Virus record (IMG/VR): IMGVR_UViG_2667527789_000017
From: a virus
Taxonomy: Duplodnaviria; Heunggongvirae; Uroviricota; Caudoviricetes
Reading direction: 5' to 3' (one strand)
DNA: 9,399 nt
Shown: positions 1 through 9,399 of the stretch, one piece after another
How positions within the stretch are numbered: position 1 is the first letter of the stretch
Layout of the letters: every line of letters begins with the position of its first letter
Translations under genes and position numbers: made by a program
Notes under the pieces: generated by a model
What the model was told of the DNA's origin: nothing
The model's input: the letters and a program-made list of their open reading frames with translations, nothing else
The model's database searches: none

Positions 1-1251
1 GTGCTTACCGATACAAAATTAAAAAACCTCAAGCCGCAGGACAAACTGTACAAGGTCTCCGATCGTGACGGGCTGTATGTAGCTGTGCTTACGTCAGGCA
101 CGGTCTCGTTTCGCTATGACTACCGTATCAACGGTCGTCGCGAAACACTGGTAATCGGGCAGTATGGGCGTGACGGTATCAGCCTGGCAGAAGCGCGAGA
201 AGAACTGATTGCTGCAAAGAAGCTGCTTAAAGCAGGCCAGTCACCGGCTGCGGCTAAACGTGACGGTATCAAAAAGATTCGTGGTGCCGAGACGTTTACG
301 GTACATACCGACAGTTATATGAAACACGTCATCCTGGCTGACAGTACCCGCGCAATGAAGCAGGCGGTGATCGACCGTGACATACTTCCAGTTCTTGGCA
401 ACAAAATGATGACTGAAATTACCACATCGATGGTTCGTGATTTGTGTGACCGGATTGTCGAACGCGGTGGCCGGGCAACAGCAGTGCAGGCCAGGGAGAT
501 CATCAGCAGCGTATACCGTCACGCCAATGACCGTGGTCATGGTTTGTTTAATCCTGCGGCTGATATTAAGCCTTCATCTATCGCCATATTTAAACCACGA
601 GAGCGAACGCTGACACCAGAAGAAATTGGTCTTTTCTTCCGCACGCTGGATGCCATTGGTGCTATGGGCACTATGAAAATGGCTTTAAAACTGGTGCTTA
701 TCACTATGGTTCGTAAGGGCGAATTCACCAATGCAACGTGGGATGAAATAGATTTTAAAAAATGGACATGGACAATTCCTTCAGACCGCATGAAGGGAAG
801 CCGGGCGCATGTTATTTACCTGCCTAAACAGGCACAGGATATATTGGTCGGGTTGCAGATGTGCGCTGGTGGAAGTGAATATCTGGTTCCTGGTCGTTAC
901 AATTTCCGGAAGCCATTATCTAATGCCGCGCTGAACTCTCTGATCGACAGAACGGTGAAAATAATAAATGAAGATGGTGAGCATATTCAGGATTTTACCG
1001 TACACGATATGCGCCGTACAGCCAGTACGTTGTTGCATGAGGCTGGTTATCCTTCAGACTGGATTGAAAAGGCTCTGGCACATGAGCAGAAAGGTGTGCG
1101 CGCCGTATATAACAAAGCGGAATACGCCAGACAGCGCGCCTGGATGTTGCAGCAGTGGGCCGATATGATTGATTCCTGGATTGACGGGGAGCATACGGAT
1201 CTGATTCCGTTCTCCCCGTCGAAGTTTGAGAAGTGGATGGCGGGGGAATAA
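1..1251 (+). CDS. int: Tyrosine recombinase / phage integrase (P4/CP4-57-like)
   Basis: 416-codon ORF from GTG at 1 to TAA at 1249-1251; the true start may lie at or just upstream of the window edge. C-terminal region has tyrosine-recombinase signatures (VHDMRRTASTLLHEAGY with HxxR, and RAVYNKAEYARQR as candidate catalytic Tyr). N-terminus MLTDTKLKNLKP...RYDYRINGRR resembles the arm-binding domain of P4-type integrases. Confidence 0.9.
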   Translation: MLTDTKLKNLKPQDKLYKVSDRDGLYVAVLTSGTVSFRYDYRINGRRETLVIGQYGRDGISLAEAREELIAAKKLLKAGQSPAAAKRDGIKKIRGAETFTVHTDSYMKHVILADSTRAMKQAVIDRDILPVLGNKMMTEITTSMVRDLCDRIVERGGRATAVQAREIISSVYRHANDRGHGLFNPAADIKPSSIAIFKPRERTLTPEEIGLFFRTLDAIGAMGTMKMALKLVLITMVRKGEFTNATWDEIDFKKWTWTIPSDRMKGSRAHVIYLPKQAQDILVGLQMCAGGSEYLVPGRYNFRKPLSNAALNSLIDRTVKIINEDGEHIQDFTVHDMRRTASTLLHEAGYPSDWIEKALAHEQKGVRAVYNKAEYARQRAWMLQQWADMIDSWIDGEHTDLIPFSPSKFEKWMAGE

Positions 1252-1254
1252 CGT

Positions 1255-1449
1255 TTAATTATTCTGCTGATTTTCTTCCATCTCGGCTTCTGCTGCCAGT
1301 GATTCAATTTTATCTGTGAATATTGCTGACAGTGCTGCAAATTCAGCATCAGTGACAGCGGGAATTGGAACAAACCTGATCCCGCTGTGTGCAAGCATGT
1401 TTGCAGTTTCAAGGCATTTCCTTAAATCTGCTGGTGATGCCCTGTTCAT
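1255..1449 (-). CDS. Hypothetical small protein (64 aa), last gene of the leftward operon
   Basis: ATG at 1449-1447 overlaps the TGA stop of the upstream methyltransferase gene (ATGA overlap, + strand tcat at 1446-1449). Stop TAA at 1257-1255, 3 bp from the int stop. The longer 104-aa form from 1569 would overlap the methylase by 124 bp and is less likely. No recognisable family. Confidence 0.45.
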   Translation of the reverse strand: MNRASPADLRKCLETANMLAHSGIRFVPIPAVTDAEFAALSAIFTDKIESLAAEAEMEENQQNN

Positions 1450-2096
1450 GCTGCACGCTCCCGCCCCTGGTTGTCTGTTGGTGACAGCGGAGCATTGCTG
1501 AATGCATTTGTTAATCTGGTAATATCCAACGCGTATCCAGGGGTTAGTTGCACTGCCGGGTCTTCGCACTGATTACCCCAAACATCGAAGCCATGAGACG
1601 ACTGGCGGGCGAACAGTTCAATGCGAGAAACATCGCCTAACAATTGCACAAGTTTTTCGCGAACGACATCTGGTTTTCTTGAATGCTCAAGCCGCGGTGC
1701 GGTAAATGACTGAACGATCCCTGCATTAATGCGCGGAGGTAGTTTTCCCTTTACTGCAAACAGGCAATCTTCACTATTGGCGCGAGTCATGTGTCCCATA
1801 CCCATAACCAGTTTATCTGGTTGTCGACTACCACATTTTATCCACGTGAAGCCCTTCATGGTCATCAGACGGAATCCCCAGGCTTCAACAACTTTTAGCG
1901 CTTCGAGTGGTTGTGTTGGCACCCACCACATGGCCAACAGACAGTTTTCATCGGCCAAATCCCACACAGGAAGGCGGCAGATATCCAGCACACTCATAAC
2001 CGGATATTTAAAACCGGCACCGCGATTACCATCTGCGGCTTTATCCCGGTATACCCAGGGTGGATCTGCATAGATTAGCGTGTATTTCTTAGTCAT
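1446..2096 (-). CDS. MT-A70-family DNA N6-adenine methyltransferase
   Basis: 216-aa ORF; N-terminal YTLIYADPPWVY carries the DPPW catalytic motif characteristic of MT-A70-type adenine methyltransferases. SD-like GGGGTGG a few nt upstream of ATG at 2096. No adjacent restriction endonuclease candidate, so it appears to be an orphan methylase. Confidence 0.85.
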   Translation of the reverse strand: MTKKYTLIYADPPWVYRDKAADGNRGAGFKYPVMSVLDICRLPVWDLADENCLLAMWWVPTQPLEALKVVEAWGFRLMTMKGFTWIKCGSRQPDKLVMGMGHMTRANSEDCLFAVKGKLPPRINAGIVQSFTAPRLEHSRKPDVVREKLVQLLGDVSRIELFARQSSHGFDVWGNQCEDPAVQLTPGYALDITRLTNAFSNAPLSPTDNQGRERAA

Positions 2097-2340
2097 AAAC
2101 CACCCCGCAACATCCTATGCCGCTATAGTCGCCACGGCGAAGGCCGTTACCTTTTGTGATACATTGGTCCCTGCGAACCGCGATCCTTGCACGCTCAACA
2201 TCACCAGAAGCAACATCCATACACTGAAGCCAAAGGTGGGCAGCAATGCGGAACTGCCCTTTTTTCTCTCTTTCAATCGCGCGTTTTTCGATCTCTATCG
2301 CCGCAGGAGTAACGGCAACAACCTTTGAAGGGCTGCGCAT
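2089..2340 (-). CDS. Hypothetical small protein (83 aa; alternative GTG start at 2388 gives 99 aa)
   Basis: ORF overlaps the methylase start by 8 bp. ATG at 2340 is preceded by AAGG with 5-nt spacing; alternative GTG at 2388 is preceded by GAGAGGG with 9-nt spacing. No recognisable domain; start choice unresolved. Confidence 0.4.
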   Translation of the reverse strand: MRSPSKVVAVTPAAIEIEKRAIEREKKGQFRIAAHLWLQCMDVASGDVERARIAVRRDQCITKGNGLRRGDYSGIGCCGVVYD

Positions 2341-2497
2341 TGAAACCTTGTTCATGTGATATTTTTCAAGTCGGCTTAACTTTCTCACTTAATCCAACCC
2401 TCTCTGAAAATTAATGCCAGCAGATAAAGCCATGCTGAAACAGAGGCCAGGAATAAGTACCATCCTGACCATTTGCTCCAGTGCCTTAGCAGCACAC

Positions 2498-2746
2498 TCA
2501 TGCCGCGTTGCTCACAGGACGATATACACGTTGCTGAACAGGAGGTTTTTTACCCTGGAACTCTGCCGGGCTTGCTGCCTGACGTTCATCAAGCCAACGC
2601 TCAACTTCATCACGGTTCCATGCGCAGCGTTTGTCAGTGATATACCAGCGTTTAGGAAATTCCCCTGCGCGCTCCATACGGTCGATAGTGCTCCATGACA
2701 GTGGCACCACCGCCAGGAGTTCCTTCTTACCTAATGCACCTTTCAT
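2498..2746 (-). CDS. AlpA/Xis-family excisionase-like DNA-binding protein
   Basis: 82-aa ORF; LSWSTIDRMERAGEFPKRWYITDKRCAWNRDEVERWLDER matches the AlpA / phage excisionase winged-helix signature (S-x-S-T-I-x-R..FP...W...E-V-E-x-W-L). SD GAGAGG 5 nt upstream of ATG at 2746. Confidence 0.8.
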   Translation of the reverse strand: MKGALGKKELLAVVPLSWSTIDRMERAGEFPKRWYITDKRCAWNRDEVERWLDERQAASPAEFQGKKPPVQQRVYRPVSNAA

Positions 2747-2768
2747 AAATACCTCTCTTGGTTGCAGT

Positions 2769-2787
2769 GCGGCGCGCGTGGCGCCGC
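2769..2787 (-). other. GC-rich hairpin between bet stop and xis-like start (7-bp stem GCGGCGC/GCGCCGC, 5-nt loop)
   Basis: Perfect inverted repeat gcggcgc(2769-2775) gcgtg gcgccgc(2781-2787). No U-run follows on either strand, so it is not a canonical intrinsic terminator; possible RNA processing or attenuation structure. Confidence 0.4.
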
Positions 2788-2795
2788 GGTGGTGG

Positions 2796-3677
2796 TTACA
2801 TAGATGTTTCGTTTAATTCTTCCCGACAAACGCTGTAAACGTCGGTGGCTTTTGCCAGCAGTTCGTCATCATCTGAAAGTTTTTGTGCAATGTATTTGTA
2901 AGCCTTATCCAGTTCGGAGACAGTGCTGTAATTCATCGCTGCGCTGGTAAAGGCCATCAGCATTTCTTCTGGATCACGGCTATCCGCTTTACGCGTTTGC
3001 TCATCATGCTTTTTCGCTGGTTTAGCGTTGATCAGACTGTTCATTCCCGCAGCAGTAGTCGTTTGCGGAGTAATGTCTCGCTCAACACGCGGTGCCGTTT
3101 CCTGTAATTCGTCAGGGGTGTAAACACCGAGAAGCACATCAGGAGCGTGCAGGCGAGCCCATCGTTTCGTGCAAAGATAGGCAAGCTGCTGGCGCGGATC
3201 CTGTTCCCACAATGGAGAGTTACGCACTCCGGCTTGCGCCATACTGATGGTAAGCTCACGGGGTTCTGCTTCTCCTTTAAGAACTGCTGACACAGTTACC
3301 GTCAGATTCGGTGATTTATCTGTTTTGCCGTTAACATTCGACCAGTCACCGCTCCAGCGATAATTCAGGCGTGTCGCTAGCAGGCTGGAAGAGGATACGA
3401 CCGCGTTTACCAACTGTGCTTCGTAGCCTAACGTTCCGTTTACCACATGCGTTTTCTGCGCCACGGCGAAAGGGTTCATTCCCCACTGTGCCGCCTGCAT
3501 GGTCACCGCCAGACAATCGGCAGGTTTGCCTTCAAGATGTTTCGGTACAGTCGCTTTGCTTTGTGACATCAACTCCGCGAAACGCACCAGTTGATTCATG
3601 CCCTCCGGGCTGAAGATTGCCGCAGCAGTACCTACAGTTGCGCCTGGTTGTGATGTGATTGCGATATCATTGCTCAT
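2796..3677 (-). CDS. bet: Bet/Redbeta-family single-strand annealing protein (RecT superfamily)
   Basis: 293-aa ORF; local similarity by eye to lambda Bet (window NPFAVAQK... / RQQLAYLCTKRWARLHAPDVLLGVYTPDELQE / RVERDITPQ versus lambda NPWTKEIYAF... / MLRHKAMIQCARLAFGFAGIYDKDEAER / ERQPERDITP). ATG at 3677 overlaps the exonuclease stop (ATGA). Confidence 0.85.
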   Translation of the reverse strand: MSNDIAITSQPGATVGTAAAIFSPEGMNQLVRFAELMSQSKATVPKHLEGKPADCLAVTMQAAQWGMNPFAVAQKTHVVNGTLGYEAQLVNAVVSSSSLLATRLNYRWSGDWSNVNGKTDKSPNLTVTVSAVLKGEAEPRELTISMAQAGVRNSPLWEQDPRQQLAYLCTKRWARLHAPDVLLGVYTPDELQETAPRVERDITPQTTTAAGMNSLINAKPAKKHDEQTRKADSRDPEEMLMAFTSAAMNYSTVSELDKAYKYIAQKLSDDDELLAKATDVYSVCREELNETSM

Positions 3678-4495
3678 ACGTACATATCCTGTTTACGTGC
3701 CCAGTCAGGGCGTTTAATAATTTCCACTCCGCCCCACTCATCGTTGATGCGGCATTCGTGATAGGTATTCAGATCCCGGCGGAACAGAGCGTGCCCGGCA
3801 TCGACATCCGGCGCATCCAGCTCGAACACGCGTACCGGATACCGACCACAATCAATGCTTTCGCTCACGGCAAGAAAGAAAAAACCATGCGGCTGACCAG
3901 TAACCCTCATTGCGCCTTCGCGGTACATTGCGTCCTGCACGTGGTAGCGGAATTCCTCGATGTGGCGTGCAAAACGGTCCATATCTGCAACCTTTTTCAC
4001 GTCGACGATCACGTTGTGCTCGTTCAGCCATTTGTCTGGACGAATGCGGCACAACTCACCAGTATCTTCATCGTTCCAGTACATTGATGCTTCGCAGTAA
4101 CCAGGTGCTTCCAGCATCCAGCGTGCCGCCGGGTGAGCCATTGCGCTATCACGCATCATCTCCAGTTTCCGCCACTGCTCGGCATCAAGTACCGTAATCC
4201 CCATATCCGCCACATCACGAAGAAATGCCTCTTCGTCAGCTTTACCTTGTTTCGTCCGACGATCGAATTTCGGTGAAACAATGAAGCGTTTGTCGAACTC
4301 TCCAGGCTCCAGAAGCAGACAGTGCAATGCGGTTCCCATATCCAGTGCAGACTTTTTCTCTTCGTCTTCTGGTGCTGCCTGAACCCATTTAAGAAGCGCC
4401 GGATTCTTGGCAACCATGTCCAGTTGCGACTTACTCACGCCGTCACCGGCGTGGTAGTCTTCGTTGCTGATGTCGAAATAAATTCCCGGTTTCAT
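3674..4495 (-). CDS. RecE-like PD-(D/E)XK exonuclease (exonuclease VIII C-terminal-domain type)
   Basis: 273-aa ORF beginning MKPGIYFDISNEDYHAGDGVSKSQL, the typical N-terminal signature of the short RecE-like / PDDEXK phage exonucleases; candidate catalytic residues in RIRPD ... IVDVKK (D ... D-x-K). Directly upstream of and translationally coupled to the annealing-protein gene. Confidence 0.8.
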   Translation of the reverse strand: MKPGIYFDISNEDYHAGDGVSKSQLDMVAKNPALLKWVQAAPEDEEKKSALDMGTALHCLLLEPGEFDKRFIVSPKFDRRTKQGKADEEAFLRDVADMGITVLDAEQWRKLEMMRDSAMAHPAARWMLEAPGYCEASMYWNDEDTGELCRIRPDKWLNEHNVIVDVKKVADMDRFARHIEEFRYHVQDAMYREGAMRVTGQPHGFFFLAVSESIDCGRYPVRVFELDAPDVDAGHALFRRDLNTYHECRINDEWGGVEIIKRPDWARKQDMYV

Positions 4496-4791
4496 GCCGC
4501 GTCCCTCTGTCCATCAAGCTGATCAGCCAGATCCCAGCGGGCGATAATTGCCATTGCCTCGCGCCGGTAGGAATCCATCAGTTCTTCGAACTCTGGACTG
4601 TCTTTAGCGGCCTCCAGTACTTCCTGGCGAACGCCTTTACCTGTTACAGCGTCGAAAGTTGAGGCTAGTTGATGAATCCGGATGCTCTCGATCAGTTCAA
4701 CTTGTCGGTCATATAGCTGTTCTGACAGGCGGTAGTCCTTGTCGAATGCCTGCATGATTTTTTGAAGATTTTTCTGCTGATTAACGTTCAT
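4492..4791 (-). CDS. Hypothetical protein (99 aa) preceding exo; function unknown
   Basis: ORF track gives start at 4806, but the internal ATG at 4791 is preceded by GGAGGG with 6-nt spacing (minus strand ATGGGAGGGCTGATAATG), so 4791 is the likelier start. Stop overlaps the exo ATG (ATGA). Acidic, helical-looking sequence with no recognisable family. Confidence 0.55.
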   Translation of the reverse strand: MNVNQQKNLQKIMQAFDKDYRLSEQLYDRQVELIESIRIHQLASTFDAVTGKGVRQEVLEAAKDSPEFEELMDSYRREAMAIIARWDLADQLDGQRDAA

Positions 4792-4793
4792 TA

Positions 4794-4946
4794 TCAGCCC
4801 TCCCATATCTCGTTATCGTTGGCCACATCGCGAGCTTCTTTGCTGACGAAAGCCCACTTAATGCCTTCCTGTAAGGTGCGGAACTTCCAGCTCATGAATC
4901 CGCATGCAGTAACGCAGTACCAACCGTTGATGATTTTCCACTGCAT
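4794..4946 (-). CDS. Candidate small ORF (50 aa, MQWKIINGWYCVTACGFMSWKFRTLQEGIKWAFVSKEARDVANDNEIWEG), first gene of the leftward operon
   Basis: Not in the supplied ORF track (below its size cutoff). ATG at 4946 is preceded by GAGGT about 8 nt upstream; stop TGA at 4796-4794 lies 2 nt before the next gene's ATG at 4791. Trp/Cys-rich hydrophobic N-terminal half. Sits immediately downstream of operator site 4966-4980. Confidence 0.3.
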   Translation of the reverse strand: MQWKIINGWYCVTACGFMSWKFRTLQEGIKWAFVSKEARDVANDNEIWEG

Positions 4947-4965
4947 AACTTGTTACCTCGGCTTG

Positions 4966-4980
4966 TTACCTTTGAGGTAA
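4966..4980. promoter_or_regulatory. Operator-like palindrome TTACCTTTGAGGTAA (member of TTACC-N5-GGTAA family)
   Basis: Perfect 5-bp inverted half-sites with 5-bp spacer, directly read from sequence; just downstream of the pL-like promoter elements; an orphan TTACC half-site lies at 4953-4957. Confidence 0.7.
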
Positions 4981-4982
4981 TG

Positions 4983-5008
4983 ATTATGCGTATTTGGTTT
5001 GATGTCAA
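4983..5008 (-). promoter_or_regulatory. Putative leftward early promoter (pL-like)
   Basis: On the minus strand a consensus -35 TTGACA (+ strand 5003-5008) is followed by an A/T-rich -10 region CATAATCAT (+ strand 4980-4988). Exact -10 register is ambiguous (best hexamer CATAAT gives a 14-bp spacer). Flanked by operator sites at 4966-4980 and 5028-5042. Confidence 0.35.
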
Positions 5009-5027
5009 TAGATATGAGTTAAAAAAA

Positions 5028-5042
5028 TTACCTGCAAGGTAA
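5028..5042. promoter_or_regulatory. Operator-like palindrome TTACCTGCAAGGTAA
   Basis: Perfect TTACC-N5-GGTAA; centre 62 bp from the centre of site 4966-4980, upstream of the pL-like -35. Confidence 0.7.
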
Positions 5043-5055
5043 TTGTATGGGCAAT

Positions 5056-5078
5056 AAAAAAGCCGCCATGAGGCGGCT
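5056..5078 (-). terminator. Rho-independent terminator of the repressor gene
   Basis: Minus-strand reading: stem AGCCGCC, loop TCAT, stem GGCGGCT, followed by TTTTTTATT. Stem is + strand 5061-5067 paired with 5072-5078, and the U-run corresponds to the + strand A-run 5056-5060. Begins about 22 bp downstream of the repressor stop at 5100. Confidence 0.8.
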
Positions 5079-5099
5079 TACTTGCTGAAAACTATAGTT

Positions 5100-5684
5100 T
5101 TATTGTTTGCTTTTTTCGTTCTGGTTGATGACAAATTCAATGTAACTTTCGATCTTTGCTTTCTCGGTTTCGGGTAACAATGCGTAGCGCGAGCGGTCAT
5201 AGTTGATAGTCGCGGGGTCGTGCGGGTGAATCAGTAATTCATATCCGTGACGCCCGAATGCGGATGCAACATTCTCCAGGGTGGAAATGGAAACGCTGAC
5301 CTCATTGTTTAACAGGCGGCTGATTGTCACCTGGGCGACGCCGGATGCGCGGTGAAGTTTTCCCTGCGTTGAAAGGTCGCGGCTTTCGCTCATCCAGCGT
5401 TCCAGGTTGTGAGCCGCCAGCTGACCAATGTCGCTTGGTCCGACAGGCTGAAAACCTTCCTGAGAAAGCGAGCGATCGATATCAAGCCAGTTACGGGGTT
5501 TATTGGCGGCAGCTTCAATTTTTCGCGCAACCTGGTCGCCGATAACCTTCTTGCCAAGAGCCCAGCGGTTTACCAGATTTGCCTGAGTTCCAAGTTTTTC
5601 TGCCATCCGCGTCTGAACACCATTGAATTCACGGTCGATCAAGTCGTTGAGATTTTGCCTGCGGACGTCCTGGATACTTTTCAT
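5100..5684 (-). CDS. Prophage repressor (CI-like role) with two tandem Cro/C1-type HTH domains and no S24 peptidase domain
   Basis: 194-aa ORF divergent from a Cro-like gene across an operator-rich intergenic region. Two HTH_XRE-like segments: GVQTRMAEKLGTQANLVNRWALGKK and ASGVAQVTISRLLNNEVSVSISTLENVASAFG. C-terminus shows no LexA/CI-type autopeptidase signature. No SD within normal distance of the ATG at 5684, compatible with a leaderless or short-leader mRNA as for lambda cI from pRM. Confidence 0.75.
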   Translation of the reverse strand: MKSIQDVRRQNLNDLIDREFNGVQTRMAEKLGTQANLVNRWALGKKVIGDQVARKIEAAANKPRNWLDIDRSLSQEGFQPVGPSDIGQLAAHNLERWMSESRDLSTQGKLHRASGVAQVTISRLLNNEVSVSISTLENVASAFGRHGYELLIHPHDPATINYDRSRYALLPETEKAKIESYIEFVINQNEKSKQ

Positions 5685-5739
5685 TTTCTGGAAAATCGCC
5701 TCATATATGAATCAGTAGATGATTCAATTTAAAGCAATA

Positions 5740-5754
5740 TTACCCAACAGGTAA
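5740..5754. promoter_or_regulatory. Operator-like palindrome TTACCCAACAGGTAA (immunity region site 1)
   Basis: Perfect TTACC-N5-GGTAA in the divergent repressor/Cro intergenic region. Confidence 0.7.
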
Positions 5755-5756
5755 AT

Positions 5757-5771
5757 GCACCCCATAGGTAA
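5757..5771. promoter_or_regulatory. Operator-like site GCACCCCATAGGTAA (immunity region site 2, one half-site variant)
   Basis: Right half GGTAA perfect, left half GCACC instead of TTACC; centre 17 bp from site 1. Confidence 0.55.
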
Positions 5772-5777
5772 CTATCC

Positions 5778-5813
5778 TTGATTTTTGTTACCTTATGGGT
5801 GAATATTTATTAT
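5778..5813 (+). promoter_or_regulatory. Putative rightward promoter for the Cro-like gene (pR-like)
   Basis: Candidate -35 TTGTTA (5785-5790), 17-bp spacer, -10 TATTAT (5808-5813). Alternative -35 TTGATT (5778-5783) with -10 GAATAT (5801-5806). Operator site 3 overlaps the -35/spacer. Confidence 0.4.
5788..5802. promoter_or_regulatory. Operator-like site TTACCTTATGGGTGA (immunity region site 3, one half-site variant)
   Basis: Left half TTACC perfect, right half GGTGA (reverse complement TCACC, same variant class as GCACC). Lies in the spacer of the putative rightward promoter. Confidence 0.55.
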
Positions 5814-5838
5814 CTGAAATAAATATCAGGCAATAGCT

Positions 5839-6069
5839 ATGAGCGATAACGGACATTTCGATTTCAAAAAGCACTGGCTTGCACTTACTCCGGATGAGCG
5901 TGAAGCCTTCGCACAGGAAGCCGGAACGACGAGTCACTATATCCAGACTCACTTAACAGGTAAGCGCAAAATGCCAGGTAAGGTATTGATGAATGGGCTT
6001 TTTAAAGCCTGTAAAACAAGACAATGGCTGAGCTCAAAAGCAGAACTGGCATACTTCTTCTACTCATGA
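5839..6069 (+). CDS. Cro-like small HTH DNA-binding protein
   Basis: 76-aa ORF divergent from the repressor. AFAQEAGTTSHYIQTHLTGKRKMPGKVLMNGLFKAC resembles the Cro/YdaS-type HTH layout (compare lambda Cro [29 protein letters not shown]). Followed by a strong terminator. Confidence 0.7.
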   Translation: MSDNGHFDFKKHWLALTPDEREAFAQEAGTTSHYIQTHLTGKRKMPGKVLMNGLFKACKTRQWLSSKAELAYFFYS

Positions 6070-6090
6070 TATCCAGCCACAACCCTCTGT

Positions 6091-6114
6091 AGACCGCCAT
6101 CCGGCGGTCTTTTC
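6091..6114 (+). terminator. Rho-independent terminator after the Cro-like gene (tR1-like position)
   Basis: Stem AGACCGCC (6091-6098), loop ATCC, stem GGCGGTCT (6103-6110), then TTTT (6111-6114); 22 bp after the Cro-like stop. Confidence 0.8.
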
Positions 6115-6124
6115 ATATCTATTC

Positions 6125-6139
6125 GCACCTCAAAGGTAA
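6125..6139. promoter_or_regulatory. Operator-like site GCACCTCAAAGGTAA immediately downstream of the Cro-gene terminator
   Basis: Same family (GCACC variant left half, perfect GGTAA right half); lies 11 bp after the terminator T-run and about 80 bp before the next gene. Confidence 0.5.
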
Positions 6140-6217
6140 CAAAAAACCAAATCTGGTTGATCAAATTTTCCAATTGTGCAAAATAGCCAATATCAATAAC
6201 AAAAAGGGGCAGAAAAA

Positions 6218-6430
6218 TTGAAGATAGTAACCAGAATGGAGGCCGCAAAAGCCGGGTTAAATCGCTATTTCACAGGAAAGCGGTGCCGTCACGGCCATCT
6301 CTCTGAAAGGTATGTTCTGAACGGAACATGTGTTGAATGTGCAATGAATAGCGCCAACCGCCATCGTAATGAATTTGCTTGTGCACTAAAGAGTGCAAGA
6401 GGGGAAACCTATGGCAAGCAGCTGGATTAA
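6218..6430 (+). CDS. Small protein with putative zinc-binding motif (C-x-H-x-H ... C-x2-C), function unknown
   Basis: 70-aa ORF from TTG at 6218 preceded by AAAGGGG 8 nt upstream; an internal ATG at 6236 has no SD. Motif GKRCRHGHLSERYVLNGTCVEC. Occupies the position between cro and the replication genes where lambda has cII, but shows no similarity to CII. 3' end overlaps the next gene by 20 nt. Confidence 0.5.
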   Translation: MKIVTRMEAAKAGLNRYFTGKRCRHGHLSERYVLNGTCVECAMNSANRHRNEFACALKSARGETYGKQLD

Positions 6431-7247
6431 GGTTGAAGTTATCACTCCTGATAAACCTGAAATTTTTCAGATAGCAGAAATTCTGGGTATTGATCCAGAT
6501 GCTGTTCTTGGAAAGCTGGTTCGTATATGGGCATGGGCTGACCAGCAAACAATAGACGGTAACGCTGGCAGCGTTACAAAAGGAGTACTTGATAGACTCG
6601 CTTTTATTACAGGATTTGCTGACGCCCTCATTAGCGTCGGATGGCTTGCTTATCATGACGGTAAACTAATTCTTCCAAACTTTGAGCGACACAATGGAGA
6701 ATCATCGAAAAAACGTGCACTTACGAATAGAAGAGTGGCAGAGCATCGAAAACGAGTAACGCAAAAAGTAACGCCAACAGCGTTACAAAAGGAGTTACCA
6801 GAGGAAGAGGAAGAGGAAGAGGAAGATATATATAAAACCCCACACATAGCGCACGTGCGCGAGGGTGCTCCGACCAGTGAAGCGAACGGTATGCCGTTGC
6901 AGGTGGCTGAACCTGAATTTCTGGATGGCCTGAGTGAACCCATCGGGAAATTTCCGATGACCGATGGTTGGCATCCGTCGCCGGATTTTCGACGGCGTGC
7001 TGTGCTGTGGGGAACGGCCCTGCCGGAACCGGAATTTACACCTGCTGAACTTGCTGCATTCCGGGATTACTGGATGGCTGAGGGCAAAGTGTTCACGCAG
7101 GTTCAGTGGGAACAAAAATTCGCCAGGCACGTAAATCATATCAGGGGAAAATCAAAAAACGCCGGGAAAAGCGATGAGCTTGACTGGAATAACACTGACT
7201 GGATAGAAGGGGTGTGGGATGAAATCAACTCCAGAACTTCTCAATGA
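6411..7247 (+). CDS. Replication initiation protein: phage replisome-organiser-like N-terminal region fused to a DnaT-like C-terminal domain
   Basis: ATG at 6411 preceded by AAGAGGGG with 6-nt spacing; the ORF-track start at 6393 has no SD. C-terminal IGKFPMTDGWHPSPDFRRRAVLWGTALPEPEFTPAELAAFRDYWMAEGKVFTQVQWEQKFARH aligns by eye with E. coli DnaT [61 protein letters not shown]. N-terminal SWIKVEVITPDKPEIFQIAEILGIDPDAVLGKLVRIWAWADQ resembles phage replisome-organiser N-domains. Central poly-Glu linker. Confidence 0.85.
   Translation: MASSWIKVEVITPDKPEIFQIAEILGIDPDAVLGKLVRIWAWADQQTIDGNAGSVTKGVLDRLAFITGFADALISVGWLAYHDGKLILPNFERHNGESSKKRALTNRRVAEHRKRVTQKVTPTALQKELPEEEEEEEEDIYKTPHIAHVREGAPTSEANGMPLQVAEPEFLDGLSEPIGKFPMTDGWHPSPDFRRRAVLWGTALPEPEFTPAELAAFRDYWMAEGKVFTQVQWEQKFARHVNHIRGKSKNAGKSDELDWNNTDWIEGVWDEINSRTSQ
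6559..6577. repeat. Inverted repeat GTAACGC-TGGCA-GCGTTAC followed by AAAAGGAGT (copy 1 of intragenic repeat)
   Basis: Directly read; 7-bp arms with 5-bp spacer, inside the replication-initiator gene. Confidence 0.7.
6756..6786. repeat. GTAACGC half-site (6756-6762) plus inverted repeat GTAACGC-CAACA-GCGTTAC (6768-6786) followed by AAAAGGAGT (copy 2)
   Basis: Shares GTAACGC ... CAGCGTTACAAAAGGAGT with copy 1 but sits in a different codon phase of the same gene (copy 1 starts at codon position 2, copy 2 at position 1), so the repeat is conserved at the DNA level rather than the protein level. Confidence 0.7.
6801..6824 (+). repeat. Hexanucleotide tandem repeat (GAGGAA)x4 encoding a poly-Glu linker
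   Basis: gaggaagaggaagaggaagaggaa read directly; translates as EEEEEEEE in the initiator gene and is followed by AT-rich GATATATATATAAAA. Confidence 0.9.
6849..6860. repeat. Perfect 12-bp palindrome GCGCACGTGCGC
   Basis: Read directly; lies just downstream of the AT-rich stretch inside the initiator gene. Confidence 0.7.
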
Positions 7248-7995
7248 GTACGATCGCTTACGTGAGCATGGTGTTGATGTGCATGAAGAGCGGCGTGGCA
7301 GCAATGGCAAAAAGGAGCAGGTTGCTAGAATTTTCAATGAACTATTTGTCCAGTTACAGGCTGCATTTCCTGCAAGCGTTTCGACCATAAGGGAGCAGAA
7401 CAAACTTAATGAATTCCGTAAGCAATGGATGCTTGCGTTTCTGGAGAATGGGATCACTACAATGGAACAGGTTAACGCTGGTATGCGCCACGCTCGCGCC
7501 AGTGAGTCTCCGTTCTGGCCGTCGCCAGGGCAATTCATCAAGTGGTGTAAAGACAGCAAGATGGTTCTTGGCGTCACCATTGACGATGTGATGGCGGAGT
7601 TTCACCGGTACAGCAAGGAAAAAAGTTTATATCCTGGTGGTCCCGAAAGATTCCCGTGGTGGCATCCGGTTATGTACTGGGTCGTATGTGATACCCGCCG
7701 TGCAATGTATCAGCGCCAGCTTAGCGAGATTGAGGTTGAGAAACACGCGCGCAGGCTGCTCGATGATTGGGCGAAAAAGGTGGCTTCCGGACAGCAGATA
7801 CCCGATCCGGTGATCAGCATACAGGCAAAGCCAGAACCCATGAGTACGCCTCCGGACACAGGGAGAGACGTTTACCATCCACCAGGGCGAAGTTTCGGGT
7901 GTATGCCTAACGCCGCCACCCTGGGGGGAATAACACCGGCGCAGTGGCTGATGGAGGAATGCAGGCGGGGAAAGGCGTCAGGATTTATCAAGTAA
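7219..7995 (+). CDS. P: Replication protein P homologue (lambda P-like helicase-loader)
   Basis: 258-aa ORF; VARIFNELFVQLQAAFPASVSTIREQNKLNEFRKQWMLAFLENGITTMEQVNAGMRHARASESPFWPSPGQFIKWC is near-colinear with lambda P VAQIINGVFSQLLATFPASLANRDQNEVNEIRRQWVLAFRENGITTMEQVNAGMRVARRQNRPFLPSPGQFVAWC. ATG at 7219 preceded by GAAGGGG; overlaps the 3' end of the initiator gene by 29 nt. Confidence 0.9.
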   Translation: MKSTPELLNEYDRLREHGVDVHEERRGSNGKKEQVARIFNELFVQLQAAFPASVSTIREQNKLNEFRKQWMLAFLENGITTMEQVNAGMRHARASESPFWPSPGQFIKWCKDSKMVLGVTIDDVMAEFHRYSKEKSLYPGGPERFPWWHPVMYWVVCDTRRAMYQRQLSEIEVEKHARRLLDDWAKKVASGQQIPDPVISIQAKPEPMSTPPDTGRDVYHPPGRSFGCMPNAATLGGITPAQWLMEECRRGKASGFIK

Positions 7996-8000
7996 TACCA

Positions 8001-8020
8001 GCGCGATAGCGCATTTTTTT
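8001..8020 (+). terminator. Weak candidate intrinsic terminator after the P-like gene
   Basis: Short stem GCGC (8001-8004), loop GATA, stem GCGC (8009-8012), then A and TTTTTTT (8014-8020). Only a 4-bp stem, so low confidence. Confidence 0.3.
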
Positions 8021-8032
8021 ACGCCTCGATAA

Positions 8033-8047
8033 TTACCTGTTGGGTAA
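8033..8047. promoter_or_regulatory. Operator-like palindrome TTACCTGTTGGGTAA
   Basis: Perfect TTACC-N5-GGTAA, upstream of the promoter-like elements that precede the gene at 8113. Confidence 0.7.
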
Positions 8048-8066
8048 TAAAATATTCTAAAATCTA

Positions 8067-8095
8067 TTGATTTAGTGTCTTATGTGGTTTTTAAT
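8067..8095 (+). promoter_or_regulatory. Putative sigma70 promoter for the downstream operon
   Basis: -35 TTGATT (8067-8072), 17-bp spacer, -10 TTTAAT (8090-8095); predicted start site falls inside operator site 8096-8110. Confidence 0.45.
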
Positions 8096-8110
8096 TACCT
8101 TAGAGGTAAA
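8096..8110. promoter_or_regulatory. Operator-like palindrome TTACCTTAGAGGTAA overlapping the transcription start and RBS of the gene at 8113
   Basis: Perfect TTACC-N5-GGTAA; its GAGG doubles as the Shine-Dalgarno sequence 6 nt before ATG 8113; centre 63 bp from the centre of site 8033-8047. Confidence 0.7.
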
Positions 8111-8112
8111 TC

Positions 8113-8457
8113 ATGAGAAAACAGATACAGGCTCTTGGTCGACTCAAAACAGGCCAGATGAACAAAACAGAATCTGCGTATTGCCAGCACCTTGAGCTGC
8201 GTAAACGTGCAGGAGAAATCGTCTGGTATCGATTTGAGGGTATCAAGCTGCGGTTAGCTGACAACACGTTCTATACGCCCGATTTTGCTGTGATGCTCGC
8301 CACCGGCGAGATGGAACTGCACGAAGTGAAAGGTTTCTGGACCGACGACGCCAGGGTGAAAACCAAAGTCGCCGCAGATCAGTATCCGTTCCGAATCATC
8401 GGGGTAACGGTTAAACCAAAGAAAGCAGGTGGTGGCTGGAACATCGAAGAGTTCTGA
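8113..8457 (+). CDS. DUF1064-like phage protein with PD-(D/E)XK nuclease-type motif (putative structure-specific nuclease)
   Basis: 114-aa ORF; FYTPDFAVM ... ELHEVKG gives a D ... E-x-K arrangement typical of PD-(D/E)XK nucleases. Overall pattern recalls the DUF1064 family of small phage proteins, assigned from memory only. Confidence 0.6.
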   Translation: MRKQIQALGRLKTGQMNKTESAYCQHLELRKRAGEIVWYRFEGIKLRLADNTFYTPDFAVMLATGEMELHEVKGFWTDDARVKTKVAADQYPFRIIGVTVKPKKAGGGWNIEEF

Positions 8458-8518
8458 ATCGACGATCTTTTTAGTTATCAATGTAATCAATAAGTTATGT
8501 GGATAAGCGAGGGTAAAG

Positions 8519-9079
8519 ATGGAAAGTAATATCAAAGGGTTAGTTGCCGCCGGGCATGAGATGGCTTCGGAACTGAAAGCAGAATGCGGTGCCGTTGATA
8601 TGCGCAGTGTGGCAAAGCTGATCAGCGATTTGGCAACGCAACTGGAAGTGCAACTGGTGCGTGCTAATGCGCTGGCCGAAGACCAGCAGAAAGCGATTGA
8701 GTCAATTAAGCAGGCTGATTCGGCTGTTAAGTTGGCACACGAGAAGTTTTCGGCGCTTGCGGCGGAGAATGAACTGGCTCGTAAGGCAGTTCAGGCATTC
8801 TGCGATGTTGTTGGCGACAACACCGAGGTTATCGCTGAGGAGGTTGGGCGAGATGGCGTTCTGGTTATTTTGGAGGCCATGAAGGCAACAGGAAATATGC
8901 CAGCCACCGATGCTTTCCTGTCGGATGTGCGGGCTGGGGCGTTTAACGACCTTTGCGCGGCGTTCGTTAAGGACGCGACGGTTGTCGGGCTGGACGATGG
9001 CGACATCGTTACGGTGAAAGAAGCGAAGGACGCCCTGCTGCATTGTGCGGAACAGCTTCGCAAAGGAGGCAACCAGTGA
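8519..9079 (+). CDS. Hypothetical phage protein (186 aa, Ala-rich, acidic, predicted helical)
   Basis: ORF preceded by GAGGG 5 nt before ATG 8519; consistent coding frame; stop TGA at 9077-9079 overlaps the GTG start of the next ORF. No family recognised. Confidence 0.6.
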   Translation: MESNIKGLVAAGHEMASELKAECGAVDMRSVAKLISDLATQLEVQLVRANALAEDQQKAIESIKQADSAVKLAHEKFSALAAENELARKAVQAFCDVVGDNTEVIAEEVGRDGVLVILEAMKATGNMPATDAFLSDVRAGAFNDLCAAFVKDATVVGLDDGDIVTVKEAKDALLHCAEQLRKGGNQ

Positions 9080-9399
9080 GCAAGATTGACTATCAGGCAC
9101 TGCGTGATGCGGCAGTAGCAATTGAAACAGTAGCAACGCCTCAAAAATTGCTGGCATTTCGTATGAAAGTCACACCTCAGGTTGTGCTGGCACTGCTGGA
9201 TGAACGGGAAAGAAACCAGCAATACATTAAACAGCGCGACCAGGAGAACGAGGAGATTGCGCTAACGGTAGGAAAGCTGCGTGTTGAGCTTGAGGAAGTA
9301 AAACAACACGCTGAAGAATTATCCGAAACCAAGGCTGTTCGTAACCAATGGCGGCCAGATATTTGCCCAATAACCGGACGTACATTTTTCATGTGGATT
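9076..9399 (+). CDS. Hypothetical phage protein, 5' partial (runs off the window); possibly Ea22-like coiled-coil protein
   Basis: Not in the supplied ORF track. GTG at 9076 preceded by AAGGAGG with 6-nt spacing and overlapping the upstream stop (GTGA). Open frame for 108 codons to the window end: VSKIDYQALRDAAVAIETVATPQKLLAFRMKVTPQVVLALLDERERNQQYIKQRDQENEEIALTVGKLRVELEEVKQHAEELSETKAVRNQWRPDICPITGRTFFMWI. The Ea22-like assignment is a weak recollection. Confidence 0.5.
   Translation, partial: MSKIDYQALRDAAVAIETVATPQKLLAFRMKVTPQVVLALLDERERNQQYIKQRDQENEEIALTVGKLRVELEEVKQHAEELSETKAVRNQWRPDICPITGRTFFMWI

Follow-up and report, generated by a model that had tools for sequence, protein, structure and literature searches.

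An MT-A70-family adenine methyltransferase gene between PerC-family and DUF1382 genes in a phiV10/epsilon15-like prophage

The 9,399-nt stretch of viral DNA analysed in this study (the window) is a phiV10/epsilon15-like prophage (Uetakevirus) inserted next to guaA, and three overlapping ORFs, all on the minus strand, occupy its positions 1255–2388. They form an ordinary, known mosaic accessory module encoding a PerC-family protein, an MT-A70-family methyltransferase and a DUF1382 protein. We hold, with moderate confidence at best, that these are the last three genes of the early-left operon, that the methylase acts on DNA as a stand-alone enzyme and that the products of the two flanking genes are separate modulators. 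The trio has already been annotated; beyond that, the PerC-family protein is a candidate partner of the methylase, in the way that an unrelated upstream protein is in Shiga-toxin phages.

Gene arrangement and prophage context

The features of the stretch and its neighbours are listed in Table 1. The preliminary description of this DNA had placed an orphan MT-A70 methylase with a DPPW motif, coupled to a small ORF on either side, at the distal end of the early operon. All of this was borne out, the operon being the leftward one of a prophage: the Pfam score is 78.6 bits, DPPW occupies residues 11–14, the 5′ overlap measures 8 nt and the 3′ overlap is ATGA, and the next gene is that of the convergent integrase, the stop codon of which lies 3 nt from the DUF1382 stop codon. 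Upstream, the chain of overlapping genes extends from the AlpA-like gene through ATGA to the 38-aa ORF, homologues of which were found in six further genera, and from there through GTGA to the 99-aa PerC ORF. A simple scan of positions 1000–3000 found no promoter-like site.

Table 1 Features of the 1255–2388 stretch and its neighbours in the window
Feature	Position	Strand	Evidence or remark
P4-type tyrosine integrase, convergent with the operon	1..1251	+	Pfam Arm-DNA-bind_3, Phage_integrase
DUF1382 / lambda Orf63-family protein, 64 aa	1255..1449	-	Pfam PF07131, PDB 8DSB
ATGA overlap, methylase stop / DUF1382 start	1446..1449	-	GGGAG Shine-Dalgarno-like motif 9 nt upstream
MT-A70-family N6-adenine methyltransferase (predicted activity), 216 aa	1446..2096	-	Pfam PF05063, PHROG 359, PADLOC MTase_II
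Motif IV DPPW codons (methylase residues 11–14)	2055..2066	-	Translation
8-nt overlap ATGACTAA, PerC stop codon TAA inside the methylase start	2089..2096	-	ORF coordinates
PerC-family small protein, 99 aa, GTG start	2089..2388	-	Pfam PF06069, PHROG 868
38-aa ORF, homologue of phiV10p35 / epsilon15 gp32	2385..2501	-	Overlaps the AlpA-like gene (ATGA) and the PerC ORF (GTGA)
AlpA-like excisionase/regulator, upstream backbone member	2498..2746	-	Pfam PF05930 (E=3e-5), PHROG 66

Taken by itself, the tight coupling to the methylase is weak evidence of partnership; many upstream genes of unrelated kinds also run into the methylase start, by −4, −1 or −8 nt. In the first 8 nt of the methylase gene, ATGACTAA, each of the other two frames meets a stop codon (TAA and TGA), which on reading-frame grounds would explain the −4 and −8 overlaps.

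Among 5,426 complete E. coli genomes, 539 (~10%) contain the 1134-nt stretch at 95–99% identity, with a coverage of at least 80% in 514 of the 539, and it was also found in 17 phage records. Because of this recurrence, the three ORFs can safely be regarded as real genes and not chance reading frames. In E. coli chromosomes, guaA adjoins the integrase gene. The trio corresponds to PhiV10p34-p33-p32 of phiV10 (NC_007804), with like order and overlaps and 97–98% nucleotide identity; phiV10 and RefSeq label the products PerC-family activator, DNA methyltransferase and DUF1382. The module is also present in TL-2011b, the O157 typing phages 9 and 10 and RefSeq E. coli prophages, and the phiV10-type records differ in nothing material, only in the annotated PerC start (83, 88 or 99 aa). 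The terminase of phiV10 was also seen to resemble P1 PacB. No experimental study of the phiV10-type trio genes was found in the literature, and a search for the phiV10 methylase, Hia5 and MT-A70 phage enzymes yielded nothing specific except the work on phage phiPA8 discussed below (PMC10810198).

The backbone of these phages reads exo–RecT–AlpA–38-aa ORF–PerC–variable cassettes–int, and in the window the variable slot holds the MT-A70 adenine methyltransferase and the lambda-Orf63-type gene. The region plays the part of the lambda exo-xis accessory region.

Assignment of the three genes

The methylase matches Pfam MT-A70 (PF05063) with E=7e-22 and 78.6 bits (cut-off 23.9); its residues 5–176 cover the whole profile (positions 1–172 of 172). 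It consists of the catalytic domain only, followed by a variable C-terminal tail of 40 aa, and carries no accessory domains. It also matches PHROG 359 ('DNA methyltransferase', E=7e-120) and receives the PADLOC label MTase_II (E=9e-77). By sequence, its top PDB hits are MT-A70 proteins of ciliates (E=3.5e-13) and METTL3, and its DPPW aligns with that of the ciliate MT-A70 protein in PDB 7f4r. The protein is predicted to be an active class-beta N6-adenine methyltransferase. M.EcoGII was ruled out as its identity: that enzyme has 349 aa, DPPY and a central target-recognition region, in contrast to 216 aa, DPPW and a match to Pfam MT-A70 here. The absence of a restriction partner, as previously described, was confirmed. 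Among the neighbours, PADLOC flags the methylase alone, no restriction-system endonuclease appears in Pfam or RefSeq names across the rest of the window, and none is annotated in the complete phiV10 genome. No cognate endonuclease gene adjoins the methylase as it would in a type II restriction-modification system.

The two flanking ORFs, considered unassignable in the preliminary description, were assigned by HMM searches to PerC (PF06069) and DUF1382 (PF07131). The upstream ORF scored 30.1 bits against the PerC cut-off of 22.6 (E=6e-7), over profile positions 5–50 of 90 only, and PHROG 868 covers all of its residues (1–99 of 99, E=6.5e-62). The NCBIfam ANR model (NF033650) remained under its cut-off on this ORF (23.6 bits vs 32). 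Alternative ATG codons would give proteins of 88 or 83 aa, but the real length is, on comparative grounds, 99 aa from a GTG start. This start codon is GTG in 79 of 80 and TTG in 1 of 80 related loci, as counted, like the arrangements, in an IMG/VR scan with the PerC alignment that returned near-identical phiV10-like loci only. Its first 16 residues are conserved from genus to genus. Like the PerC, Pch and ANR regulators of EPEC, EHEC and EAEC, a family characterised by transcriptional activation, for example of ler/LEE, the protein is small and all-helical with the Pfam PerC helical core, and differs from them by a conserved N-terminal segment of 25 aa and by the C-terminal tail Y-S-G-I...GVVYD. 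The predicted fold is a short N-terminal helix and three helices, followed by this conserved tail, which would be disordered. The AF2 model (pLDDT 72.8) is an MIT/TPR-like helical bundle and not a DNA-binding fold, and the best Foldseek matches, which were not significant, are MIT/TPR-like as well. In the phage collection searched, the PerC subfamily of the window occurs in epsilon15-like phages only. A tblastn search of phages with a divergent PerC-like protein gave no useful matches.

The downstream 64-aa ORF matches PF07131 over its full length (positions 1–60 of 60; E=2e-30, 105 bits vs 27) and is 48% identical to lambda Orf63 over the full length, with PDB 8DSB, the structure of lambda Orf63, as a match (E=3e-12). 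The lambda record annotates orf63 as DUF1382 and orf60a as DUF1317, and an assignment of the 64-aa ORF to orf60a was therefore wrong. Both genes lie in an early-left accessory region, the exo-xis region in the case of lambda. Of the lambda Orf63 residues, E36 and K47 are conserved in the window protein, as are V27 and I29 of the core, whereas K54 is replaced by Glu. Lambda Orf63 has a pro-lytic effect, which is lost in the K54E variant; a hydrophobic cleft of the protein takes up an amphipathic helix, and binding to RNA was not excluded (PMC10869804).

Comparison with the Stx-phage enzyme and its PNB-2 partner

The closest studied enzyme is M.EcoPA8orf6770P of the Stx2a phage phiPA8, which forms a holoenzyme with PNB-2, the product of the gene directly upstream, at a ratio of 1:1 (Gong, Chakraborty and Koudelka, NAR 2024; PMC10810198). 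The purified phiPA8-type orthologue alone had almost no activity on DNA, dam− DNA included, and the methylase was active on 16S rRNA only with PNB-2. The holoenzyme preferred 16S rRNA and 30S subunits, the modified rRNA base not being identified. The methylase gene of phiPA8 raised spontaneous induction, and a Stx-phage orthologue with DPPW changed to APPA, supplied on a plasmid, did not complement the virulence defect of phiPA2. Overproduced M.EcoGV, a close homologue, methylated GATC in vivo (all PMC10810198), and GATC is also the REBASE prediction for the M.EcoGV-type family.

The two loci are alike in a leftward operon near the int end, a small upstream ORF overlapping the methylase start and a DUF1382 gene after it, and their catalytic subunits are orthologous and have DPPW. 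They differ in the upstream gene, PNB-2 in phiPA8 and PerC-family here, and in the backbone, that of a Stx lambdoid phage in phiPA8 and of an epsilon15-type podovirus here. The TL-2011c locus contains the exact phiPA8 terminator sequence quoted in PMC10810198, and the window methylase is identical to TL-2011c gp13 (M.EcoPA8orf6770P type) in 156 of 187 positions (83%, residues 1–187). After Pro-Gly 186–187 the tails diverge; the window tail has 47 aa from the FDVWGNQ motif, the Stx-phage tail 39 aa, and the two are unrelated. The STEC-type C-terminal segment of ~27 aa, proposed as needed for PNB-2 binding, is absent from the window methylase. Among the loci compared, C-terminal tails vary in no clear pattern with the type of partner.

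PNB-2 itself is absent, as its HMM had no match in the window at E<=1. BLASTP gave nothing between the PerC ORF and PNB-2 and hhalign of the two profiles gave a probability of 0.6%, so that the PerC ORF as a PNB-2 homologue was dropped, none of these comparisons detecting homology. The suggested role of one of the coupled ORFs as a specificity partner has a published precedent in PNB-2 of phiPA8 (PMC10810198). On comparison of the sequences the precedent does not transfer to the window, because PNB-2 is absent, PerC has no detectable homology to PNB-2 and DUF1382 does not travel with the methylase outside E. coli phages (0 of 40 species); moreover, PerC abuts the methylase only in some lineages. 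PNB-2 comprises 65 proteins vs 2,235 homologues of the methylase, which indicates that dependence on PNB-2 is the exception.

Substrate and partners of the methylase

Whether the three genes co-occur in other prophages was answered differently at two levels. Within E. coli the trio is kept together in the 539 genomes mentioned, but among 40 species-representative loci, found by a search with the methylase, its neighbours included DUF1382 in none and PNB-2 in none; PerC lay upstream in 13, and 27 had neither PerC nor DUF1382. The methylase was also seen beside genes for NinB, a DnaC-like protein, a replication protein and RusA. In relatives, each member of the trio assorts independently of the other two.

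The backbone slot of the MT-A70 gene can instead be filled by a C5+Dam fusion or by a gene of the phage Dam family (PF05869, a Pfam family other than PF05063); in sister prophages, the Dam-family gene stands between PerC and int. In Lonsdalea and Acerihabitans, C5 DNA methylases adjoin the MT-A70 gene. That Dam-family and C5 DNA methylases share the slot speaks for DNA as the probable substrate. In the explanation that we prefer, the trio would, by analogy, be silent in the lysogen and, after induction or infection, co-expressed from the early-left promoter through translational coupling. The methylase would belong to the M.EcoGV / M.EcoPA8orf6770P group and work alone, as a bare catalytic domain that methylates adenine at N6; lacking PNB-2, it would act mainly on DNA in a Dam-like (GATC-type) manner, so as to mark or protect replicating phage DNA. 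Its two neighbours, PerC-like and Orf63-like, would be separate modulators of early development. The phiV10 genome contains 153 GATC sites vs 152 expected, which is neutral, and no pac-like GATC cluster was found in it, so there is no sequence footprint of a GATC-directed function. Adenine methylation at a P1-like pac site was dropped as a candidate on the same grounds.

What counts against a stand-alone enzyme is that eukaryotic MT-A70 enzymes are generally heteromers. METTL3-METTL14 and the ciliate MTA1-MTA9-p1-p2 complex share the catalytic fold family and DPPW with the window methylase, and their need for non-catalytic partners is a precedent, although here there is no second MT-A70 paralogue and the protein is of 216 aa without accessory domains. 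The lone catalytic domain may need a partner in the window too, because the 83%-identical orthologue is almost inactive alone.

The best candidate for such a partner is the PerC ORF, which could be a non-homologous counterpart of PNB-2, co-translated as a small subunit that sets the activity or the choice between DNA and RNA; we consider this possible but rather unlikely. The ORF takes the position of PNB-2, the proven 1:1 partner of an enzyme with 83% identity. PerC-domain ORFs also overlap the methylase start by 4–10 nt in Dryocola, two species of Buttiauxella, Lonsdalea and Acerihabitans, in early-right lambdoid contexts unrelated to the epsilon15 backbone, and such abutment in several unrelated backbones hints at a link; all these loci came from methylase searches, however, so that the association lacks a background rate. 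Two of the lambdoid lineages have a winged-helix domain fused N-terminally to PerC, which is also how PNB-2 is predicted to be built, but these proteins gave an hhalign probability of 0.6% against PNB-2, colinear over 112 columns and not significant. The MIT/TPR-like bundle of the PerC model is of a protein-binding type and, with the conserved and putatively disordered C-terminal motif, would suit such a role. Homology of PerC and PNB-2 was not detectable, as stated above, and PerC is missing from 27 of the 40 methylase loci. Within the epsilon15-like backbone, 147–1,211 nt and other cassettes separate PerC from the methylase and Dam-family methylases follow PerC equally; epsilon15 itself has an extra ORF between PerC and methylase and is without DUF1382. 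In-frame PerC::methylase fusions occur, but as two rare clusters of 2–3 sequences each that resemble small deletions, and fusions were dropped as evidence of partnership. The extensions of other long methylase homologues are C-terminal and not N-terminal.

An unlikely extension of the same idea is that the PerC-family proteins with the Y-S-G-I tail are methyltransferase-associated in general, heading methylase cassettes (MT-A70, Dam-family and C5) in at least two unrelated backbones, and that the one in the window binds the MT-A70 enzyme in place of PNB-2 and determines its activity or substrate.

Similarly unlikely is that the methylase is primarily a 16S rRNA m6A enzyme which tunes translation and spontaneous prophage induction, DNA not being its main target. 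The catalytic core is 83% identical to that of the phiPA8-type enzyme, the holoenzyme of which favoured 16S rRNA and 30S subunits and the gene of which raised spontaneous induction (PMC10810198), and METTL3, an RNA m6A enzyme, is among the closest solved relatives by sequence. Nevertheless, the RNA preference came from PNB-2, which the window lacks, the proposed PNB-2-binding C-terminal region differs after residue 187, the modified base in rRNA was not identified in PMC10810198 and the slot is shared with Dam-family and C5 DNA methylases.

That the trio is decaying cargo of a cryptic prophage, without function, is very improbable. Prophage methylases are often silent in lysogens, but the three ORFs are intact and 95–99% conserved in more than 500 genomes, plaque-forming phages, phiV10 among them, carry them, the methylase retains its catalytic motif and the PerC start codon is kept (GTG 79/80, TTG 1/80). 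Weakest of all is DUF1382 as the methylase partner, a scarcely tenable reading which the comparative data bring close to refutation: despite the ATGA overlap in the window, the same order of methylase and then DUF1382 in Stx2 phages, and the helix-binding cleft of lambda Orf63 with RNA binding not excluded, DUF1382 adjoins the methylase in 0 of the 40 species loci, lies upstream of it in a Klebsiella-type relative and is replaced by a Ser/Thr phosphatase in E. coli variants, lambda has orf63 and no methylase annotated in its int-to-bet region, and the phiPA8 partner is the upstream and not the downstream gene.

As it stands, the assignment is routine annotation of a module present in a published phage genome and in about one tenth of the complete E. 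coli genomes. Its value lies in a natural comparison to the MT-A70/PNB-2 system of Stx phages, with the same catalytic core, another tail and another upstream gene, and it bears on how general partner dependence is among bacterial MT-A70 enzymes. The choice between DNA (GATC) and rRNA as the native substrate bears, in turn, on prophage induction in pathogenic E. coli.

Gene layout and family assignment

The 1134-nt stretch matches phage phiV10 and related phages at 97–98% identity and turned up in 539 of the 5,426 complete E. coli genomes searched; the window as a whole shows the same identity (97–98%) to a prophage adjoining guaA in many E. coli chromosomes. The module is previously known and annotated: its phiV10 equivalents are labelled as a PerC-family activator (PhiV10p34), a DNA methyltransferase (p33) and a DUF1382 protein (p32), and the RefSeq names agree for all three genes. 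The preliminary description placed three overlapping ORFs at 1255–2388, and every coordinate was right.

Table. Positions of the three module genes and their neighbours in the window
Feature	Position	Strand	Remarks
Integrase gene	1–1251	plus	Convergent with the operon
DUF1382 ORF, 64 aa	1255–1449	minus	
MT-A70 methylase ORF, 216 aa	1446–2096	minus	DPPW at residues 11–14 (nt 2055–2066)
PerC-family ORF, 99 aa	2089–2388	minus	GTG start; internal ATGs give 88 or 83 aa
38-aa ORF	2385–2501	minus	Homologue of phiV10p35 / epsilon15 gp32
AlpA-like gene	2498–2746		Upstream member of the overlap chain

The two flanking ORFs, previously thought unassignable, were both placed in families by profile searches. 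The upstream ORF belongs to the PerC family (Pfam E=6e-7, over the cut-off) and matches PHROG 868 ‘transcriptional activator’ over residues 1–99 of 99; it scores under the NCBIfam ANR cut-off. The downstream ORF is a DUF1382 member (Pfam E=2e-30; PDB 8DSB, E=3e-12) with 48% identity to lambda Orf63, which the lambda record also labels DUF1382. The methylase is of the MT-A70 type (Pfam E=7e-22, domain at residues 5–176; PHROG 359, E=7e-120; PADLOC MTase_II, E=9e-77), and its top PDB sequence matches are ciliate MT-A70 proteins and METTL3. It is an orphan, as was first supposed: no restriction enzyme is annotated across the complete phiV10 genome, and the methylase was the single meaningful match of the defence-system models in the window.

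The PerC-family ORF and the methylase overlap by 8 nt, ATGACTAA, and the methylase and the DUF1382 ORF by ATGA. This chain extends upstream, with an ATGA overlap between the AlpA-like gene and the 38-aa ORF and a GTGA overlap between the latter and the GTG start of the PerC-family ORF. Neither promoter-like nor minus-strand terminator-like sites were found inside 1000–3000, and the phiV10 record has a terminator only upstream, beside the repressor gene. The trio would be transcribed from the early-left promoter following induction or infection. The stop codons of the early-left operon (minus strand) and the integrase gene (plus strand) are 3 nt apart (1249–1257), no terminator-like hairpin was detected, and early-operon read-through would run antisense to int.

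The annotated length of the PerC-family ORF varies: PGAP gives it 83 aa, whereas it has 88 aa in the record of phiV10 and 99 aa in that of epsilon15. Its N-terminal 16 residues (M-x-K-L-S/T-R/K-L-E/Q-K-Y-H...) are conserved as protein sequence in Salmonella epsilon15, Superficieibacter, Scandinavium, Kluyvera and Pseudescherichia. Of 80 related viral contigs, 79 begin the ORF with GTG and the remaining one with TTG, likewise a start codon, and the PHROG match begins at residue 1. The 99-aa form, whose start overlaps the stop of the 38-aa ORF, is therefore favoured on sequence grounds. The 38-aa ORF, with one transmembrane helix predicted in the phiV10 record, is not called by PGAP in E. coli chromosomes, yet it is conserved in six other genera.

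Three further observations concern the replication and recombination genes. On the minus strand of the window, the RecE-C-terminal-like exonuclease (3674–4495) and RecT (2796–3677) are separate overlapping ORFs; the phiV10 record annotates them as a single fused 586-aa CDS. A perfect (AGAGGA)x4.5 tandem repeat at 6800–6826 encodes a poly-Glu run of the DnaT-like replication protein (6393–7247). In phiV10 (L152), direct repeats within the replication initiator gene at 33781–33900, two copies of TGAATGATCCCAAAAACGGGAT and three AACCAGTCATATAACC-like copies, look like origin iterons; they were seen in the phiV10 copy of the gene.

Independent assortment of the three genes

The contigs encoding PerC homologues share a backbone with the conserved order exo-RecT-AlpA-(38 aa)-PerC-[variable]-int, and the variable slot between PerC and int nearly always holds an adenine methyltransferase. 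Among the loci sampled, seven had an enzyme of the MT-A70 type, and eight had either a Dam-family (PF05869) enzyme or a C5+Dam fusion. The cassettes that may surround the methylase are DUF1317 (the family of lambda orf60a), DUF1382 (in one case upstream of the methylase), NinX, DUF4406 and unknown ORFs, and an E. coli variant retains PerC and the methylase with a Ser/Thr phosphatase in place of DUF1382. In the phage collection, the PerC subfamily of the window occurs only in epsilon15-like phages. Within the epsilon15-like prophages (L128–L145; slot equivalent to window 1255–2088), methylases of different Pfam families interchange at one position.

Forty loci from different species encoding the methylase at 55–91% identity were searched with profiles for PerC, PNB-2 (the partner of an Stx-phage methylase) and the methylase, and iteratively for DUF1382. 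This served to check, as first suggested, whether the three genes occur together in other prophages. A PerC-like ORF precedes the methylase on its strand in 13 of the 40 loci; DUF1382 adjoins it in none, and PNB-2 in none either. Seven of the 13 are epsilon15-like prophages, where a gap of 147–1,211 nt, occupied by other cassettes, separates the end of PerC from the methylase. The PerC-like ORF overlaps the methylase start in five (Dryocola, two Buttiauxella, Lonsdalea and Acerihabitans), and one more has a single small ORF between the two. Neither PerC nor DUF1382 was present in the other 27 loci. Here the methylase has neighbours such as NinB, a DnaC-like ATPase and a replication initiator on the upstream side and RusA on the downstream side, so that these loci belong to the nin region of lambdoid prophages. 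The module is thus a mosaic whose three accessory genes assort independently. The backbone with its interchangeable slot marks the region as the equivalent of the exo-xis accessory region of lambda, with the three genes as independent cassettes.

The tight coupling carries little information on partnership. Most methylase starts in the 40 loci overlap whichever gene precedes them by −4, −1 or −8 nt. The first 8 nt of the methylase, ATGACTAA, hold a stop codon in each of the two alternative frames (TGA and TAA), which would explain the −4 and −8 overlaps. Rare in-frame PerC::MT-A70 fusions (P0003 and P0004; 297 and 263 aa, each known from 2–3 sequences) look like the products of small deletions in or close to the 8-nt overlap.

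The Stx-phage methylase and its partner

The closest characterised relative of the module is the MT-A70/PNB-2 system of the Stx2a phage phiPA8 (Gong, Chakraborty and Koudelka, NAR 2024, PMC10810198), with only the catalytic subunit common to both systems. In phiPA8 this subunit is the MT-A70/DPPW enzyme M.EcoPA8orf6770P, which increases virulence and the spontaneous induction of the prophage; a plasmid with the wild-type gene made a phiPA2 lysogen virulent again, but the DPPW->APPA mutant did not. The enzyme purified alone is almost inactive on DNA or RNA. PNB-2, encoded directly upstream and co-transcribed, binds it 1:1, and the complex prefers 16S rRNA and 30S subunits (PMC10810198). The phiPA8 terminator sequence quoted there has an exact copy in phage TL-2011c just upstream of gp12, which identifies gp12 as PNB-2 and gp13 as the methylase. 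The window methylase is identical to gp13 at 156 of 187 residues (83%) and diverges completely past residue 187; it is thus a close relative of an enzyme with a genuine upstream specificity subunit.

This proven partner lends some substance to the idea that the flanking ORFs are specificity partners, but PNB-2 is absent here and the tail differs. PNB-2 is a small family (65 proteins, no Pfam domain), and a profile of 18 homologues had no match in the window. The C-terminal tail suspected by Gong et al. of PNB-2 binding is swapped for a different, longer one. The PNB-2 precedent does not transfer directly to the window. No homology of the PerC-like ORFs to PNB-2 was detected (profile-profile probability 0.6%). 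In Dryocola and Buttiauxella, the two-domain proteins of 147–170 aa encoded directly before the MT-A70 gene (L023, L026 and L028) have a C-terminal PerC-like domain and, in L023 and L026, weak N-terminal MarR-like winged-helix matches; their alignment with PNB-2 was colinear but not significant (0.6%).

Possible roles of the products

By homology, the Orf63-type protein would be a dimeric pro-lytic developmental factor that does not bind dsDNA. The K54E variant of lambda Orf63 does not enhance lytic development (PMC10869804); residue 54 is Glu in the window protein and Lys in lambda Orf63, so its activity may differ from that of lambda's.

As for the methylase, DNA is the favoured substrate, at about even odds. 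This reading is supported by the Dam-family and C5 DNA methylases that occupy the same variable slot in other loci, by the C5 DNA methylase genes adjoining the MT-A70 gene in Lonsdalea and Acerihabitans, and by GATC methylation in vivo by the close homologue M.EcoGV overproduced without PNB-2 (PMC10810198). Moreover, the RNA preference comes from PNB-2, which the window and most of the 2,235 methylase homologues lack. Against this stand the near inactivity of the orthologue by itself in vitro (PMC10810198) and the frequent partner dependence of MT-A70 enzymes.

Among loci retrieved by searching with the methylase, several unrelated backbones have a PerC-domain ORF abutting the MT-A70 gene. The Lonsdalea prophages have the order cro-cII-O-P-PerC-MT-A70 with the same 8-nt overlap as the window, and a cluster of PAPS-reductase, Dam and C5-methylase genes in Sodalis is preceded by a PerC-like gene. 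AF2 models the 99-aa protein (pLDDT 72.8) as a short helix at the N-terminus and three further helices; its closest structural matches are MIT/TPR-like and not significant, and its C-terminal tail is conserved and predicted to be disordered. These features are more in keeping with an adaptor that binds protein than with a DNA-binding role, and they leave some room, at low probability, for PerC as a non-homologous stand-in for PNB-2. Overall, the observation stands and the initial interpretation is supported in part: the methylase is an orphan with tightly overlapping ORFs, but these ORFs are assignable and PNB-2 is absent. The useful lead offered by the module is the comparison of the methylase alone with the methylase together with PerC.

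Follow-up and report, generated by a model that had tools for sequence, protein, structure and literature searches.

The prophage DNA analysed here raises the question of what two small genes do at the head of a phage recombination operon. Lambda Gam is an inhibitor of the host nuclease RecBCD; lambda Kil, P22 Kil and Rac KilR are small FtsZ-directed division inhibitors. A first-pass annotation of a 9,399-nucleotide stretch of viral DNA (the window) placed two unassigned ORFs, of 99 and 50 codons, in the position occupied in lambda by gam and kil, and suggested a host-nuclease inhibitor, a small membrane-acting toxin or something new as their products. We examined the locus, its relatives and both predicted proteins to ask which of these assignments can be sustained.

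Organization of the early-left operon

The window corresponds to the early region of an E. coli prophage of the phiV10/epsilon15-like (Uetakevirus) type and shows 95-97% identity to the early regions of phiV10 and TL-2011b. Both ORFs are located where they had been reported, on the minus strand. The features of the locus are as follows.

2796..3677, minus strand: RecT single-strand annealing protein (Pfam RecT, E 1.3e-31; phrog_561)
3674..4495, minus strand: RecE-like PD-(D/E)XK exonuclease, DUF3799 (Pfam PF12684, E 2.7e-22; phrog_412)
4492..4791, minus strand: 99-aa ORF (PhiV10p38 / epsilon15 gp36 / phrog_856), ATG at 4791, TGA at 4492; candidate divergent Gam-family gene
4534..4698, minus strand: codons 32-86 of the 99-aa ORF, colinear with GamS residues 34-90 (hhalign)
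4794..4946, minus strand: 50-aa ORF (PhiV10p39 / epsilon15 gp37 / phrog_898), first cistron, ATG at 4946, TGA at 4794
4966..4980, unstranded: operator-like palindrome TTACCTTTGAGGTAA, an exact palindrome match that abuts the -10 hexamer
4980..5008, minus strand: predicted PL-like sigma-70 promoter (TTGACA, 17 nt, AATCAT; 10/12 consensus)
5028..5042, unstranded: operator-like palindrome TTACCTGCAAGGTAA, upstream of the -35 hexamer
5060..5079, minus strand: intrinsic terminator that ends the repressor transcript (8-bp GC-rich stem, then a T run)
5100..5684, minus strand: two-HTH CI-type repressor gene, PhiV10p40 homologue (Pfam HTH_3, YdaS_toxin/HTH; phrog_8)

The recombination genes had been described as an exo/bet pair. 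They are instead a RecE-like exonuclease, which also matches the NCBIfam exodeoxyribonuclease VIII C-terminal region (E 8.6e-92), followed by recT, whose start overlaps the exonuclease stop; the pair is not of the lambda type. Both small ORFs are already annotated in RefSeq and in phiV10 (PhiV10p39 and PhiV10p38) as "hypothetical protein", and literature searches by accession, locus tag and peptide sequence returned nothing on either product.

The repressor gene lies directly upstream of the operon. Its counterparts in phiV10 and epsilon15 carry a repressor annotation, and for the counterpart in vB_EcoP_ZX5 a repressor role has been shown by experiment (PMC9782041). A terminator is annotated at the same place in phiV10. 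Two operator-like palindromes flank or overlap the predicted promoter; the TTACCTNNNAGGTAA palindrome occurs at 8 sites in the window, compared with 0.22 expected, and repressor-binding sites are annotated in epsilon15 at the equivalent place. We infer that the PL-like promoter drives the early-left operon. Because promoter, operators and terminator are so placed, the 50-aa and 99-aa ORFs appear to be the first two cistrons of that operon. A search of the window against Rfam matched no family. In lambda the first-cistron slot after PL is occupied by N. Here that slot, directly behind the PL-like promoter, is taken by the 50-aa ORF, and the analogy with the gam/kil position is only approximate.

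ATGA-type coupling had been proposed for the ORFs of this operon. The 99-aa stop does overlap the exonuclease start as ATGA (4495-4492); the junction between the 50-aa and 99-aa genes is TGAtaATG, with a 2-nt gap, and in relatives it is a GTGA overlap. Some relatives carry genes inserted between the two: L091 has a 57-aa ORF there, L006 a reading frame related to it, and phiv142-3 an ORF of 344 aa. Tight translational coupling is therefore not obligatory.

The 50-aa and 99-aa genes co-occur in all 36 of the phage records that carry either, and the promoter with both ORFs is present contiguously in 563 of 5426 complete E. coli genomes (~10%). The 50-aa gene is thereby present in every cultured phage with the Gam-like gene. 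When 1.84 billion representatives were searched exhaustively by profile, 32 clusters only were retrieved, all of them members or fragments of the family, which is thus small and enterobacterial. In every relative inspected the 99-aa gene is directly upstream of an exonuclease gene. The type of this exonuclease varies, being either RecE-like (DUF3799) or YqaJ/lambda-exo-like, and the two small genes are kept together where the exonuclease/RecT module has been swapped. That the 99-aa gene keeps its place beside either type fits a host-directed function better than a role as subunit of one particular exonuclease.

Similarity of the 99-aa protein to lambda Gam

The 99-aa ORF is preceded by a Shine-Dalgarno sequence (GGGAGGG, 4804-4798), matches phrog_856 end to end (E 7e-55) and has dN/dS values of 0.09-0.20; by these comparisons it is a real gene under purifying selection. 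A longer, 104-aa reading from a start at 4806 was rejected: homologues begin MN(V/I)(N/Q)QQ, and the extension is unconserved and overlaps the 50-aa ORF. The protein is acidic, as had been noted (pI 4.71, 19 D+E against 13 K+R, net charge -6). AlphaFold2 predicts an all-helical protein with a long N-terminal helix (H3-50, H56-62, H66-98), in a model of low confidence (pLDDT 67.6, pTM 0.33). Searches of Pfam, NCBIfam and PADLOC with the single sequence and with a profile, and of the PDB with the single sequence, gave no match for this protein. Matches of the profile to dPPR entries in the PDB were discarded as repeat-protein artefacts that contained no individually significant stretch.

Several profile comparisons point to lambda Gam. 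When the family profile was run against 177,635 PDB sequences with hmmsearch, the best single-stretch match was GamS (5mbv_A, 2uuz_A; E 0.07-0.085), family positions 30-87 aligning with GamS 32-91. One family member, P0086, matches the Pfam Gam family PF06064 (E 0.0042, 17.7 bits), its residues 31-94 aligning with profile positions 33-96 of 98. Alignment of the family with Gam profiles by hhalign gave probabilities of 81.6% (P 1.1e-5) and 86.6% (P 4.5e-6). The hhalign score of 33.7 is to be set against at most 22.1 in 300 column shuffles, at most 26.4 in 300 block shuffles and 17.9 with the reversed profile. In these alignments the 99-aa family and GamS have in common a glycine (G53/G56), an EF-E motif and the helix-break positions, the Pro/Gly breaks of one lining up with those of the other.

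The similarity also appears to be specific to Gam. A tblastn search of 50,697 phage genomes with P0086 matched, besides the 36 records of the family itself, only annotated gam genes, including those of POCJ13 (33% identity over residues 16-88) and Dewey (34.5% over 31-86). In the opposite direction, a Gam HMM run against 1351 six-frame ORFs from six phage genomes or loci ranked 99-aa ORFs in the top three places and all six family ORFs within the top 11; among the six-frame ORFs of phiV10 ranked by Gam profile, the 99-aa ORF came first. In a single-sequence test, 20 other small proteins of the PL operons of lambda, P22 and Rac scored at most 14.5, compared with 24.2 for Gam. Viral contigs scanned with the Gam alignment yielded only near-identical genes of the lambda type, and the Gam profile was not broadened.

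By these measures the similarity between the 99-aa protein and Gam is significant and colinear over residues 32-95, and the protein is most likely a remote, very divergent homologue of lambda Gam. The earlier guess of a Gam-type inhibitor of a host nuclease gains support from this colinear similarity. The statement that neither ORF resembles gam or kil holds for the 99-aa protein by eye only, since profiles relate it to Gam; it stands for the 50-aa protein, which has no similarity to Kil. Of the sensitive searches that had been proposed, then, profile methods led from the 99-aa protein to Gam and gave no match for the 50-aa protein, and structure comparison of the 99-aa model gave none either, as described next.

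Other results weigh against this assignment. None of 16 family members reaches the PF06064 gathering score of 25 bits (the best is 17.7), and only P0086 among the 16 has a Gam match at all, the window protein having none at E<=0.1. The HMMER E-values against the PDB are no better than about 0.07. The N-terminal 30 residues give no convincing alignment with Gam (hhalign -glob probability 14%); the corresponding part of Gam is the helix that plugs the RecB channel for single-stranded DNA (PMC5218532). Foldseek comparison of the low-confidence monomer model with PDB and BFVD found no match at E<1, Gam included. Phages that carry Gam or Abc2 are reported to avoid Chi strongly, with observed/expected ratios of 0-0.3 (PMC3784561). 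The avoidance reported for these inhibitor-encoding lambdoids is absent in phiV10, which has 8 Chi sites (1.3-5.0 expected), and in epsilon15, which has 6 (3.2-4.2 expected); Chi avoidance is a statistical correlate and not a definition of the Gam family.

These results bear on a different account, in which the 99-aa protein does not inhibit RecBCD and its likeness to Gam reflects either an ancient common ancestor, with a later change of function, or convergence among small, acidic, helical proteins. It could then be an accessory of the exonuclease/RecT pair, comparable to P22 Arf or to the 'h' proteins of Burkholderia RecET operons, or it could act on another host target such as SbcCD or a defence nuclease. 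The sub-threshold Pfam match, the unalignable N-terminal helix, the Foldseek result and the Chi content of phiV10 and epsilon15, set beside PMC3784561, would all fit such an account, as would the report that uncharacterised small proteins of RecET operons raise recombination in the native host (PMC8313284). Against it, the similarity singles out Gam among 177,635 PDB sequences, 50,697 phage genomes and 20 positional analogues, and runs colinearly through about 60 residues that include the invariant motifs of each family. The protein has no similarity to Arf, Abc1 or Abc2, and the constancy of its gene's place across exonuclease types argues against a dedicated subunit. We consider a function other than RecBCD inhibition unlikely, though a serious alternative.

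We favour, with a probability of roughly 0.6, a joint reading in which the 50-aa and 99-aa ORFs open a repressor-controlled operon as its first two cistrons, the 99-aa protein being a diverged RecBCD blocker of the Gam lineage and the 50-aa product a genuine soluble protein. Upon infection or induction both ORFs would be transcribed, and translated just ahead of the exonuclease and RecT and coupled to them. The 99-aa protein would act as a small, acidic, all-helical and probably dimeric mimic of a DNA end, most likely binding the site on host RecBCD that binds DNA ends. RecBCD would thereby be kept off linear phage DNA, whose ends would be left for the phage's own exonuclease/RecT pair to process.

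The 50-aa protein

The 50-aa ORF has a Shine-Dalgarno sequence (GAGGT, 4959-4955) and matches phrog_898 end to end (E 1.9e-38). Comparison of codons 1-26 of the window copy with the copies of Klebsiella, Erwinia and Enterobacter gave pS of 0.48-0.72 and pN of 0.05-0.09. Synonymous sites near saturation combined with near-invariant amino acids indicate constraint on the protein and not on the nucleotide sequence. As judged from such comparisons, the ORF is a real gene, very strongly conserved and under purifying selection. This selection in frame indirectly contradicts the idea that it might not be translated. Its shortness, its location ~25 nt beyond the point where transcription is predicted to begin and the lack of a confident AlphaFold fold (pLDDT 56) could suggest a translated leader, or a chance ORF lying over a regulatory DNA or RNA element of the PL region. 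With pS up to 0.72 against pN of 0.05, a good Shine-Dalgarno sequence, no Rfam match and a PHROG family conserved over the full length, a non-functional ORF is hardly credible.

The product had been described as a hydrophobic peptide rich in Trp and Cys. It is rich in Trp (5 Trp, 2 Cys, pI 6.1) but not hydrophobic, with a GRAVY of -0.29 and a maximum 19-residue Kyte-Doolittle mean of 0.57. Since it has no hydrophobic segment of transmembrane grade, the suggestion of a small membrane-acting toxin finds no support, and the protein is predicted to be soluble rather than a transmembrane peptide. Searches of Pfam, NCBIfam and PADLOC with the single sequence and with a profile, and of the PDB with the single sequence, gave no match, and "Bagel" matches in the PDB were repeat-protein artefacts with no individually significant stretch. 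The AlphaFold2 model, a single long helix with pLDDT 56.2, is not credible. A likeness by eye to YdaF/DUF1391 and DUF2188 in an F-x-T-x-x-x-A-x-x-W motif was not supported by any search and was dropped.

Both ORFs were also compared by profile with positional analogues from lambda, P22 and Rac, with negative results throughout: Kil, cIII, Ral, Ea10, orf60a and orf63 of lambda; Kil, C3, Arf, Abc1, Abc2 and orf56 of P22; and RacC, YdaE, KilR, YdaF, YdaG, RcbA, RalR and XisR of Rac. For the 50-aa protein, hhalign probabilities were at most 0.2% with lambda Kil, P22 Kil and Rac KilR, and at most 0.5% with the FtsH inhibitors lambda cIII and P22 C3, so that no similarity to the amphipathic helix region conserved in cIII was seen. 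It thus appears to be a protein without known relatives, although its gene ranks among the best conserved in the early region.

Two roles may be considered for it. One is that of a Kil-type factor which acts early on a host target, for instance as an inhibitor of FtsZ-ring assembly. Its 50 residues compare with 47 in lambda Kil, 62 in P22 Kil and 73 in Rac KilR, all are encoded in leftward early operons upstream of recombination genes, and a host target that is itself highly conserved would fit how little residues 1-26 differ between the Escherichia, Klebsiella and Erwinia copies. The three Kil proteins look unlike each other when their unaligned sequences are compared by eye, so the missing similarity of the 50-aa protein to them is not evidence against a Kil role. 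The basis for this role is purely positional, there being no similarity to any Kil, and even the position differs in that the 50-aa gene is the first cistron after the promoter, unlike kil in lambda; we regard the role as possible but doubtful. The other is that the protein works with the Gam-like protein, as its partner or modulator or as a counter to host sensing of RecBCD inhibition. The two genes co-occur without exception in the phage records, adjoin or overlap one another (TGAtaATG here, GTGA in relatives) and persist as a pair when the exonuclease/RecT module is replaced, and defence systems that monitor RecBCD inhibition are described in PMC9836394 and in preprints on OLD and Gabija. 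Against this, the co-occurrence may reflect a single conserved early-region module in one phage lineage, unrelated ORFs separate the two genes in some phages, and canonical Gam needs no partner (PMC5218532). A partnership with the Gam-like protein is accordingly a tentative proposal that we also think unlikely to be correct.

A bolder version, for which we would give long odds, takes this Trp-rich protein as the first of a new class of small phage effectors with a function tied to RecBCD inhibition. It might widen the range of the Gam-like protein, with a second nuclease as one possible target, or it might disable the host 'guard' systems that respond to a block of RecBCD. In that event the pair, and not Gam alone, would be the anti-nuclease unit of epsilon15-like phages and of ~10% of E. 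coli genomes.

Implications and comparison with known systems

If the 99-aa protein is a working Gam relative, a previously unrecognised RecBCD inhibitor would be carried by an entire lineage of temperate podophages (epsilon15, phiV10, SPN1S and relatives from Klebsiella and Enterobacter) and by prophages in about one tenth of complete E. coli genomes, all of which would at present count as 'recombinase-positive, inhibitor-negative'. Analyses that relate Chi content to phage recombination strategy would change, with these phages as an exception to the Chi-avoidance rule (PMC3784561). Structure-function studies of RecBCD inhibition would also gain a naturally occurring variant of Gam that differs in its N-terminal helix, and recombineering a native RecE/RecT-plus-inhibitor cassette. 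The 50-aa orphan, for its part, could be screened for toxicity or interactions at little cost and with a clearly defined object.

The Kil proteins resemble the 50-aa protein in being small (47-73 aa) and in being encoded in a leftward early operon upstream of recombination genes; lambda Kil has a pI of 9.6, compared with 6.1 for the 50-aa protein with its 5 Trp. P22 Abc2 and Abc1 and T7 gp5.9, other phage modulators of RecBCD and the last compared by description alone, are like the 99-aa protein small early proteins encoded beside recombination genes, with the same presumed target. Abc1 and Abc2 have no sequence similarity to it, and Abc2, according to PMC9836394, hijacks RecBCD rather than blocking it. 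In Burkholderia RecET operons, small hypothetical proteins designated 'h/e' have a bearing on recombination in the native host and have been suggested to work as Gam (Red-gamma) does (PMC8313284). The likeness of these to our two proteins is by description alone, and their genes lie downstream of recT, whereas the 50-aa and 99-aa genes are at the head of the operon.

The closest comparison is with lambda Gam itself (GamS, PF06064; 2UUZ, 5MBV). The two differ in that identity is only ~22% in the aligned core, below the Pfam gathering score, and in that the N-terminal helix with which Gam plugs the RecB channel shows no sequence similarity. They also differ in setting: the 99-aa gene accompanies a RecE-like or YqaJ exonuclease and RecT in epsilon15-type podophages that do not avoid Chi, and Gam accompanies lambda Exo and Bet in siphoviral lambdoids. 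The proteins agree in length (98 aa for Gam, 99 here), in acidity (pI 4.99 and 4.71) and in being all-helical, as predicted for the 99-aa protein. Each is encoded directly upstream of recombination genes in a repressor-controlled leftward early operon. They have in common an invariant glycine (G53/G56), a D/E-x-x-E-F-(E/Q)-E motif, a hydrophobic I-A close to where the last helix ends and a C-terminal (D/Q)-I-D-S, and in profile searches lambda Gam and the 99-aa family are each other's reciprocal best match.

Gene order and coding status of the small ORFs

Across the 701 bases surrounding the two small ORFs, identity to the early regions of TL-2011b and phiV10 (both Escherichia phages) and of further Uetakevirus (epsilon15-like) podophages is 95-97%. 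Of 5426 complete E. coli genomes, 563 carry this stretch, 512 of them over at least 80% of its length. The gene order of the window is that of the annotated phiV10 region and of a RefSeq E. coli prophage.

Features of the window
5100-5684, minus strand: two-HTH repressor, upstream of the small ORFs
between the repressor and the 50-aa ORF, minus strand: terminator
5008-4980, minus strand: sigma-70-like promoter (TTGACA, 17 nt, AATCAT)
4946 (ATG) to 4794 (TGA), minus strand: 50-aa ORF
4791 (ATG) to 4492 (TGA), minus strand: 99-aa ORF
3674-4495, minus strand: RecE-like PD-(D/E)XK exonuclease (DUF3799)
2796-3677, minus strand: RecT
after RecT in minus-strand order, minus strand: AlpA-type excisionase/regulator, PerC-like activator, MT-A70 methylase
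plus strand: integrase
4966-4980, 5028-5042, 5740-5754, 5788-5802, 5949-5963, 6125-6139, 8033-8047, 8095-8109: copies of the palindrome TTACCTNNNAGGTAA

Both small ORFs are real genes under purifying selection. Each has a full-length PHROG match (PHROG 898 for the 50-aa ORF, PHROG 856 for the 99-aa ORF, both labelled "unknown function"), and both carry the label hypothetical protein in phiV10 (gp39 and gp38), epsilon15 (gp37 and gp36) and RefSeq. When the window was compared with the Klebsiella, Erwinia and Enterobacter copies, codons 1-26 of the 50-aa ORF gave pS 0.48-0.72 and pN 0.05-0.09; for the 99-aa ORF, dN/dS is 0.09-0.20. These values place the constraint on the protein and not on any DNA or RNA signal that overlaps it, and no Rfam family was found in the window. 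A GAGGT Shine-Dalgarno sequence lies 8 nt before the ATG of the 50-aa ORF, and GGGAGGG 6 nt before that of the 99-aa ORF. The two ORFs are separated by a 2-nt gap (TGAtaATG); the Klebsiella, Erwinia and Enterobacter copies instead have a GTG start for the second ORF that overlaps the stop of the first.

The first-pass annotation had described ATGA-type coupling to the exonuclease gene, an acidic 99-aa protein and a Trp/Cys-rich, hydrophobic 50-aa peptide. The coupling is seen at 4495-4492, where the stop of the 99-aa ORF overlaps the start of the exonuclease gene. The 99-aa protein is indeed acidic (pI 4.71) and the 50-aa protein contains 5 W and 2 C, but the latter is not hydrophobic (GRAVY -0.29, no segment near transmembrane hydropathy), and its suggested role as a membrane-acting toxin is not supported.

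Predicted repressor control and the exonuclease/RecT module

Exact copies of the 15-bp palindrome, at 4966-4980 and 5028-5042, lie on either side of the sigma-70-like promoter; allowing up to 2 mismatches, the window contains 8 copies versus 0.22 expected. At the equivalent position, the epsilon15 annotation lists repressor-binding sites. The promoter, the flanking palindromes and these sites make the 50-aa ORF the first cistron in a PL-type operon under repressor control, which would be transcribed from the predicted promoter. Two further copies lie between the repressor and a cro-like gene, and two distant ones directly upstream of a DUF1064 gene (8113-8457), suggesting a third repressor-controlled promoter there. 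In the repressor, two HTH domains lie apart from each other (residues ~20-60 and 105-148) and no LexA/S24 peptidase domain is recognisable; this agrees with a report that the related phage vB_EcoP_ZX5 is induced by way of an antirepressor (PMC9782041). Elsewhere in the window, a frame at 6393-7247, labelled DnaT-like because it corresponds to a gene annotated for replication initiation in phiV10 and the E. coli prophage, contains a mid-frame run of eight glutamates (EEEEEEEE).

The 99-aa gene adjoins an exonuclease gene in every relative examined. Behind it lies a RecE-like DUF3799 exonuclease in the window, phiV10, BUCT554, C. braakii and a metagenomic contig, and a YqaJ/lambda-exo type with a different RecT in epsilon15, K. 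pneumoniae ATCC 13883, Ca. Erwinia dacicola and Pseudescherichia vulneris. The exonuclease of the window (3674-4495) was compared with those of relative loci L004 and L007 (4297-5196 in each), P. vulneris (L006, 4432-5331) and epsilon15 (L095, 31113-32012). The two types are unrelated, each with its own RecT variant downstream of the retained small-ORF pair, and the 3' end of the 99-aa gene marks a clear mosaic joint. That this gene keeps its place as the nuclease module is swapped fits a host-directed function like that of Gam; a role as subunit of one particular exonuclease fits less well.

Two other features of the region vary among relatives. In the phiV10 RefSeq record (L001, 3336-5096) exonuclease and RecT form a single 1761-nt "RecE-RecT fusion" CDS, either a real fusion or a frameshift or annotation difference; in the window (2796-4495) and other relatives they are two genes with a 4-nt overlap. 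Between the 50-aa and 99-aa genes, the metagenomic contig L091 carries a 57-aa ORF (3147-3320) and phiv142-3 a 344-aa ORF (Orf45; L096, 961-1995) with no Pfam match. A frame resembling the 57-aa ORF, judged by eye, occupies the same gap in P. vulneris (L006, ~3860-4029). The junction is an insertion slot, and the inserted ORFs are candidate morons.

Similarity of the 99-aa protein to lambda Gam

The 99-aa protein gave no match in Pfam, NCBIfam or PADLOC, nor in PDB as a single sequence. A word-indexed protein search retrieved enterobacterial relatives only, at least 72% identical, and when 1.84 billion representatives were searched exhaustively with a profile, 32 clusters came up, with members down to ~30-40% identity; the family is therefore small. 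When 177,635 PDB sequences were searched with the family by hmmsearch, GamS, the ~98-aa form of the lambda RecBCD inhibitor Gam (5mbv_A, 2uuz_A), appeared at E 0.07-0.085, the best match made of one real stretch (query 30-87 vs GamS 32-91). Designer PPR proteins ranked higher, by summing sub-threshold repeat matches.

Similarity to Gam was also seen in other searches. P0086, a family member, matches Pfam Gam with E 0.0042 (residues 31-94, model positions 33-96 of 98). Profile-profile comparison of the family with a GamS-homologue alignment gave a probability of 81.6% (P 1.1e-5), and 86.6% (P 4.5e-6) with slightly larger alignments; controls for the real score of 33.7 reached at most 22.1 for column shuffles and 26.4 for block shuffles (n=300 each) and 17.9 for the reversed profile. 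A tblastn search of all 50,697 phage genomes with P0086 returned 36 family records, and outside the family it matched only genes annotated as gam, those of Shigella phage POCJ13 (two records) and Escherichia phage Dewey. In the reverse direction, among 1351 six-frame ORFs from phiV10, epsilon15 and four other loci, 99-aa ORFs ranked 1, 2 and 3 against the Gam HMM, with all 6 family ORFs in the top eleven. In a single-sequence test Gam scored 24.2, and twenty other small leftward-operon proteins of lambda, P22 and Rac 14.5 or less.

The alignment to GamS is colinear (residues 32-95 vs 34-97). The best-conserved features of each family, an invariant Gly (G53/G56), a (D/E)-x-x-E-F-(E/Q)-E motif and a C-terminal I-D-S, are aligned, Pro/Gly-containing helix breaks coincide, and length (99 vs 98 aa) and charge are similar. 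AlphaFold models the protein, with low confidence, as entirely helical, the N-terminal helix being long; GamS is described in the same way (PMC5218532). In P. vulneris the Gam-like domain carries ~47 extra C-terminal residues (L006, 3995-4435; 146 aa total).

Several observations weigh against this assignment. The similarity does not reach the curated threshold of Pfam, and just one family member matches at all. No alignment to Gam is possible for the first 30 residues, which correspond to the N-terminal part of Gam that inserts into the RecB ssDNA channel (PMC5218532). Under forced global alignment the probability falls to 14%, and Foldseek with a poor monomer model did not retrieve Gam. Bobay et al. 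reported strong avoidance of Chi (O/E 0-0.3) in lambdoid phages that carry Gam or Abc2, and over-representation in those that are recombinase-positive but inhibitor-negative (PMC3784561). Chi (GCTGGTGG) occurs 8 times in the phiV10 genome (1.3-5.0 expected, depending on Markov order) and 6 times in that of epsilon15 (3.2-4.2 expected), all co-oriented on the plus strand (8/8 and 6/6); the window has a site at 865-872, inside the integrase gene. These counts, at or above the Markov expectation, form a pattern opposite to that of a classical Gam phage and unexpected with a RecBCD inhibitor. Chi avoidance is, however, a statistical correlate and not a definition of Gam phages, and the counts may partly reflect codon usage on the strand richer in genes. 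Weighing both sides, we consider the 99-aa protein probably homologous to Gam (probability about 0.8); that it inhibits RecBCD, the full functional claim, is favored less firmly, at somewhat better than even odds.

The 50-aa protein and comparison with known systems

The 50-aa protein hardly varies over its N-terminal 26 residues (MQWKIINGWYCVTACG-x-MSWKFRTL). Next comes a second conserved stretch, E-A/G-I-x-W-A-F-V-S-K; the last 12-15 residues vary freely. In the P. vulneris copy another residue takes the place of the second Cys; a CxxxC metal or disulfide site is therefore dispensable. Outside its own family the protein has no relatives in Pfam, where all 22 family members were searched at E up to 10, or in PDB, and it shows no similarity to proteins in analogous positions (Kil, cIII, Arf, Ral, KilR, YdaE, YdaF and YdaG). 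The AlphaFold model (pLDDT 56) is unusable. Two readings appear likeliest, each tentative and individually rather improbable. One is a Kil-type early host-targeting factor. The other, about equally doubtful, is that it acts together with the Gam-like function or protects it; the 50-aa and 99-aa genes occur in exactly the same 36 phage records.

We infer that the PL-like promoter fires once the repressor leaves its operators. The 50-aa and Gam-like proteins would be made first, their translation tied to that of the exonuclease and RecT. The Gam-like protein would presumably dimerise, present an acidic surface that resembles DNA and occupy the DNA-end-binding site of RecBCD. Linear phage DNA and recombination intermediates would then survive and pass to the phage exonuclease and RecT.

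A literature search found no mention of either protein, and even the RefSeq record of epsilon15, annotated with HHpred, lists the 99-aa protein as "hypothetical". The idea as such is unsurprising, since small uncharacterised proteins of RecET operons in other systems have been shown to matter for recombination (PMC8313284). A Gam-like protein accompanied by an orphan 50-aa protein introduces no new principle, but is useful for annotation, Chi/recombination statistics and recombineering. Lambda Gam is the closest known entity to the 99-aa protein, which looks like a divergent Gam subfamily missed by current models.

Follow-up and report, generated by a model that had tools for sequence, protein, structure and literature searches.

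The DNA analysed was a stretch of 9,399 nucleotides (hereafter the window) of a virus of the Caudoviricetes (IMG/VR record IMGVR_UViG_2667527789_000017). The window was 96–98% identical to phiV10, TL-2011b and HEMP4, Escherichia phages of the genus Uetakevirus (epsilon15-like podoviruses), and, judged by sequence and gene order, is the early region of a Uetakevirus (phiV10/epsilon15-type) E. coli prophage. According to the phiV10 annotation, a plus-strand integrase gene occupies the left end, and a leftward operon under promoter PL runs towards it, with two small genes followed by recE/recT-type recombination genes, regulators and a methylase. To the right of PL lie a terminator, the repressor gene (rep), a divergent intergenic region, a small cro-like gene, the replication genes, a second terminator, a DUF1064 gene and further early genes. 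The order of Uetakevirus genomes (integrase, recombination, PL, terminator, rep, OR, cro-like gene, replication, P3, DUF1064 or RuvC-like gene) was found in the window, as were operators of the form (A)TTACC-N5-GGTAA(T) at PL, at OR and at the promoter beyond the replication genes. The 161-bp PL module is common: of 5426 complete E. coli genomes, 291 had it, with O157 and other STEC backgrounds among them. The features used below were as follows.

4794–4946, minus strand: gene that opens the PL operon; its 50-aa product is homologous to phiV10p39 and epsilon15 gp37.
4953–4957, minus strand: TTACC, read on the coding strand as GGTAA within GAGGTAA; the ATG at 4946 follows after 6 nt.
4966–4980: proximal PL operator TTACCTTTGAGGTAA, sharing the last base of the −10 hexamer and spanning about −7 to +8 in the geometry predicted from the hexamers.
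4980–4985, minus strand: PL −10 hexamer AATCAT; its final T also begins the proximal operator.
5003–5008, minus strand: PL −35 hexamer TTGACA from the promoter scan; CTATTGAC is kept in 11 of 11 lineages.
5028–5042: distal PL operator TTACCTGCAAGGTAA, an exact palindrome centred at about −62 relative to the predicted PL start; the epsilon15 equivalents are annotated.
5060–5079, minus strand: intrinsic terminator of rep, adjoining the distal PL operator upstream (promoter/terminator scan and phiV10 record).
5100–5684, minus strand: rep, prophage repressor, 194 aa, with N-terminal HTH, middle HTH_3-like dimerisation and C-terminal tetramerisation/Ant-binding domains.
5740–5754: perfect OR operator nearest rep, exact match.
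5757–5771: middle OR operator, two mismatches, 17 bp from the site at 5740–5754.
5788–5802: OR operator, one mismatch; it overlaps the core region of PR, the rightward promoter.
5839–6069: small cro-like gene, 76-aa product.
6125–6139: weak lone site, two mismatches, past the terminator behind the cro-like gene.
8001–8020, plus strand: putative terminator of the replication operon, a short GC hairpin with a T7 run, 12 nt before the distal P3 operator (phiV10 record).
8033–8047: distal P3 operator TTACCTGTTGGGTAA, exact match; the epsilon15 equivalent is annotated as repressor-binding.
8067–8072, plus strand: predicted P3 −35 hexamer TTGATT, read from the sequence.
8090–8095, plus strand: predicted P3 −10 hexamer TTTAAT; its final T also begins the proximal operator.
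8095–8109: proximal P3 operator TTACCTTAGAGGTAA, whose right half (GAGGT) doubles as the Shine–Dalgarno sequence of the gene starting at 8113.
8113–8457, plus strand: first P3 gene, DUF1064 protein, possibly a nuclease (Pfam PF06356, E = 2.9e-07).

The motif scan of the window returned five exact copies of TTACC-N5-GGTAA (4966–4980, 5028–5042, 5740–5754, 8033–8047 and 8095–8109). The chance level was estimated from 200 dinucleotide-preserving shuffles, which gave an expectation of 0.01 and of which none reached five; this excess and the conservation of the sites over four clades ruled out chance palindromes without function. An operator pair at 4966–4980 and 5028–5042, 62 bp apart and flanking a minus-strand TTGACA, had been proposed in a preliminary description of this DNA and was borne out by the motif and promoter scans. 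The second pair of that description (8033 and 8096, 63 bp apart) also exists, but its second site is at 8095–8109, one base off, and the centre-to-centre distance is exactly 62 bp in both pairs (5035 to 4973 at PL, 8040 to 8102 at P3). The perfect site at 5740–5754 was missing from the earlier list, as were the weaker sites at 5757–5771, 5788–5802 and 6125–6139. The clades of epsilon15, SPC32H and Klebsiella have a perfect equivalent of the middle OR site, and near the place of 6125–6139 sites with one mismatch were found in Superficieibacter, Tyrion and BUCT711, in the latter two at the same locus coordinate, 4546. Each main control region (PL, P3, OR, and 87/105 in phiV10) has at least two operators.

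At PL, TTGACA (5008–5003), a 17-nt spacer and AATCAT together formed the top sigma-70-like match (10/12) between 4700 and 8400, and the −10 register is kept in other clades as GATTAT or AATTAT. The P3 hexamers TTGATT and TTTAAT were not reported by the consensus scan, whose −10 rule shut out TTTAAT; we infer them from the conserved CTATTGA at the −35 position (10 of 11 lineages, with GTATTGA in Tyrion) and from the −10 of the Klebsiella clade, ATAAAT, which is a better match than TTTAAT. With these hexamers the dimensions of PL and P3 are identical: a 15-bp distal operator, 19 nt, the −35, 17 nt, and a −10 sharing a T with the proximal operator. Placed by the usual 7-nt distance from the −10, the starts would fall at the centres of the proximal operators (~4973 for PL, minus strand; ~8102 for P3, plus strand); in both modules 27 bp separate the beginning of the −35 from the centre of the distal operator upstream of it, which thus lies at about −62 in every lineage. 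A tract rich in A/T directly follows both distal operators in all lineages (T7 in PL, TAAAATAT in P3). The proposal of a leftward early promoter bracketed by operators was therefore supported, with a second promoter of the same geometry. The further proposal that the two promoters are independent held in part: P3 is equally bracketed, but it shares CTATTGA and all internal distances with PL, so that the two are not fully independent. An ancient common origin of PL and P3 may be considered. Recent duplication, which would make equal spacing trivial, was rejected, the spacers being ~47% identical by a position-by-position count apart from CTATTGA. Tandem P3 promoters with one operator each (TCGATA-16-TAAAAT, 8026–8053, with the distal operator in the spacer) were likewise rejected; the candidate −35 falls in the most variable stretch and is not conserved in SPC32H, Tyrion and BUCT711. 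An Rfam search of the window gave no match, and a structured RNA was rejected.

A TTACC at 4953–4957, previously regarded as an orphan half-site, is indeed present. It lies within a 9-bp direct repeat, CTTGTTACC (4949–4957 and 4962–4970, read from the sequence), and is most simply explained as the Shine–Dalgarno sequence of the first PL gene; being a Shine–Dalgarno sequence in a direct repeat, it is probably not a regulatory half-operator. Descent of the half-site from the third PL operator that epsilon15 and SPC32H possess was also considered but is not supported, because the register to the ATG differs (6 versus 13 nt) and the direct repeat yields the Shine–Dalgarno sequence.

The product of rep was homologous to the SPC32H repressor Rep over all three domains, as found for Uetakevirus repressors, with 43% identity to PDB 5D50 over residues 1–190 (E = 3.5e-42; phmmer, 5D50_A) and a match to the structure of the C-terminal fragment, 5D4Z (E = 3.6e-20). 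No S24 peptidase domain was found in Rep by Pfam. Rep proteins of four clades, 43–78% identical to that of the window, aligned with 69 invariant columns, including 13 invariant residues in the last 33, and the C-terminal tetramerisation/Ant-binding domain is well conserved in the Rep of the window. All four clades use TTACC-N5-GGTAA, and NLVNRW, the presumed recognition segment in the N-terminal HTH domain, is invariant across them. In the epsilon15 record (AY150271.2), the equivalent 17-bp sites are entered as protein_bind 'repressor / lysogeny'. In 79 aligned phiV10-like loci the half-sites were invariant, and the centres and adjoining linkers were the most variable positions of 3.7 kb, a pattern that reads as a clear phylogenetic footprint. 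Operators also cluster at the three promoter regions flanking rep. On the strength of the epsilon15 annotation, this clustering, the invariant NLVNRW and the half-site footprint, the sites were assigned to Rep, and very probably serve as its operators in the control of PL and P3. Protein homology, the operator sequence and synteny all place the system in the epsilon15/SPC32H Rep-operator family.

Operator centres headed the haplotype ranking and differed between loci with identical flanks of ±100 bp; at 8038–8042, for instance, TGTTG, TAATG and TATAA occur as natural variants. Local trees gave 20–25 changes of centre homoplasy versus 13–19 in the most variable coding columns, a modest excess, and hypermutation of the centres was set aside. 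Relaxed constraint may underlie the variability.

Further Rep-type sites occur elsewhere in the phiV10 genome, at 87–101 and 105–119 (18 bp from one another, close to where the small terminase gene begins) and at 3252, 20497, 20877 and 24692; the site at 20497 is ~270 bp upstream of a putative anti-immunity gene, beyond an annotated terminator. No other operator pair at 62 bp was found in the rest of the phiV10 genome. Since these sites extend beyond the early region, Rep looks like a genome-wide regulator, and the bracket design appears specific to PL and P3. Distant relatives that have the DNA-binding domain only (Paraburkholderia, Hydrogenovibrio and Thiomicrospira; loci L011 to L015) were without the motif.

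Conservation of the spacing was examined in 11 lineages (the window, Enterobacter phage Tyrion, BUCT711, SPC32H, epsilon15, and prophages of Superficieibacter, Erwinia, Klebsiella, Scandinavium and two Citrobacter species) and in a wider set including IMG/VR relatives, with 226 loci, 144 unique combinations and ~36 distinct Rep proteins. In the 11 lineages, with Rep 41–78% identical to that of the window, the PL operators were 61–63 bp apart and the P3 operators 61–62 bp. Among the 144 unique modules, PL spacings were 61 bp (3), 62 bp (86), 63 bp (53) and 64 bp (1), and P3 spacings 62 bp (134) and 61 bp (1); all 279 of the 279 measured pairs fell within 61–64 bp. A conserved distance between operators flanking a promoter is one feature of repression by looping (lac, gal, deo and lambda CI), and was found, at 62 bp, for both promoters of the window. 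The 63-bp PL spacing occurs in every module of the Klebsiella clade, in which it is fixed, and in a few others, and the rare ±1-bp variants within the phiV10 group result from slips of the T-run beside the distal operator. Lengths in the neighbourhood vary: in the 11 lineages, the stop codon of rep is 51–68 nt from the distal operator, and the proximal operator 17–92 nt from the ATG. Promoter geometry (−35, spacer and −10) by itself dictates 28 bp of the 47-bp interval, so that the informative part of the constant distance is the 19 ± 1 nt upstream of the −35. The spacers themselves are 55–100% identical between lineages, and the distance from the P3 terminator to the distal operator is constant at 12 nt in the 11 lineages. 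Because this terminator distance is as constant as the spacing, inheritance of the module as a block can mimic a constraint on spacing, and the constancy could have arisen from a module inherited without indels. Natural variants of the spacing amount to ±1 to 2 bp, with none of about ±5 bp in the modules compared; given these variants and the fixed 63 bp in Klebsiella, any requirement for helical phase is loose. The helical repeat in vivo, from lac spacing studies, is ~11 bp per turn, by which 62 bp is not an integral number of turns.

For the SPC32H Rep, secondary accounts (PMC9638917, PMC6868357 and PMC9986798) report DNA binding by the tetramer. PMC9638917 and PMC6868357 describe dimers as well as tetramers, with weak binding by the dimer; each palindrome is proposed to be read by DNA-binding domains paired from different dimers, a single tetramer is given as enough for repression, and the tetrameric antirepressor Ant is described as splitting Rep into dimers. 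The C-terminal domain has a p53-like 'TetDloop' fold, named in PMC9986798 as the driver of DNA looping in pLS20 Rco. By homology, the Rep of the window is predicted to be a tetramer with two DNA-binding units, and two such units per tetramer provide a physical basis for pairwise cooperative binding. Phage ZX5, whose repressor is identical to that of the window, showed lowered lytic transcription on overexpression of this repressor, and its ORF4, when overexpressed, acted as an antirepressor; no operators are defined in that paper (PMC9782041). Induction through a LexA-controlled antirepressor, and not through self-cleavage of the repressor, is a trait of the epsilon15/SPC32H family. The window holds no antirepressor gene; phiV10 carries its putative anti-immunity gene elsewhere in the genome, and phiV10-type phages carry a Bro-N/antirepressor-domain protein (phiV10 record; PMC9782041).

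In the mechanism proposed, PL would drive the leftward genes for recombination, excision and integration, and P3 the rightward DUF1064 gene and those downstream of it. Rep at the proximal operator would cover the transcription start (about −7 to +8) and block RNA polymerase directly. One tetramer occupying both operators would bend the intervening 47 bp, with the whole core promoter, into a tight micro-loop, and binding would be cooperative. Two promoters, each just downstream of a terminator, would in this manner be very tightly repressed, and induction would follow when an antirepressor splits the tetramer, as in SPC32H, and not by RecA-driven cleavage. With HU assisting, repression in vivo is achieved by lac loops that contain a promoter and measure less than 0.4 persistence lengths, so that a 62-bp loop is physically plausible (PMC3001091). 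The OR operators, spaced 17 and 30–31 bp apart, count against this reading, since with these distances Rep must handle very different spacings. The reading as a whole (Rep operators at both lytic promoters, with one tetramer per pair in a cooperative micro-loop) is, on balance, slightly favoured. For cooperative binding of a pair by one Rep tetramer with looping, taken by itself, we judge the chances to be even. The most specific form, in which a single Rep tetramer pairs domains from different dimers and closes a micro-loop of ~62 bp round the core promoter only, is put forward tentatively, as a possibility with the balance somewhat against it.

Of the alternatives, the one that survives best is that the operators act independently and without looping: the proximal site alone would exclude polymerase, the distal site would have a separate role, and 62 bp would reflect a module inherited intact. 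The distal site could mask A/T-rich DNA resembling an UP element, at which the alpha-CTD docks, or form a roadblock to terminator read-through. Such roles fit the position of both distal operators, which have a terminator 8–12 nt upstream (with the rep transcript reading into PL and that of the replication operon into P3), and the A/T-rich tracts behind both of them in all lineages. The 12-nt distance between terminator and operator, being as constant as the operator spacing, shows that constancy is not specific to the pair, and spacers that are 55–100% identical between lineages are unsaturated; lone Rep-type sites also exist in phiV10 (3252, 20497 and 24692). A roadblock or the occlusion of an UP element would, however, tolerate drift of several bp, yet every measured pair keeps to 61–64 bp while the flanks vary by tens. 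In the homologous system the dimer binds weakly and the tetramer is the binding species, according to PMC9638917, and a lone operator would leave half of the domains idle; each major regulatory region, moreover, has two sites or more. Independent operators were on these grounds considered rather unlikely, though a serious competitor.

Contact between polymerase and a distal Rep centred at about −61.5, trapping the enzyme or, when Rep is bound there alone, stimulating it, would give a concentration-dependent switch without a loop. Stereospecific contacts of the alpha-CTD at about −61.5/−62 are well known from CRP class I promoters, and the distal centre keeps to about this position, 27 bp upstream of the −35, in all lineages. 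The distal sites match the consensus as perfectly as the proximal ones, however, so that no ordered filling is evident in the sequence, and no activating role is reported for this repressor family, the ZX5 repressor lowering lytic transcription when overexpressed (PMC9782041). This alternative was judged improbable.

In lambdoid phages, Cro and the repressor use common operators. That the main binder here is some other protein, such as the small cro-like one encoded at 5839–6069, or that the palindromes are functionless products of chance, is the least probable explanation of all, since the epsilon15 record assigns the sites to the repressor, the recognition segment of Rep is invariant wherever the motif is kept, five sites conserved across four clades stand against 0.01 expected, and any sharing by the Cro-like protein would add to control by Rep and not replace it.

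Among known systems the nearest is the Rep/Ant immunity system of SPC32H, which was reportedly described by Kim & Ryu in 2013 and by Kim et al. in 2016. It shares with the window a full-length homologous repressor (5D50, 5D4Z), the gene order and the same sites in the same places, with 62-bp pairs of its own at PL (locus L002, 5010 and 5072) and P3 (2642 and 2704). Downstream of the proximal PL site, at a distance of 76 bp, SPC32H has a third perfect PL operator that the window lacks, and its OR contains two adjacent perfect sites, against one perfect site in the window. The antirepressors also differ, Ant in SPC32H and the Bro-N/antirepressor-domain protein in phages of the phiV10 type, for which the Rep tetramer is predicted by homology. 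In epsilon15 (AY150271.2), whose Rep is 43% identical to that of the window, the annotation covers both sites of the PL pair, a third one at PL and, at P3, the distal one, with the same motif and the same 62 bp; the record differs in having one of the two P3 sites and no OR sites annotated, and is silent on spacing and cooperativity.

Lambda offers a phage repressor acting on two operators about six turns apart with the DNA bent, natural looping between OL and OR, and a similar map order (PRM, repressor gene, terminator, PL). The lambda operators are naturally adjacent (20–24 bp), and the CI dimer pairs through its C-terminal domains and undergoes RecA-assisted cleavage. Hochschild & Ptashne, in 1986, are said to have found cooperative binding of CI to operators moved, by engineering, to a distance of 5–6 helical turns. 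Unlike CI, the repressor of the window would, by SPC32H homology, be a tetramer inactivated by an antirepressor. Natural spacings are 92 bp for lac and ~113 bp for gal. Lac O1/O3, the engineered minimal lac loops and the gal repressosome resemble the window in having a tetrameric repressor and two operators bracketing a promoter; the protein families are unrelated, however, and the pair of the window encloses the core promoter only (62 bp), in a design used at two promoters. The pLS20 repressor Rco and CI of the lactococcal phage TP901-1 likewise combine an N-terminal HTH with a C-terminal oligomerisation domain and act at several separated operators round divergent promoters. SPC32H Rep shares the TetDloop fold with Rco (PMC9986798). 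Looping by Rco involves several tetramers or octamers and many operator copies, and hosts, operator sequences and spacings differ.

Part of this is already known: the epsilon15 operators are annotated, and cooperativity and looping of paired operators are textbook matter, so that no new kind of mechanism is involved. In literature other than the primary SPC32H and epsilon15 papers, no statement of a conserved 62-bp bracket at two promoters or of a link to the tetramer was found, and a search on Uetakevirus operators found nothing further. The structure of the SPC32H Rep tetramer, solved but by one account mechanistically under-characterised, can now be linked to a conserved geometry of its DNA target. 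This provides a testable model of how this repressor family silences the lytic genes and of why splitting of the tetramer by an antirepressor would free both sites at once. If the micro-loop is true, it would be among the smallest natural repression loops, and the 61–64-bp spacing to which two promoters keep throughout the genus would be an adjustment to tetramer geometry; the variable centres of the distal operators could then tune the strength of the loop, and hence the threshold of induction, between otherwise homoimmune prophages.

The rep/cro-like intergenic region (OR) of the window contains three operators of the TTACC-N5-GGTAA type (Rep-type sites) attributed to the prophage repressor Rep:

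5740-5754, OR operator, perfect match
5757-5771, OR operator, two mismatches
5788-5802, OR operator, one mismatch, within the rightward promoter core

These are spaced by 17 and 31 bp, and the same layout (17 + 30-31 bp) is found in SPC32H, epsilon15, two Citrobacter prophages and Erwinia; just two of the three sites are detectable at ≤1 mismatch in the remaining lineages. Since this spacing differs from that of the 62-bp pairs flanking the leftward early promoter PL and the rightward promoter P3, Rep must accommodate both geometries.

Additional PL operators were found in other lineages. In the epsilon15/SPC32H clade a third perfect operator stands right before the first gene, 76 bp downstream of the proximal operator, at the following locus coordinates:

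5148-5162, third PL operator, SPC32H (L002)
5794-5808, third PL operator, epsilon15 (L096)
5794-5808, third PL operator, each of two Citrobacter prophages (L008 and L010)

BUCT711, of the Klebsiella clade, has a degenerate version with a 4-nt centre in the same place. The whole segment of approximately 70 bp with this operator is absent from the phiV10/Tyrion clade compared with the epsilon15/SPC32H clade. In the Scandinavium prophage (L009), the PL and P3 pairs are both at 61 bp, and an additional one-mismatch operator (L009 5681-5695) lies between the PL -35 and -10 elements, 20 bp from the proximal PL site.

Variation at the operator centres was compared across 79 phiV10-like loci with 99-100% identical Reps by ranking 3291 five-nt windows. 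At the distal P3 operator, the centre (8038-8042) occurs as 32 different pentamers and ranks first of all 3291 windows in pentamer number (mean 2.6, 99th percentile 8), followed by the terminator-to-distal-operator linkers (5043-5050 and 8023-8031) and by the remaining operator centres of PL and P3 (5033-5037 and 8100-8104). Differences at these centres and linkers, mostly transitions, were seen even between loci with identical flanks of ±100 bp. The OR centres are much less variable, with 1, 2 and 6 pentamers at the three sites, and the perfect site at 5740-5754 shows zero variation. On local trees, operator centres underwent 20-25 changes compared with 13-19 for the most variable coding columns, a modest excess of homoplasy. 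The variability of centres and linkers may stem from a mutational hot spot, may serve to tune operator strength, or may simply mean that no other bases are free of constraint.

Further Rep-type sites lie beyond these regions. One of them, in the window, follows the gene in the cro position:

5839-6069, first rightward gene, cro position, 76-aa product
6125-6139, weak Rep-type site GCACCTCAAAGGTAA, directly following the cro-like gene terminator

The 76-aa product gave no Pfam match at E < 0.1 and contains the HTH-like stretch AQEAGTTSHYIQTHLTGKR. A TTGATC hexamer is located at 6157-6162, approximately 25 bp downstream of the weak site, and one-mismatch counterparts of this site at a similar position were found in Tyrion and BUCT711 (both at locus coordinate 4546) and in Superficieibacter. 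The 6125-6139 site may mark a promoter of the replication genes that would be the fourth under Rep control, with a 'distal' operator only.

Outside the immunity region, the phiV10 record (L097, 1-26700) has six Rep-type sites against 0.32 expected:

87-101 and 105-119, adjacent pair close to where the small terminase gene begins
3252-3266, 20497-20511, 20877-20891 and 24692-24706, further Rep-type sites

One of the six, the perfect site at 20497-20511, precedes the putative anti-immunity (antirepressor) gene by approximately 270 bp and lies past an annotated terminator. This distribution suggests that Rep control in phiV10 extends to late genes and to its own antagonist.

When the Rep alignment was set against the operator motif, Salmonella and Klebsiella phage Reps just 43-45% identical to that of the E. 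coli window were found to keep both the operator half-sites and the invariant NLVNRW segment of the N-terminal HTH domain. Because these are kept despite such divergence, these E. coli, Salmonella and Klebsiella phages may be homoimmune at the level of DNA recognition, and specificity may instead be located in the antirepressor-binding C-terminal part of Rep.

What the first reader, a model, noticed from the sequence alone, without database searches (positions are those of the whole stretch)
4966..8110. Eight-member family of 15-bp palindromic operator-like sites (TTACC-N5-GGTAA) confined to four intergenic control regions
Five perfect sites (4966-4980, 5028-5042, 5740-5754, 8033-8047, 8096-8110) and three one-mismatch variants (5757-5771 and 6125-6139 with GCACC, 5788-5802 with GGTGA) occur in 9.4 kb. 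A perfect 10-bp-specified palindrome is expected about 0.01 times by chance in this length, and none of the sites falls inside a coding region. The spacers all differ, so only the half-sites are conserved, as expected for a dimeric HTH protein. This defines a regulon covering the leftward recombination operon, the repressor/Cro switch, the region after the Cro terminator and a separate operon downstream of the replication genes. I do not recognise the half-site as a LexA box, a DnaA box or a lambda, 434 or P22 operator.
Basis: seen in the sequence. Interest (0 to 1): 0.65.

Follow-up and report, generated by a model that had tools for sequence, protein, structure and literature searches.

The report
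Repressor operator sites of a phiV10-like prophage
The repeated TTACC-N5-GGTAA palindromes are real and are almost certainly the binding sites of the phage's lysogeny repressor, but the identical motif is already annotated as repressor sites in the related phage epsilon15, so this is a correct finding and not a new one.

Summary
There are five perfect TTACC-N5-GGTAA sites against 0.01 expected by chance, plus three degenerate sites, all lying in four intergenic control regions. There are three small corrections. The last site is at 8095-8109. The two GCACC sites carry two mismatches, not one. A one-mismatch chance hit inside a gene (6650-6664) was missed.

The window is the early region of an epsilon15/phiV10-type temperate podovirus (genus Uetakevirus). 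This immunity region is present in 561 of 5,426 complete E. coli genomes. The 194-aa repressor is a full-length homologue of Salmonella phage SPC32H Rep (PDB 5D50). Papers citing that work describe Rep as a tetramer that binds palindromic DNA and is inactivated by an antirepressor.

The same motif occurs 8-11 times in each of six complete relatives, always at promoters. In the epsilon15 GenBank record these exact sites are annotated "protein_bind: repressor".

Half-sites are invariant while spacers drift. Operator pairs bracket the leftward promoter (PL) and the promoter downstream of the replication genes (here called P4) at a fixed 62 bp in every genome examined.

Verdict: genuine operators of a known repressor family. 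Direct binding was not tested here. The fixed 62-bp promoter-bracketing module and the genome-wide reach of the regulon are the only parts that may be under-described.

The parts
4966..4980 (.). OL1: perfect operator TTACCTTTGAGGTAA, overlapping the -10/+1 of the leftward promoter PL
   Evidence: Half-sites are invariant in 6 phages (A1).
4980..5008 (-). PL promoter-like site on the minus strand: -35 TTGACA (5008-5003), 17-nt spacer, -10 AATCAT (4985-4980). It drives the p39/p38/RecE-like/RecT operon.
   Evidence: It matches 10 of 12 consensus positions. The CTATTGACA block is invariant across relatives (A1). The transcription start is inferred, not mapped.
5028..5042 (.). OL2: perfect operator TTACCTGCAAGGTAA, 62 bp centre to centre from OL1 and about -62 relative to PL
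   Evidence: The 62-bp spacing is conserved in all genomes examined.
5060..5079 (-). Intrinsic terminator downstream of the repressor gene
   Evidence: The phiV10 record annotates it as a terminator.
5100..5684 (-). Repressor gene (194 aa), a full-length homologue of SPC32H Rep. It has no S24 peptidase domain.
   Evidence: PDB 5D50 E 3.5e-42; Pfam. It is 99.5% identical to ZX5 ORF21, whose overexpression shut down lytic transcription.
5740..5754 (.). OR3: perfect operator TTACCCAACAGGTAA in the divergent repressor/Cro-like gene control region
   Evidence: invariant half-sites (A2).
5757..5771 (.). OR2: degenerate operator GCACCCCATAGGTAA (two mismatches), 17 bp from OR3
   Evidence: It aligns with a perfect TTACC site in epsilon15 and SPN1S at the same 17-bp offset (A2).
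5788..5802 (.). OR1: operator TTACCTTATGGGTGA (one mismatch), lying within the core of the rightward promoter PR
   Evidence: conserved position (A2).
5778..5813 (+). PR promoter-like region, with two candidate readings: TTGATT-18-AATATT, or TTGTTA-17-TATTAT
   Evidence: TTGATTTTT is invariant across relatives (A2). The start site is not mapped.
5839..6069 (+). Cro-like 76-aa helix-turn-helix protein (phiV10 p41 homologue), a possible second reader of the OR sites
   Evidence: phrog_35 'transcriptional repressor' E 1e-12. The helix-turn-helix segment EAGTTSHYIQTHLT is invariant in 6 phages (A6).
6091..6118 (+). Intrinsic terminator after the Cro-like gene
   Evidence: annotated in phiV10.
6125..6139 (.). 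Degenerate operator GCACCTCAAAGGTAA (two mismatches), about -59 from a third rightward promoter-like site
   Evidence: The GGTAA half is invariant. The left half is GTACC in ZX5, HEMP4 and Tyrion and ACACC in epsilon15 and SPN1S (A3).
6157..6184 (+). Promoter-like site TTGATC-16-CAAAAT, upstream of the 70-aa ORF and the replication genes
   Evidence: GGTTGATC and AAAAT are invariant (A3). This is a weak match and the assignment is inferred.
8001..8020 (+). Short terminator (GCGC-N4-GCGC followed by a run of T) that ends the replication operon
   Evidence: Annotated in phiV10; invariant in A4.
8033..8047 (.). O4a: perfect operator TTACCTGTTGGGTAA, upstream of the P4 promoter
   Evidence: A4.
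8068..8095 (+). P4 promoter-like site TTGATT-16-TTTAAT, lying between the two operators
   Evidence: CTATTGA is invariant and sits at the same offset as in PL. This is my reading. The scan tool instead picked 8026-8053, whose -35 is not conserved.
8095..8109 (.). O4b: perfect operator TTACCTTAGAGGTAA, 62 bp from O4a. It overlaps the ribosome-binding site of the DUF1064 gene (ATG at 8113).

Best explanation
The sites are the operators of the prophage's lysogeny repressor, the 194-aa protein encoded at 5100-5684 on the minus strand.

Proposed mechanism. The repressor belongs to the SPC32H/epsilon15 Rep family, described as a homotetramer that RecA cannot cleave. Pairs of its N-terminal helix-turn-helix domains would each read one 15-17 bp palindrome, (A)TTACC-N5-GGTAA(T). 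One tetramer could therefore hold two operators at once.

At PL and at P4 (the promoter downstream of the replication genes), two operators bracket the promoter, at about -62 and +1. They are exactly 62 bp apart, roughly six helical turns, so they face the same side of the DNA. One tetramer could clamp or loop the promoter and exclude RNA polymerase.

In the repressor/Cro-like gene intergenic region there are three sites. OR1 lies in the PR core. OR2 and OR3 lie toward the repressor gene and would give repression of PR and probably autoregulation.

A weaker single site follows the terminator downstream of the Cro-like gene, ahead of a third rightward promoter-like site.

Induction would not be by repressor cleavage. 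It would be by a LexA-controlled antirepressor encoded elsewhere in the phage genome.

What is shown here: the sites, their enrichment, their conservation and spacing, the homology of the repressor, and the identical motif annotated as repressor sites in epsilon15. What is inferred: actual binding, the tetramer-bridging geometry, and the transcription start sites.
For: 1. Enrichment. There are 5 perfect sites against 0.01 expected. In ZX5 there are 14 sites with at most one mismatch against 0.53 expected, all in the 8.6% of the genome that is non-coding. There are no perfect sites in 100 kb of host chromosome. It is the top-ranked palindrome in an unbiased count of the window, ZX5, SPN1S and the SPC32H immunity region.

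2. The repressor is a full-length homologue of SPC32H Rep, PDB 5D50, E 3.5e-42. Citing papers say Rep binds palindromic DNA as a tetramer and has an N-terminal DNA-binding domain. It has no S24 peptidase domain.

3. The epsilon15 GenBank record annotates 'protein_bind: repressor' at 7 positions. Every one is a TTACC-N5-GGTAA match, including the PL sites and the site after the replication genes.

4. Footprinting across 6 phages whose repressors are 43-99% identical shows half-sites invariant while spacers and flanks vary (A1-A4).

5. Spacing is fixed: 62 bp at PL and at P4 in every genome except one Klebsiella phage PL pair at 63 bp, and 17 plus 30-31 bp at OR. PL and P4 are colinear 77-bp modules.

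6. Operators overlap promoter core elements.

7. The recognition-helix segment NLVNRW is invariant in all the repressors, matching the invariant half-site (A5).

8. ZX5 ORF21, 99.5% identical to this protein, abolished free phage and cut holin and endolysin transcripts by more than 99.9% when overexpressed.

9. A perfect LexA box lies 54-55 bp from a repressor site beside the antirepressor operon in all six complete relatives.

10. A Pseudomonas phage cI has a homologous DNA-binding domain (39% identity, E 1e-12) and an unrelated Cro. It has TTACC-N4-GGTAA twice upstream of its gene.
Against: No binding experiment for this phage or this motif could be read. The three primary papers (Kropinski 2007; Kim and Ryu 2013; Kim et al. 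2016) are not in the held library. That SPC32H Rep binds exactly this sequence is therefore inferred from GenBank annotation, secondary citations and enrichment.

The Cro-like protein is even more conserved than the repressor (76% against 43% identity between the phage groups) and has an invariant helix-turn-helix. Covariation among these genomes therefore cannot separate the two proteins as the reader of the sites.

Two of the eight window sites carry two mismatches. No promoter for the repressor gene itself was confidently identified. The tetramer-bridging of 62-bp pairs is a geometric inference only.
Confidence: 0.85

Rival explanations
1. The sites are read mainly or exclusively by the 76-aa Cro-like protein (5839-6069), or by both proteins as in lambda. 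In that case the motif marks a Cro regulon and not a repressor regulon.
For: The protein matches phrog_35 'transcriptional repressor'. Its helix-turn-helix is invariant in all six phages, mirroring the invariant half-sites. Three of the sites lie directly between its gene and the repressor gene.
Against: The epsilon15 record assigns the sites to the repressor. The repressor homologue is reported to bind palindromic DNA. TTACC/GGTAA half-sites persist in Pseudomonas phage PseuP_224, which shares the repressor-type DNA-binding domain but whose Cro shows no detectable similarity to this one. Sites at late-gene, lysis and antirepressor promoters fit a lysogeny repressor better than a Cro. Shared binding at OR is not excluded; I put that at roughly 0.35. 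The 0.07 below is for Cro as the exclusive reader.
Confidence: 0.07
2. The sites bind a conserved host transcription factor of Enterobacteriaceae and not a phage protein.
For: The motif is identical in phages of Escherichia, Salmonella, Enterobacter and Klebsiella, even though their repressors are only 43% identical.
Against: There are no perfect sites in 100 kb of E. coli chromosome, against about one per 4 kb in the phages. From my own knowledge I know of no E. coli regulator with a TTACC-N5-GGTAA site. The repressor recognition helix is invariant, which explains the shared motif. The epsilon15 annotation assigns the sites to the phage repressor.
Confidence: 0.03
3. The sites are chance or a by-product of other signals, for example Shine-Dalgarno-like AGGT or weak hairpins, with no protein-binding role.
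For: O4b overlaps the ribosome-binding site of the DUF1064 gene. A GAGGTAA half-site-like ribosome-binding sequence precedes the first PL gene.
Against: Shuffles expect 0.01 perfect sites. Both halves are conserved in sites far from any start codon. Spacing is conserved and half-sites are invariant across diverged phages. A 5-bp stem with two G-C pairs would be too weak to form a useful hairpin (my inference).
Confidence: 0.01

Closest known systems
Salmonella phage SPC32H Rep/Ant lysogeny switch (Kim and Ryu 2013 J Virol; Kim et al. 2016 PNAS; PDB 5D50 and 5D4Z)
   Same: The repressor is homologous over its full length (E 3.5e-42, about 43% identity). The SPC32H immunity region carries the same TTACC-N5-GGTAA sites at the same places and with the same 62- and 17-bp spacings. 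Close complete relatives of the window have a LexA box next to the antirepressor operon.
   Different: The repressor sequence has diverged, especially in the linker and C-terminal half (A5). The window has two PL operators where the SPC32H/epsilon15 group has three. OR2 is degenerate here but perfect there. The annotated antirepressor in ZX5 (696-bp gene) may be a different protein from the small SPC32H Ant; I did not test this. I could not read the primary papers, so exactly which operators were tested there is unknown to me.
Repressor-binding sites annotated in the Salmonella phage epsilon15 genome (GenBank AY150271.2)
   Same: The motif is identical and the positions are homologous (PL region and the region after the replication genes). 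All 7 annotated features coincide with TTACC-N5-GGTAA matches.
   Different: The epsilon15 record does not annotate the OR sites, the second P4 site or the site upstream of the lysis genes, although they are present in its sequence. The phiV10 and ZX5 records, which are closest to the window, annotate no operators at all.
Lambda/434/P22 CI-Cro operators
   Same: A divergent repressor/Cro pair has three operators between the two genes, further operators sit at PL, and the sites are palindromes with conserved arms and a variable centre.
   Different: The half-site is different. There is no S24 autocleavage domain. The homologue is a tetramer and not a dimer that assembles into octamers. Operators bracket each promoter at a fixed 62 bp, where lambda has adjacent triplets about 24 bp apart. 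The regulon reaches late-gene promoters directly. The lambda properties are from my own knowledge.
Rco of Bacillus plasmid pLS20 and other tetrameric looping repressors (LacI, GalR)
   Same: Each is a tetramer with an N-terminal DNA-binding domain and a C-terminal tetramerisation domain. PMC9986798 finds the same tetramerisation fold in SPC32H Rep. Rco has two operators about 75 bp apart flanking promoters.
   Different: Rco recognises multiple direct repeats and uses several tetramers. Here each site is a single palindrome and the pair spacing is 62 bp. Looping by this repressor has not been demonstrated.
Gifsy-type prophage repressors controlled by LexA-regulated antirepressors (Lemire et al. 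2011, PMC3121763)
   Same: The induction logic is the same: a non-cleavable repressor is inactivated by an antirepressor under SOS control.
   Different: I did not compare the proteins or operators. The resemblance is functional only and rests on my own knowledge plus the title and abstract seen.

Membership tests
Uetakevirus (epsilon15/SPC32H-type) Rep operators | An adjacent repressor gene homologous to SPC32H Rep over its full length | tested here: met
   phmmer against PDB: 5D50_A E 3.5e-42, query residues 1-190 aligned to chain residues 2-197.
Uetakevirus (epsilon15/SPC32H-type) Rep operators | The same palindromic motif as the sites annotated as repressor-binding in epsilon15 | tested here: met
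   All 7 epsilon15 'protein_bind repressor' features are TTACC-N5-GGTAA matches. The window has 5 perfect copies.
Uetakevirus (epsilon15/SPC32H-type) Rep operators | The same genomic positions and spacing as in relatives | tested here: met
   Alignments A1-A4. Spacings of 62 bp at PL and P4 and 17 + 30-31 bp at OR in the window and the six complete genomes.
Uetakevirus (epsilon15/SPC32H-type) Rep operators | Direct, sequence-specific binding by the repressor | not testable with these tools
   This needs gel-shift, footprinting or ChIP. The primary SPC32H papers are not held. Only secondary statements that Rep binds palindromic DNA as a tetramer could be read.
Uetakevirus (epsilon15/SPC32H-type) Rep operators | Induction through a LexA-controlled antirepressor and not through repressor cleavage | tested here: inconclusive
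   The repressor has no S24 domain. A LexA box lies beside the antirepressor operon in ZX5, HEMP4 and four other relatives. The antirepressor locus is outside the window, so it cannot be checked for this particular prophage.
Lambda-type CI repressor/operator system | A repressor with a C-terminal S24 (LexA-like) autocleavage domain | tested here: not met
   Pfam finds only helix-turn-helix-type families in the 194-aa protein. By contrast, the Pseudomonas PseuP_224 cI with a related DNA-binding domain does have S24.
Lambda-type CI repressor/operator system | A tripartite operator between divergent repressor and cro genes | tested here: met
   Three sites at 5740, 5757 and 5788 lie between the repressor gene and the Cro-like gene. 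This is a resemblance in layout, not a sign of membership.
LexA (SOS) boxes | CTGT-N8-ACAG consensus | tested here: not met
   The eight sites do not fit that consensus. True LexA boxes occur elsewhere in the relatives.

The most novel reading that the evidence does not exclude
The conserved 77-bp module (operator, 16 nt, CTATTGA -35 block, 22 nt, operator, with centres exactly 62 bp apart) may be a dedicated promoter clamp. In this reading one repressor tetramer binds both palindromes with its two pairs of DNA-binding domains and encloses the promoter. The module would have been copied to several transcription units. Together with single or 17-18-bp paired sites at the terminase, portal, tail-fibre/antirepressor, lysis and integrase promoters, this would mean one repressor directly silences essentially every transcription unit of these phages, without a lambda-like regulatory cascade. 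A 2023 paper states that the structural mechanism of repression by this protein family has not been extensively characterised, so this architecture may not have been described. I could not read the primary papers to check.
Probability: 0.3. Interest if true: 0.5.

Novelty: already known. Interest (0 to 1): 0.25.

Why it matters
This immunity region is present in about 10% of complete E. coli genomes (561 of 5,426). It also belongs to phiV10-type phages, which I recall being used as O157 typing and reporter phages. A correct operator map is therefore useful for annotation, for engineering these phages and for predicting cross-immunity. Because the half-site is the same across the genus, phages of Escherichia, Salmonella, Enterobacter and Klebsiella may cross-repress one another.

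Scientifically it adds little to what the epsilon15 annotation and the SPC32H repressor work already imply. The exceptions are the strictly conserved 62-bp operator bracketing of promoters and the genome-wide reach of the regulon. Both give concrete, testable predictions for how the tetrameric repressor shuts promoters off.

Tried and rejected
1. I tried to read the three primary papers: Kropinski 2007 (DOI and PMC2698709), Kim and Ryu 2013 (PMC3807360) and Kim et al. 2016 (PMC4983836). None is held. A full-text search for the half-site strings together with operator, repressor and prophage found nothing. The ZX5 paper defines no operators.

2. I scanned viral contigs with the repressor alignment hoping for diverged relatives that would separate the repressor from the Cro-like protein by covariation. 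The 80 loci kept were all 99-100% identical to the query, so they were uninformative.

3. Covariation between repressor or Cro-like protein and the operators across six phages was uninformative. Both recognition helices and the half-sites are all invariant.

4. Moraxella phage Mcat9, whose repressor has a distantly related DNA-binding domain, has only loosely similar TTAYC...GTAA repeats. I did not pursue it.

5. I searched for a promoter for the repressor gene on the minus strand. Only weak candidates scoring 8 of 12 were found, so none is assigned.

6. The scan tool's candidate P4 promoter at 8026-8053 was rejected in favour of the one between the operators. Its -35 is not conserved, whereas CTATTGA between the operators is invariant and colinear with PL.

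7. The 6650-6664 site was rejected as an operator. It lies in a coding region and is absent from near-identical relatives.

8. Hairpin or terminator and ribosome-binding-site explanations were considered and rejected (see the rivals).

Full report
**Observation**

An exact search for TTACCNNNNNGGTAA finds five sites in the 9,399-base window: 4966-4980, 5028-5042, 5740-5754, 8033-8047 and 8095-8109. Dinucleotide-preserving shuffles expect 0.01, and none of 200 shuffles reaches five.

With one mismatch allowed, two more sites appear. The latter is absent from the 97-98% identical phages ZX5 and HEMP4. About 0.18 sites with at most one mismatch are expected by chance, so I treat it as noise.

The two "GCACC" sites (5757-5771 and 6125-6139) are at the stated coordinates but differ from the consensus at two positions, not one. 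Their status as real sites rests on comparison with relatives, described below.

All eight sites are intergenic. An unbiased enumeration of every 5+5 palindrome with gaps of 0-10 bases ranks TTACC-N5-GGTAA first in the window.

**What the window is**

The region is 96-98% identical to Escherichia phages HEMP4, TL-2011b, vB_EcoP_ZX5 and phiV10. It is about 77-80% identical to Enterobacter phage Tyrion and, in parts, to Salmonella phages SPN1S, SPC32H and epsilon15. All the classified relatives belong to the genus Uetakevirus, the epsilon15-like temperate podoviruses.

The annotated phiV10 record gives this gene order: integrase, then a leftward operon (methylase, PerC-like, AlpA-like, RecT and RecE-like, p38, p39), a terminator, the repressor gene (p40), a divergent 76-aa gene (p41), a terminator, p42, a DnaT-like gene, a lambda-P-like gene, a terminator, a DUF1064 gene and further early genes (Pfam and PHROG support).

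The immunity segment occurs in 561 of 5,426 complete E. coli genomes.

**The repressor**

The 194-aa protein aligns over its whole length with the repressor of Salmonella phage SPC32H, PDB 5D50 (E 3.5e-42). Two papers I could read summarise the structural work of Kim et al. 2016:
- Rep has an N-terminal DNA-binding domain, a middle dimerisation domain and a C-terminal tetramerisation domain that also binds the antirepressor Ant.
- It binds palindromic DNA as a tetramer, and the dimer binds DNA only weakly.
- The pairs of DNA-binding domains come from different dimers of the tetramer.
- One of these papers also says the structural mechanism of repression "has not been extensively characterized".

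The Pfam HTH_3 hit at residues 106-147 therefore falls in the dimerisation domain. The DNA-binding helix-turn-helix is the N-terminal one, a weak YdaS-like hit at residues 21-61. There is no S24 peptidase domain.

In phage ZX5 the 99.5% identical protein was overexpressed experimentally. It abolished free phage and lowered holin and endolysin transcripts by more than 99.9%. That paper defines no operators.

**The motif is genus-wide and already annotated**

The same pattern occurs 8-11 times in each of the complete genomes of HEMP4, ZX5, Tyrion, epsilon15, SPN1S and BUCT554. In ZX5 there are 14 sites with at most one mismatch, against 0.53 expected. All 14 lie in the 8.6% of the genome that is not annotated as coding (P about 1e-15). 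Two 50-kb pieces of E. coli chromosome contain no perfect site and five one-mismatch sites, which I calculate to be about the chance level (roughly three expected).

The GenBank record of epsilon15 (AY150271.2) carries seven "protein_bind: repressor / lysogeny" features. Each coincides with a TTACC-N5-GGTAA match, including three in the PL region and one upstream of the gene that follows the replication genes. The record also cites 5D50 as the structural match of its repressor. The motif is thus publicly recorded as the repressor operator of a congener. The records closest to the window (phiV10, ZX5) do not annotate it.

**Comparative footprint**

I aligned each of the four control regions across the window and five diverged relatives, whose repressors are 43-99% identical. 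Both half-sites are invariant while the 5-base spacers and much of the flanking sequence vary (A1-A4).
- The degenerate OR2 site of the window (GCACC) aligns with a perfect TTACC site in epsilon15 and SPN1S.
- The site after the terminator downstream of the Cro-like gene keeps an invariant GGTAA half. Its left half is GTACC in ZX5, HEMP4 and Tyrion (one mismatch).

Pooling 54 distinct perfect sites gives the extended consensus (A/T)A-TTACC-(T)nWn(A)-GGTAA-T(A/T). The core palindrome is effectively 17 bp.

**Architecture**

Spacing is fixed. At PL and at the promoter after the replication genes (which I call P4), two operators lie 62 bp apart centre to centre in the window and in all six complete genomes. 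A Klebsiella phage has 62 bp at P4 and 63 bp at PL.

Read on the transcribed strand, the PL and P4 segments are colinear 77-bp modules: operator, 16 nt, the block CTATTGAnn, 22 nt, operator. The CTATTGA block is invariant across phages. It contains the -35 of the best promoter match, which for PL is TTGACA-17-AATCAT, 10 of 12 positions. This places one operator at about -62 and the other over the -10/+1. At P4 the downstream operator also covers the ribosome-binding site of the DUF1064 gene.

In the divergent repressor/Cro-like gene region there are three sites, 17 and 30-31 bp apart. The rightmost (5788-5802) lies inside the PR core.

After the terminator downstream of the Cro-like gene, a single weak site lies about 59 bp upstream of the inferred start of a third rightward promoter-like element with an invariant TTGATC. 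I could not assign a promoter for the repressor gene itself.

**Mechanism**

The best-supported reading is that these are operators of the repressor. Pairs of N-terminal domains each read one palindrome, and a tetramer can therefore hold two operators.
- 62 bp is about 5.9 helical turns, which puts the paired operators on the same face of the DNA.
- A paper on the tetramerisation fold reports that the two pairs of middle domains in the SPC32H tetramer are about 100 Å apart.
- With the flexible linkers to the DNA-binding domains, bridging two sites about 210 Å apart along straight DNA would need only moderate bending. This step is inference.
- Occupancy of the -10/+1 operator explains repression directly.

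Induction is presumably by an antirepressor. All six complete relatives carry a canonical LexA box (for example CTGTATATTTATACAG) 54-55 bp from a repressor site, in the divergent region between the antirepressor operon and the tail-fibre gene. From memory, this matches the SPC32H circuit described by Kim and Ryu 2013. That locus is outside the window.

**Who reads the sites**

The 76-aa protein is a helix-turn-helix protein (phrog_35). It is more conserved than the repressor, at 76% identity between the two phage groups, and its helix-turn-helix is invariant. The repressor's recognition segment NLVNRW is also invariant. Covariation therefore cannot separate the two proteins.

One outside data point favours the repressor domain. 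Pseudomonas phage PseuP_224 has an S24-type cI whose N-terminal domain is 39% identical to the repressor's (E 1e-12). Its Cro has no detectable similarity to the window's Cro-like protein. Yet the intergenic region upstream of its cI gene contains TTACC-N4-GGTAA twice. Shared binding at OR by the Cro-like protein, as in lambda, remains plausible.

**Regulon beyond the window**

In complete relatives the motif also sits in these places:
- immediately upstream of the small terminase gene, as two sites 18 bp apart;
- upstream of the gp3/portal genes;
- in the tail-fibre/antirepressor divergent region and within the antirepressor operon;
- upstream of the lysis genes in four of the six genomes;
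- about 45 bp upstream of the integrase gene, as a conserved variant (TTACCTTAAAGGTAT) that lies just left of base 1 of the window.

This suggests direct repression of nearly every transcription unit.

**Comparison and novelty**

The system works like other phage repressor/operator switches, and it passes the sequence-level membership tests for the SPC32H/epsilon15 Rep family (homology, motif, position). Binding was not testable here. It is not a lambda-type CI system, because it has no S24 domain and uses a different half-site and layout.

Because the identical motif is already annotated as repressor sites in epsilon15 and the repressor family has been structurally studied, I rate the finding as already known. 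It is a correct piece of reading by the first stage. The fixed 62-bp promoter-bracketing module and the genome-wide regulon may be under-described. I could not check this, because the three primary papers are not in the library and a text search for the motif found nothing.

Noticed in passing
window 8082-8089; also L003 (ZX5) 2470, 16158, 22815; L005 (epsilon15) 2991, 24754; L004 (Tyrion) 4028, 21441: The 8-mer ATGTGGTT recurs just upstream of the -10 or downstream operator in several repressor-controlled promoters (P4, tail fibre, gp3, lysis, antirepressor). It usually lies about 47-59 bp after the upstream operator. It may be an unusual -10-proximal element or the site of a second factor. 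It is unexplained.
   Followed up: partly
L003 (ZX5) 2368-2383; L002 35108; L004 21721; L005 19841; L006 19986; L007 27602: A canonical LexA box (CTGTATATTTATACAG or a close variant) lies 54-55 bp from a repressor site, in the divergent region between the antirepressor operon and the tail-fibre gene. This holds in all six complete relatives and implies SOS-controlled antirepressor induction. The locus is outside the window.
   Followed up: partly
L003 (ZX5) 8026-8040 and the equivalent positions in the other five genomes; just left of window base 1: A conserved variant site, TTACCTTAAAGGTAT (TTACCCTAAAGGTAT in Tyrion and epsilon15), lies about 45 bp upstream of the integrase start in every genome. 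This suggests the integrase gene is also under repressor control.
   Followed up: no
window 4966-5042 (minus strand) and 8033-8109 (plus strand): PL and P4 are gap-free colinear 77-bp modules (operator, 16 nt, CTATTGAnn, 22 nt, operator). They share 22 of 47 inter-operator positions. The P4 control region is conserved even where the downstream gene differs: DUF1064 here, a RuvC-like gene in epsilon15 and Tyrion.
   Followed up: yes
L091 (Pseudomonas phage PseuP_224) 2422-2435 and 2461-2474: TTACC-N4-GGTAA occurs twice upstream of an S24-type cI whose DNA-binding domain is 39% identical to the repressor's. The half-site seems to travel with this type of helix-turn-helix domain, here with a one-base-shorter spacer.
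   Followed up: partly
window 6650-6664: TTATCATGACGGTAA, a one-mismatch match inside the DnaT-like coding sequence. It is not present in ZX5 or HEMP4 and is probably chance.
   Followed up: yes
window 2796-4495: The window has separate overlapping RecT (2796-3677) and RecE-like PDDEXK (3674-4495) reading frames. The phiV10 record annotates a single 'recET fusion' gene at the equivalent place.
   Followed up: no
L004 (Tyrion) 34059-34271: The annotated gene gp39 of Tyrion lies on the strand opposite to PL and overlaps both PL operators. It is probably a spurious gene call.
   Followed up: no
window 6218-6430: A 70-aa reading frame lies downstream of the third promoter-like site. It carries two cysteine-pair motifs (CRHGH ... 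CVEC), which suggests a small zinc-ribbon protein. Its family (phrog_1081) has no known function, and it is conserved as phiV10 p42 and epsilon15 gp40.
   Followed up: no
window 4900-6250: This immunity region is present at 95-99% identity in 561 of 5,426 complete E. coli genomes, almost always once per genome and on the chromosome.
   Followed up: yes

Follow-up and report, generated by a model that had tools for sequence, protein, structure and literature searches.

Organization of the immunity region

By nucleotide matches and gene order, the 9.4-kb window (the whole stretch of DNA analysed, 9,399 nt) comes from an E. coli prophage of the genus Uetakevirus (epsilon15/phiV10-like) and covers its early region. 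Its genes run in the order integrase, DUF1382, MT-A70 methylase, PerC, AlpA, RecT, PDDEXK exonuclease, two small ORFs and rep, followed by a divergent cro-like ORF and the DnaT-like, lambda-P-like, DUF1064 and EaE-like genes. The same order is observed in phiV10, ZX5 and SPC32H. The immunity region (window positions 4900–6300) shares 97–98.5% nucleotide identity with HEMP4, TL-2011b, ZX5 and phiV10, and 561 of 5426 complete E. coli genomes contain it. Among complete prophages of E. coli, the nearest is in NZ_CP145628, with a 97.8% match to the window. No tRNA was found in the window; the ZX5 paper reports one near the corresponding region. The genes and hairpins around rep are as follows.

5100..5684, minus strand: rep, probable prophage maintenance repressor, 194 aa, ATG start; ortholog of SPC32H Rep, epsilon15 gp38 and phiV10 gp40
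5060..5079, minus strand: intrinsic-terminator-like hairpin directly 3' of rep, annotated as a terminator in phiV10 too
5839..6069, plus strand: cro-like gene, 76 aa, divergent from rep; matches phrog_35 'transcriptional repressor' with E 1.1e-12
6091–6110: terminator-like hairpin after the cro-like gene

The cro-like gene is syntenic with SPC32H_042 and epsilon15 gp39. A sequence-only reading of this DNA had placed a 194-aa protein at the cI position, and the ORF coordinates are exact and the position is cI-like: rep starts with ATG, is divergent from the cro-like gene and has operators on both sides.

Operators and promoter-like sites

The motif TTACC-N5-GGTAA, allowing up to one mismatch, occurs at seven sites in the window, against 0.18 expected, and a count of seven was reached in 0 of 200 shuffles. 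The symmetric 15-bp operator postulated in the earlier reading is thus real. Operators at OL, OR and a third locus and the associated promoter-like elements are listed below, with no strand assigned to the operators.

4966..4980: OL-1, TTACCTTTGAGGTAA, overlapping the −10 end of the leftward promoter-like site
5028..5042: OL-2, TTACCTGCAAGGTAA, 62 bp from OL-1
5008–4980: leftward promoter-like site, strong; TTGACA (−35, 5008–5003), 17 bp, AATCAT (−10, ending at 4980)
5740..5754: OR-a, TTACCCAACAGGTAA, on the rep-proximal side
5757..5771: OR-b, GCACCCCATAGGTAA, probable weak operator with two mismatches, 17 bp from OR-a as in SPC32H and epsilon15
5788..5802: OR-c, TTACCTTATGGGTGA, between the −35 and −10 elements of the rightward promoter-like site (5785–5813)
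8033..8109: third operator pair, TTACCTGTTGGGTAA (8033–8047) and TTACCTTAGAGGTAA (8095–8109), 62 bp apart, just upstream of the DUF1064 gene (8113–8457)

The leftward promoter-like site is flanked by OL-1 and OL-2, and rep occupies a cI-like position, divergent from the cro-like gene and with operators overlapping promoter-like sites on both sides. The arrangement of the sites is shared with related phages. In both the OL pair and the third pair the two sites are 62 bp apart, a spacing also seen in Tyrion, epsilon15 and SPC32H (63 bp in BUCT711); the OR offsets of 17 and 30–31 bp are likewise found in SPC32H and epsilon15. Equivalents of the third pair are located at 35972/36034 in SPC32H and at 9407/9469 in HEMP4. 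The operator half-sites are the same in the window, epsilon15, SPC32H, Tyrion and BUCT711. Furthermore, the repressor-binding sites annotated in epsilon15 coincide with TTACC-N5-GGTAA matches, and the epsilon15 counterparts of the OL sites are among those so annotated. Operators of this type are also scattered across the genomes of relatives: HEMP4 has 14 (0.67 expected) and the NZ_CP145628 prophage locus 16 (0.72 expected).

Rep is an ortholog of the SPC32H repressor

The Rep encoded in the window is identical to the HEMP4 copy (100% identity) and 99.5% identical to phiV10 gp40 and ZX5 ORF21, with one residue differing from phiV10 gp40. BLASTP aligned residues 1–193 with SPC32H Rep at 43% identity (E 1e-53), which represents full-length homology, and phmmer matched residues 1–190 to PDB entry 5d50_A with E 3.5e-42. 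By domain, the dimerisation domain shows 31% and the Ant-binding domain 44% identity to SPC32H Rep. The epsilon15 and SPC32H orthologs bear the annotation rep or repressor; in its updated version, the epsilon15 record refers to 5d50_A for the repressor and marks three repressor-binding sites, and the GenBank note of phiV10 gp40 already reads "two helix-turn-helix motifs". Nothing substantive sets the window Rep apart from phiV10 gp40, ZX5 ORF21 or epsilon15 gp38. The Rep–Ant system is already known: both its genetics and its structure were described for SPC32H, and the phiV10, ZX5 and epsilon15 records contain annotations of the same protein. The antirepression mechanism of SPC32H Rep–Ant was reportedly set out by Kim & Ryu in 2013 (J Virol 87:11775) and Kim et al. 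in 2016 (PNAS 113:E2480).

We considered whether the ORF might instead encode an antitoxin-like or accessory XRE regulator rather than the immunity repressor. Rep shows weak, sub-threshold similarity to the HigA, HipB and YdaS HTH models, and the record of phage BP9 annotates its equivalent as 'VapI antidote'. However, the scores for a type II antitoxin of the HigA/VapI/HipB kind fall far below the cut-offs (HigA, 18.7 bits against 47.7; HipB, 12.7 against 79), and rep has no toxin partner or toxin-like neighbour in the window. The location between operator-bearing divergent promoters and the annotation of the epsilon15 and SPC32H orthologs likewise argue against this assignment. In ZX5, moreover, overexpression of ORF21 blocked lytic gene expression, reducing the endolysin and holin transcripts by more than 99.9% and abolishing free phage (Li et al. 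2022, PMC9782041). An accessory or antitoxin role is accordingly extremely improbable, and the ORF is treated below as the repressor gene.

Domain architecture of Rep

In a Pfam search with the whole protein, Rep matched HTH_3 (E 1.2e-9, 38.5 bits, cut-off 23) over two stretches, and YdaS_toxin, a Cro-like HTH, at residues 21–61. When residues 1–80 were searched alone, only sub-threshold HTH matches were obtained (YdaS_toxin, 4.4e-4; HTH_3, 0.013 at 16 bits), while residues 81–154 alone passed for HTH_3 (4.7e-6, 27 bits). Membership of HTH_3 is thus reached above the gathering score by both the whole protein and the middle domain alone. Residues 147–194 gave no Pfam match even at E ≤ 10. Peptidase_S24 (PF00717) was not detected in the whole protein at E ≤ 1 or in the pieces at E ≤ 10, which bears out the earlier statement that Rep carries no S24 self-cleavage domain.

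A single-chain model of Rep was calculated with AlphaFold2 using 40 homologs as input (mean pLDDT 79.5). The model comprises two helical HTH-type bundles, at residues 4–59 and 85–151, with a disordered linker between them, followed by helices at residues 164–168 and 172–193. Its best Foldseek matches are 5D50 (5d50_A/K/I) and 5D4Z, the crystal structures of the SPC32H Rep–Ant complex and of residues 92–198 of SPC32H Rep, respectively. The C-terminal half of the model, comprising the equivalent of the middle dimerisation domain (MDD) and the C-terminal domain, superimposes on 5d4z_H with a TMt of 0.81 and an rmsd of 2.6 Å over 100 columns (Foldseek). The three-domain fold of SPC32H Rep is therefore reproduced in the model, with a pLDDT of only 53–77 in the C-terminal domain. 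The domains are assigned as follows.

5475..5684, minus strand: NDD, N-terminal HTH, codons 1–70, putative operator-binding domain; helices 4–59 in the AlphaFold2 model, pLDDT 85–92
5232..5432, minus strand: MDD-equivalent second HTH-fold domain, codons 85–151; HTH_3 at 27 bits, five-helix bundle 85–151 in the AlphaFold2 model
5103..5231, minus strand: CAD, C-terminal domain, codons 152–194; aligns to 5D4Z and 5D50, no Pfam family

The NDD is sub-threshold by sequence alone yet HTH-folded in both the model and the homolog. The CAD motif I-x-YD-x3-Y-x2-LP-x2-EK-x-KI-x2-(Y/F)I-x-F is kept in all relatives. Rep is hence composed of two HTH-type domains and a third, C-terminal domain of about 45 aa, and not of two domains. 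The earlier description of two HTH segments in one chain holds, being borne out by both Pfam and the model, but it missed this third domain.

The C-terminal two thirds of Rep align to 5D4Z and not to an S24 domain. An autocleaving repressor of the LexA/lambda CI type was rejected, as no Peptidase_S24 domain with a Ser-Lys dyad is present and only the NDD resembles the DNA-binding domains of S24 proteins. An internal duplication as the origin of the two HTHs was also rejected. BLASTP found no alignment between the two domains, and the lack of detectable mutual similarity indicates that they did not arise by a recent duplication.

Operator recognition and oligomeric state

For SPC32H Rep, one report assigns DNA binding to the NDD, dimerisation to the MDD, and tetramerisation of Rep as well as Ant binding to the CAD (PMC9986798). 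According to a second report, DNA is bound by the SPC32H Rep tetramer and only weakly by the dimer, and the two NDDs on one palindrome belong to different dimers (bioRxiv 2021.09.07.459249). The earlier reading had raised the stoichiometry of a tandem-HTH repressor on a symmetric operator as a question; it is answered for the SPC32H homolog, namely a tetramer that places two NDDs from different dimers on each palindrome.

Several features of the window Rep are consistent with operator reading by the NDD. The predicted recognition helix, NLVNRW (residues 36–41), is invariant in five Uetakevirus Reps (window, Tyrion, BUCT711, epsilon15 and SPC32H) that share the TTACC half-site. Conservation of the half-site together with this helix, down to 43% Rep identity, supports the NDD as the operator reader. 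The NDD is also the best conserved domain, with 54–56% identity to distant Reps versus 31–42% for the MDD. From homology, supported by these features, we infer that the NDD recognises the TTACC-N5-GGTAA operators. By analogy with SPC32H, the second HTH-fold domain would serve in dimerisation, the C-terminal 45 or so residues would tetramerise Rep and receive the antirepressor, and the active window Rep would be a tetramer. Given the domain roles in the homolog, the second HTH appears to be structural and not operator-reading. Since each palindrome would take two NDDs, one tetramer could occupy an operator pair, which fits the conserved paired sites.

An alternative is that both HTHs bind DNA, either with one chain per palindrome or with the middle HTH reading a second motif or bridging paired operators. 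The middle domain scores higher against HTH_3 than the NDD (27 versus 16 bits), it keeps the family-conserved HTH positions Q118 and R123, and the HTH+CAD module has stand-alone homologs, encoded at the cI position of other phage contigs, in which the middle-domain HTH is the sole one. As these stand-alone homologs carry no other HTH, the ancestor of the middle domain very probably bound DNA. On the other hand, each operator shows dyad symmetry, its identical half-sites being 10 bp apart, and so requires the same domain twice instead of two unrelated recognition helices (NLVNRW versus VTISRLL). The joint conservation of half-site and NDD helix among Reps as little as 43% identical argues against the middle HTH as the reader, as does the net charge of −1 in the middle domain compared with +4 in the NDD. 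In the crystallised ortholog, the middle domain is the dimer interface (PMC9986798). DNA binding by both HTHs is therefore distinctly unlikely, and recognition by the NDD alone is the reading that we retain.

The antirepressor gene in relatives

The window contains no ant gene, the only match being a 19-aa C-terminal resemblance in the EaE-like ORF, and neither a protease gene nor an antirepressor gene was found within it. LexA-box matches in the window all carry one mismatch, and their number (4, against 3.2 expected) is at chance level. Phages with the same Rep carry ant next to the tail-fibre gene, at a distance of about 24 kb beyond the window's right end. SPC32H ant encodes 86 aa and is divergent from the tailspike gene; ZX5 has at the same place an 85-aa "hypothetical protein" that is 88% identical to SPC32H Ant.

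Outside the window, in relatives: ant ORF, sequence MQQYHYPLEDGF..., behind TACTGTATAAATATACAGT and beside the tail-fibre gene

In ZX5, a near-consensus LexA box, TACTGTATAAATATACAGT, and the Rep operator TTACCTTTCAGGTAA lie ahead of ant, and a second operator follows the gene. The combination of TACTGTATAAATATACAGT and a Rep operator at ant is also present in HEMP4 and NZ_CP145628. Among the phage records having a Rep match, 35 of 37 contain ant, and the ant region was found in 529 E. coli genomes. A LexA box was detected at 76 of 77 IMG/VR ant loci, 74 of these boxes being situated 37–38 nt upstream of the ATG, and an exact Rep operator is present at 62 of the 77. All E. coli records examined, that of ZX5 included, list the small Ant as a 'hypothetical protein'. 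Among the alternatives of the sequence-only reading, the one listed first, an antirepressor gene in another part of the prophage and under a LexA box, gains support from these relatives carrying the same Rep, in which Ant is 88% identical to that of SPC32H, and from the box at 76 of the 77 IMG/VR loci. For this particular prophage, the presence of ant would be an extrapolation from them.

Larger proteins with an Ant-like C-terminus also occur. The ZX5 "ORF4 anti-repressor" is a Bro-N protein whose last 75 residues share 42% identity with the small Ant, and the NZ_CP145628 prophage encodes an ORF6N protein with the same Ant-like C-terminal domain. Counting these Bro-N and ORF6N proteins, there are two or three Ant-domain proteins per phage. 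The ZX5 study tested a Bro-N-type 'anti-repressor', not the small Ant (PMC9782041).

Proposed mechanism of induction

As Rep has no S24 domain, RecA-stimulated autocleavage of the lambda type is not usable. The earlier claim that induction does not proceed in this way is supported both by the absence of S24 and by orthology to the Ant-inactivated SPC32H Rep. SPC32H Rep is described as inactivated by the LexA-controlled antirepressor Ant (PMC7380047, bioRxiv 2021.09.07.459249, PMC9986798), and one of these sources states, citing Kim & Ryu 2013, that Ant is produced once LexA is inactivated (PMC7380047). Prophages of the phiV10 species are induced 21–47 fold by a DNA-damaging microcin (bioRxiv 10.64898/2026.05.26.727859).

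Considering these reports and our findings, the following course may be proposed for the window prophage. Rep bound at OL, OR and the third early site would shut off the divergent early promoters. Upon DNA damage, the host LexA would be inactivated and ant (85 aa) derepressed, with no autocleavage of the repressor. By analogy with SPC32H, Ant would then bind the C-terminal domains of Rep, the tetramer would be broken up, and Rep would be released from the DNA.

Induction could alternatively require not Ant but a host- or phage-encoded protease that degrades Rep (ClpXP, Lon or ImmA-like), or a non-SOS signal. A repressor without an autocleavage domain leaves room for such a route, ZX5 lysogens show high spontaneous induction, and the larger Bro-N and ORF6N proteins with an Ant-like C-terminus could take other inputs. 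Nevertheless, no protease gene adjoins rep, and a highly conserved ant lies behind a near-consensus LexA box at nearly all of the IMG/VR loci. The response of phiV10-type prophages to DNA damage (bioRxiv 10.64898/2026.05.26.727859) also counts against this alternative, and so does the homologous SPC32H system, which was shown to act by antirepression (bioRxiv 2021.09.07.459249, PMC7380047). Proteolytic or non-SOS induction is thus very unlikely. Altogether, the ORF at 5100–5684 on the minus strand very probably encodes the lysogeny-maintenance repressor (Rep) of a phiV10-type Uetakevirus prophage, a repressor of the SPC32H type that would be inactivated by a LexA-controlled antirepressor.

Possible chimeric origin of Rep

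An exhaustive phmmer search of Rep against 1.84 billion representatives recovered the full three-domain architecture in only about 15 clusters. The NDD alone matched the N-termini of Peptidase_S24 repressors (P0131, P0158, P0164 and P0177) with about 45% identity over residues 1–80. The MDD+CAD module alone matched many stand-alone proteins of approximately 110–170 aa having no other HTH. In two IMG/VR contigs (L012 and L013), such a stand-alone HTH+CAD protein is located at the cI position, divergent from replication genes and upstream of recombination genes, and in L012 a cro-like repressor gene lies between it and the replication genes. No NDD homolog was found near the stand-alone gene in these two contigs. 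A scan of genome contigs for stand-alone HTH+CAD proteins returned one poor, high-GC locus, and residues 106–192 of Rep showed a weak, sub-threshold match to the NCBIfam model of CTXphi RstR (19.6 bits, cut-off 80).

Judging from these partial matches, Rep seems to have arisen by joining the DNA-binding domain of an S24-type repressor to a complete HTH+CAD repressor. In such a chimera, the middle HTH, with its Q/R positions kept, might have retained contact with DNA, for instance stabilising loops between operators spaced by 62 bp or reading a second motif; we consider this unlikely. If true, a Rep tetramer would deploy eight HTH units, not four. The apparent replacement of an S24 module by an HTH plus Ant-binding module provides an example of repressors changing their induction input, and would be an evolutionary footnote rather than a new mechanism.

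Comparison with known systems

The closest counterpart is the SPC32H Rep–Ant system (PDB 5D4Z and 5D50). It shares with the window Rep full-length homology at 43%, the order of the three domains, the genus Uetakevirus, the gene position and the synteny, as well as the TTACC-N5-GGTAA half-sites in a paired or tripartite arrangement. The cognate Ant of the E. coli relatives is 88% identical to that of SPC32H and similarly has a LexA box and a location beside the tailspike or tail-fibre gene. In contrast, divergence of the two Reps has left only 31% identity in the dimerisation domain. The middle domain contains Gln (Q118) in the phiV10-type Rep where SPC32H has Pro, and the 5 bp at the operator centre, mixed in the window, are A/T-rich in SPC32H. 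Unlike SPC32H, the E. coli phages encode one or two added larger proteins with an Ant-like C-terminal domain.

Gifsy/Fels-2 and the CI–Tum system of coliphage 186 resemble Rep–Ant in that SOS is sensed through a LexA-repressed antirepressor. By description, their repressor and antirepressor folds are unrelated to those of Rep–Ant, and the Tum and Gifsy antirepressors act differently on their repressors. Both systems reportedly combine a non-cleavable repressor with a LexA-repressed antirepressor gene away from the immunity region, as is said of Gifsy/Fels-2 by Lemire et al. in 2011. Lambda CI, P22 C2 and LexA, which consist of an HTH and Peptidase_S24, are comparable to Rep in role, genome position and the divergent PL/PR-type promoters with multiple operators. 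Rep differs from them in lacking S24, its C-terminal two thirds being formed by a putative HTH-fold dimerisation domain and a putative Ant-binding tetramerisation domain. Finally, Rco of plasmid pLS20 shares with Rep of the SPC32H type an N-terminal XRE-type DNA-binding domain, a small C-terminal tetramerisation domain and control by a protein antirepressor (Rap for Rco), and the C-terminal domain of SPC32H Rep has been equated with the Rco/p53-like TetDloop fold (PMC9986798). However, Rco is without the middle HTH-fold dimerisation domain and operates in a plasmid conjugation circuit, not in a phage, and no sequence homology was detectable between Rco and the C-terminal part of Rep.

As both the system and the protein were already described, the present finding adds little to them; the practical gain lies in the prevalence in E. 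coli and in the small Ant that the E. coli records list as hypothetical. In about 10% of complete E. coli genomes, namely the 561 of 5426 with this immunity region, SOS induction of the prophage is expected to proceed from LexA through Ant to Rep, and not through cleavage of the repressor.

Origin of the repressor

Judged from sequence, the 194-aa prophage repressor Rep looks like a domain-swap chimera, because its N-terminal domain shares homology with the domains by which Peptidase_S24 repressors (P0131, P0158, P0164, and P0177) bind DNA, while its module of helix-turn-helix (HTH) and C-terminal domain is homologous to stand-alone single-HTH proteins of phrog_13326 (P0105, P0110, P0120, and others). 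In contigs of other phages (L012 and L013, from IMG/VR), these stand-alone proteins occupy the cI position. Residues 106–192 of Rep (ORF 5100–5684) also show a weak, sub-threshold NCBIfam match to the RstR repressor family of CTXphi (19.6 bits; cut-off, 80), which spans the middle HTH and the C-terminal domain. RstR is likewise controlled by an antirepressor, RstC.

Operators beyond the OL pair

The window contains a third pair of Rep operators (TTACC-N5-GGTAA):

8033–8109, third Rep operator pair, directly 5' of the DUF1064 gene (8113–8457)

Its two sites are separated by 62 bp, the same spacing as in the OL pair, and a counterpart is retained in Salmonella phage SPC32H (35972/36034) and in phage HEMP4 (9407/9469). 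This arrangement suggests a third early promoter under Rep control, or a looping partner. Across the whole genome of HEMP4, 14 operator motifs were found against 0.67 expected, and the prophage of E. coli NZ_CP145628 carries 16 against 0.72 expected. The motifs are scattered, and their positions include a close pair by the small-terminase gene, both sides of the antirepressor gene ant, and one site between int and guaA. Their number in both genomes far exceeds the need of a simple OL/OR switch.

Recombination genes

2796–3677, RecT
3674–4495, PDDEXK exonuclease

These are two separate ORFs with a 4-bp overlap, both in the window and in phage ZX5, whereas the phiV10 record annotates one fused 'recET' CDS of 1761 bp.

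Antirepressor and related proteins

ZX5 1078–1773, (-), Bro-N 'anti-repressor' (ORF4), the protein tested in the ZX5 paper
ZX5 2089–2346, true ortholog of SPC32H Ant, annotated only as 'hypothetical protein'
NZ_CP145628 prophage 8440–9159, (+), ORF6N protein

Both ZX5 ORF4 and the ORF6N protein contain a C-terminal domain of about 75 aa that is 42% identical to the small Ant. In the window, the last ~19 residues of the EaE-like ORF 8519–9079 (9008–9064; VTVKEAKDALLHCAEQLRK) resemble the Ant C-terminus (MSMQDLQTHLDYCAEQLRK; pairwise E 0.001), which could reflect a common C-terminal helix or chance.

Between the E. coli and Salmonella Uetakeviruses, Ant identity reaches 84–88% (ant genes of L002, which is ZX5, and L003), whereas Rep identity is only 43%, and that of its Ant-binding domain is 44%. 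Such conservation of Ant against a diverged Rep hints that one phage may induce another, or that Ant is under some further constraint.

Follow-up and report, generated by a model that had tools for sequence, protein, structure and literature searches.

What kind of control region separates a phage repressor gene from the Cro-like gene that diverges from it, and how far does it work like the OR region of lambda? The question is raised by a 154-bp stretch (positions 5685-5838) within 9,399 nucleotides of caudoviricete DNA (IMG/VR record IMGVR_UViG_2667527789_000017), a segment that we refer to as the window. The original prediction described this stretch as a lambda-like divergent switch with three operators. 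The three-operator divergent region is real and is confirmed by our analysis, while its interpretation as a lambda switch is partly supported. The stretch is the rep/cro intergenic control region of a phiV10/epsilon15-type prophage (Uetakevirus); it represents an immunity region already known in kind and no new kind of system. We hold with considerable confidence the overall reading developed here, in which the repressor Rep acts on operators in this control region and in a network of early promoters of a phiV10-type Uetakevirus prophage.

The window is 98-99% identical in nucleotide sequence to phiV10, TL-2011b, ZX5, and others, and it is syntenic with the phiV10 and epsilon15 annotations. 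Comparison of its open reading frames and Pfam content with phiV10, Tyrion, and epsilon15 reveals the Uetakevirus gene order, with int ... recT-exo-gp36-gp37, rep, gp39, and gp40-dnaT-like-P-like. Across 5050-6250, phiV10, TL-2011b, vB_EcoP_ZX5, and HEMP4 are 98-99% identical to the window, with the same genes, operators, and terminators and few base changes, mostly within operator spacers; right of 6162, the window follows the TL-2011b/HEMP4 variant and not phiV10. The operators and promoters are unannotated in the records of these four phages, and our literature searches found no open paper describing such an operator layout. The open literature that we covered likewise contains no binding, footprint, or start-site data for this phage. 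The prophage is found in 540 of 5426 complete E. coli genomes, about one in ten, including APEC and STEC strains, and the switch thus governs a common mobile element.

Two regulator genes flank the control region:

5100-5684, minus strand: rep, 194 aa, with an N-terminal HTH, a middle HTH-like dimerization domain, and a C-terminal tetramerization/antirepressor-binding domain.
5839-6069, plus strand: Cro-like gene, 76 aa, HTH; phrog_35 'transcriptional repressor', E=1e-12.

Rep matches SPC32H Rep (PDB 5D50) over residues 1-190 (phmmer E=3.5e-42), its C-terminal half corresponding to the dimerization and tetramerization domains of that protein. Its Pfam content comprises HTH families only (HTH_3), and Pfam detects no S24 peptidase domain. 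Rep is 99.5% identical to the ZX5 repressor and 43-45% identical to the epsilon15/SPC32H Rep overall (53% in the DNA-binding domain), and both the recognition helix NLVNRW and a C-terminal motif are invariant across five Rep homologues. SPC32H Rep, for which crystal structures are available (5D50, 5D4Z), is described in papers that cite the work on it (PMC9986798 and the preprint PMC9638917) as an operator-binding tetramer with an N-terminal DNA-binding, a middle dimerization, and a C-terminal tetramerization/Ant-binding domain. Its inactivation is due to an antirepressor and not to cleavage through RecA. This homology, together with the 30/31- and 62-bp phasing of the operators described below, suggests that Rep of this phage is also a tetramer with two DNA-binding units. 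The ZX5 repressor blocks the lytic cycle and is opposed by an antirepressor, ORF4 having antirepressor activity; its overexpression lowers endolysin and holin transcripts by more than 99.9% (PMC9782041).

In the intergenic region, the repeat finder returned one 13-nt direct-repeat pair and matching inverted repeats, which resolve into three copies of TTACC-N5-GGTAA:

5740-5754: operator O1, TTACCCAACAGGTAA, a perfect palindrome with 0 mismatches, centre 5747.
5757-5771: operator O2, GCACCCCATAGGTAA, 2 mismatches, left arm degenerate, centre 5764.
5788-5802: operator O3, TTACCTTATGGGTGA, 1 mismatch, one weak arm, centre 5795, inside the predicted PR core promoter.

These are the three operator-family sites that had been proposed, with centres 17 and 31 bp apart. 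The alternative that they are chance repeats or relics in an ordinary promoter-containing spacer without operator function has in its favour that simple promoter-like and terminator-like patterns are no more frequent in the region than in shuffled sequence. Against this reading, the window holds five perfect palindromes in 9.4 kb where about 0.01 would be expected (10 bases specified), and 11 matches at up to 2 mismatches against 2.65 expected, with at least 11 reached in 0 of 200 shuffles. Operator positions are also identical across 12 divergent loci from Escherichia, Enterobacter, Superficieibacter, Erwinia, Klebsiella, Citrobacter/Salmonella, and Scandinavium: a perfect O1 lies at a constant offset (+54 to +56) from the rep start in all 12, O1 and O2 are 17 bp apart in all 12, and O2 and O3 are separated by 31 bp in the E. 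coli group and 30 bp in the epsilon15 group. O3 has one xCACC-type arm in every relative compared. The spacings of 17, 30/31, and 62 bp recur throughout the 12 loci of seven genera, with invariant arms and variable spacers. The same pattern is seen among 80 near-identical phages, in which 0 of 30 arm positions but 5 of 15 spacer positions vary (P=0.0025), and 4 of the 12 polymorphic intergenic positions fall within the O2 N5 spacer, none in the O2 arms. Finally, 43 perfect sites from 8 genomes yield the consensus A-TTACC-N5-GGTAA-T, and in the GenBank record of epsilon15, homologous sites with the same palindrome carry a repressor annotation. Because of these statistics and this conservation, the chance or relic reading is already refuted, and we give it practically no weight. 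The N-terminal HTH of Rep would recognize the palindrome (A)TTACC-N5-GGTAA(T). O1 and O2 are 1.6 turns apart, on nearly opposite faces of the DNA, which we count against our main explanation.

Palindromes other than the operators are not conserved across all lineages. One further palindrome lies between O1 and rep:

5708-5726: TGAATCA-N5-TGATTCA, to which we assign no role, located where the epsilon15 group has a degenerate fourth operator.

It occurs once in the window and shows no compensatory changes across relatives. In epsilon15 and Klebsiella phages, the counterpart (TTACCTAACTGA(C/T)TA) lies 29 bp from O1 and has 2-3 mismatches to the operator. A fourth Rep operator at this 'O0' position was rejected for the window, the best match having 5 mismatches, which is chance level.

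The rightward promoter PR can be placed in two ways:

5778-5783, plus strand: inferred PR -35, TTGATT; TTGATTT is invariant in 12 of 12 aligned intergenic regions and TTGATTTTT in 11.
5801-5806, plus strand: inferred PR -10, GAATAT, 17 bp from TTGATT; aligns with AATAAT of the epsilon15 group.
5785-5790 and 5808-5813, plus strand: alternative PR, TTGTTA and TATTAT, 17 bp apart, reported by the promoter scan.

We demoted the scan's promoter to a mere alternative: its -10 has lost A2 (TGTTAT) in three of six close relatives, two of which have also lost the G of the -35. TTGATT serves as the predicted -35 at 8067-8072 as well. The GAATAT hexamer has only 3 of 6 consensus matches, a point that counts against the main explanation. 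Site 3 had been described as overlapping the rightward -35 and spacer, which holds for TTGTTA-17-TATTAT; on the conserved TTGATT/GAATAT pair, it fills the spacer and extends 2 bp into the -10. The broader expectation is borne out that the repressor and Cro-type genes diverge from a control region containing three operators for the repressor, one of which sits on the rightward promoter. PR would drive the Cro-like gene only, and Rep on O3, covering spacer and -10, would exclude RNA polymerase, probably acting with O2, three helical turns away, via one tetramer. The Shine-Dalgarno sequence (SD) of the Cro-like gene, on which the original prediction was silent, is the weakest in the window (-2.5 kcal/mol). 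A LexA box-like sequence, CTGAAATAAATATCAG (5814-5829), was considered for LexA control of PR and rejected: its heterology index, computed with a matrix of E. coli LexA boxes, is 17.9, a score equalled or bettered at 17 other positions in the window, compared with 1.6 for the phage's real LexA box.

Each regulator gene is followed by a terminator:

5053-5079, minus strand (hairpin 5079..5060): terminator after rep; 8-bp stem, 6 G-C pairs, T-run; -18.8 kcal/mol, z -5.2 versus shuffles.
6091-6116, plus strand (hairpin 6091..6110): terminator after the Cro-like gene; 8-bp stem, 6 G-C pairs, T-run; -15.0 kcal/mol, z -5.5.

Both are strong intrinsic terminators, as had been claimed, and both are annotated in phiV10. 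The rep terminator is conserved in the E. coli/Enterobacter group, and every relative retains a hairpin after the Cro-like gene, both sides of its stem having changed in Scandinavium. The two terminators make both regulators single-gene units, and to this extent they isolate the switch as proposed; the isolation does not extend to its operator, which recurs at no fewer than three more predicted promoters in the window. A PRE-like leftward promoter at 6093..6066 (TCTACA-16-TATCAT) was discarded, its sequence being unconserved in relatives.

Judging from sequence, the same operator controls at least three further promoters in the window, which the original prediction had overlooked:

4966-5042, minus strand: PL, predicted leftward early promoter, with perfect operators at 5042..5028 and 4980..4966, 62 bp apart; -35 TTGACA 5008..5003, -10 AATCAT 4985..4980.
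8033-8109, plus strand: third bracketed promoter (predicted), with perfect operators at 8033-8047 and 8095-8109, 62 bp apart; -35 TTGATT 8067-8072, -10 TTTAAT 8090-8095.
6125-6184, plus strand: PR2, predicted fourth promoter, for the replication operon, with a half-conserved operator-like site at 6125-6139 that has an invariant GGTAA arm; -35 TTGATC 6157-6162, -10 CAAAAT 6179-6184, GGTTGATC and AAAAT being invariant in 12 loci.

PL and the third promoter share one geometry, in which the upstream operator is followed by 19 nt, the -35, 17 nt, and the -10, whose final T doubles as the initial T of the downstream operator. At PL, this geometry is conserved in the 12 loci and the homologous sites are annotated 'repressor' in epsilon15, as is the homologue of the upstream operator at 8033-8109. 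We propose that each other early operon is shut off directly by Rep: perfect operator pairs exactly 62 bp apart (about six turns) would bracket PL and the third, rightward promoter, one operator of each pair being centred near -62 and its partner lying over the start site, and the replication-operon promoter would be preceded by a weaker operator. If every downstream operon has its own repressor-controlled promoter, lambda-style antitermination would be unneeded. The pairing of sites by one Rep tetramer is suggested by their phasing, and the tightness of a 62-bp loop counts against the main explanation.

The expression of rep itself also bears on the lambda analogy. In lambda, CI stimulates its own transcription from a site adjoining the PRM -35 (centre about -42), and site 1 had been predicted to occupy this position, next to a leaderless-looking repressor start. 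The best candidate that we find is arranged differently:

5727-5755, minus strand: candidate rep promoter, with -35 TTTACC 5755..5750 overlapping O1, a 17-bp spacer, and -10 TTAAAT 5732..5727.

The repressor ATG (5684) does lack a usable SD, as predicted: GAGG (5702..5699) lies 14 nt upstream, pairing with the anti-SD stops 13 nt short of the start codon, and no functional SD was found ahead of rep in any lineage compared. The sole conserved promoter-like element in the leftward direction places site 1 over the -35. Other than operators, the AATT(T/A)AA block is the one element that all lineages have kept in the stretch from O1 to the rep ATG, and no gaps interrupt its distance to O1. Our preferred candidate is TTTACC-17-TTAAAT, from which rep transcription would start near 5720; the resulting leader would be A/U-rich, 36 nt long, and devoid of a functional SD. 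Two points count against the main explanation here. The candidate has 8 of 12 consensus positions and no A at position 2 of its -10; moreover, this promoter would put O1 over the -35 (self-repression) and O2 near -44, and a perfect O1 in that place implies very tight self-repression, which is awkward for stable lysogeny. In ZX5, antirepressor overexpression lowers rep mRNA by 75% (PMC9782041), the opposite of what simple self-repression predicts, unless the promoter is turned off by the Cro-like protein.

A lambda-like arrangement would fit the ZX5 result: Rep at O1 (or O1 and O2) would contact RNA polymerase at a weak leftward promoter immediately to the left, and the rep mRNA would start at or near its ATG. 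Such a start would centre O1 at -63, a class-I activator position, and is consistent with the missing SD in every lineage as well as with the -10-like TACAAT, AAAAAT, and TTTAAT 4 nt before the ATG in the epsilon15/Klebsiella/Scandinavium lineages. In the lineage of this phage, no conserved -10/-35 lies at the right distance for a leaderless start; the only -10 candidate in the window, GATTTT (5697..5692), comes without a -35 and is polymorphic at positions 5692 and 5693 in 3 of 80 natural copies. For O1 to sit at -42, as in lambda pRM, transcription would have to begin near 5705, a start for which there are no conserved hexamers. Furthermore, the weak site on PR and the strongest site adjoining rep reverse the lambda order, and Cro-like repression in lytic growth explains the ZX5 result equally well. 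We consider the lambda-like arrangement unlikely. A 7-codon ORF (5704..5681) also lies just upstream of rep, its stop codon overlapping the start codon of the gene. BUCT554 and Erwinia share this ORF, whereas Tyrion and the epsilon15 group do not have it; it lacks an SD and is probably incidental. RNA structure in the rep and cro leaders was likewise dismissed (-5.9 and -5.8 kcal/mol, z -0.4 and -1.1), and no known RNA family scored above threshold within 4900-6300.

A second alternative concerns the Cro-like protein. Lambda Cro binds the operators of CI in reverse preference order, and here O1-O3 might similarly be shared with the Cro-like protein in another order (e.g., O1 first, to shut off rep), resulting in a two-protein bistable switch. 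The AlphaFold model of the protein is a five-helix HTH whose nearest folds are YdaS and 434 repressor/Cro, which would suit this role, although these matches have weak E-values of 0.2-1. The protein is 76% identical to epsilon15 gp39 while Rep is only 45% identical, a pattern that tracks the conserved operators, which are the only palindromes conserved in all lineages. Its recognition helix, SHYIQTHL, is on the other hand unrelated to ANLVNRW of Rep. We regard shared targets as a serious possibility that falls somewhat short of an even chance; this reading adds to the main explanation and does not exclude it.

We return to Rep as the regulator of the whole early region. Its recognition helix, like the operators and the Cro-like protein, stays conserved between Escherichia, Salmonella, and Klebsiella, while Rep itself drops to 45% identity. 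A more specific version of our reading combines two proposals: Rep would clamp promoters, with one tetramer on operator pairs 62 bp apart near -62/+1 around PL and the third promoter and 30-31 bp apart at PR, and immunity specificity would reside in the fast-evolving, antirepressor-binding half of the protein instead of in its recognition of operators. We advance this combination tentatively and think it rather less probable than not. If true, these phages would be cross-immune at the DNA level and yet differently inducible, and the divergent region would count as a symmetric four-site array (29-17-30 bp in epsilon15), one site of which was lost in the E. coli lineage. Induction itself may proceed by a LexA-controlled antirepressor that dismantles the Rep tetramer, and not by RecA-stimulated cleavage. 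A strong LexA box, CTGTATAAATACACAG (heterology index 1.6), lies ahead of the epsilon15-gp19-like gene p24 in phiV10, outside the window.

The closest known system is that of SPC32H and epsilon15, which share a homologous three-domain Rep, identical operator half-sites, and the same gene order. The SPC32H Rep-Ant system (PDB 5D50, 5D4Z) reportedly goes back to Kim & Ryu in 2013 and Kim et al. in 2016. In epsilon15, ATTACC-N5-GGTAAT is annotated as repressor sites, and the three-site array and the 62-bp pairs are found as here, the three intergenic sites being unannotated in its record. In that system, O2 is perfect and not degenerate as in this phage, O2 and O3 are 30 instead of 31 bp apart, and a degenerate fourth operator near rep takes the place of the unrelated palindrome. 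The epsilon15 group also has a third operator in the PL region and lacks canonical U-tracts after rep and cro.

Beyond this group, in Gifsy/Fels-2 prophages and coliphage 186 (Tum), cleavage of LexA leads to synthesis of a small antirepressor, which inactivates a non-cleavable repressor (PMC7380047). The induction logic that we suggest for this phage is alike, although neither its repressor nor its antirepressor is related to theirs; the gene for the antirepressor is located outside the window, and the LexA box upstream of p24 was seen only in phiV10. The pLS20 protein Rco is a tetrameric DNA-looping HTH repressor that bridges separated operators by means of a p53-like tetramerization domain (PMC9986798), a C-terminal fold that the same paper recognizes in SPC32H Rep as well. 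Rco differs in being a plasmid conjugation regulator, in lacking the middle dimerization domain, and in its operators.

The analysis yields a complete, testable repressor map of the early region, with three sites between rep and the Cro-like gene, two promoters bracketed by operators, and a single upstream site, and this map marks where the lambda analogy fails. The likeness to lambda OR comprises the divergence of a repressor gene from a Cro-type gene, a set of three palindromic operators spanning about 60 bp with an operator on PR, a repressor gene whose SD is poor or absent, and a terminator after cro. The suggestion that this layout was built from unrelated parts is half true, given that the Rep DNA-binding domain is a Cro/CI-type HTH and that the Cro-like protein models as a 434-Cro/YdaS-type five-helix HTH. 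The differences lie in arrangement and mechanism. Lambda OR operators are 23-24 bp apart, compared with 17 and 31 bp here; the strongest lambda site is on PR and the weakest on PRM, whereas in this phage the perfect O1 adjoins rep and O3 on the predicted PR has a weakened arm. Lambda CI has an S24 peptidase and undergoes RecA cleavage, while Rep lacks such a module and is, by homology, tetrameric. Where lambda relies on N antitermination, this phage appears to provide each early operon with an operator-flanked promoter of its own.

The 154-bp region at 5685–5838, which separates the repressor gene rep (5100..5684, minus strand) from a gene for a 76-aa Cro-like protein (cro; 5839..6069, plus strand), belongs to the epsilon15/SPC32H Rep-Ant (repressor-antirepressor) system by every feature testable here. 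The surrounding 1.2 kb is 98–99% identical to the Escherichia phages HEMP4, TL-2011b, ZX5, and phiV10 and 77% identical to the Enterobacter phage Tyrion, all epsilon15-like podoviruses of the genus Uetakevirus; 540 of 5426 complete E. coli genomes carry this stretch, almost always as a single chromosomal copy. By its ORFs and Pfam hits, the window corresponds one to one with the genes annotated in phiV10, Tyrion, and epsilon15, in the order integrase, MT-A70 methylase, AlpA-like, RecT, PD-(D/E)XK exonuclease, two small genes, repressor, 76-aa gene, small gene, DnaT-like, lambda-P-like, and DUF1064. RecT (2796–3677) and the exonuclease (3674–4495) are encoded by two distinct genes that overlap, as they do in Tyrion; the phiV10 annotation has one fused ‘recET’ ORF (L001 686–2446).

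The region contains three copies (O1–O3) of a 15-bp palindrome, TTACC-N5-GGTAA, whose centres bear out the three sites, 17 and 31 bp apart, of the original prediction. The repressor network exceeds this region and includes the following elements:

Operators and associated promoters in the window
5740–5754: O1, TTACCCAACAGGTAA, no mismatches, centre 5747
5757–5771: O2, GCACCCCATAGGTAA, two mismatches, centre 5764
5788–5802: O3, TTACCTTATGGGTGA, one mismatch, centre 5795
5028–5042 and 4966–4980: perfect operators flanking the leftward early promoter PL
5008..5003 and 4985..4980, leftward: −35 (TTGACA) and −10 (AATCAT) of PL, just past the rep terminator
8033–8047 and 8095–8109: perfect operators flanking a third promoter
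8067–8072 and 8090–8095, rightward: −35 (TTGATT) and −10 (TTTAAT) of the third promoter
6125–6139: operator-like site after the cro terminator, with only the GGTAA arm invariant

At up to two mismatches, the window holds 11 matches to the palindrome, five of them perfect, against 2.65 expected, and none of 200 shuffled windows reached 11. Variation among 80 near-identical IMG/VR copies is confined to 12 of the 154 intergenic positions, sparing all 30 operator arm positions but affecting 5 of the 15 spacer positions (P=0.0025). Four of the 12 fall in the O2 spacer (5762–5766), a local hot spot of variation.

We further compared twelve loci, comprising the window, phiV10, Tyrion, BUCT554, epsilon15, and seven prophages (Superficieibacter, Erwinia dacicola, two Klebsiella, two Citrobacter, and Scandinavium). 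All 12 keep O1 54–56 bp from the rep start, O1 and O2 17 bp apart, and O2 and O3 30 or 31 bp apart, and the operator pairs that bracket promoters lie 61–63 bp apart; the site after the cro hairpin is recognisable at up to two mismatches in nine. The operator arms are invariant and the five central bases vary freely, giving the extended consensus A-TTACC-(T/A)nWn(A/T)-GGTAA-T (n=43 perfect sites). Outside the operators, just two blocks within 5685–5838 are kept across all lineages: (C/A)TTGATTTTT and AATT(T/A)AA. In the GenBank record of epsilon15, four sites with the operator motif (ATTACC-N5-GGTAAT) are labelled as ‘repressor’ binding sites; the three rep–gp39 intergenic sites also exist there, though without annotation, and the record of phiV10 has no operator annotation. 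A perfect palindrome, TGAATCA-N5-TGATTCA (5708–5726), sits between O1 and the start of rep; it has no second copy in the window, and close relatives keep just its outer TGAA/TTCA bases. At the equivalent position, epsilon15 and the Klebsiella phages have a degenerate repressor operator, which makes a near-symmetric four-site array (29-17-30 bp).

From its sequence, we assign the rightward promoter of cro, PR, to TTGATT (5778–5783) and GAATAT (5801–5806), the latter aligning with AATAAT of epsilon15. This assignment would place O3 in the spacer and at the −10 edge, O2 at about −49, and O1 at about −66, so that the overlap of site 3 with the spacer originally proposed is retained, while its overlap with the −35 gives way to the −10 edge. 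A scan offered TTGTTA-17-TATTAT instead, which we retain just as an alternative: three close relatives have lost its critical −10 A, and two of them also lack the −35 G.

For rep, the candidate promoter TTTACC (5755..5750)-17-TTAAAT (5732..5727) keeps both its position and its form among the relatives, and its −10 is similar to that of the third promoter, but it is weak and its own −35 is covered by the perfect O1. Transcription might instead start leaderless at 5684, for which the epsilon15 group has a plausible −10 (TACAAT, four nt before the ATG), whereas the window has just GATTTT without a −35, and this hexamer varies among natural copies. A start near 5705, which would put O1 at −42, in line with the lambda-like placement originally proposed, is a further candidate, but one that no conserved hexamers support.

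At both PL and the third promoter, the centres of the paired operators are exactly 62 bp apart, and the layout is common to both: upstream operator, 19 nt, −35, 17 nt, −10, with the last T of the −10 doubling as the initial T of the downstream operator. The downstream operator of the third promoter, TTACCTTAGAGGTAA, also contains the GAGG used as SD by the gene that starts at 8113, and repressor and ribosome binding thus share the same bases at 8033–8112. A replication-operon promoter, GGTTGATC-16-CAAAAT, lies 17 nt beyond the 6125–6139 site and is conserved in all 12 loci, with no downstream operator (6125–6184); one possibility is that it is silenced in the lysogen through a loop of about 340 bp to O3. 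The whole phiV10 genome has eight perfect sites against about 0.04 expected, five in the early region and the others in the packaging/late-gene region and close to a putative antirepressor gene; the O-acetyltransferase gene has a one-mismatch site next to it, and the integrase gene has one immediately upstream. Rep may be a genome-wide regulator. Outside the early region, perfect or one-mismatch palindromes occur (L017, phiV10 coordinates) at 87 (terminase end), 3252 (before p06), 20497 (near the putative antirepressor gene), 24692 (adjoining the O-acetyltransferase gene), and 26870 (upstream of integrase).

Free energies, z-scores, and the phiV10 annotation, which carries both, agree with the strong terminators predicted after rep (AAGCCGCC-TCAT-GGCGGCTT then TTTTTT; −18.8 kcal/mol, z −5.2) and after the 76-aa gene (AGACCGCC-ATCC-GGCGGTCT then TTTT; −15.0 kcal/mol, z −5.5). 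As also predicted, the rep ATG (5684) lacks a usable SD and has only a GAGG 14 nt before it; no gene of the window has a weaker SD than the 76-aa gene. A minus-strand seven-codon ORF (5681–5704; ATGAGGCGATTTTCCAGAAAATGA), whose stop overlaps the rep ATG, is present in BUCT554 and Erwinia and absent from Tyrion and epsilon15.

Along its entire length, Rep (194 aa) matches the crystal structure of the Salmonella phage SPC32H repressor (PDB 5D50; E=3.5e-42), and Pfam finds no S24 peptidase domain in it. Published work divides SPC32H Rep into a DNA-binding domain at the N-terminus, a dimerisation domain in the middle, and a C-terminal domain for tetramerisation and binding of the antirepressor Ant; on palindromic sites, Rep is a tetramer whose DNA-binding pairs are drawn from different dimers, and Ant takes this tetramer apart (PMC9986798; PMC9638917 preprint). 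The middle domain corresponds to the second ‘HTH’ that Pfam reports. The ZX5 repressor is 99.5% identical to Rep; its overexpression abolished free phage and lowered lysis-gene transcripts (endolysin, holin) by >99.9%, and overexpressed antirepressor favoured lysis and brought rep mRNA down by 75% (PMC9782041). SPC32H is induced via a LexA-controlled antirepressor, according to a review (PMC7380047). Outside the window, phiV10 has a strong LexA box (L017 20822–20837; heterology index 1.6, scored with a matrix built from E. coli LexA boxes) upstream of the epsilon15-gp19-like gene p24, with repressor palindromes on either side (20497 and 20877). A LexA-box lookalike in the cro leader, CTGAAATAAATATCAG (5814–5829), scored poorly (17.9) and was rejected.

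The 76-aa protein matches phrog_35 ‘transcriptional repressor’ (E=1e-12), and its single-sequence model is a five-helix HTH (pLDDT 77), nearest to YdaS, 434 repressor, and 434 Cro, with weak E-values and TM about 0.6. It is 76% identical between the window phage and epsilon15, far better conserved than Rep, which fits a protein that recognises conserved DNA, possibly the same operators as Rep. The Rep recognition helix, NLVNRW, is invariant, while overall Rep identity falls to 43–47%. Conservation of the operators and the Cro-like protein across the genus, set against a drop of Rep to 45% (43% in its C-terminal half), suggests that immunity types may be distinguished by their response to the antirepressor and not by DNA recognition.

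With the sites and Rep homology established, we infer a scheme of operator pairing, promoter choice, autoregulation, and Cro targets in which Rep tetramers would block PR at O3, probably in combination with O2, which lies three helical turns off, and further tetramers would bracket PL and the third promoter via the 62-bp pairs (about six turns). With their terminators, rep and cro would each form a unit of one gene, and the early operons would each be repressed directly rather than via antitermination. On DNA damage, the promoter of the antirepressor gene would be freed of LexA, and the antirepressor would dismantle Rep.

Given its Rep-Ant membership and near-identity to phages sequenced since 2005, this control region is already known in kind; the residual interest is modest and lies in the operator geometry, which appears unpublished, and in the rep promoter. 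The lambda-like switch of the original prediction stands in its divergent outline but loses several lambda-defining features. In contrast to lambda, Rep does not have the character of a cleavable repressor, the operator spacing differs, the order of site strengths is reversed, and each operon has a separate promoter.

Follow-up and report, generated by a model that had tools for sequence, protein, structure and literature searches.

A hairpin, a candidate repressor operator and a putative weak promoter between the cro-like and replication genes of a phiV10/epsilon15-type prophage

In the viral DNA analysed here (9,399 nucleotides, called 'the window'), the Cro-like gene is followed by a GC-rich hairpin and, directly after it, by a site of the repressor's operator family (together positions 6091-6139), beyond which lie the replication genes, and the locus raises the question of how these genes are expressed. 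The arrangement resembles that of lambda in having a terminator between cro and the replication genes, a divergent repressor/cro region and leftward recombination genes; in lambda, termination at tR1 depends on Rho and is overcome by N, which loads at nutR. An earlier note had proposed that expression requires an antiterminator of another type, a terminator that is inefficient in vivo, or a promoter between 6115 and 6217, and had set the promoter aside. This division of the problem was right, and the promoter proved to be the best-supported of the three. On balance, the features described below point to an operon junction insulated by a terminator, with a separate replication promoter touched by the repressor Rep and without an antiterminator, and positions 6091-6139 are best read as the left edge of this junction, not as a checkpoint of the lambda tR1 type.

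The window covers the early region of a Uetakevirus prophage of the phiV10/TL-2011b/epsilon15 type, and positions 4700-6500 were 97-99% identical to phages HEMP4, TL-2011b, ZX5 and phiV10. The immunity region was carried by 561 of 5,426 complete E. coli genomes (about 10%). Relatives are phages that convert the serotype of Salmonella, E. coli O157 and Klebsiella. No tRNA was found by ARAGORN. The genes and control sites around the junction were as follows:

Start of the gene order: P4-type integrase
Leftward early genes: methylase, PerC-like, AlpA-like, RecT, exonuclease and two small ORFs
5100-5684, - strand: repressor Rep, 194 aa, with two HTH-like domains (HTH_3) and without a peptidase domain
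5740-5802, no strand assigned: OR over pR, with three operators (5740-5754, perfect; 5757-5771, with GCACC; 5788-5802, with GGTGA)
5839-6069, + strand: Cro-like gene, 76 aa, from the ORF list, the sole gene between pR and the hairpin
6218-6430, + strand: 70-aa ORF with a TTG start at 6218, the first gene of the downstream operon

The Cro-like gene, which has orthologues in phiV10 (gp41) and epsilon15 (gp39), matched PHROG 35 ('transcriptional repressor', E = 1e-12) and gave no match in Pfam and PDB sequence searches. The 70-aa ORF belonged to PHROG 1081 (orthologues phiV10 gp42 and epsilon15 gp40), was preceded by a GGGG ribosome-binding site at 6206-6209, and was followed by genes for a DnaT-domain initiator (PF17948) and a lambda-P-like loader (PF06992) and by a DUF1064 gene. 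Rep matched the Rep protein of Salmonella phage SPC32H over its full length (PDB 5D50, E = 3.5e-42). On DNA, Rep is described in secondary sources as a tetramer that is dismantled by an antirepressor (PMC9638917), the fold of its C-terminal tetramerisation domain has been associated with DNA looping (PMC9986798), and overexpression of the ZX5 orthologue abolished free phage and lowered lysis-gene transcripts by more than 99.9% (PMC9782041).

The spacer between cro and the next gene was gathered from 17 distinct lineages representing at least 10 enterobacterial genera, including phages (phiV10, Tyrion, BUCT554, epsilon15, SPN1S and two Klebsiella phages) and prophages (of Citrobacter, Erwinia, Kluyvera, Pseudescherichia, Buttiauxella, Scandinavium, Pseudocitrobacter and Klebsiella). 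To these were added 80 near-identical E. coli viral contigs, and single-nucleotide polymorphisms (SNPs) were surveyed over 82 E. coli loci. Within the spacer of the window, the following elements were delimited, with P_rep denoting the candidate promoter:

6091-6110, + strand: GC-rich hairpin with an 8 bp stem and an ATCC loop, from a terminator scan, folding and covariation
6111-6124, + strand: terminator tail TTTCATATCTATTC, a short U-run followed by mixed bases
6125-6139, no strand assigned: degenerate candidate Rep operator GCACC-TCAAA-GGTAA, centred at about -59 from the predicted start
6145-6158, no strand assigned: AACCAAATCTGGTT, a copy of the motif WATNTGGTT that abuts the -35
6157-6162, + strand: candidate -35 TTGATC, containing a GATC site, with TTGAT invariant in 17/17 lineages and C or A as the sixth base
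6163-6178, + strand: promoter spacer of 16 nt (15-17 nt in relatives)
6179-6184, + strand: candidate -10 CAAAAT, with AAAAT invariant in 17/17 lineages and A2 and T6 kept
6184-6198, no strand assigned: vestigial promoter-proximal operator TAGCC-AATAT-CAATA, whose first T is the last T of the -10

The arms of the hairpin (AGACCGCC and GGCGGTCT, separated by ATCC) are followed directly on the 3' side by UUUCAUAUCU, and the folding energy was -15.0 kcal/mol (z = -5.2), with none of 200 shuffled sequences being as stable. Arms were extracted by hand for the comparison across lineages, as MAFFT mis-registered arms that differed in loop length, and a covariance model search with the post-cro hairpins also took in rep terminators and missed epsilon15. 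With hand-extracted arms and loops normalised to GAAA, a procedure that biases the counts toward structure, 89.6% of the cells were paired and four pairs were altered on both sides; at three positions, for example, the pairs were A-U / G-U / G-C, G-C / U-A / A-U, and G-C / A-U. In the same hand-extracted set, covariation was 0.282 relative to 0.169 in shuffles, none of 500 of which scored as high. Stem SNPs in the 82 E. coli loci were compatible with wobble pairing. Together, the compensatory changes indicate that the hairpin is conserved as a structure across genera, and the GenBank record of phiV10 (DQ126339) already carries a putative rho-independent terminator at 33078-33100.

The tail was less uniform. 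Counting the last U of the stem, the U-tract consists of four U followed by C and then mixed bases, which meets the 5-of-8 T rule of the scan, and this tail was kept in the E. coli, Enterobacter, Erwinia, P. vulneris and Pseudocitrobacter lineages. Five related lineages (epsilon15, SPN1S, Citrobacter, Klebsiella and Kluyvera) kept the hairpin but lost the U-tract, their tails reading UCCUUCC, UCCUGCC or AUCUGCA; at the DNA level, TCCTTCC or TCCTGCC stands in its place in epsilon15, Citrobacter and Klebsiella. Since the U-tract is good in some lineages only, termination is not a universally conserved property of this hairpin, and in the E. coli lineage of the window the hairpin probably ends part of the transcripts. 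The 'strong terminator' that had been described after the Cro-like gene was thus borne out as a hairpin, by folding and by covariation; its strength was not established, because of the short U-run and the loss of the tract in five lineages. A promoter-like match on the - strand at 6093-6066 was not conserved in Tyrion or epsilon15 and was probably due to chance.

The site directly downstream, GCACCTCAAAGGTAA, differs from the operator TTACC-N5-GGTAA by two mismatches, which fall on the two outermost bases of its left half; OR2 (5757-5771) has this GCACC variant as well, and 13 of the 15 positions, N5 included, were identical to those of the pL-proximal operator as it reads on the - strand. By number alone, a single copy of this kind is near chance level, as the phiV10 genome held 22 two-mismatch sites relative to 15.4 expected. 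One-mismatch sites, to which the phiV10 allele of the post-cro site belongs, numbered 6 in that genome (1.2 expected) and perfect sites 8 (0.05 expected), and the window contained five perfect copies and 11 at no more than two mismatches (2.65 expected for the latter). Across lineages, the GGTAA half was invariant (17/17) while the left half had one to four mismatches, and in every lineage a gap of exactly 17 nt separated the operator from the TTGATC downstream of it. SNPs in the 82 E. coli loci were confined to positions 1-2 and N5 and spared both ACC and GGTAA. The invariant GGTAA and the fixed register show that the post-cro site is non-random, and this conservation supports the earlier suggestions that an operator-family site follows the hairpin directly and that the repressor touches the junction. 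The TTACC/GGTAA half-sites were identical in all 17 lineages, leaving no variation to set against repressor specificity.

Most of the perfect and one-mismatch Rep sites of phiV10 were intergenic; among other places, they were located upstream of int and of the lysis cassette, at the terminase start and close to the antirepressor region. In the epsilon15 RefSeq record, repressor sites of the form TTACC-N5-GGTAA are annotated at pL and at p3 (described below). None of the related-phage database records compared carries an annotated post-cro operator, or a promoter in the spacer that follows cro, so that relative to these records the post-cro operator and P_rep are new, while the phiV10 terminator and the epsilon15 pL and p3 operators had already been annotated. 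The motif WATNTGGTT was likewise over-represented, with 16 copies in phiV10 relative to 2.75 expected and 5 in the window relative to 0.67, and it accompanied Rep operators at pL, at p3 and in three other phiV10 intergenic regions.

Downstream of the operator, conservation was concentrated in a pattern suggestive of a sigma70 promoter. Mean pairwise identity was 0.97 in the -35 and 0.93 in the -10, compared with 0.39 in the distal 10 nt of the spacer between them. Judged as a single sequence, TTGATC-16-CAAAAT matches 8 of 12 consensus positions and falls below the scan threshold, and its score of 8.5 bits in the window, from a simple matrix built on textbook frequencies, was reached by 20% of shuffles. 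It was because this single-sequence score was not significant that the candidate promoter was missed on first reading, and the statement that no convincing sigma70 promoter can be seen holds by single-sequence criteria only. P_rep was the highest-scoring sigma70-like site on the + strand in 16 of the 17 lineages and the second in the other, and its scores (8.5-9.1 bits) can be compared with 8.2 for p3, 11.3 for pL and 10.6 for pR. Transcription would start near 6191, which predicts a 27-nt leader that includes the GGGG ribosome-binding site. We therefore read the conserved block, on comparative grounds, as a putative weak sigma70 promoter for the replication genes.

At the predicted start, the left half of the promoter-proximal operator was a perfect TTACC in 10 of the 17 lineages and a degenerate TAGCC in the window; the right half was absent except in BUCT554, which has a full proximal site with one mismatch. 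Megablast homology to phiV10, Tyrion and BUCT554 stops exactly at 6162, which places a mosaic joint inside the candidate promoter. Several features qualify its assignment. Because conservation spans the whole block from GGTAA to TTGATCTTTTTT, beyond the hexamers, another DNA-binding function could account for part of it, and the candidate operator, with its two mismatches, lies upstream of the -35, a non-classic position for repression, and has as proximal partner no more than a half-site that is poor in the window. Three other readings of the spacer were considered and rejected. A leftward promoter in 6125-6165, suggested by homology to pL, has its -35 (the palindrome TTGATCAA) only in the window-type module and a spacer of 14 nt; a promoter whose spacer would hold the operator and whose -10 would be GGTAAT/AATAAT lacks a -35, and its -10 is poor in the window (AACAAA); and the sequence TTATCCAAA on the 5' side of the -35 in Klebsiella and Enterobacter lineages, which might be read as a DnaA box, is absent from the window.

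The same succession of elements was found at two other places in the window:

4966-5079, - strand: pL cassette, the mirror-image counterpart of the post-cro region
5079-5060, - strand: rep terminator
5042-5028, - strand: distal operator of the pL cassette
5008-4980, - strand: pL, TTGACA-17-AATCAT
4980-4966, - strand: proximal operator of the pL cassette
8001-8109, + strand: third cassette, p3
8001-8021, + strand: weak hairpin plus T7
8033-8047, + strand: upstream operator of the p3 cassette
8067-8095, + strand: p3, TTGATT-17-TTTAAT
8095-8109, + strand: second operator of the p3 cassette, followed by the DUF1064 gene

Throughout the genus, pL and p3 share one geometry, consisting of an operator, 19 nt, the -35, 17 nt, and a -10 that overlaps a second operator, with the two operators 62 bp apart from centre to centre and a terminator preceding each cassette. 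The post-cro region follows this order with a gap of 17 nt between operator and -35, as against 19 nt at pL and p3. P_rep and pL are mirror images around rep-OR-cro, and their terminators resemble each other in sequence; the rep terminator scored 30.6 bits with a model made from the post-cro hairpins alone. The epsilon15 RefSeq record has a repressor binding site annotated at the place equivalent to p3.

Some of these observations could be accounted for by a leaky terminator alone, with read-through from pR expressing the replication genes and TTGATC and AAAAT serving another purpose. The short U-tract (UUUU, C and mixed bases) is in keeping with this, the loss of the tract in epsilon15, SPN1S, Citrobacter, Klebsiella and Kluyvera means that read-through must be tolerated there, and the single-sequence score of P_rep is not significant. 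Leakiness would nevertheless leave unexplained the invariant hexamers, 15-17 nt apart around a diverging spacer, as well as the operator locked 17 nt from the -35 and the recurrence of the pL/p3 layout. As the whole explanation it is unlikely; as an added contribution it is compatible with a separate Rep-touched promoter.

Two roles for the operator other than control of P_rep were also weighed, both of them very unlikely as full accounts. Rep bound at 6125-6139 might act as a roadblock, in the manner of a stoperator, and stop polymerase that escapes the hairpin, making read-through repressor-dependent. The site starts 14 nt past the stem in the window, its distance from the core stem is fairly constrained across lineages (13-16 nt), Rep sites follow annotated terminators at several other phiV10 junctions, and there is a precedent in stoperators of the mycobacteriophage L5 type (PMC9283540). 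The L5 stoperators are, however, asymmetric and orientation-dependent, while the sites here are palindromic; the register is fixed to the -35 and not to the hairpin, from which the distance shifts by a few nucleotides; and pR is already repressed at OR in the lysogen, so that a roadblock would be of transient relevance only. At a similarly low probability, the Rep tetramer might join the weak site to OR, at a distance of about 385 bp, and so tighten repression of pR, much as the flanking FL/FR sites of coliphage 186 or the OL-OR loop of lambda do, and the site would have no part in a local promoter. The tetramer carries DNA-binding domains in two pairs and a tetramerisation fold associated with looping, and the distance from OR1 to the site was 384-387 bp in many lineages, but it was not constant (373 bp in P. 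vulneris), and the exact 17-nt register to TTGATC would have no explanation. This auxiliary looping is also compatible with the best explanation, and leakiness, roadblock and looping may each contribute, although each explains the register and the hexamers less well.

A search for antitermination elements gave no positive result. The first two pL ORFs (50 aa and 104/99 aa) matched only PHROGs of unknown function (898 and 856), had no match in Pfam or NCBIfam and carried no Arg-rich N-type motif, in agreement with the earlier finding that no N-like antiterminator is visible. No antiterminator family was matched by gp14-gp20 of TL-2011b, and boxA-like matches (4, relative to 6.9 expected) were in no excess over chance. 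As to the Q-like or put-type elements that had been suggested as search targets, neither Q nor N is annotated in phiV10, TL-2011b, Tyrion or epsilon15, the annotated relatives to which this comparison applies, and Rfam gave no match at E <= 1. There is also little room for a nut or put element, as the cro stop codon (6069) is only 21 nt from the hairpin (6091) and the pR leader is short. AlpA of Pseudomonas aeruginosa is a processive antiterminator, and the window has an AlpA-family ORF (2498-2746, PF05930) at the excisionase position, where the epsilon15 gene is so annotated. That a small pL gene lacking a known function or this AlpA-family protein carries polymerase through the hairpin is the least supported of the alternatives and highly improbable, with no N/Q family match, Arg-rich motif, boxA excess or Rfam match, with little space for nut/put, and with the AlpA-like gene where an excisionase would be. 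The analogy with tR1 and N did not survive: N and Q are missing from the annotation of the relatives, and many different intergenic regions contain repressor sites.

With a hairpin and a candidate operator just upstream of a conserved, putative weak promoter, a lambda-style antiterminator is probably unneeded in this phiV10/epsilon15-type prophage. Under the preferred reading, somewhat more likely than not, of a terminator-insulated junction with its own replication promoter, pR would produce a short transcript of the single gene cro, ended at least partly by the hairpin, and P_rep, independent of pR, would drive transcription of the replication genes and of the 70-aa ORF ahead of them. In the lysogen, a Rep tetramer at 6125-6139 (about -59) would silence P_rep, possibly aided through a small loop by the TTACC-like half-site after the -10 (at +1). 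Removal of Rep by the antirepressor would let pL, pR, P_rep and p3 fire directly and in parallel, and because all early promoters would then be active once Rep is gone, no antiterminator would be required. The terminator would meanwhile shield P_rep and its operator from pR read-through and permit Cro to be produced without replication proteins.

A broader reading, distinctly unlikely in its entirety, would make Uetakeviruses lambdoid in appearance but devoid of antitermination, with the Rep tetramer gating every unit, a split operator, and a co-regulator at AACCATATATGGTT. One antirepressor-sensitive tetramer would directly gate transcription units bounded by terminators. The operator would be split into a strong inner GGTAA at -59 and a TTACC at +1, with degenerate outer halves, and Rep would form a micro-loop of about 60 bp clamped around the promoter and/or a repressor-dependent termination roadblock after cro. 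A further co-regulator would act at a second palindrome, of the AACCATATATGGTT family, that lies beside every promoter under Rep control.

If the replication operon has its own Rep-touched promoter, induction would consist of a one-step release of parallel promoters by the antirepressor and not of a lambda-like cascade, and models of prophage induction, leaky replication and module exchange would change. It would also provide compact terminator-operator-promoter cassettes under a repressor/antirepressor pair whose structures have been characterised. Since none of the regulatory principles at work is new, the gain would be one of detail, not of concept.

Among known systems, the window is a member of the Rep-Ant system of epsilon15, SPC32H and phiV10, with the same operators and the same gene order, and induction by the antirepressor has been shown for ZX5 and SPC32H. 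It departs from lambda in having an intrinsic-type hairpin, no N-like protein or nut site, no Q in its relatives, and a conserved candidate promoter directly downstream. Coliphage 186 has isolated, weaker CI flanking sites (FL and FR) a few hundred bp from the main switch, and the post-cro site is similar in being an isolated weaker repressor site at such a distance from the switch; FL and FR differ in acting via the CI multimer wheel, out of register with a local promoter. In P1, dispersed C1 operators silence many units without an antitermination cascade. Mycobacteriophage L5 has many repressor sites in short intergenic spaces, by which one repressor silences many units (PMC9283540). The L5 and P1 sites are asymmetric and monomer-bound, and those of L5 block elongation according to orientation, whereas the sites here are palindromic, tetramer-bound and mostly flank promoters. 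The closest functional precedent is provided by N15 and phiKO2, in which the CB repressor binds operators at the repA promoter as well as OR and thereby represses replication directly (PMC4997575). In that case the prophage is a plasmid with a Q-like gene, and the repA promoter, located across cB, is overlapped by two good operators, in contrast to the single degenerate site upstream of the -35 and the mere half-site at the start found here.

Megablast homology of the window to phiV10, Tyrion and BUCT554 stops exactly at position 6162, the final base of the TTGATC hexamer serving as -35 element of P_rep (the proposed weak promoter of the replication genes), and the immunity and replication modules are therefore joined inside this predicted promoter. 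Two alternative right-hand modules occur among the E. coli relatives, with the CAAAAT hexamer kept in both. The -35 element contains a GATC (TTGATC, 6157-6162; TTGATCAA in this window) that was lost in two lineages (TTGATA), and an N6-adenine methyltransferase is encoded by the prophage (1446-2096, minus strand). A methylation-sensitive activity of the predicted P_rep is conceivable.

Sites related to the prophage repressor, Rep, were located both in the window and in the whole genome of phiV10 (L100), together with copies of a second motif, WATNTGGTT.

Repressor-associated features (window coordinates unless phiV10 is named)
phiV10 87, 105, 3252, 20497, 20877, 24692 and 26870: perfect or one-mismatch Rep operators
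4991-4999, 6150-6158 and 8081-8089: WATNTGGTT copies
phiV10 3310, 20923 and 24736-24749: WATNTGGTT copies
8001-8109: p3 cassette (third operator-flanked promoter), predicted to be repressor-controlled, upstream of a DUF1064/Holliday-junction-resolvase-like gene (8113-8457)

The phiV10 operators are spread genome-wide, the majority being intergenic, at locations that include the terminase start, the vicinity of the antirepressor region and the regions upstream of the lysis cassette and of int; several lie directly 3' of annotated terminators. This distribution suggests that one repressor directly gates many transcription units. Operator-like sites were also seen within coding sequences of the window, namely TCACTTAACAGGTAA (two mismatches) in cro at 5949-5963 and TTATCATGACGGTAA (one mismatch) in the replication initiator gene at 6650-6664, a number compatible with chance.

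WATNTGGTT, the full palindrome form of which is AACCATATATGGTT, is over-represented in phiV10 (16 copies versus 2.75 expected) as well as in the window (5 versus 0.67). Every intergenic copy is near a Rep operator: the motif lies within the spacers of the leftward promoter pL and of p3, immediately precedes the P_rep -35 element, and is absent from OR, the operator cluster over pR. A second regulator may bind at this motif. In the p3 cassette, a weak hairpin with T7 is followed by TTGATT-17-TTTAAT between two perfect operators 62 bp apart; in an alternative promoter, TCGATA-16-TAAAAT, the spacer contains the distal operator. Throughout the genus, p3 and pL have an identical geometry.

The terminators after rep (5058-5082, minus strand) and after cro (6088-6112, plus strand) are similar hairpins with a GCCGCC...GGCGGC core, mirror images that bracket the immunity region, each with a repressor site and an outward-facing predicted promoter on its outer side. 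On the plus strand of the pL region, a mirrored promoter-like TTGATG-18-AAAAAT (4999-5028) adjoins the operator at 5028-5042; it is conserved and would read antisense into rep, and is probably not a separate promoter, because it shares sequence with the pL -35 element and with the A/T-rich stretch preceding pL. The lineages of epsilon15, SPN1S, Citrobacter, Klebsiella and Kluyvera (post-cro loci L005, L006, L007, L008, L010, L011, L013 and L018) retain the post-cro hairpin but have UCCUUCC, UCCUGCC or AUCUGCA in place of its U-tract; the hairpin might thus serve a function different from intrinsic termination, for example in 3'-end stability or pausing.

A tRNA has been reported in ZX5 at complement 14482-14558 (PMC9782041), which maps to about 6400-6476 (minus strand), within the beginning of the replication initiator gene. 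A scan of the whole window with ARAGORN gave no tRNA. The DnaT-domain initiator carries a run of eight glutamates (EEEEEEEE) from a GAA/GAG repeat (about 6810-6835, plus strand).

The pL operon carries the following ORF at its excisionase position.

2498-2746, minus strand: AlpA-family ORF (PF05930)

Given the antiterminator activity of Pseudomonas aeruginosa AlpA, this ORF would be the only candidate, and a remote one, for the antiterminator of 'another type' that the earlier note had considered.

Follow-up and report, generated by a model that had tools for sequence, protein, structure and literature searches.

Organization of the locus

The window, by which we mean the whole stretch of 9,399 nucleotides that was analysed (IMG/VR record IMGVR_UViG_2667527789_000017, Caudoviricetes), is the early region of a lambdoid prophage, and it adjoins guaA in the E. 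coli genomes that carry it. An integrase gene lies at 1-1251 and an MT-A70 methyltransferase gene at 1446-2096 on the minus strand, the latter adjoining an ORF for a PerC-family regulator (2089-2388, also on the minus strand; 5089-5339 in locus L001) that is recorded with a frameshift in the closest RefSeq genome. A leftward recombination block, encoding RecT (2796-3677) and a PD-(D/E)XK exonuclease (3674-4495), is followed by a CI-like repressor gene on the minus strand (5100-5684) and a Cro-like gene (5839-6069). The replication initiator, a protein of 278 aa, is encoded on the plus strand at 6411-7247, with an ATG at 6411 in the list of open reading frames and an alternative GTG start at 6393. 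Its end is overlapped by the gene for a lambda P-like helicase loader (plus strand, 7219-7995; PHROG 109), and a DUF1064 gene (8113-8457) lies further downstream. Immediately before the initiator, and overlapping its start by 20 nt, is a small Cys/His-rich ORF of 70 aa (CRHGH...CVEC; plus strand, 6218-6430; PHROG 1081, of unknown function). An ORF of the same size (67-69 aa) stands directly 5' of the initiator, or one gene earlier, at Salmonella, Klebsiella, metagenomic and epsilon15 loci.

The initiator matches PHROG 2509, 'replication initiation protein', from end to end (E 1.8e-130; aa 1-270 against positions 1-277 of the 277-position profile). The function proposed for the gene by the sequence-only reading is borne out, and 6411-7247 is the replication initiator of a lambda-like E. 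coli prophage. In RefSeq the protein is named 'DnaT-like ssDNA-binding domain-containing protein' and stands beside 'replication protein P'. The PHROG 2509 protein of epsilon15 (NP_848250) has the same N-domain and the same DnaT-like domain, and its RefSeq record already cites an HHpred match to DnaT (2ru8); unlike the window protein, it terminates at the end of the DnaT-like domain, and no loader gene adjoins it. In the chromosomal DopC/DopE system, likewise, an O-like N-terminal DNA-binding domain is combined with a DnaT C-terminal motif, and a lambda-P-like gene comes directly next (Brezellec et al., 2017; PMC5509034). DopCE are vertically inherited and were reported to be without iterons (PMC5509034), whereas the window copy lies in a prophage and has conserved iterons. 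The fusion architecture is therefore not new, being annotated in RefSeq and in PHROGs and published in a domesticated form, and our literature search for 'DnaT-like' found no paper on the initiator family.

The initiator ORF is single and unbroken. Full-length copies are carried by 113 complete E. coli genomes and by many further Enterobacterales, so that a frameshift dividing it into two halves can be dismissed and the single fused reading frame first described for the locus stands. Many prophages are cryptic, and the gene might in principle have decayed or been domesticated and so have lost the ability to initiate replication, much like the chromosomal DopC, a protein of identical domain layout that is believed not to define an origin (PMC5509034). 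A truncated variant of the initiator does exist in E. coli: P0005, of 257 aa, is frameshifted and ends early inside the DnaT-like domain, which indicates that some prophage copies are decaying. For the window copy we consider decay or domestication very improbable, as the ORF is intact and 96-99% conserved across many genomes, the iterons, the polypurine tract, the P gene, the regulator genes and the recombination genes are all intact, and near-identical genes are present in records deposited as phages.

A predicted winged-helix domain at the N-terminus

The N-terminal domain (plus strand, 6411-6770; aa 1 to approximately 120) is presumed to be the origin-binding part of the protein. Neither in the initiator nor in 68 diverse relatives does it match any Pfam family, Phage_rep_org_N and Phage_rep_O included, and it has no NCBIfam match either. 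For PF09681, the phage replisome organiser N-domain that the sequence-only reading had expected here, no match was found to the initiator at E<=0.1, to six close relatives at E<=1 or to the 68 diverse relatives at E<=0.01. In a structure model built from 74 sequences (pLDDT 82), a bundle of helices is accompanied by a beta-hairpin, an arrangement of the winged-helix type, and among predicted viral structures the domain matches proteins named 'replisome organizer' (E about 1e-4). On this model the N-domain is predicted to resemble phage replisome-organiser N-domains at the level of the fold only; that much of the original assignment may survive, and the family membership does not.

The domain also sets the protein apart from lambda O. 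The lambda O-type HMMs (PF04492 for the N-domain, PF09524 for the C-domain) found no match in the initiator, so its N-domain is not Phage_rep_O and its C-domain is not Phg_2220_C, and the two proteins share no PHROG.

Among the relatives, the Verrucomicrobiota proteins (L057, L060-L066, L068) end in ..DDEQPMLF or DEDQPLLF, which by eye is like a beta-clamp-binding motif of the QL-x-LF type. In a Pfam scan of L057, the next gene encodes a glycosyltransferase, neither a helicase nor a loader.

Iterons within the initiator gene

The heptamer GTAACGC, or its complement GCGTTAC, occurs six times in the 9.4-kb window, and five of the six copies (at 6559, 6571, 6756, 6768 and 6780) fall within 228 bp of the initiator gene (6559-6786). 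They form two clusters, GTAACGC-N5-GCGTTAC at 6559-6577 and GTAACGC-N5-GTAACGC-N5-GCGTTAC at 6756-6786, with a spacing of 12 nt. In none of 2000 shuffles were five or more heptamers found within 260 bp. When 75 loci found through the N-domain were compared, heptamers recurred at the same two gene offsets (approximately 149-197 and 335-427) with a spacing of 11-12 nt, and loci with heptamers at these offsets span Enterobacterales, Pseudomonas, Burkholderiales, Planctomycetota and Acidobacteriota.

Conservation of these sites is evident in the DNA itself. In a 56-sequence alignment of the N-domain, synonymous sites are fixed in the codons that the heptamers occupy (GGT in 43 of 52, AAC in 42 of 42, AGC in 29 of 29 and GTT in 42 of 52), and a motif-based tally agrees. 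Elsewhere in this domain, codon choice at conserved Gly, Asn, Val and Ser positions is mixed, GGT ranging from 4 of 55 to 21 of 54 and AGC standing at 5 of 19. The fixed synonymous sites at the heptamers point to selection on the DNA, as is expected of binding sites for an initiator. In silico, the phage origin appears to lie inside the initiator gene, as one part of a lambda-type module that we regard as probable overall.

The arrangement recalls ori-lambda, which likewise consists of iterons followed by a purine-rich A/T stretch and lies in the part of the initiator gene that codes for the inter-domain linker. The repeats themselves are unlike those of lambda, as the window has 7-bp GTAACGC units in two clusters, whereas lambda has four repeats of 18-19 bp in one. 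Three relatives, from Pectobacterium, Serratia and Dickeya (L010, L011 and L287), have extra iterons, which are read in the protein as repeated 'NA..NA..SVT', and also a long C-terminal extension (..SGESRAMQKF..GGDDRD..ERGG..).

A polypurine tract encodes the poly-Glu run

A polypurine tract (6800-6826) and an A/T-only run, ATATATATAAAA (6826-6837), together make up a presumed DNA-unwinding and helicase-loading region on the plus strand (6800-6837). The tract begins 13 nt after the last heptamer in the window, a similarly short distance is seen in most relatives, and the purine skew peaks here. It contains (GAGGAA)4 at 6801-6824, coding for eight Glu residues, and TRF reports 4.5 perfect copies of the hexamer over 6800-6826. 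A polypurine run of at least 15 nt after the iterons, followed by A/T-rich sequence, was found in 40 of 68 relatives. The tract reads AGAGGAAGAGG... in enterics and AGAGAAGAGAAG... elsewhere; its position is kept and its reading frame differs by lineage, giving EEEE in some and EKRREE outside enterics.

Because other lineages read the tract as EKRREE, the conserved feature is the polypurine DNA rather than the acidic residues. The (GAGGAA)x4 repeat described from the sequence alone is indeed present and does separate the two halves of the protein, and the poly-Glu run appears to be what a conserved DNA element, most simply the unwinding region, encodes at this locus. The 'linker' is seemingly dictated by that element and not by a need for acidic residues.

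The number of GAGGAA copies at 6801-6824 varies in frame among close relatives, which have 4, 6, 8 or 9 Glu. The segment 6786-6834, which takes in the end of the iterons and the polypurine tract, also matches on its own, at 94-95% identity, 'hypothetical protein' genes of other E. coli genomes (H68-H70) that are otherwise different, and there are chimeric proteins, such as P0071, in which the sequence switches directly after ...LQKEL. From these matches and chimeras, the origin region looks like a recombination junction between initiator modules.

A DnaT-like single-stranded DNA-binding domain

The three-helix DnaT-like ssDNA-binding domain is encoded on the plus strand at 6939-7160 (aa 177-250). 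PF17948, the DnaT DNA-binding domain, matches aa 181-251 (E 1.7e-18), solved DnaT chains, which are C-terminal domains, match with E values from 2.7e-20 to 1.7e-16, and Salmonella DnaT aligns by BLASTP with 57% identity over 76 aa (E 9e-24); against the E. coli and Salmonella proteins the identity is 51-57%. Thus the resemblance to DnaT that was first noticed by eye is significant, but it had been placed too far downstream, in the last 70 residues, and the final 28 aa form a separate tail beyond the domain. Mutations in DnaT that impair ssDNA binding affect Y127, W128, K133, F135, K143 and R146 (PMC4132743). In the alignment all six residues are identical in the initiator (Y220, W221, K226, F228, K236 and R239).

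Beyond this domain the two proteins differ. NCBIfam NF002770, the DnaT equivalog, scores 90.8 bits against a cut-off of 201 bits and is matched over profile positions 82-161 of 179 only, and nothing in the initiator aligns to DnaT residues 1-80, the N-domain responsible for oligomerization and PriB binding. In its place the initiator has a presumed sequence-specific winged-helix domain. The C-terminal tail of DnaT, ..(D)VN.VSEPD..IPPGFRG, is absent at the window locus, and so is dnaC as the next gene: the initiator is followed by P, whereas dnaT is followed by dnaC.

The domain is shared by initiators with different partners. It occurs with P in the window protein, P0006 and P0064, with DnaC in L203, L210 and L272, and without any loader gene in P0012 and epsilon15. 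Because it occurs irrespective of whether P, DnaC or no loader gene comes after the initiator, the DnaT-like domain is a loader-neutral module common in phages and not a marker of the PriA route.

The sequence-only reading had suggested a hybrid or redundant route, in which the DnaT-like domain and the acidic linker would engage PriA and PriB and assemble a PriA-type primosome besides, or instead of, loading through P. The C-terminal domain of DnaT, to which this domain is 51-57% identical, is the PriA-docking part, and the acidic linker of DnaT docks on PriB (PMC13377028); the initiator carries Glu8-Asp before the domain, and relatives without a loader gene exist. Nevertheless, the initiator lacks both the N-domain and the tail of DnaT and falls far under the equivalog cut-off, the acidic run is not conserved as protein, being EKRREE in other lineages, and a cognate P gene overlaps the initiator stop codon. 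Only the ssDNA-binding bundle of DnaT is present, that bundle is loader-neutral, and the loader follows the tail, as described below. We therefore consider the hybrid route unlikely and no longer uphold this part of the original interpretation. The idea that the poly-Glu run mimics the acidic PriB-binding linker of DnaT was also set aside, since it is the purine tract that is conserved and the protein reads EKRREE outside enterics.

The C-terminal tail and the choice of helicase loader

Beyond the DnaT-like domain lies a C-terminal tail (plus strand, 7161-7244; aa 251-278) with the motif LDWNNTDWIEGV at 7179-7214, presumably a P-docking peptide. The window protein ends ELDWNNTDWIEGVWD..., with the tail ..LDWNNTDWIEGVWDEINSRTSQ, and lambda O ends KLDLTNTDWIYGVDL. 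By BLASTP, similarity to lambda O is restricted to the C-terminal region (aa 215-268 against O 245-297) and is anchored by LD-x-NTDWI-x-GV, a motif common to the extreme C-termini of both proteins. Tails of this kind were seen only ahead of P genes. An alignment with lambda O, which the sequence-only reading had proposed, thus finds the C-terminal ends alike and no other similarity. As in lambda, the P gene comes next and overlaps the initiator stop, in this case by 29 nt. Its product, recognized as a lambda P homologue from the outset, is confirmed as such by PF06992 (186 bits against a cut-off of 26 bits; E 5.7e-55) and by 43% identity to lambda P over 168 aa.

Proteins that share the N-domain and the ...LQKELPEEEE junction bear different C-terminal parts, and the downstream partners of N-domain relatives include P-like loaders, DnaC homologues, DnaB helicases and Toprim-DnaB_C primase-helicases, or there is no loader. 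A nearest-downstream-ORF rule overlooked P-like genes whose overlap with the initiator exceeds approximately 90 nt (L010, L011). As P0064 shows, initiators of the long-extension type, too, have a short P-like gene next to them. In Dickeya (L287), a short P-like gene of 181 aa overlaps the long extension by approximately 90 nt.

The type of loader follows the last ~20 residues of the initiator, a lambda-O-like tail going with P and a DnaT tail (..PDxxIPPGFRG) with DnaC. In all 79 viral contigs retrieved through P, the gene upstream of P ends in ..NTDWIYGVDL or ..HWNSPEGWKDFI. Cellular DnaT ends in ..SEPD..IPPGFRG, with dnaC next. A DNA pattern for the DnaT-type tail picked out 119 viral loci. 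P follows within 3.5 kb at none of them and a DnaC homologue at 60, as a rule 2-6 nt past the initiator stop; 47 have neither, and at the remaining 12 the flanking sequence is too short for a decision. When initiators were clustered at 50% identity, those with the DnaT tail were paired with DnaC in 10 clusters, with no loader in nine and with P in none, and those with Trp-containing tails were paired with P in six and with DnaC in none; the sets were chosen by P or by the tail itself, and the lineages are not fully independent. Three unrelated middle domains (Phg_2220_C, a 'PDWLPETLW...QGLF' domain and the DnaT-like domain) have each been found with both kinds of tail, and in every case the tail matches the loader. 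The Burkholderiales relatives L049 and L067 are paired with P and have a tail without the Trp motif. The initiator of epsilon15 has the DnaT-like domain and neither a tail nor a loader gene, and so a tail is not obligatory.

The DnaT tail recurs in many unrelated phage initiators (for example L008, 1249-2528; L044 and L045; L165-L284), which precede DnaC homologues or have no loader gene after them, and never before P.

Lambda O makes contact with P through its C-terminal half. By extension, the DnaT-like domain of the window protein could be chiefly a P-binding domain, its ssDNA binding incidental and the tail an accessory. It is located where O has its Phg_2220_C domain, and the weak BLASTP match to O reaches back into its last helix (aa 215-250). 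We judge this improbable, however, because the same domain stands before DnaC homologues and in phages without a loader gene, because the three unrelated middle domains pair with P or DnaC according to the tail, and because six of six ssDNA-binding residues are kept.

Discussion

The explanation that we favour is that the locus is a lambda-type two-gene replication module, consisting of an initiator and a P-like loader with the origin inside the initiator gene, in an E. coli prophage beside guaA; we think this likely, and the best-supported interpretation is a lambda-type initiator of modular build, not a mixture of two routes. From the domain identities, the iterons and their conservation at the DNA level, the polypurine tract, the retention of ssDNA-binding residues and the co-occurrence of tail and loader, we infer an order of events. 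The N-terminal winged-helix domain would bind the GTAACGC iterons, in two clusters ~200 bp apart in its own coding sequence, and the polypurine and A/T-rich stretch that codes for the poly-Glu linker would melt. DnaT-like domains concentrated at the origin may coat the exposed strand, with approximately two nucleotides per domain interface if they behave like DnaT, whose C-terminal domain forms filaments on ssDNA (PMC13377028), and this coating would mark the loading site. The lambda-O-like tail would dock the P-DnaB complex, and P would then load the host DnaB helicase. A direct contact of the DnaT-like domain with P, or with PriA of the host, is also conceivable.

Three points extend what was first read from this locus, namely that the origin may lie inside the gene, that the poly-Glu run appears to be a DNA element, and that the choice of loader tracks the tail, and the analysis suggests that the last is the most novel lead. 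This work also gives a precise in silico origin map for a very widespread initiator family, from Enterobacterales to Planctomycetota.

A broader proposal, which we put forward tentatively as a possibility somewhat short of an even chance, is that short C-terminal tails are interchangeable loader-selecting peptides, with the DnaT tail (..VSEPD..IPPGFRG) recruiting DnaC-DnaB. Reviews report no documented contact between DnaT and DnaC and leave the recruitment step unexplained (PMC5778457; PMC13377028); our own literature search for a contact between the DnaT tail and DnaC found none. If the proposal is true, the dnaT-dnaC operon would be a domesticated phage initiator-loader module, with PriA and PriB directing cellular DnaT to forks, a task for which the phage initiators have a sequence-specific domain that binds the origin. 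The link between tail and loader offers a comparative clue to how an initiator, or DnaT, hands over to the helicase loader.

Follow-up and report, generated by a model that had tools for sequence, protein, structure and literature searches.

The segment 6559-6866 of the window, meaning the whole 9,399-nt stretch of DNA that was analysed, is very probably a prophage replication origin embedded in the gene for its own initiator, as judged from sequence comparison. Two clusters of sites are found in this gene, their inverted repeat GTAACGC-N5-GCGTTAC is under selection at the level of the DNA, and the last site is directly followed by an all-purine tract and a short AT stretch. Thousands of related genes in phages of distant bacteria share this layout of paired sites, purine tract and AT stretch, and the segment seems to represent the intragenic origin of a large and undescribed initiator family. 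In the literature searched, which covered few subscription journals, no published account of an origin in this family was found; an older description is possible.

Initiator gene and encoded protein

The position that gene O occupies in lambda is taken here by the initiator gene, with repressor, cro-like and small genes located upstream and a homologue of lambda P located downstream. The end of the initiator gene and the loader gene overlap by 29 nt. The features of this region are the following:

6411..7247, plus strand: replication initiator gene, 278 aa (open reading frame with translation; PHROG 2509 'replication initiation protein', 1.8e-130)
6411..6770, plus strand: coding part of the N-terminal domain (aa 1-120), winged-helix-like and ending in a long basic helix
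6951..7163, plus strand: coding part of the DnaT-like single-stranded-DNA-binding domain (aa 181-251; Pfam PF17948, 1.7e-18)
7179..7214, plus strand: C-terminal tail L-D-W-N-N-T-D-W-I-E-G-V, similar to the very end of lambda O (LDLTNTDWIYGV)
7219..7995, plus strand: lambda P-like helicase loader gene (Pfam PF06992, 5.7e-55; PHROG 109 'P-like helicase loader', 5.6e-87)

The initiator is made up of an N-terminal DNA-binding domain, a linker that is disordered from about aa 119 in the AF2 model, and a DnaT-like C-terminal domain. Its match to the PHROG 2509 profile is full-length (aa 1-270), and the sole Pfam match is PF17948 (DnaT) at aa 181-251. No Pfam model covers the N-domain, and a profile of this domain searched against PDB sequences yielded no match at E<=1; gp42 of phage epsilon15 shares 35% identity with the initiator within it. 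The basic helix of the N-domain (aa 99-119) is presumed to be the reader of the half-sites described below. At the other end of the protein, the PDB entries 6aep and 4ou6 of the DnaT C-domain match the aa 181-251 domain at 5e-21 to 1e-19. That the initiator is a true DnaT was rejected, as it reached only 90.8 bits with the NCBIfam equivalog model NF002770 (cutoff 201 bits) and matched over aa 174-254 only. Present annotations of genes in this family read 'primosomal protein I', 'DnaT-like' or 'hypothetical'; the first of these names comes from the homology of the C-terminal domain to the part of DnaT that binds ssDNA. Many family members lack the DnaT-like domain. The C-terminal tail at 7179..7214 is a candidate contact for the P-type loader.

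Since PF04492 (Phage_rep_O N-domain) gave no Pfam match at E<=0.01 in the initiator and a pairwise BLASTP alignment with lambda O is limited to the last ~55 residues (aa 215-268 against 245-297 of lambda O, E 0.003), the protein is placed outside the O family, yet it would work in a manner resembling ori-lambda.

Two clusters of half-sites

An earlier note on this DNA had described two inverted repeats (6559-6586 and 6768-6795) and a third GTAACGC at 6756-6762, and all of these are indeed present. They fall into two clusters:

6559..6577, unstranded: site cluster 1, GTAACGC-N5-GCGTTAC; in the protein it corresponds to the loop G-N-A-G-S-V-T that connects helices 2 and 3 of the N-domain
6756..6798, unstranded: site cluster 2, four half-sites in 12-bp steps with a nested dyad

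The first repeat reads GTAACGC-TGGCA-GCGTTAC-AAAAGGAGT (6559-6586), the palindrome of cluster 1 being followed by the conserved flank AAAAGGAGT at 6578-6586, and this cluster is found at around nt 150 of the gene in nearly all relatives. In cluster 2, GTAACGC is present at 6756 and 6768 and GCGTTAC at 6780, with GTAACGC-CAACA-GCGTTAC-AAAAGGAGT extending over 6768-6795. A fourth, degenerate half-site, GAGTTAC at 6792-6798, is absent from the earlier note and fills the array 6756/6768/6780/6792, which brings the two clusters to five exact half-sites and one degenerate half-site. The description of these sites as 'iterons' is not supported in the strict sense of the term, as they are arrays of inverted half-sites in two clusters ~200 bp apart and the initiator is no homologue of lambda O; among family members this distance between the clusters is 190-245 bp.

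Both sites were also recovered by a repeat search (family D1, 28 nt, 89%). On both strands of the window taken together, GTAACGC was found six times against 0.91 expected, a number that was reached in none of 200 shuffles, and five of the six copies fall within 6559-6786. In TL-2011b, a close relative with a genome of 44.8 kb, the full palindrome has no second locus. Counted from the gene start at 6411, site 1 begins at codon position 2 (G-N-A-G-S-V-T-K-G-V) and site 2 at codon position 1 (V-T-P-T-A-L-Q-K-E-L), in agreement with the earlier claim that the repeats lie in different codon phases.

Purine tract, AT tract and GC-rich block

The second cluster is followed by three segments of differing duplex stability:

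6800..6826, plus strand: polypurine tract of the coding strand, holding (GAGGAA)x4 at 6801-6824 and encoding the acidic linker EEEEEEEE
6825..6837, unstranded: AT tract GATATATATAAAA, 13 nt
6838..6866, unstranded: GC-rich block CCCCACACATAGCGCACGTGCGCGAGGG, the most stable segment nearby (-50.7 kcal/mol), containing a 12-bp palindrome at 6849-6860

With 27 nt, the pure-purine run 6800-6826 exceeds the longest run in all 300 shuffles (maximum 24). The fourfold hexamer had been reported correctly, and its suspected slippage is confirmed by copy numbers of 2-5 in relatives; most of the family carries (GAGAA)n in place of the (GAGGAA)4 of the window. Across relatives, the polypurine tract is read in three codon phases and encodes different peptides. 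The AT run that had been reported is real, but it begins at 6825 and not at 6823, and it comprises 13 nt and not 15, one TA too many having been counted.

Purine and AT tract together form the least stable duplex segment within any long ORF of the window. The nearest-neighbour dG of 6807-6837 is -34.1 kcal/mol, which is among the 1.4% least stable 30-step windows, with the limits that the AT tract is short (13 bp), that the purine tract has 50% G+C and that duplex stability is lower in several intergenic stretches of the window. The polypurine tract is proposed to be part of an unwinding element, and the GC-rich block 6838..6866 is likely to delimit the unwinding region as a stable boundary; in other modules, too, the AT tract is succeeded by similar blocks of GC or C-runs. 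The 12-bp palindrome GCGCACGTGCGC is present at 6849-6860 as previously reported, but it was rejected as a specific functional element: the window holds two such palindromes and simulations average 2.5, and near-identical relatives carry broken versions of it (GCACACGCGCGC, GCGCACGTGTGC).

It could be argued that the sites are bound by the initiator or by another regulator for control only, be it autoregulation or a transcription roadblock in the replication operon, with the origin located elsewhere, e.g., in AT-rich intergenic DNA downstream. Cluster 1, ~150 nt into the gene, is at a plausible position for a roadblock, and AT-rich intergenic DNA of lower stability is present in the window at 8045-8119 and 8468-8498, as is a perfect DnaA box at 8498-8506. 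We nevertheless regard this explanation as improbable, since the last half-site is separated from the polypurine tract by 1-2 nt in 39 of 41 representatives, whatever genes lie downstream, which is an arrangement of the origin type. Moreover, family members do not share conserved downstream regions, and lambda has the same intragenic design with proven origin function.

The same tracts also coincide with a joint between modules. In BLAST comparisons, the alignments with other module types have one of their ends at 6814-6835; the tract is succeeded by C-terminal modules of four kinds, which are exchanged at its AT part, and initiators of the DUF1376 type share sequence from the AT tract onward. 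The tracts might for this reason be taken as recombination linkers that are similar through module exchange between phages and have no role in initiation. This appears less probable still, as half-sites and purine tract are conserved beside N-domains from different phyla with no more than 35-55% identity, which recent exchange cannot explain. It would also leave unexplained why a further cluster lies in the N-domain, why the half-sites change in concert and why the codon choice is fixed (see below), and an origin and an exchange joint are compatible in one place, as in lambda.

Conservation among relatives and selection on the DNA

Both clusters are present in phages of Enterobacteria, Pseudomonas and Xanthomonas and in Planctomycetota. 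The same layout is found in a 41-kb circular phage genome from Pusillimonas, in which the only annotated replication genes are the initiator gene and the gene of a DnaC-like ATPase. For small replicons relying on the initiator gene alone, a plasmid collection gave two matching records, both of which are phage-like circles and thus weak support. Additional unpaired half-sites occur in direct orientation with 11-12-bp steps, as at 6756 in the window, and reach up to 11 in one relative (L131).

Divergent clades keep the layout and alter the half-site at both clusters in concert. The variants comprise GTCACGC (L101, L111), GTTGCGC (L106), GTGACGC (L107, L154), GTAGACG (L110) and GTCCGAC (L112, L114), and Salmonella phage epsilon15 shares the origin layout with GTCCGC as half-site. 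In the basic helix, R-V is present in all 23 GTAACGC-type members examined, and V (residue 109) is replaced by K, Q, M or N in all nine members with other half-sites, a correlation that is confounded by shared ancestry. The distance between the clusters is within 1.5 bp of whole helical turns in 25 of 36 cases; this phasing, likewise confounded by shared ancestry, is suggestive only.

These comparisons bear on the question whether the palindromes act as nucleic-acid hairpins, i.e., as an antisense terminator, an mRNA structure, a cruciform or a single-strand priming hairpin, and not as protein sites in duplex DNA. Hairpins are predicted with -9.4 to -15.4 kcal/mol (z -2.5 to -5.0), a TTTTT run comes after site 2 on the minus strand, where this site has a terminator-like score, and complementarity is preserved through the arm changes between clades. 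However, the arms keep their sequence as such, and not only their pairing, in 23 diverse clades with varying loops, and one half-site type is always common to both clusters of a genome. Many half-sites are, furthermore, the unpaired direct repeats mentioned above, the A-run before site 2 is not family-wide, and Rfam yielded no match at gathering thresholds, so that a hairpin function is very unlikely. An intrinsic antisense terminator on the minus strand was rejected: only the site 2 of the window is a fit, and a loose one, with four GC pairs plus TTTTT, site 1 has no T-run, and relatives lack the A-run upstream of site 2.

Codon choice was analysed in 39 non-redundant representatives (<80% identity). 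At site 1, the codons are GGT in 32/32 (background 22%), AAC in 39/39 (background 63%), AGC in 29/29 (background 25%) and GTT in 38/39 (background 30%). In a close clade, the entropy of third codon positions is 0 in the arms, 0.89 in the spacers and 0.92 in the rest of the gene, figures for which the left arms had served as the criterion for selecting the sequences; when this clade was re-selected without the bias, indel-bearing sequences were mixed in and the per-column entropy was blurred. The spacers between the arms are free to drift, with the encoded peptides varying, and site 2 occurs in two codon phases (28 and 8 representatives), with either NAxSVT or VTxxAL as peptide depending on the phase. 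Because the site-1 codons are fixed, the spacers drift and site 2 stands in two reading frames, GTAACGC-N5-GCGTTAC is under DNA-level selection. The earlier view that selection acts on the DNA and not on the peptide is therewith supported, the arms being conserved across codon phases and phyla. Relatives that keep the encoded peptide and lose the DNA repeats had been named as evidence to the contrary; the opposite was found, namely that the DNA arms are kept.

Conservation at the protein level only, with the repeats being repeated peptide motifs of no function in the DNA, was rejected and is next to inconceivable, for although GNAxSVT is a widely kept peptide at site 1 and is often met again at site 2, the data on codons and frames contradict this reading: synonymous codons are fixed far above background, site 2 and the purine tract stand in different reading frames with unrelated peptides, and the peptides fall in a loop and in a disordered tail.

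Proposed mechanism and implications

We infer the following course of initiation. Dimers of the initiator N-domain, with its winged-helix-like part and basic helix, would bind the GTAACGC/GCGTTAC half-sites at 6559-6577 and 6756-6798, and the two clusters, which are ~20 helical turns apart, would probably be joined by looping in one nucleoprotein complex. This complex may destabilise the neighbouring purine-rich/AT segment 6800-6837, which is bounded by the GC-rich block. The DnaT-like C-domain could then hold the single strand, and the O-like C-terminal tail might recruit the P-type loader together with host DnaB.

A further and rather doubtful possibility is that the polypurine repeat is a dedicated strand-specific initiation element. 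It could act as a track for single-strand capture by the initiator or the loader, with a logic like that of DnaA-trios, or a purine-rich transcript could form a stable R-loop that opens the origin. If this were true, residues of the initiator, those of the GNAxSVT loop and of the PEKRREEK or poly-E linker, would have been dictated by the DNA of the origin.

If the proposal is right, a very large group of phage replication initiators that are so far unclassified would gain an origin. Matches to the N-domain comprise 7116 clusters formed at 50% identity, and among the carriers of this family are epsilon15-like Salmonella and E. coli phages, Rac-like prophages and phages of Xanthomonas, Pseudomonas and Ralstonia. 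Studies on origin recognition could draw on the family as a naturally occurring set of initiators with matching half-site specificities, and it would be a clear example of how a DNA element can shape its own reader protein. The succession of half-site array, CC, purine repeat and TA-rich stretch could serve as a simple signature by which origins are recognised in prophages and in phage contigs from metagenomes, and the layout of the origin would explain where the recombination joints in these initiator genes are placed.

Comparison with known systems

ori-lambda lies inside gene O, and the same applies to other lambdoid phages, Stx phages included (PMC7466680). The comparison was made directly on the actual lambda sequence. 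In both cases the (putative) origin is located inside the initiator gene between the DNA-binding N-domain and the loader-binding C-part, and the sites for the initiator, whose binding is presumed for the window, show dyad symmetry within each site. Next to them comes an easily melted tract, rich in purines on the coding strand, that encodes the inter-domain linker, then a GC-richer segment, and after these the gene of a P-type loader. The points of module exchange are just past the AT region in lambda and at 6814-6835 in the window, and the tail motif NTDWIxGV is common to lambda O and the initiator. In contrast to lambda O, the initiator has an N-domain without detectable homology to that protein and a DnaT-like ssDNA-binding domain as its C-part. 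Instead of four adjacent 18-bp iterons, its family has half-site arrays in two clusters 190-245 bp apart, one of which sits within the coding sequence of the DNA-binding domain, a split that has no parallel in ori-lambda. The regular (GAGAA)n/(GAGGAA)n repeat that begins 1-2 nt from the last site is a further difference, and the AT part is shorter in the window than in lambda. The likeness to lambda ori proposed in the earlier note thus holds when judged by the lambda sequence; the initiator itself is not a homologue of lambda O.

Compared with iteron plasmids that have a winged-helix Rep (pPS10, F, R6K type), the window contains inverted half-site arrays and not 17-22-bp direct repeats, its sites are intragenic and its loader is phage-encoded. 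DnaA boxes are also lacking at the sites: a search for TTWTNCACA gave no match in 6300-7000, the only two in the window being at 6175 and 8498, which does not fit a DnaA-dependent origin. With E. coli DnaT, the initiator shares the homologous ssDNA-binding C-terminal domain (PF17948; 6aep, 4ou6); its N-terminal 140 residues are unrelated to DnaT, however, and its gene is phage-borne in a module of the O-P type.

The basal unwinding system of bacterial oriC, reportedly described by Richardson et al. in 2016, is said to consist of a DnaA box followed by DnaA-trios. The purine repeat of the family differs from it by a period of 5 or 6 nt instead of 3, the stretch 6300-7000 is devoid of DnaA boxes, and the initiator is not an AAA+ protein, its single-strand binding being suggested solely by the DnaT-like domain. 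Common to both is the order of the elements: a duplex site for the initiator, then, a short and constant distance away, a repeat of short period on one of the strands, and lastly an AT-rich stretch.

Repeats within the initiator gene

The repeats and tracts inside the gene of the 278-aa initiator are best described as a putative intragenic origin of an initiator family, for which we infer origin activity, binding of the initiator and unwinding. The finding itself is real, the family is large, and the searchable literature yielded no description of the proposed intragenic origin. The earlier note had proposed a lambda-like origin in this gene, and the comparative sequence evidence argues for it. 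The elements are:

6559-6586, first copy of the 28-nt repeat GTAACGC-N5-GCGTTAC-AAAAGGAGT, beginning with site 1
6756-6762, third GTAACGC
6768-6795, second copy of the 28-nt repeat, beginning with site 2
6792-6798, degenerate fourth half-site GAGTTAC
6801-6824, (GAGGAA)x4
6825-6837, AT run GATATATATAAAA (13 nt)
6849-6860, 12-bp palindrome GCGCACGTGCGC, inside a GC-type block

Both 28-nt copies and the third GTAACGC were recovered by sequence reading and repeat search as first described; the copies differ at three bases, all in the spacer (N5). Counted on both strands, GTAACGC occurs six times in the window against 0.91 expected, a number reached in none of 200 shuffles, and five of these occurrences fall inside 6559-6786. 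With GAGTTAC included, the second cluster thus becomes a nested dyad of four half-sites (GTAACGC or its inverse) in 12-bp steps. Relative to the ATG at 6411, site 1 starts at codon position 2 (GNAGSVTKGV) and site 2 at codon position 1 (VTPTALQKEL), so the claim that the repeats lie in different codon phases is correct. Site 1 codes for the loop between helices 2 and 3 of the protein, and its disordered linker is encoded by site 2, the purine tract and the AT tract.

The hexamer repeat stands as reported, whereas the AT run following it is 13 nt long and not 15. The purine run of the window (27 nt) exceeds the maximum among 300 shuffles, and 6807-6837 is within the 1.4% least stable 30-step windows, adjoining the most stable block nearby. 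The palindrome at 6849-6860, also proposed as an origin element, is unremarkable, as the window holds two perfect 12-bp palindromes against a mean of 2.5 in first-order Markov simulations and close relatives have it broken (GCACACGCGCGC, GCGCACGTGTGC). The other one, AAACTATAGTTT, lies at 5089-5100, where the repressor gene region has its 3' end.

Genomic context

The window covers the early part of a prophage with lambdoid organisation:

1-1251, integrase
2796-3677, minus strand, RecT
3674-4495, minus strand, PDDEXK exonuclease
5100-5684, minus strand, CI-type repressor
5839-6069, cro-like gene
6218-6430, small gene (70 aa, PHROG 1081, function unknown)
6411-7247, initiator gene holding the repeats (278 aa)
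7219-7995, lambda P homologue (PF06992, 5.7e-55)

The initiator matches PHROG 2509 'replication initiation protein' (1.8e-130); its sole Pfam domain is the DnaT ssDNA-binding domain (aa 181-251), its C-terminal part matches the solved DnaT C-domains 6aep and 4ou6 (about 1e-20), and it scores far under the cutoff of the DnaT equivalog model. Phages TL-2011b, vB_EcoP_ZX5 and HEMP4 have near-identical genes, and among 5426 complete E. coli genomes 338 contain a match, which covers at least 80% of the gene in 113 of them. The P-like loader gene begins in another frame, 29 nt ahead of the initiator stop codon, an overlap (7219-7247) that suggests translational coupling. The open reading frame at 6218-6430 occupies the position of lambda cII, and both BUCT554 and the Klebsiella phage conserve it; its Cys/His pairs (CRHGH...CVEC) hint at a zinc ribbon. 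The least stable segments of the window include AT-rich intergenic 8468-8498 and 8045-8075; the segments around them (8458-8518 and 8045-8119) are probably promoter regions, though they may offer a second candidate site for unwinding. On the minus strand, 8498-8506 matches the DnaA-box consensus perfectly (TTATCCACA); the repeat region (6300-7000) contains no DnaA box.

Conservation of the sites

An alignment of four relatives (Enterobacter phage BUCT554, Klebsiella phage ST11-OXA245phi3.2, E. coli phage 666R9 and a Rac-type prophage; 68-83% DNA identity) set DNA conservation against synonymous drift, as had been suggested, and showed both palindromes to be invariant while third codon positions around them drift. 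In Rac-type genes a 12-bp insertion places an additional GTAACGC ahead of site 1, and the frame of site 2 differs from that of the window. In a set of 43 unique close-clade sequences, chosen using the left arms as criterion, third-position entropy was 0 in the arms, 0.89 in spacers and 0.92 in the remainder.

A further 190 loci (L-numbers) were fetched from viral and genome collections, with hosts including Pseudomonas, Planctomycetota (Stieleria, Roseiconus), Verrucomicrobia and Limnohabitans. Nearly all carry TAACG-N7-CGTTA twice, at gene nt ~150 and ~340-395, with spacers free to vary. Codon choice at site 1 was compared with codon use in the same genes for 39 representatives below 80% identity.

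Codons at site 1 and their background use
Gly: GGT, 32/32 (22%)
Asn: AAC, 39/39 (63%)
Ser: AGC, 29/29 (25%)
Val: GTT, 38/39 (30%)

For site 2, 28 representatives have codon phase 2 and eight have phase 1. Additional directly oriented half-sites at 11-12-bp steps are common (at most 11, in L131). By itself the N-domain has matches in 7116 clusters at 50% identity (4783 at E<=1e-10); among 139 of the best representatives, 116 have the site-1 peptide signature, 110 the site-2 signature in either of two frames and 101 the peptide encoded by the purine tract. Two gene copies with identical origin layout (L087, L088), ~44 kb apart on one Stieleria magnilauensis chromosome, suggest either a pair of related prophages or duplication of an element. 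The 41-kb Pusillimonas sp. T7-7 record NC_015459 (L202), deposited as a plasmid, carries integrase, capsid, tail and lysis genes and represents an entire circular phage genome; a family member and a DnaC-like ATPase are the only replication genes annotated in it.

Divergent members retain the layout and have another half-site, the same one at both clusters.

Replaced half-sites
L101, L111: GTCACGC
L106: GTTGCGC (8 copies)
L107, L154: GTGACGC
L110: GTAGACG
L112, L114: GTCCGAC (cluster 1 shifted to nt 63-97)
Salmonella phage epsilon15 gp42: GTCCGC (nt 66 and 345)

The basic helix after the conserved RHNG motif has R-V in 23/23 GTAACGC-type members examined (R108-V109 in the window protein), and in 9/9 members with other half-sites V is replaced by K, Q, M or N, both being raw counts that ignore shared ancestry. 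Since this residue changes with the half-site, the association points to the N-domain as the putative reader of the half-sites.

Purine tract and module exchange

In 39 of 41 representatives a purine-only run (11-39 nt) follows the last half-site after 1-2 nt, usually as CC(A/T)AGAGAAGAGAAGAGAAG and then a TA-rich stretch. All three codon phases are represented for the tract (33, 11 and 1 representatives), which encodes PEKRREEK, REEKRRED or QRREEKN, or poly-Glu from (GAGGAA)n in the clade of the window; it is therefore a DNA property and not the peptide that is conserved. Slippage at the hexamer, anticipated in the earlier note, is confirmed by its variable copy number (2, 3 or 4 in a near-identical lineage, up to 5 in others). 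Past the TA-rich stretch, relatives have C-runs (CCCCCCTAACCCCCC...GGGGGG) or alternating GC. CCCCCC-TAA/ATA-CCCCCC, absent from the window, recurs just past the AT tract in L002, L095, L104, L135, L156, L175 and others, members with other C-terminal modules; often followed by GGGGGG and coding for 'PPNPP'-type peptides, it looks like a further DNA-level element or GC clamp.

BLAST matches to other module types begin or end at 6814-6835, and one unit of N-domain, sites and purine tract precedes several downstream arrangements:

DnaT-like C-part and P-type loader
other C-part (end '...IPPGFRG'), then DnaC-like loader
'...IPPGFRG'-type C-part with no adjoining annotated loader gene (Klebsiella phage ST11-OXA245phi3.2)

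Conversely, a DUF1376-type initiator shares the window sequence from the AT tract onward; upstream of this lie repeats of its own, TGTTCAAACA x3, and an AT-rich stretch that is longer. This gene (L199 nt 752-1762, E. coli DG342-2) has a YdaU/DUF1376 N-domain of a different initiator family; its order is TGTTCAAACA x3 (one inverted), the AT-rich stretch, then the CCCCACACATAACGCGCGCGTGCGCGAG block of the window and the DnaT-like C-part. An origin at the domain junction seems to be the rule in this gene too.

That the sites are purely regulatory is improbable, and that the purine/AT tract is purely a recombination linker is more improbable still, as neither explains all of the conserved arrangement. 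Palindromes acting as hairpins or terminator, to which fold energies and a terminator-like call on the minus strand lend some support, are hardly credible given the constant arm sequence, half-sites that also occur as direct repeats and are identical at both clusters, and relatives without a flanking A-run; no Rfam family matched the repeat region.

Comparison with the lambda origin

Lambda was compared directly from its fetched, annotated sequence record. Ori-lambda has four annotated iterons (TCCCTC-N6-GAGGGA type), then CACAAAAGACACTATTACAAAAGAAAAAAGAAAAGATTATT, which has a purine-rich coding strand and codes for the O linker, and then a GC-richer, partly palindromic segment; recombination points are annotated directly past the AT region. 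Lambda O aligns with the window protein over its last ~55 residues (E 0.003), and NTDWIxGV at the extreme end of both fits with the P gene that follows each. The initiator tail LDWNNTDWIEGV (7179-7214) resembles the extreme C-terminus of O, LDLTNTDWIYGV, the remainder of the proteins being unrelated, and may be a contact for P-type loaders. The proposed origin is thus best described as one that would work like ori-lambda with an initiator not homologous to lambda O. In contrast to ori-lambda, its half-site arrays are split, with one lying in the sequence that codes for the DNA-binding domain, and a fixed purine repeat lies beside the last site.

Follow-up and report, generated by a model that had tools for sequence, protein, structure and literature searches.

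A terminator-operator-promoter cassette probably gated by the immunity repressor heads the post-replication genes of an epsilon15/phiV10-like prophage

The DNA that joins the replication genes to the accessory genes of this prophage (positions 7996-8112 of the window, i.e. of the whole stretch of 9,399 nucleotides from the IMG/VR record IMGVR_UViG_2667527789_000017 that was analysed) is probably a standard cassette of the genus Uetakevirus, in which a terminator, a distal operator, a promoter, a proximal operator and a ribosome-binding site follow each other and which is gated by the immunity repressor Rep. The initial annotation had proposed that a separate promoter under direct control of the immunity repressor heads the post-replication module, and comparison strongly supports this view, because the same motif flanks rep, the operator half-sites are invariant, the geometry is that of pL, and terminators stand in series upstream. 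It had also called the arrangement unusual, which is true only when it is measured against lambda; in phages of the epsilon15/phiV10 type this operator stands before nearly all transcription units, and it is already annotated in epsilon15. Direct repressor control of the post-replication genes is an already annotated design of the genus, and published phage genomes contain nearly identical cassettes, so that the current understanding is unchanged and the proposal contained in the epsilon15 annotation is confirmed and quantified. Our analysis adds how strong the constraint is, that the operators are paired at an invariant 62 bp as they are at pL, and that the cassette is independent of both of its flanks. 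Rep binding, promoter activity, the start point and looping at 7996-8112 are what we infer from the comparisons given below.

By DNA similarity the window is closest to podoviruses of the epsilon15/phiV10 type, genus Uetakevirus, its relatives at the DNA level being phiV10, TL-2011b, vB_EcoP_ZX5, SPN1S/SPC32H and epsilon15. Judged from its sequence, the prophage is epsilon15/phiV10-like and its regulation is not lambdoid. The window segment is present in 530 of the 5426 complete E. coli genomes, i.e. in about one out of ten. The genes and control regions around the cassette are arranged in the following order:

1-1251: integrase, the first gene of the window
After the integrase: leftward early operon with methyltransferase, RecT and exonuclease genes
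5100-5684, minus strand: immunity repressor Rep, 194 aa, with two HTH regions and a match to PDB 5d50
5740-5802: OR region between rep and the cro-like gene, with a perfect site at 5740, a site with 2 mismatches at 5757 and a site with 1 mismatch at 5788
5839-6069: cro-like gene, matching the 'transcriptional repressor' family phrog_35
6091-6110, plus strand: strong terminator after the cro-like gene (-15 kcal/mol, z = -5.35), which parts pR from the replication unit
6218-6430: small gene following the cro-like gene
6393-7247: DnaT/O-like replication gene
7219-7995, plus strand: lambda-P-like replication gene, the last of the replication unit (PF06992, E 5.7e-55)
8113-8457, plus strand: DUF1064 gene, the first of the gated module (PF06356; phrog_190, E 7e-43)
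8519-9079: eae-like gene

The product of the DUF1064 gene is, from its phrog_190 match, a predicted nuclease of the Holliday-junction-resolvase type. As a side observation, a run of GAA codons (around 6790-6830) gives the replication initiator, the product of the O/DnaT-like gene 6393-7247, a central EEEEEEEE; the stretch could represent a linker, or it could adjoin the replication origin as in lambda O.

The elements of the cassette itself are placed as follows:

8001-8020, plus strand: weak intrinsic terminator with a 4-bp GCGC stem, a GAUA loop and a U7 tail
8033-8047: distal operator TTACCtgttgGGTAA, a perfect TTACC-N5-GGTAA site centred at about -62 from the predicted start
8048-8066, plus strand: A/T-rich block between the distal operator and the -35 hexamer, with TAAAATAT conserved
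8067-8072, plus strand: -35 hexamer TTGATT, inside the conserved CTATTGA
8080-8090, plus strand: conserved motif TTATGTGGTTT inside the promoter spacer
8090-8096, plus strand: -10 region, TTTAAT in the 17-bp register (8090-8095) or TTAATT in the 18-bp register
8095-8109: proximal operator TTACCttagaGGTAA, a perfect TTACC-N5-GGTAA site

The weak terminator directly 3' of the P-like gene, the AT-rich gap and the two perfect operators, one of them lying over the start site and ribosome-binding site of the next gene, had all been described in the initial annotation and were found again here. The terminator consists of GCGC (8001-8004), GAUA, GCGC (8009-8012) and U7 (8014-8020), hence of a G+C-rich hairpin with a U-run directly attached, and its fold reaches -7.4 kcal/mol (z = -2.9). 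It is regarded as weak because the 4-bp stem stays under the 5-pair threshold of the scan, and it is also weak in comparison with the -15 kcal/mol of the terminator at 6091-6110. Nevertheless its 5' arm is kept across the 86 cassette variants described below, and in the phiV10 record the orthologous hairpin is annotated as a putative terminator. The DNA that follows is rich in A and T, with only 27% G+C in 8013-8112 compared with 49% in the window as a whole.

The proximal operator shares its first base with the last base of the -10 region, ends 3 nt 5' of the ATG at 8113 and overlaps both the predicted start (around 8102-8104) and the Shine-Dalgarno sequence GAGG at 8103-8106. Altogether five perfect TTACC-N5-GGTAA sites occur in the window, where 0.01 would be expected, and none of 200 shuffled sequences reached this number. 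The other sites of the window, three perfect and two imperfect ones at 4966, 5028, 5740, 5757 and 5788, flank rep. By every criterion that could be applied to the sequence, 8033-8047 and 8095-8109 would be members of the operator set of the epsilon15/SPC32H type of Rep: the half-sites agree, the cognate Rep is encoded in the window, the motif recurs at pL and between rep and the cro-like gene, epsilon15 has an orthologous site, and the half-sites are under constraint.

The promoter between the operators had been considered a good one. The combination TTGATT-17-TTTAAT is indeed present and matches the consensus at 9 of 12 positions, but "good" was too generous, because the second position of the -10 hexamer is T instead of the critical A. 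In this E. coli lineage A at -11 is absent in both registers, which is why the promoter was not listed by the consensus scan, and the predicted strength of 8067-8095 is only moderate. Variants of the cassette from Salmonella, Klebsiella and Enterobacter have TAAATT or TATAAA as -10. The predicted leader measures about 10 nt and carries the Shine-Dalgarno sequence at its 5' end. The A/T-rich block at 8048-8066 might possibly serve as a partial UP element or as bendable DNA. Other arrangements of this segment were discarded. A promoter TCGATA(8026)-16-TAAAAT(8053), whose spacer would contain the distal operator, would have its -35 in the least conserved region of the cassette (mean information of 0.85 bits); a promoter-like match on the minus strand (8081-8054) has its -10 only in the E. 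coli lineage; and a near-match to an IHF site over the -35 hexamer exists only in the TTGATT variants, being absent from the TTGAAA variants and from pL. No LexA box was seen by eye in 7996-8112.

The motif inside the promoter spacer is conserved in its own right, with T8083 and T8085 invariant and G8086 and G8087 above 90% in the 86 variants; for the motif ATATGTGGTTT no consistent register relative to the -10 was found. In related phages the spacer motif, in the form ATATGTGGTT(T/A), recurs 45-57 bp 3' of a repressor site before the operons for head, tail-fibre and lysis proteins, namely at 3309, 20922, 24740 and 35117 in phiV10 (L003), at 2989, 24752 and 35954 in epsilon15 (L007) and at 3260 and 24856 in SPN1S (L006). 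When up to one mismatch is allowed, 3-5 matches per genome are obtained compared with about 0.6-0.7 in shuffled sequences. The motif may be an element of middle or late promoters, or it may be bound by the regulator that is encoded at the end of the operon.

The conservation of the cassette was assessed in a sample obtained by an IMG/VR search seeded on the terminator, i.e. outside the operators, together with phage records. It comprised 108 instances and 86 distinct cassette variants, whereas 23 other seed matches were left out, 21 as unrelated (about 18-36% identity, which is the level of chance) and 2 because the loci were too short. All 86 variants could be aligned without indels, hence the spacing of 62 bp between the operators is invariant. 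A single mismatch was counted in the 1720 cells of the 20 half-site columns (1 of 860 for the proximal site), compared with 201 mismatches in the 430 cells of the distal N5 centre, which exists in 34 versions. The proximal centre is less free because it doubles as Shine-Dalgarno sequence. Two invariant arms around a free centre, without compensatory changes, point to a palindrome that is bound by protein and not to an RNA stem. Regarding the promoter, the TTG of the -35 hexamer and the preceding TAT are invariant; TTGATT was found in 50, TTGAAA in 14 and TTGATA in 13 variants, and the most frequent -10 hexamers are TTTAAT (41), TTAAAT (32) and ATAAAT (10). The distances between neighbouring perfect sites over all loci, counted as unique pairs, were 62 bp in 115 cases, 63 bp in 11, 61 bp in 2, 17 bp in 7 and 75-76 bp in 11. 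In a Serratia prophage, the most distant relative examined (L013, 3721-3753), the post-replication site consists of two adjacent copies at a distance of 18 bp and not of a 62-bp pair, which indicates that the paired architecture is not universal.

It had further been suggested that prophages be compared in order to see whether the cassette travels with its downstream genes. This is not the case, as the cassette occurs with either upstream and either downstream gene. The gene on its 5' side is lambda-P-like at 68 loci, DnaT-like at 27 and another one at 2, the gene on its 3' side is DUF1064 at 86 loci and a RuvC-like resolvase at 18, and all four main combinations exist. Across the loci compared the cassette forms a fixed boundary at which the replication and accessory modules meet. 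Since DUF1064 matches a Holliday-junction-resolvase family, the DUF1064 and RuvC-like products are likely functional analogues.

A second unit with the same design is present at pL, on the other side of rep:

4966-5042, minus strand: pL cassette, with the distal operator at 5028-5042 and the proximal operator at 4966-4980
5008-4980, minus strand: pL promoter, with -35 TTGACA (5008-5003), a 17-bp spacer and -10 AATCAT (4985-4980)

One of the pL operators is situated 19 bp 5' of the -35 hexamer, the other extends from the last base of the -10, and their centres are 62 bp apart, which is exactly the geometry of the 8033-8109 cassette. Furthermore, pL can be aligned without gaps to 8020-8116, whereby AATTACC-N5-GGTAAT, CTATTGA and ATTACC-N5-GGTAA are common to both, and each cassette has a terminator on its 5' side and a GAGGTAA ribosome-binding site on its 3' side. 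Because pL must be a promoter, this likeness supports a promoter function at 8067-8096.

At the head of the replication unit stands a third cassette of this grammar (window 6091-6215, beginning with the strong terminator at 6091-6110). It comprises an imperfect operator GCACCtcaaaGGTAA at 6125-6139, the conserved GGTTGATC with the -35 at 6157-6162, and a -10 of the CAAAAT type. Where the -10 ends, a degenerate proximal site begins in relatives (TTACCGTAATAGTAA in BUCT554); its counterpart in the window is decayed, and the operators are weaker than those at pL and 8033-8109. Between pR and 8113 two terminators stand in series (6091-6110 and 8001-8020). An N-like arginine-rich protein was not found at the head of the pL operon, where the first ORFs (4794-4946 and 4492-4806, minus strand) encode products that are not rich in arginine and match no family. 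Owing to the serial terminators, the third cassette and the lack of an N-like protein there, the rightward early region looks like three separately gated units (cro; replication; accessory genes plus regulator) and not like one antiterminated transcript.

The protein that should act on these sites is homologous to a structurally characterised repressor. Rep matches SPC32H Rep (PDB 5d50) over its full length (residues 1-190, E 3.5e-42), and Pfam assigns only HTH families to it, an S24 autocleavage/peptidase domain being not found. A preprint describes SPC32H Rep as a tetramer that binds palindromic DNA in this form (bioRxiv 10.1101/2021.09.07.459249). The solved Rep structures are tetramers, reportedly with two DNA-binding pairs, and secondary sources state that SPC32H Rep is inactivated by an antirepressor. 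Another study (PMC9986798) connects its tetramerisation fold with the DNA looping of Rco and p53. The homologues of Rep that were found, with 42-100% identity, from E. coli, Salmonella, Klebsiella, Enterobacter, Serratia and Raoultella all come with TTACC-N5-GGTAA sites, and in their alignment the invariant residues are denser in the N-terminal DNA-binding part than in the C-terminal part. An alignment-based search for diverged Rep loci returned only loci with 99-100% identity. The operator specificity appears to be frozen across the genus. In phiV10 (L003, 20822-20837), outside of the window, a LexA-box-like sequence CTGTATAAATACACAG was noticed just 5' of the small minus-strand gene gp24 and near the repressor site at 20877. 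The antirepressor promoter of SPC32H is said to be LexA-controlled, which the phiV10 sequence would fit.

Other readings of the cassette have to be weighed against Rep gating. The Rep sites might work only as a roadblock, i.e. as 'stoperators' that reinforce the weak terminator against read-through from promoters farther upstream, without a working promoter between them, in which case lytic expression would depend on read-through. The -10, which is without A at -11 in this lineage and escaped the scan, the leader that would be very short, and the position of the sites directly 3' of a weak terminator would be in line with such a role. It is nonetheless unlikely, because CTATTGA and TTG are invariant at a fixed distance from the operators in the 86 variants and are common to pL, which is necessarily a promoter, because the variants from Salmonella, Klebsiella and Enterobacter possess a proper TAAATT or TATAAA -10, and because two serial terminators together with the lack of an N-like protein make read-through improbable as the sole source of transcripts. 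The inverted repeats could also be taken as RNA hairpins or as chance palindromes with no protein-binding role. Both repeats do fold, though weakly (-5.5 and -4.2 kcal/mol), the proximal fold having an energy that shuffled sequences also reach (z = -1.75; 15 of 200 as good or better) and the distal one being weak as well (z = -2.29; 2 of 200 as good or better). The invariant half-sites, the variable loop and the lack of compensatory changes argue for recognition by a protein, no Rfam match was found in the window, and chance is excluded by five observed sites compared with 0.01 expected. Site excess, conservation pattern and fold energies effectively refute this reading, which we regard as extremely improbable.

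It might be further considered that a lytic regulator, either the cro-like protein (5839-6069) or another phage regulator, times or lowers the expression of the operon and that Rep is of secondary importance. The cro-like gene belongs by its match to a family of transcriptional repressors (phrog_35), Cro and repressor share their operators in lambda-type switches, and the second conserved motif of the cassette hints at another factor; the cro-like protein may therefore bind the TTACC-N5-GGTAA sites as well. Such an activity would be compatible with Rep control and does not exclude it. Moreover, the motif brackets rep on both sides like OL and OR, the curators of the epsilon15 record assign it to the repressor, and pairs at a distance of 62 bp fit a protein with two DNA-binding units such as the tetrameric Rep. 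A main role of a lytic regulator, with Rep in the background, is hence quite improbable.

Gating by Rep as the preferred reading would work in the following way. In the lysogen, Rep would hold both palindromes, whose centres fall near -62 and +1 of a sigma-70 promoter with a spacer of 17-18 bp. Occupation of both sites would block initiation and would also stop the leak through the weak terminator. After removal of Rep by the antirepressor, the promoter would fire, and expression would extend from the gene of the DUF1064 nuclease over the eae-like gene to the remaining accessory operon. In complete relatives, this operon closes with the gene of a predicted transcriptional regulator (phrog_536), which is situated directly before the packaging genes. 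Probably, one Rep tetramer would hold both sites at once, over a distance of 62 bp or approximately 5.9-6 helical turns. Bridging by one tetramer is plausible because of the rigid 62-bp spacing, the tetrameric state of Rep and the fold that is tied to looping in Rco; the loop would enclose 47 bp and would be very tight, which counts against it.

Among known systems, epsilon15 (NC_004775.2) offers the closest parallel. Its record contains 'protein_bind: repressor, lysogeny' features before many units, including the late operons, and the feature at 35906-35922, a predicted site located after the replication genes, is the orthologue of window 8033-8047. Both have the 17-bp ATTACC-N5-GGTAAT, the terminator and CTATTGA in common, and a second epsilon15 site lies at 35969-35983. 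The phages differ in that only the distal site is annotated in epsilon15 and in that a DnaT-like gene stands 5' and a RuvC-like gene 3' of it, where the window has the P-like and the DUF1064 genes. In SPN1S and SPC32H the same cassette is present, again with its operators 62 bp apart. Their Rep-Ant switch (PDB 5D50, 5D4Z) relies on a non-cleavable, tetrameric, palindrome-binding Rep, to which the Rep of the window is about 42-50% identical; the antirepressor gene of our prophage lies outside the window.

With lambda OL/OR the window has in common palindromic operators that overlap the early promoters to either side of the repressor gene, and also a P-like gene and a terminator after cro. In lambda there are no operators after P, and the downstream genes are reached by N-antiterminated transcripts from pR. 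The window differs in that no N-like gene was found, Rep has no S24 domain, and 62-bp pairs bracket the promoter instead of three adjacent sites. The 8033-8109 cassette thus resembles an operator-promoter of the lambda pL type, placed where lambda has none. Dispersed-operator immunity is known from P1, with C1 operators across the genome, and from mycobacteriophage L5, with its gp71 'stoperators'. In these phages, as in the relatives of our prophage, one repressor has many sites across the genome before many transcription units, but the proteins are unrelated and the sites asymmetric, whereas the sites of the window are perfect palindromes, arranged at two promoters as pairs at a fixed distance. 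For a very short loop, Rco of the Bacillus plasmid pLS20 gives a precedent, since this protein is reported to loop DNA between operators 75 bp apart at divergent promoters (PMC9986798) and its tetramerisation fold is common with SPC32H Rep. In contrast to the looping which we infer for Rep, the Rco system uses multiple direct repeats and several tetramers, and Rco has no sequence homology to the DNA-binding domain of Rep.

In complete relatives the motif also occurs outside the immunity region. The phiV10 genome, 93.5% of which is coding as annotated, contains 14 sites with at most one mismatch, all of which are effectively intergenic: 12 of them are found in annotated intergenic DNA and the other 2 in what seems to be a wrongly called N-terminal extension of the small terminase. 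They precede the units for packaging, head, tail fibre, lysis, integrase, pL, pR/pRM, replication and post-replication functions. In epsilon15 (L007) and SPN1S (L006), TTACC-N5-GGTAA sites are likewise present before almost every transcription unit. With respect to the small terminase of phiV10 (L003, 41-125), the annotated TTG start at 41 takes in a hairpin gccgccaactatggcggc with a T-run and the sites at 87-101 and 105-119. TL-2011b and epsilon15 use the ATG at about 122, and this seems to be the likelier start.

Tentatively, and with more doubt than confidence, these observations can be extended to a model for the whole genus, in which one tetrameric Rep would act as gatekeeper, forming micro-loops over the 62-bp pairs at pL and at the post-replication promoter and binding single or adjacent sites on all other units, late operons included; antitermination would not be needed, and the specificity would be frozen by the approximately 14 operators, with one half-site retained from E. 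coli to Serratia phages while Rep identity drops to about 42-52%. If this were true, differences in immunity should arise elsewhere, for example at the antirepressor interface as in P1 and P7. In annotation, the lambda template is not suited to this prophage; the repressor seems to be placed at almost all promoters. The fixed 62-bp pair in combination with a solved tetrameric repressor represents a clean model in which very short repression loops can be tested. There are several reporter phages of the phiV10 type, and for phage engineering the cassette could be of use as a compact promoter that Rep should be able to switch.

Some points touch the related phage vB_EcoP_ZX5. In the paper on this phage four promoters were predicted, without operator detail, and the attachment site was reported at the 3' end of guaA. 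In a Raoultella relative (L015, 12223-12585) the integrase gene abuts the GMP synthase gene (guaA), which agrees with an attachment site at this position.
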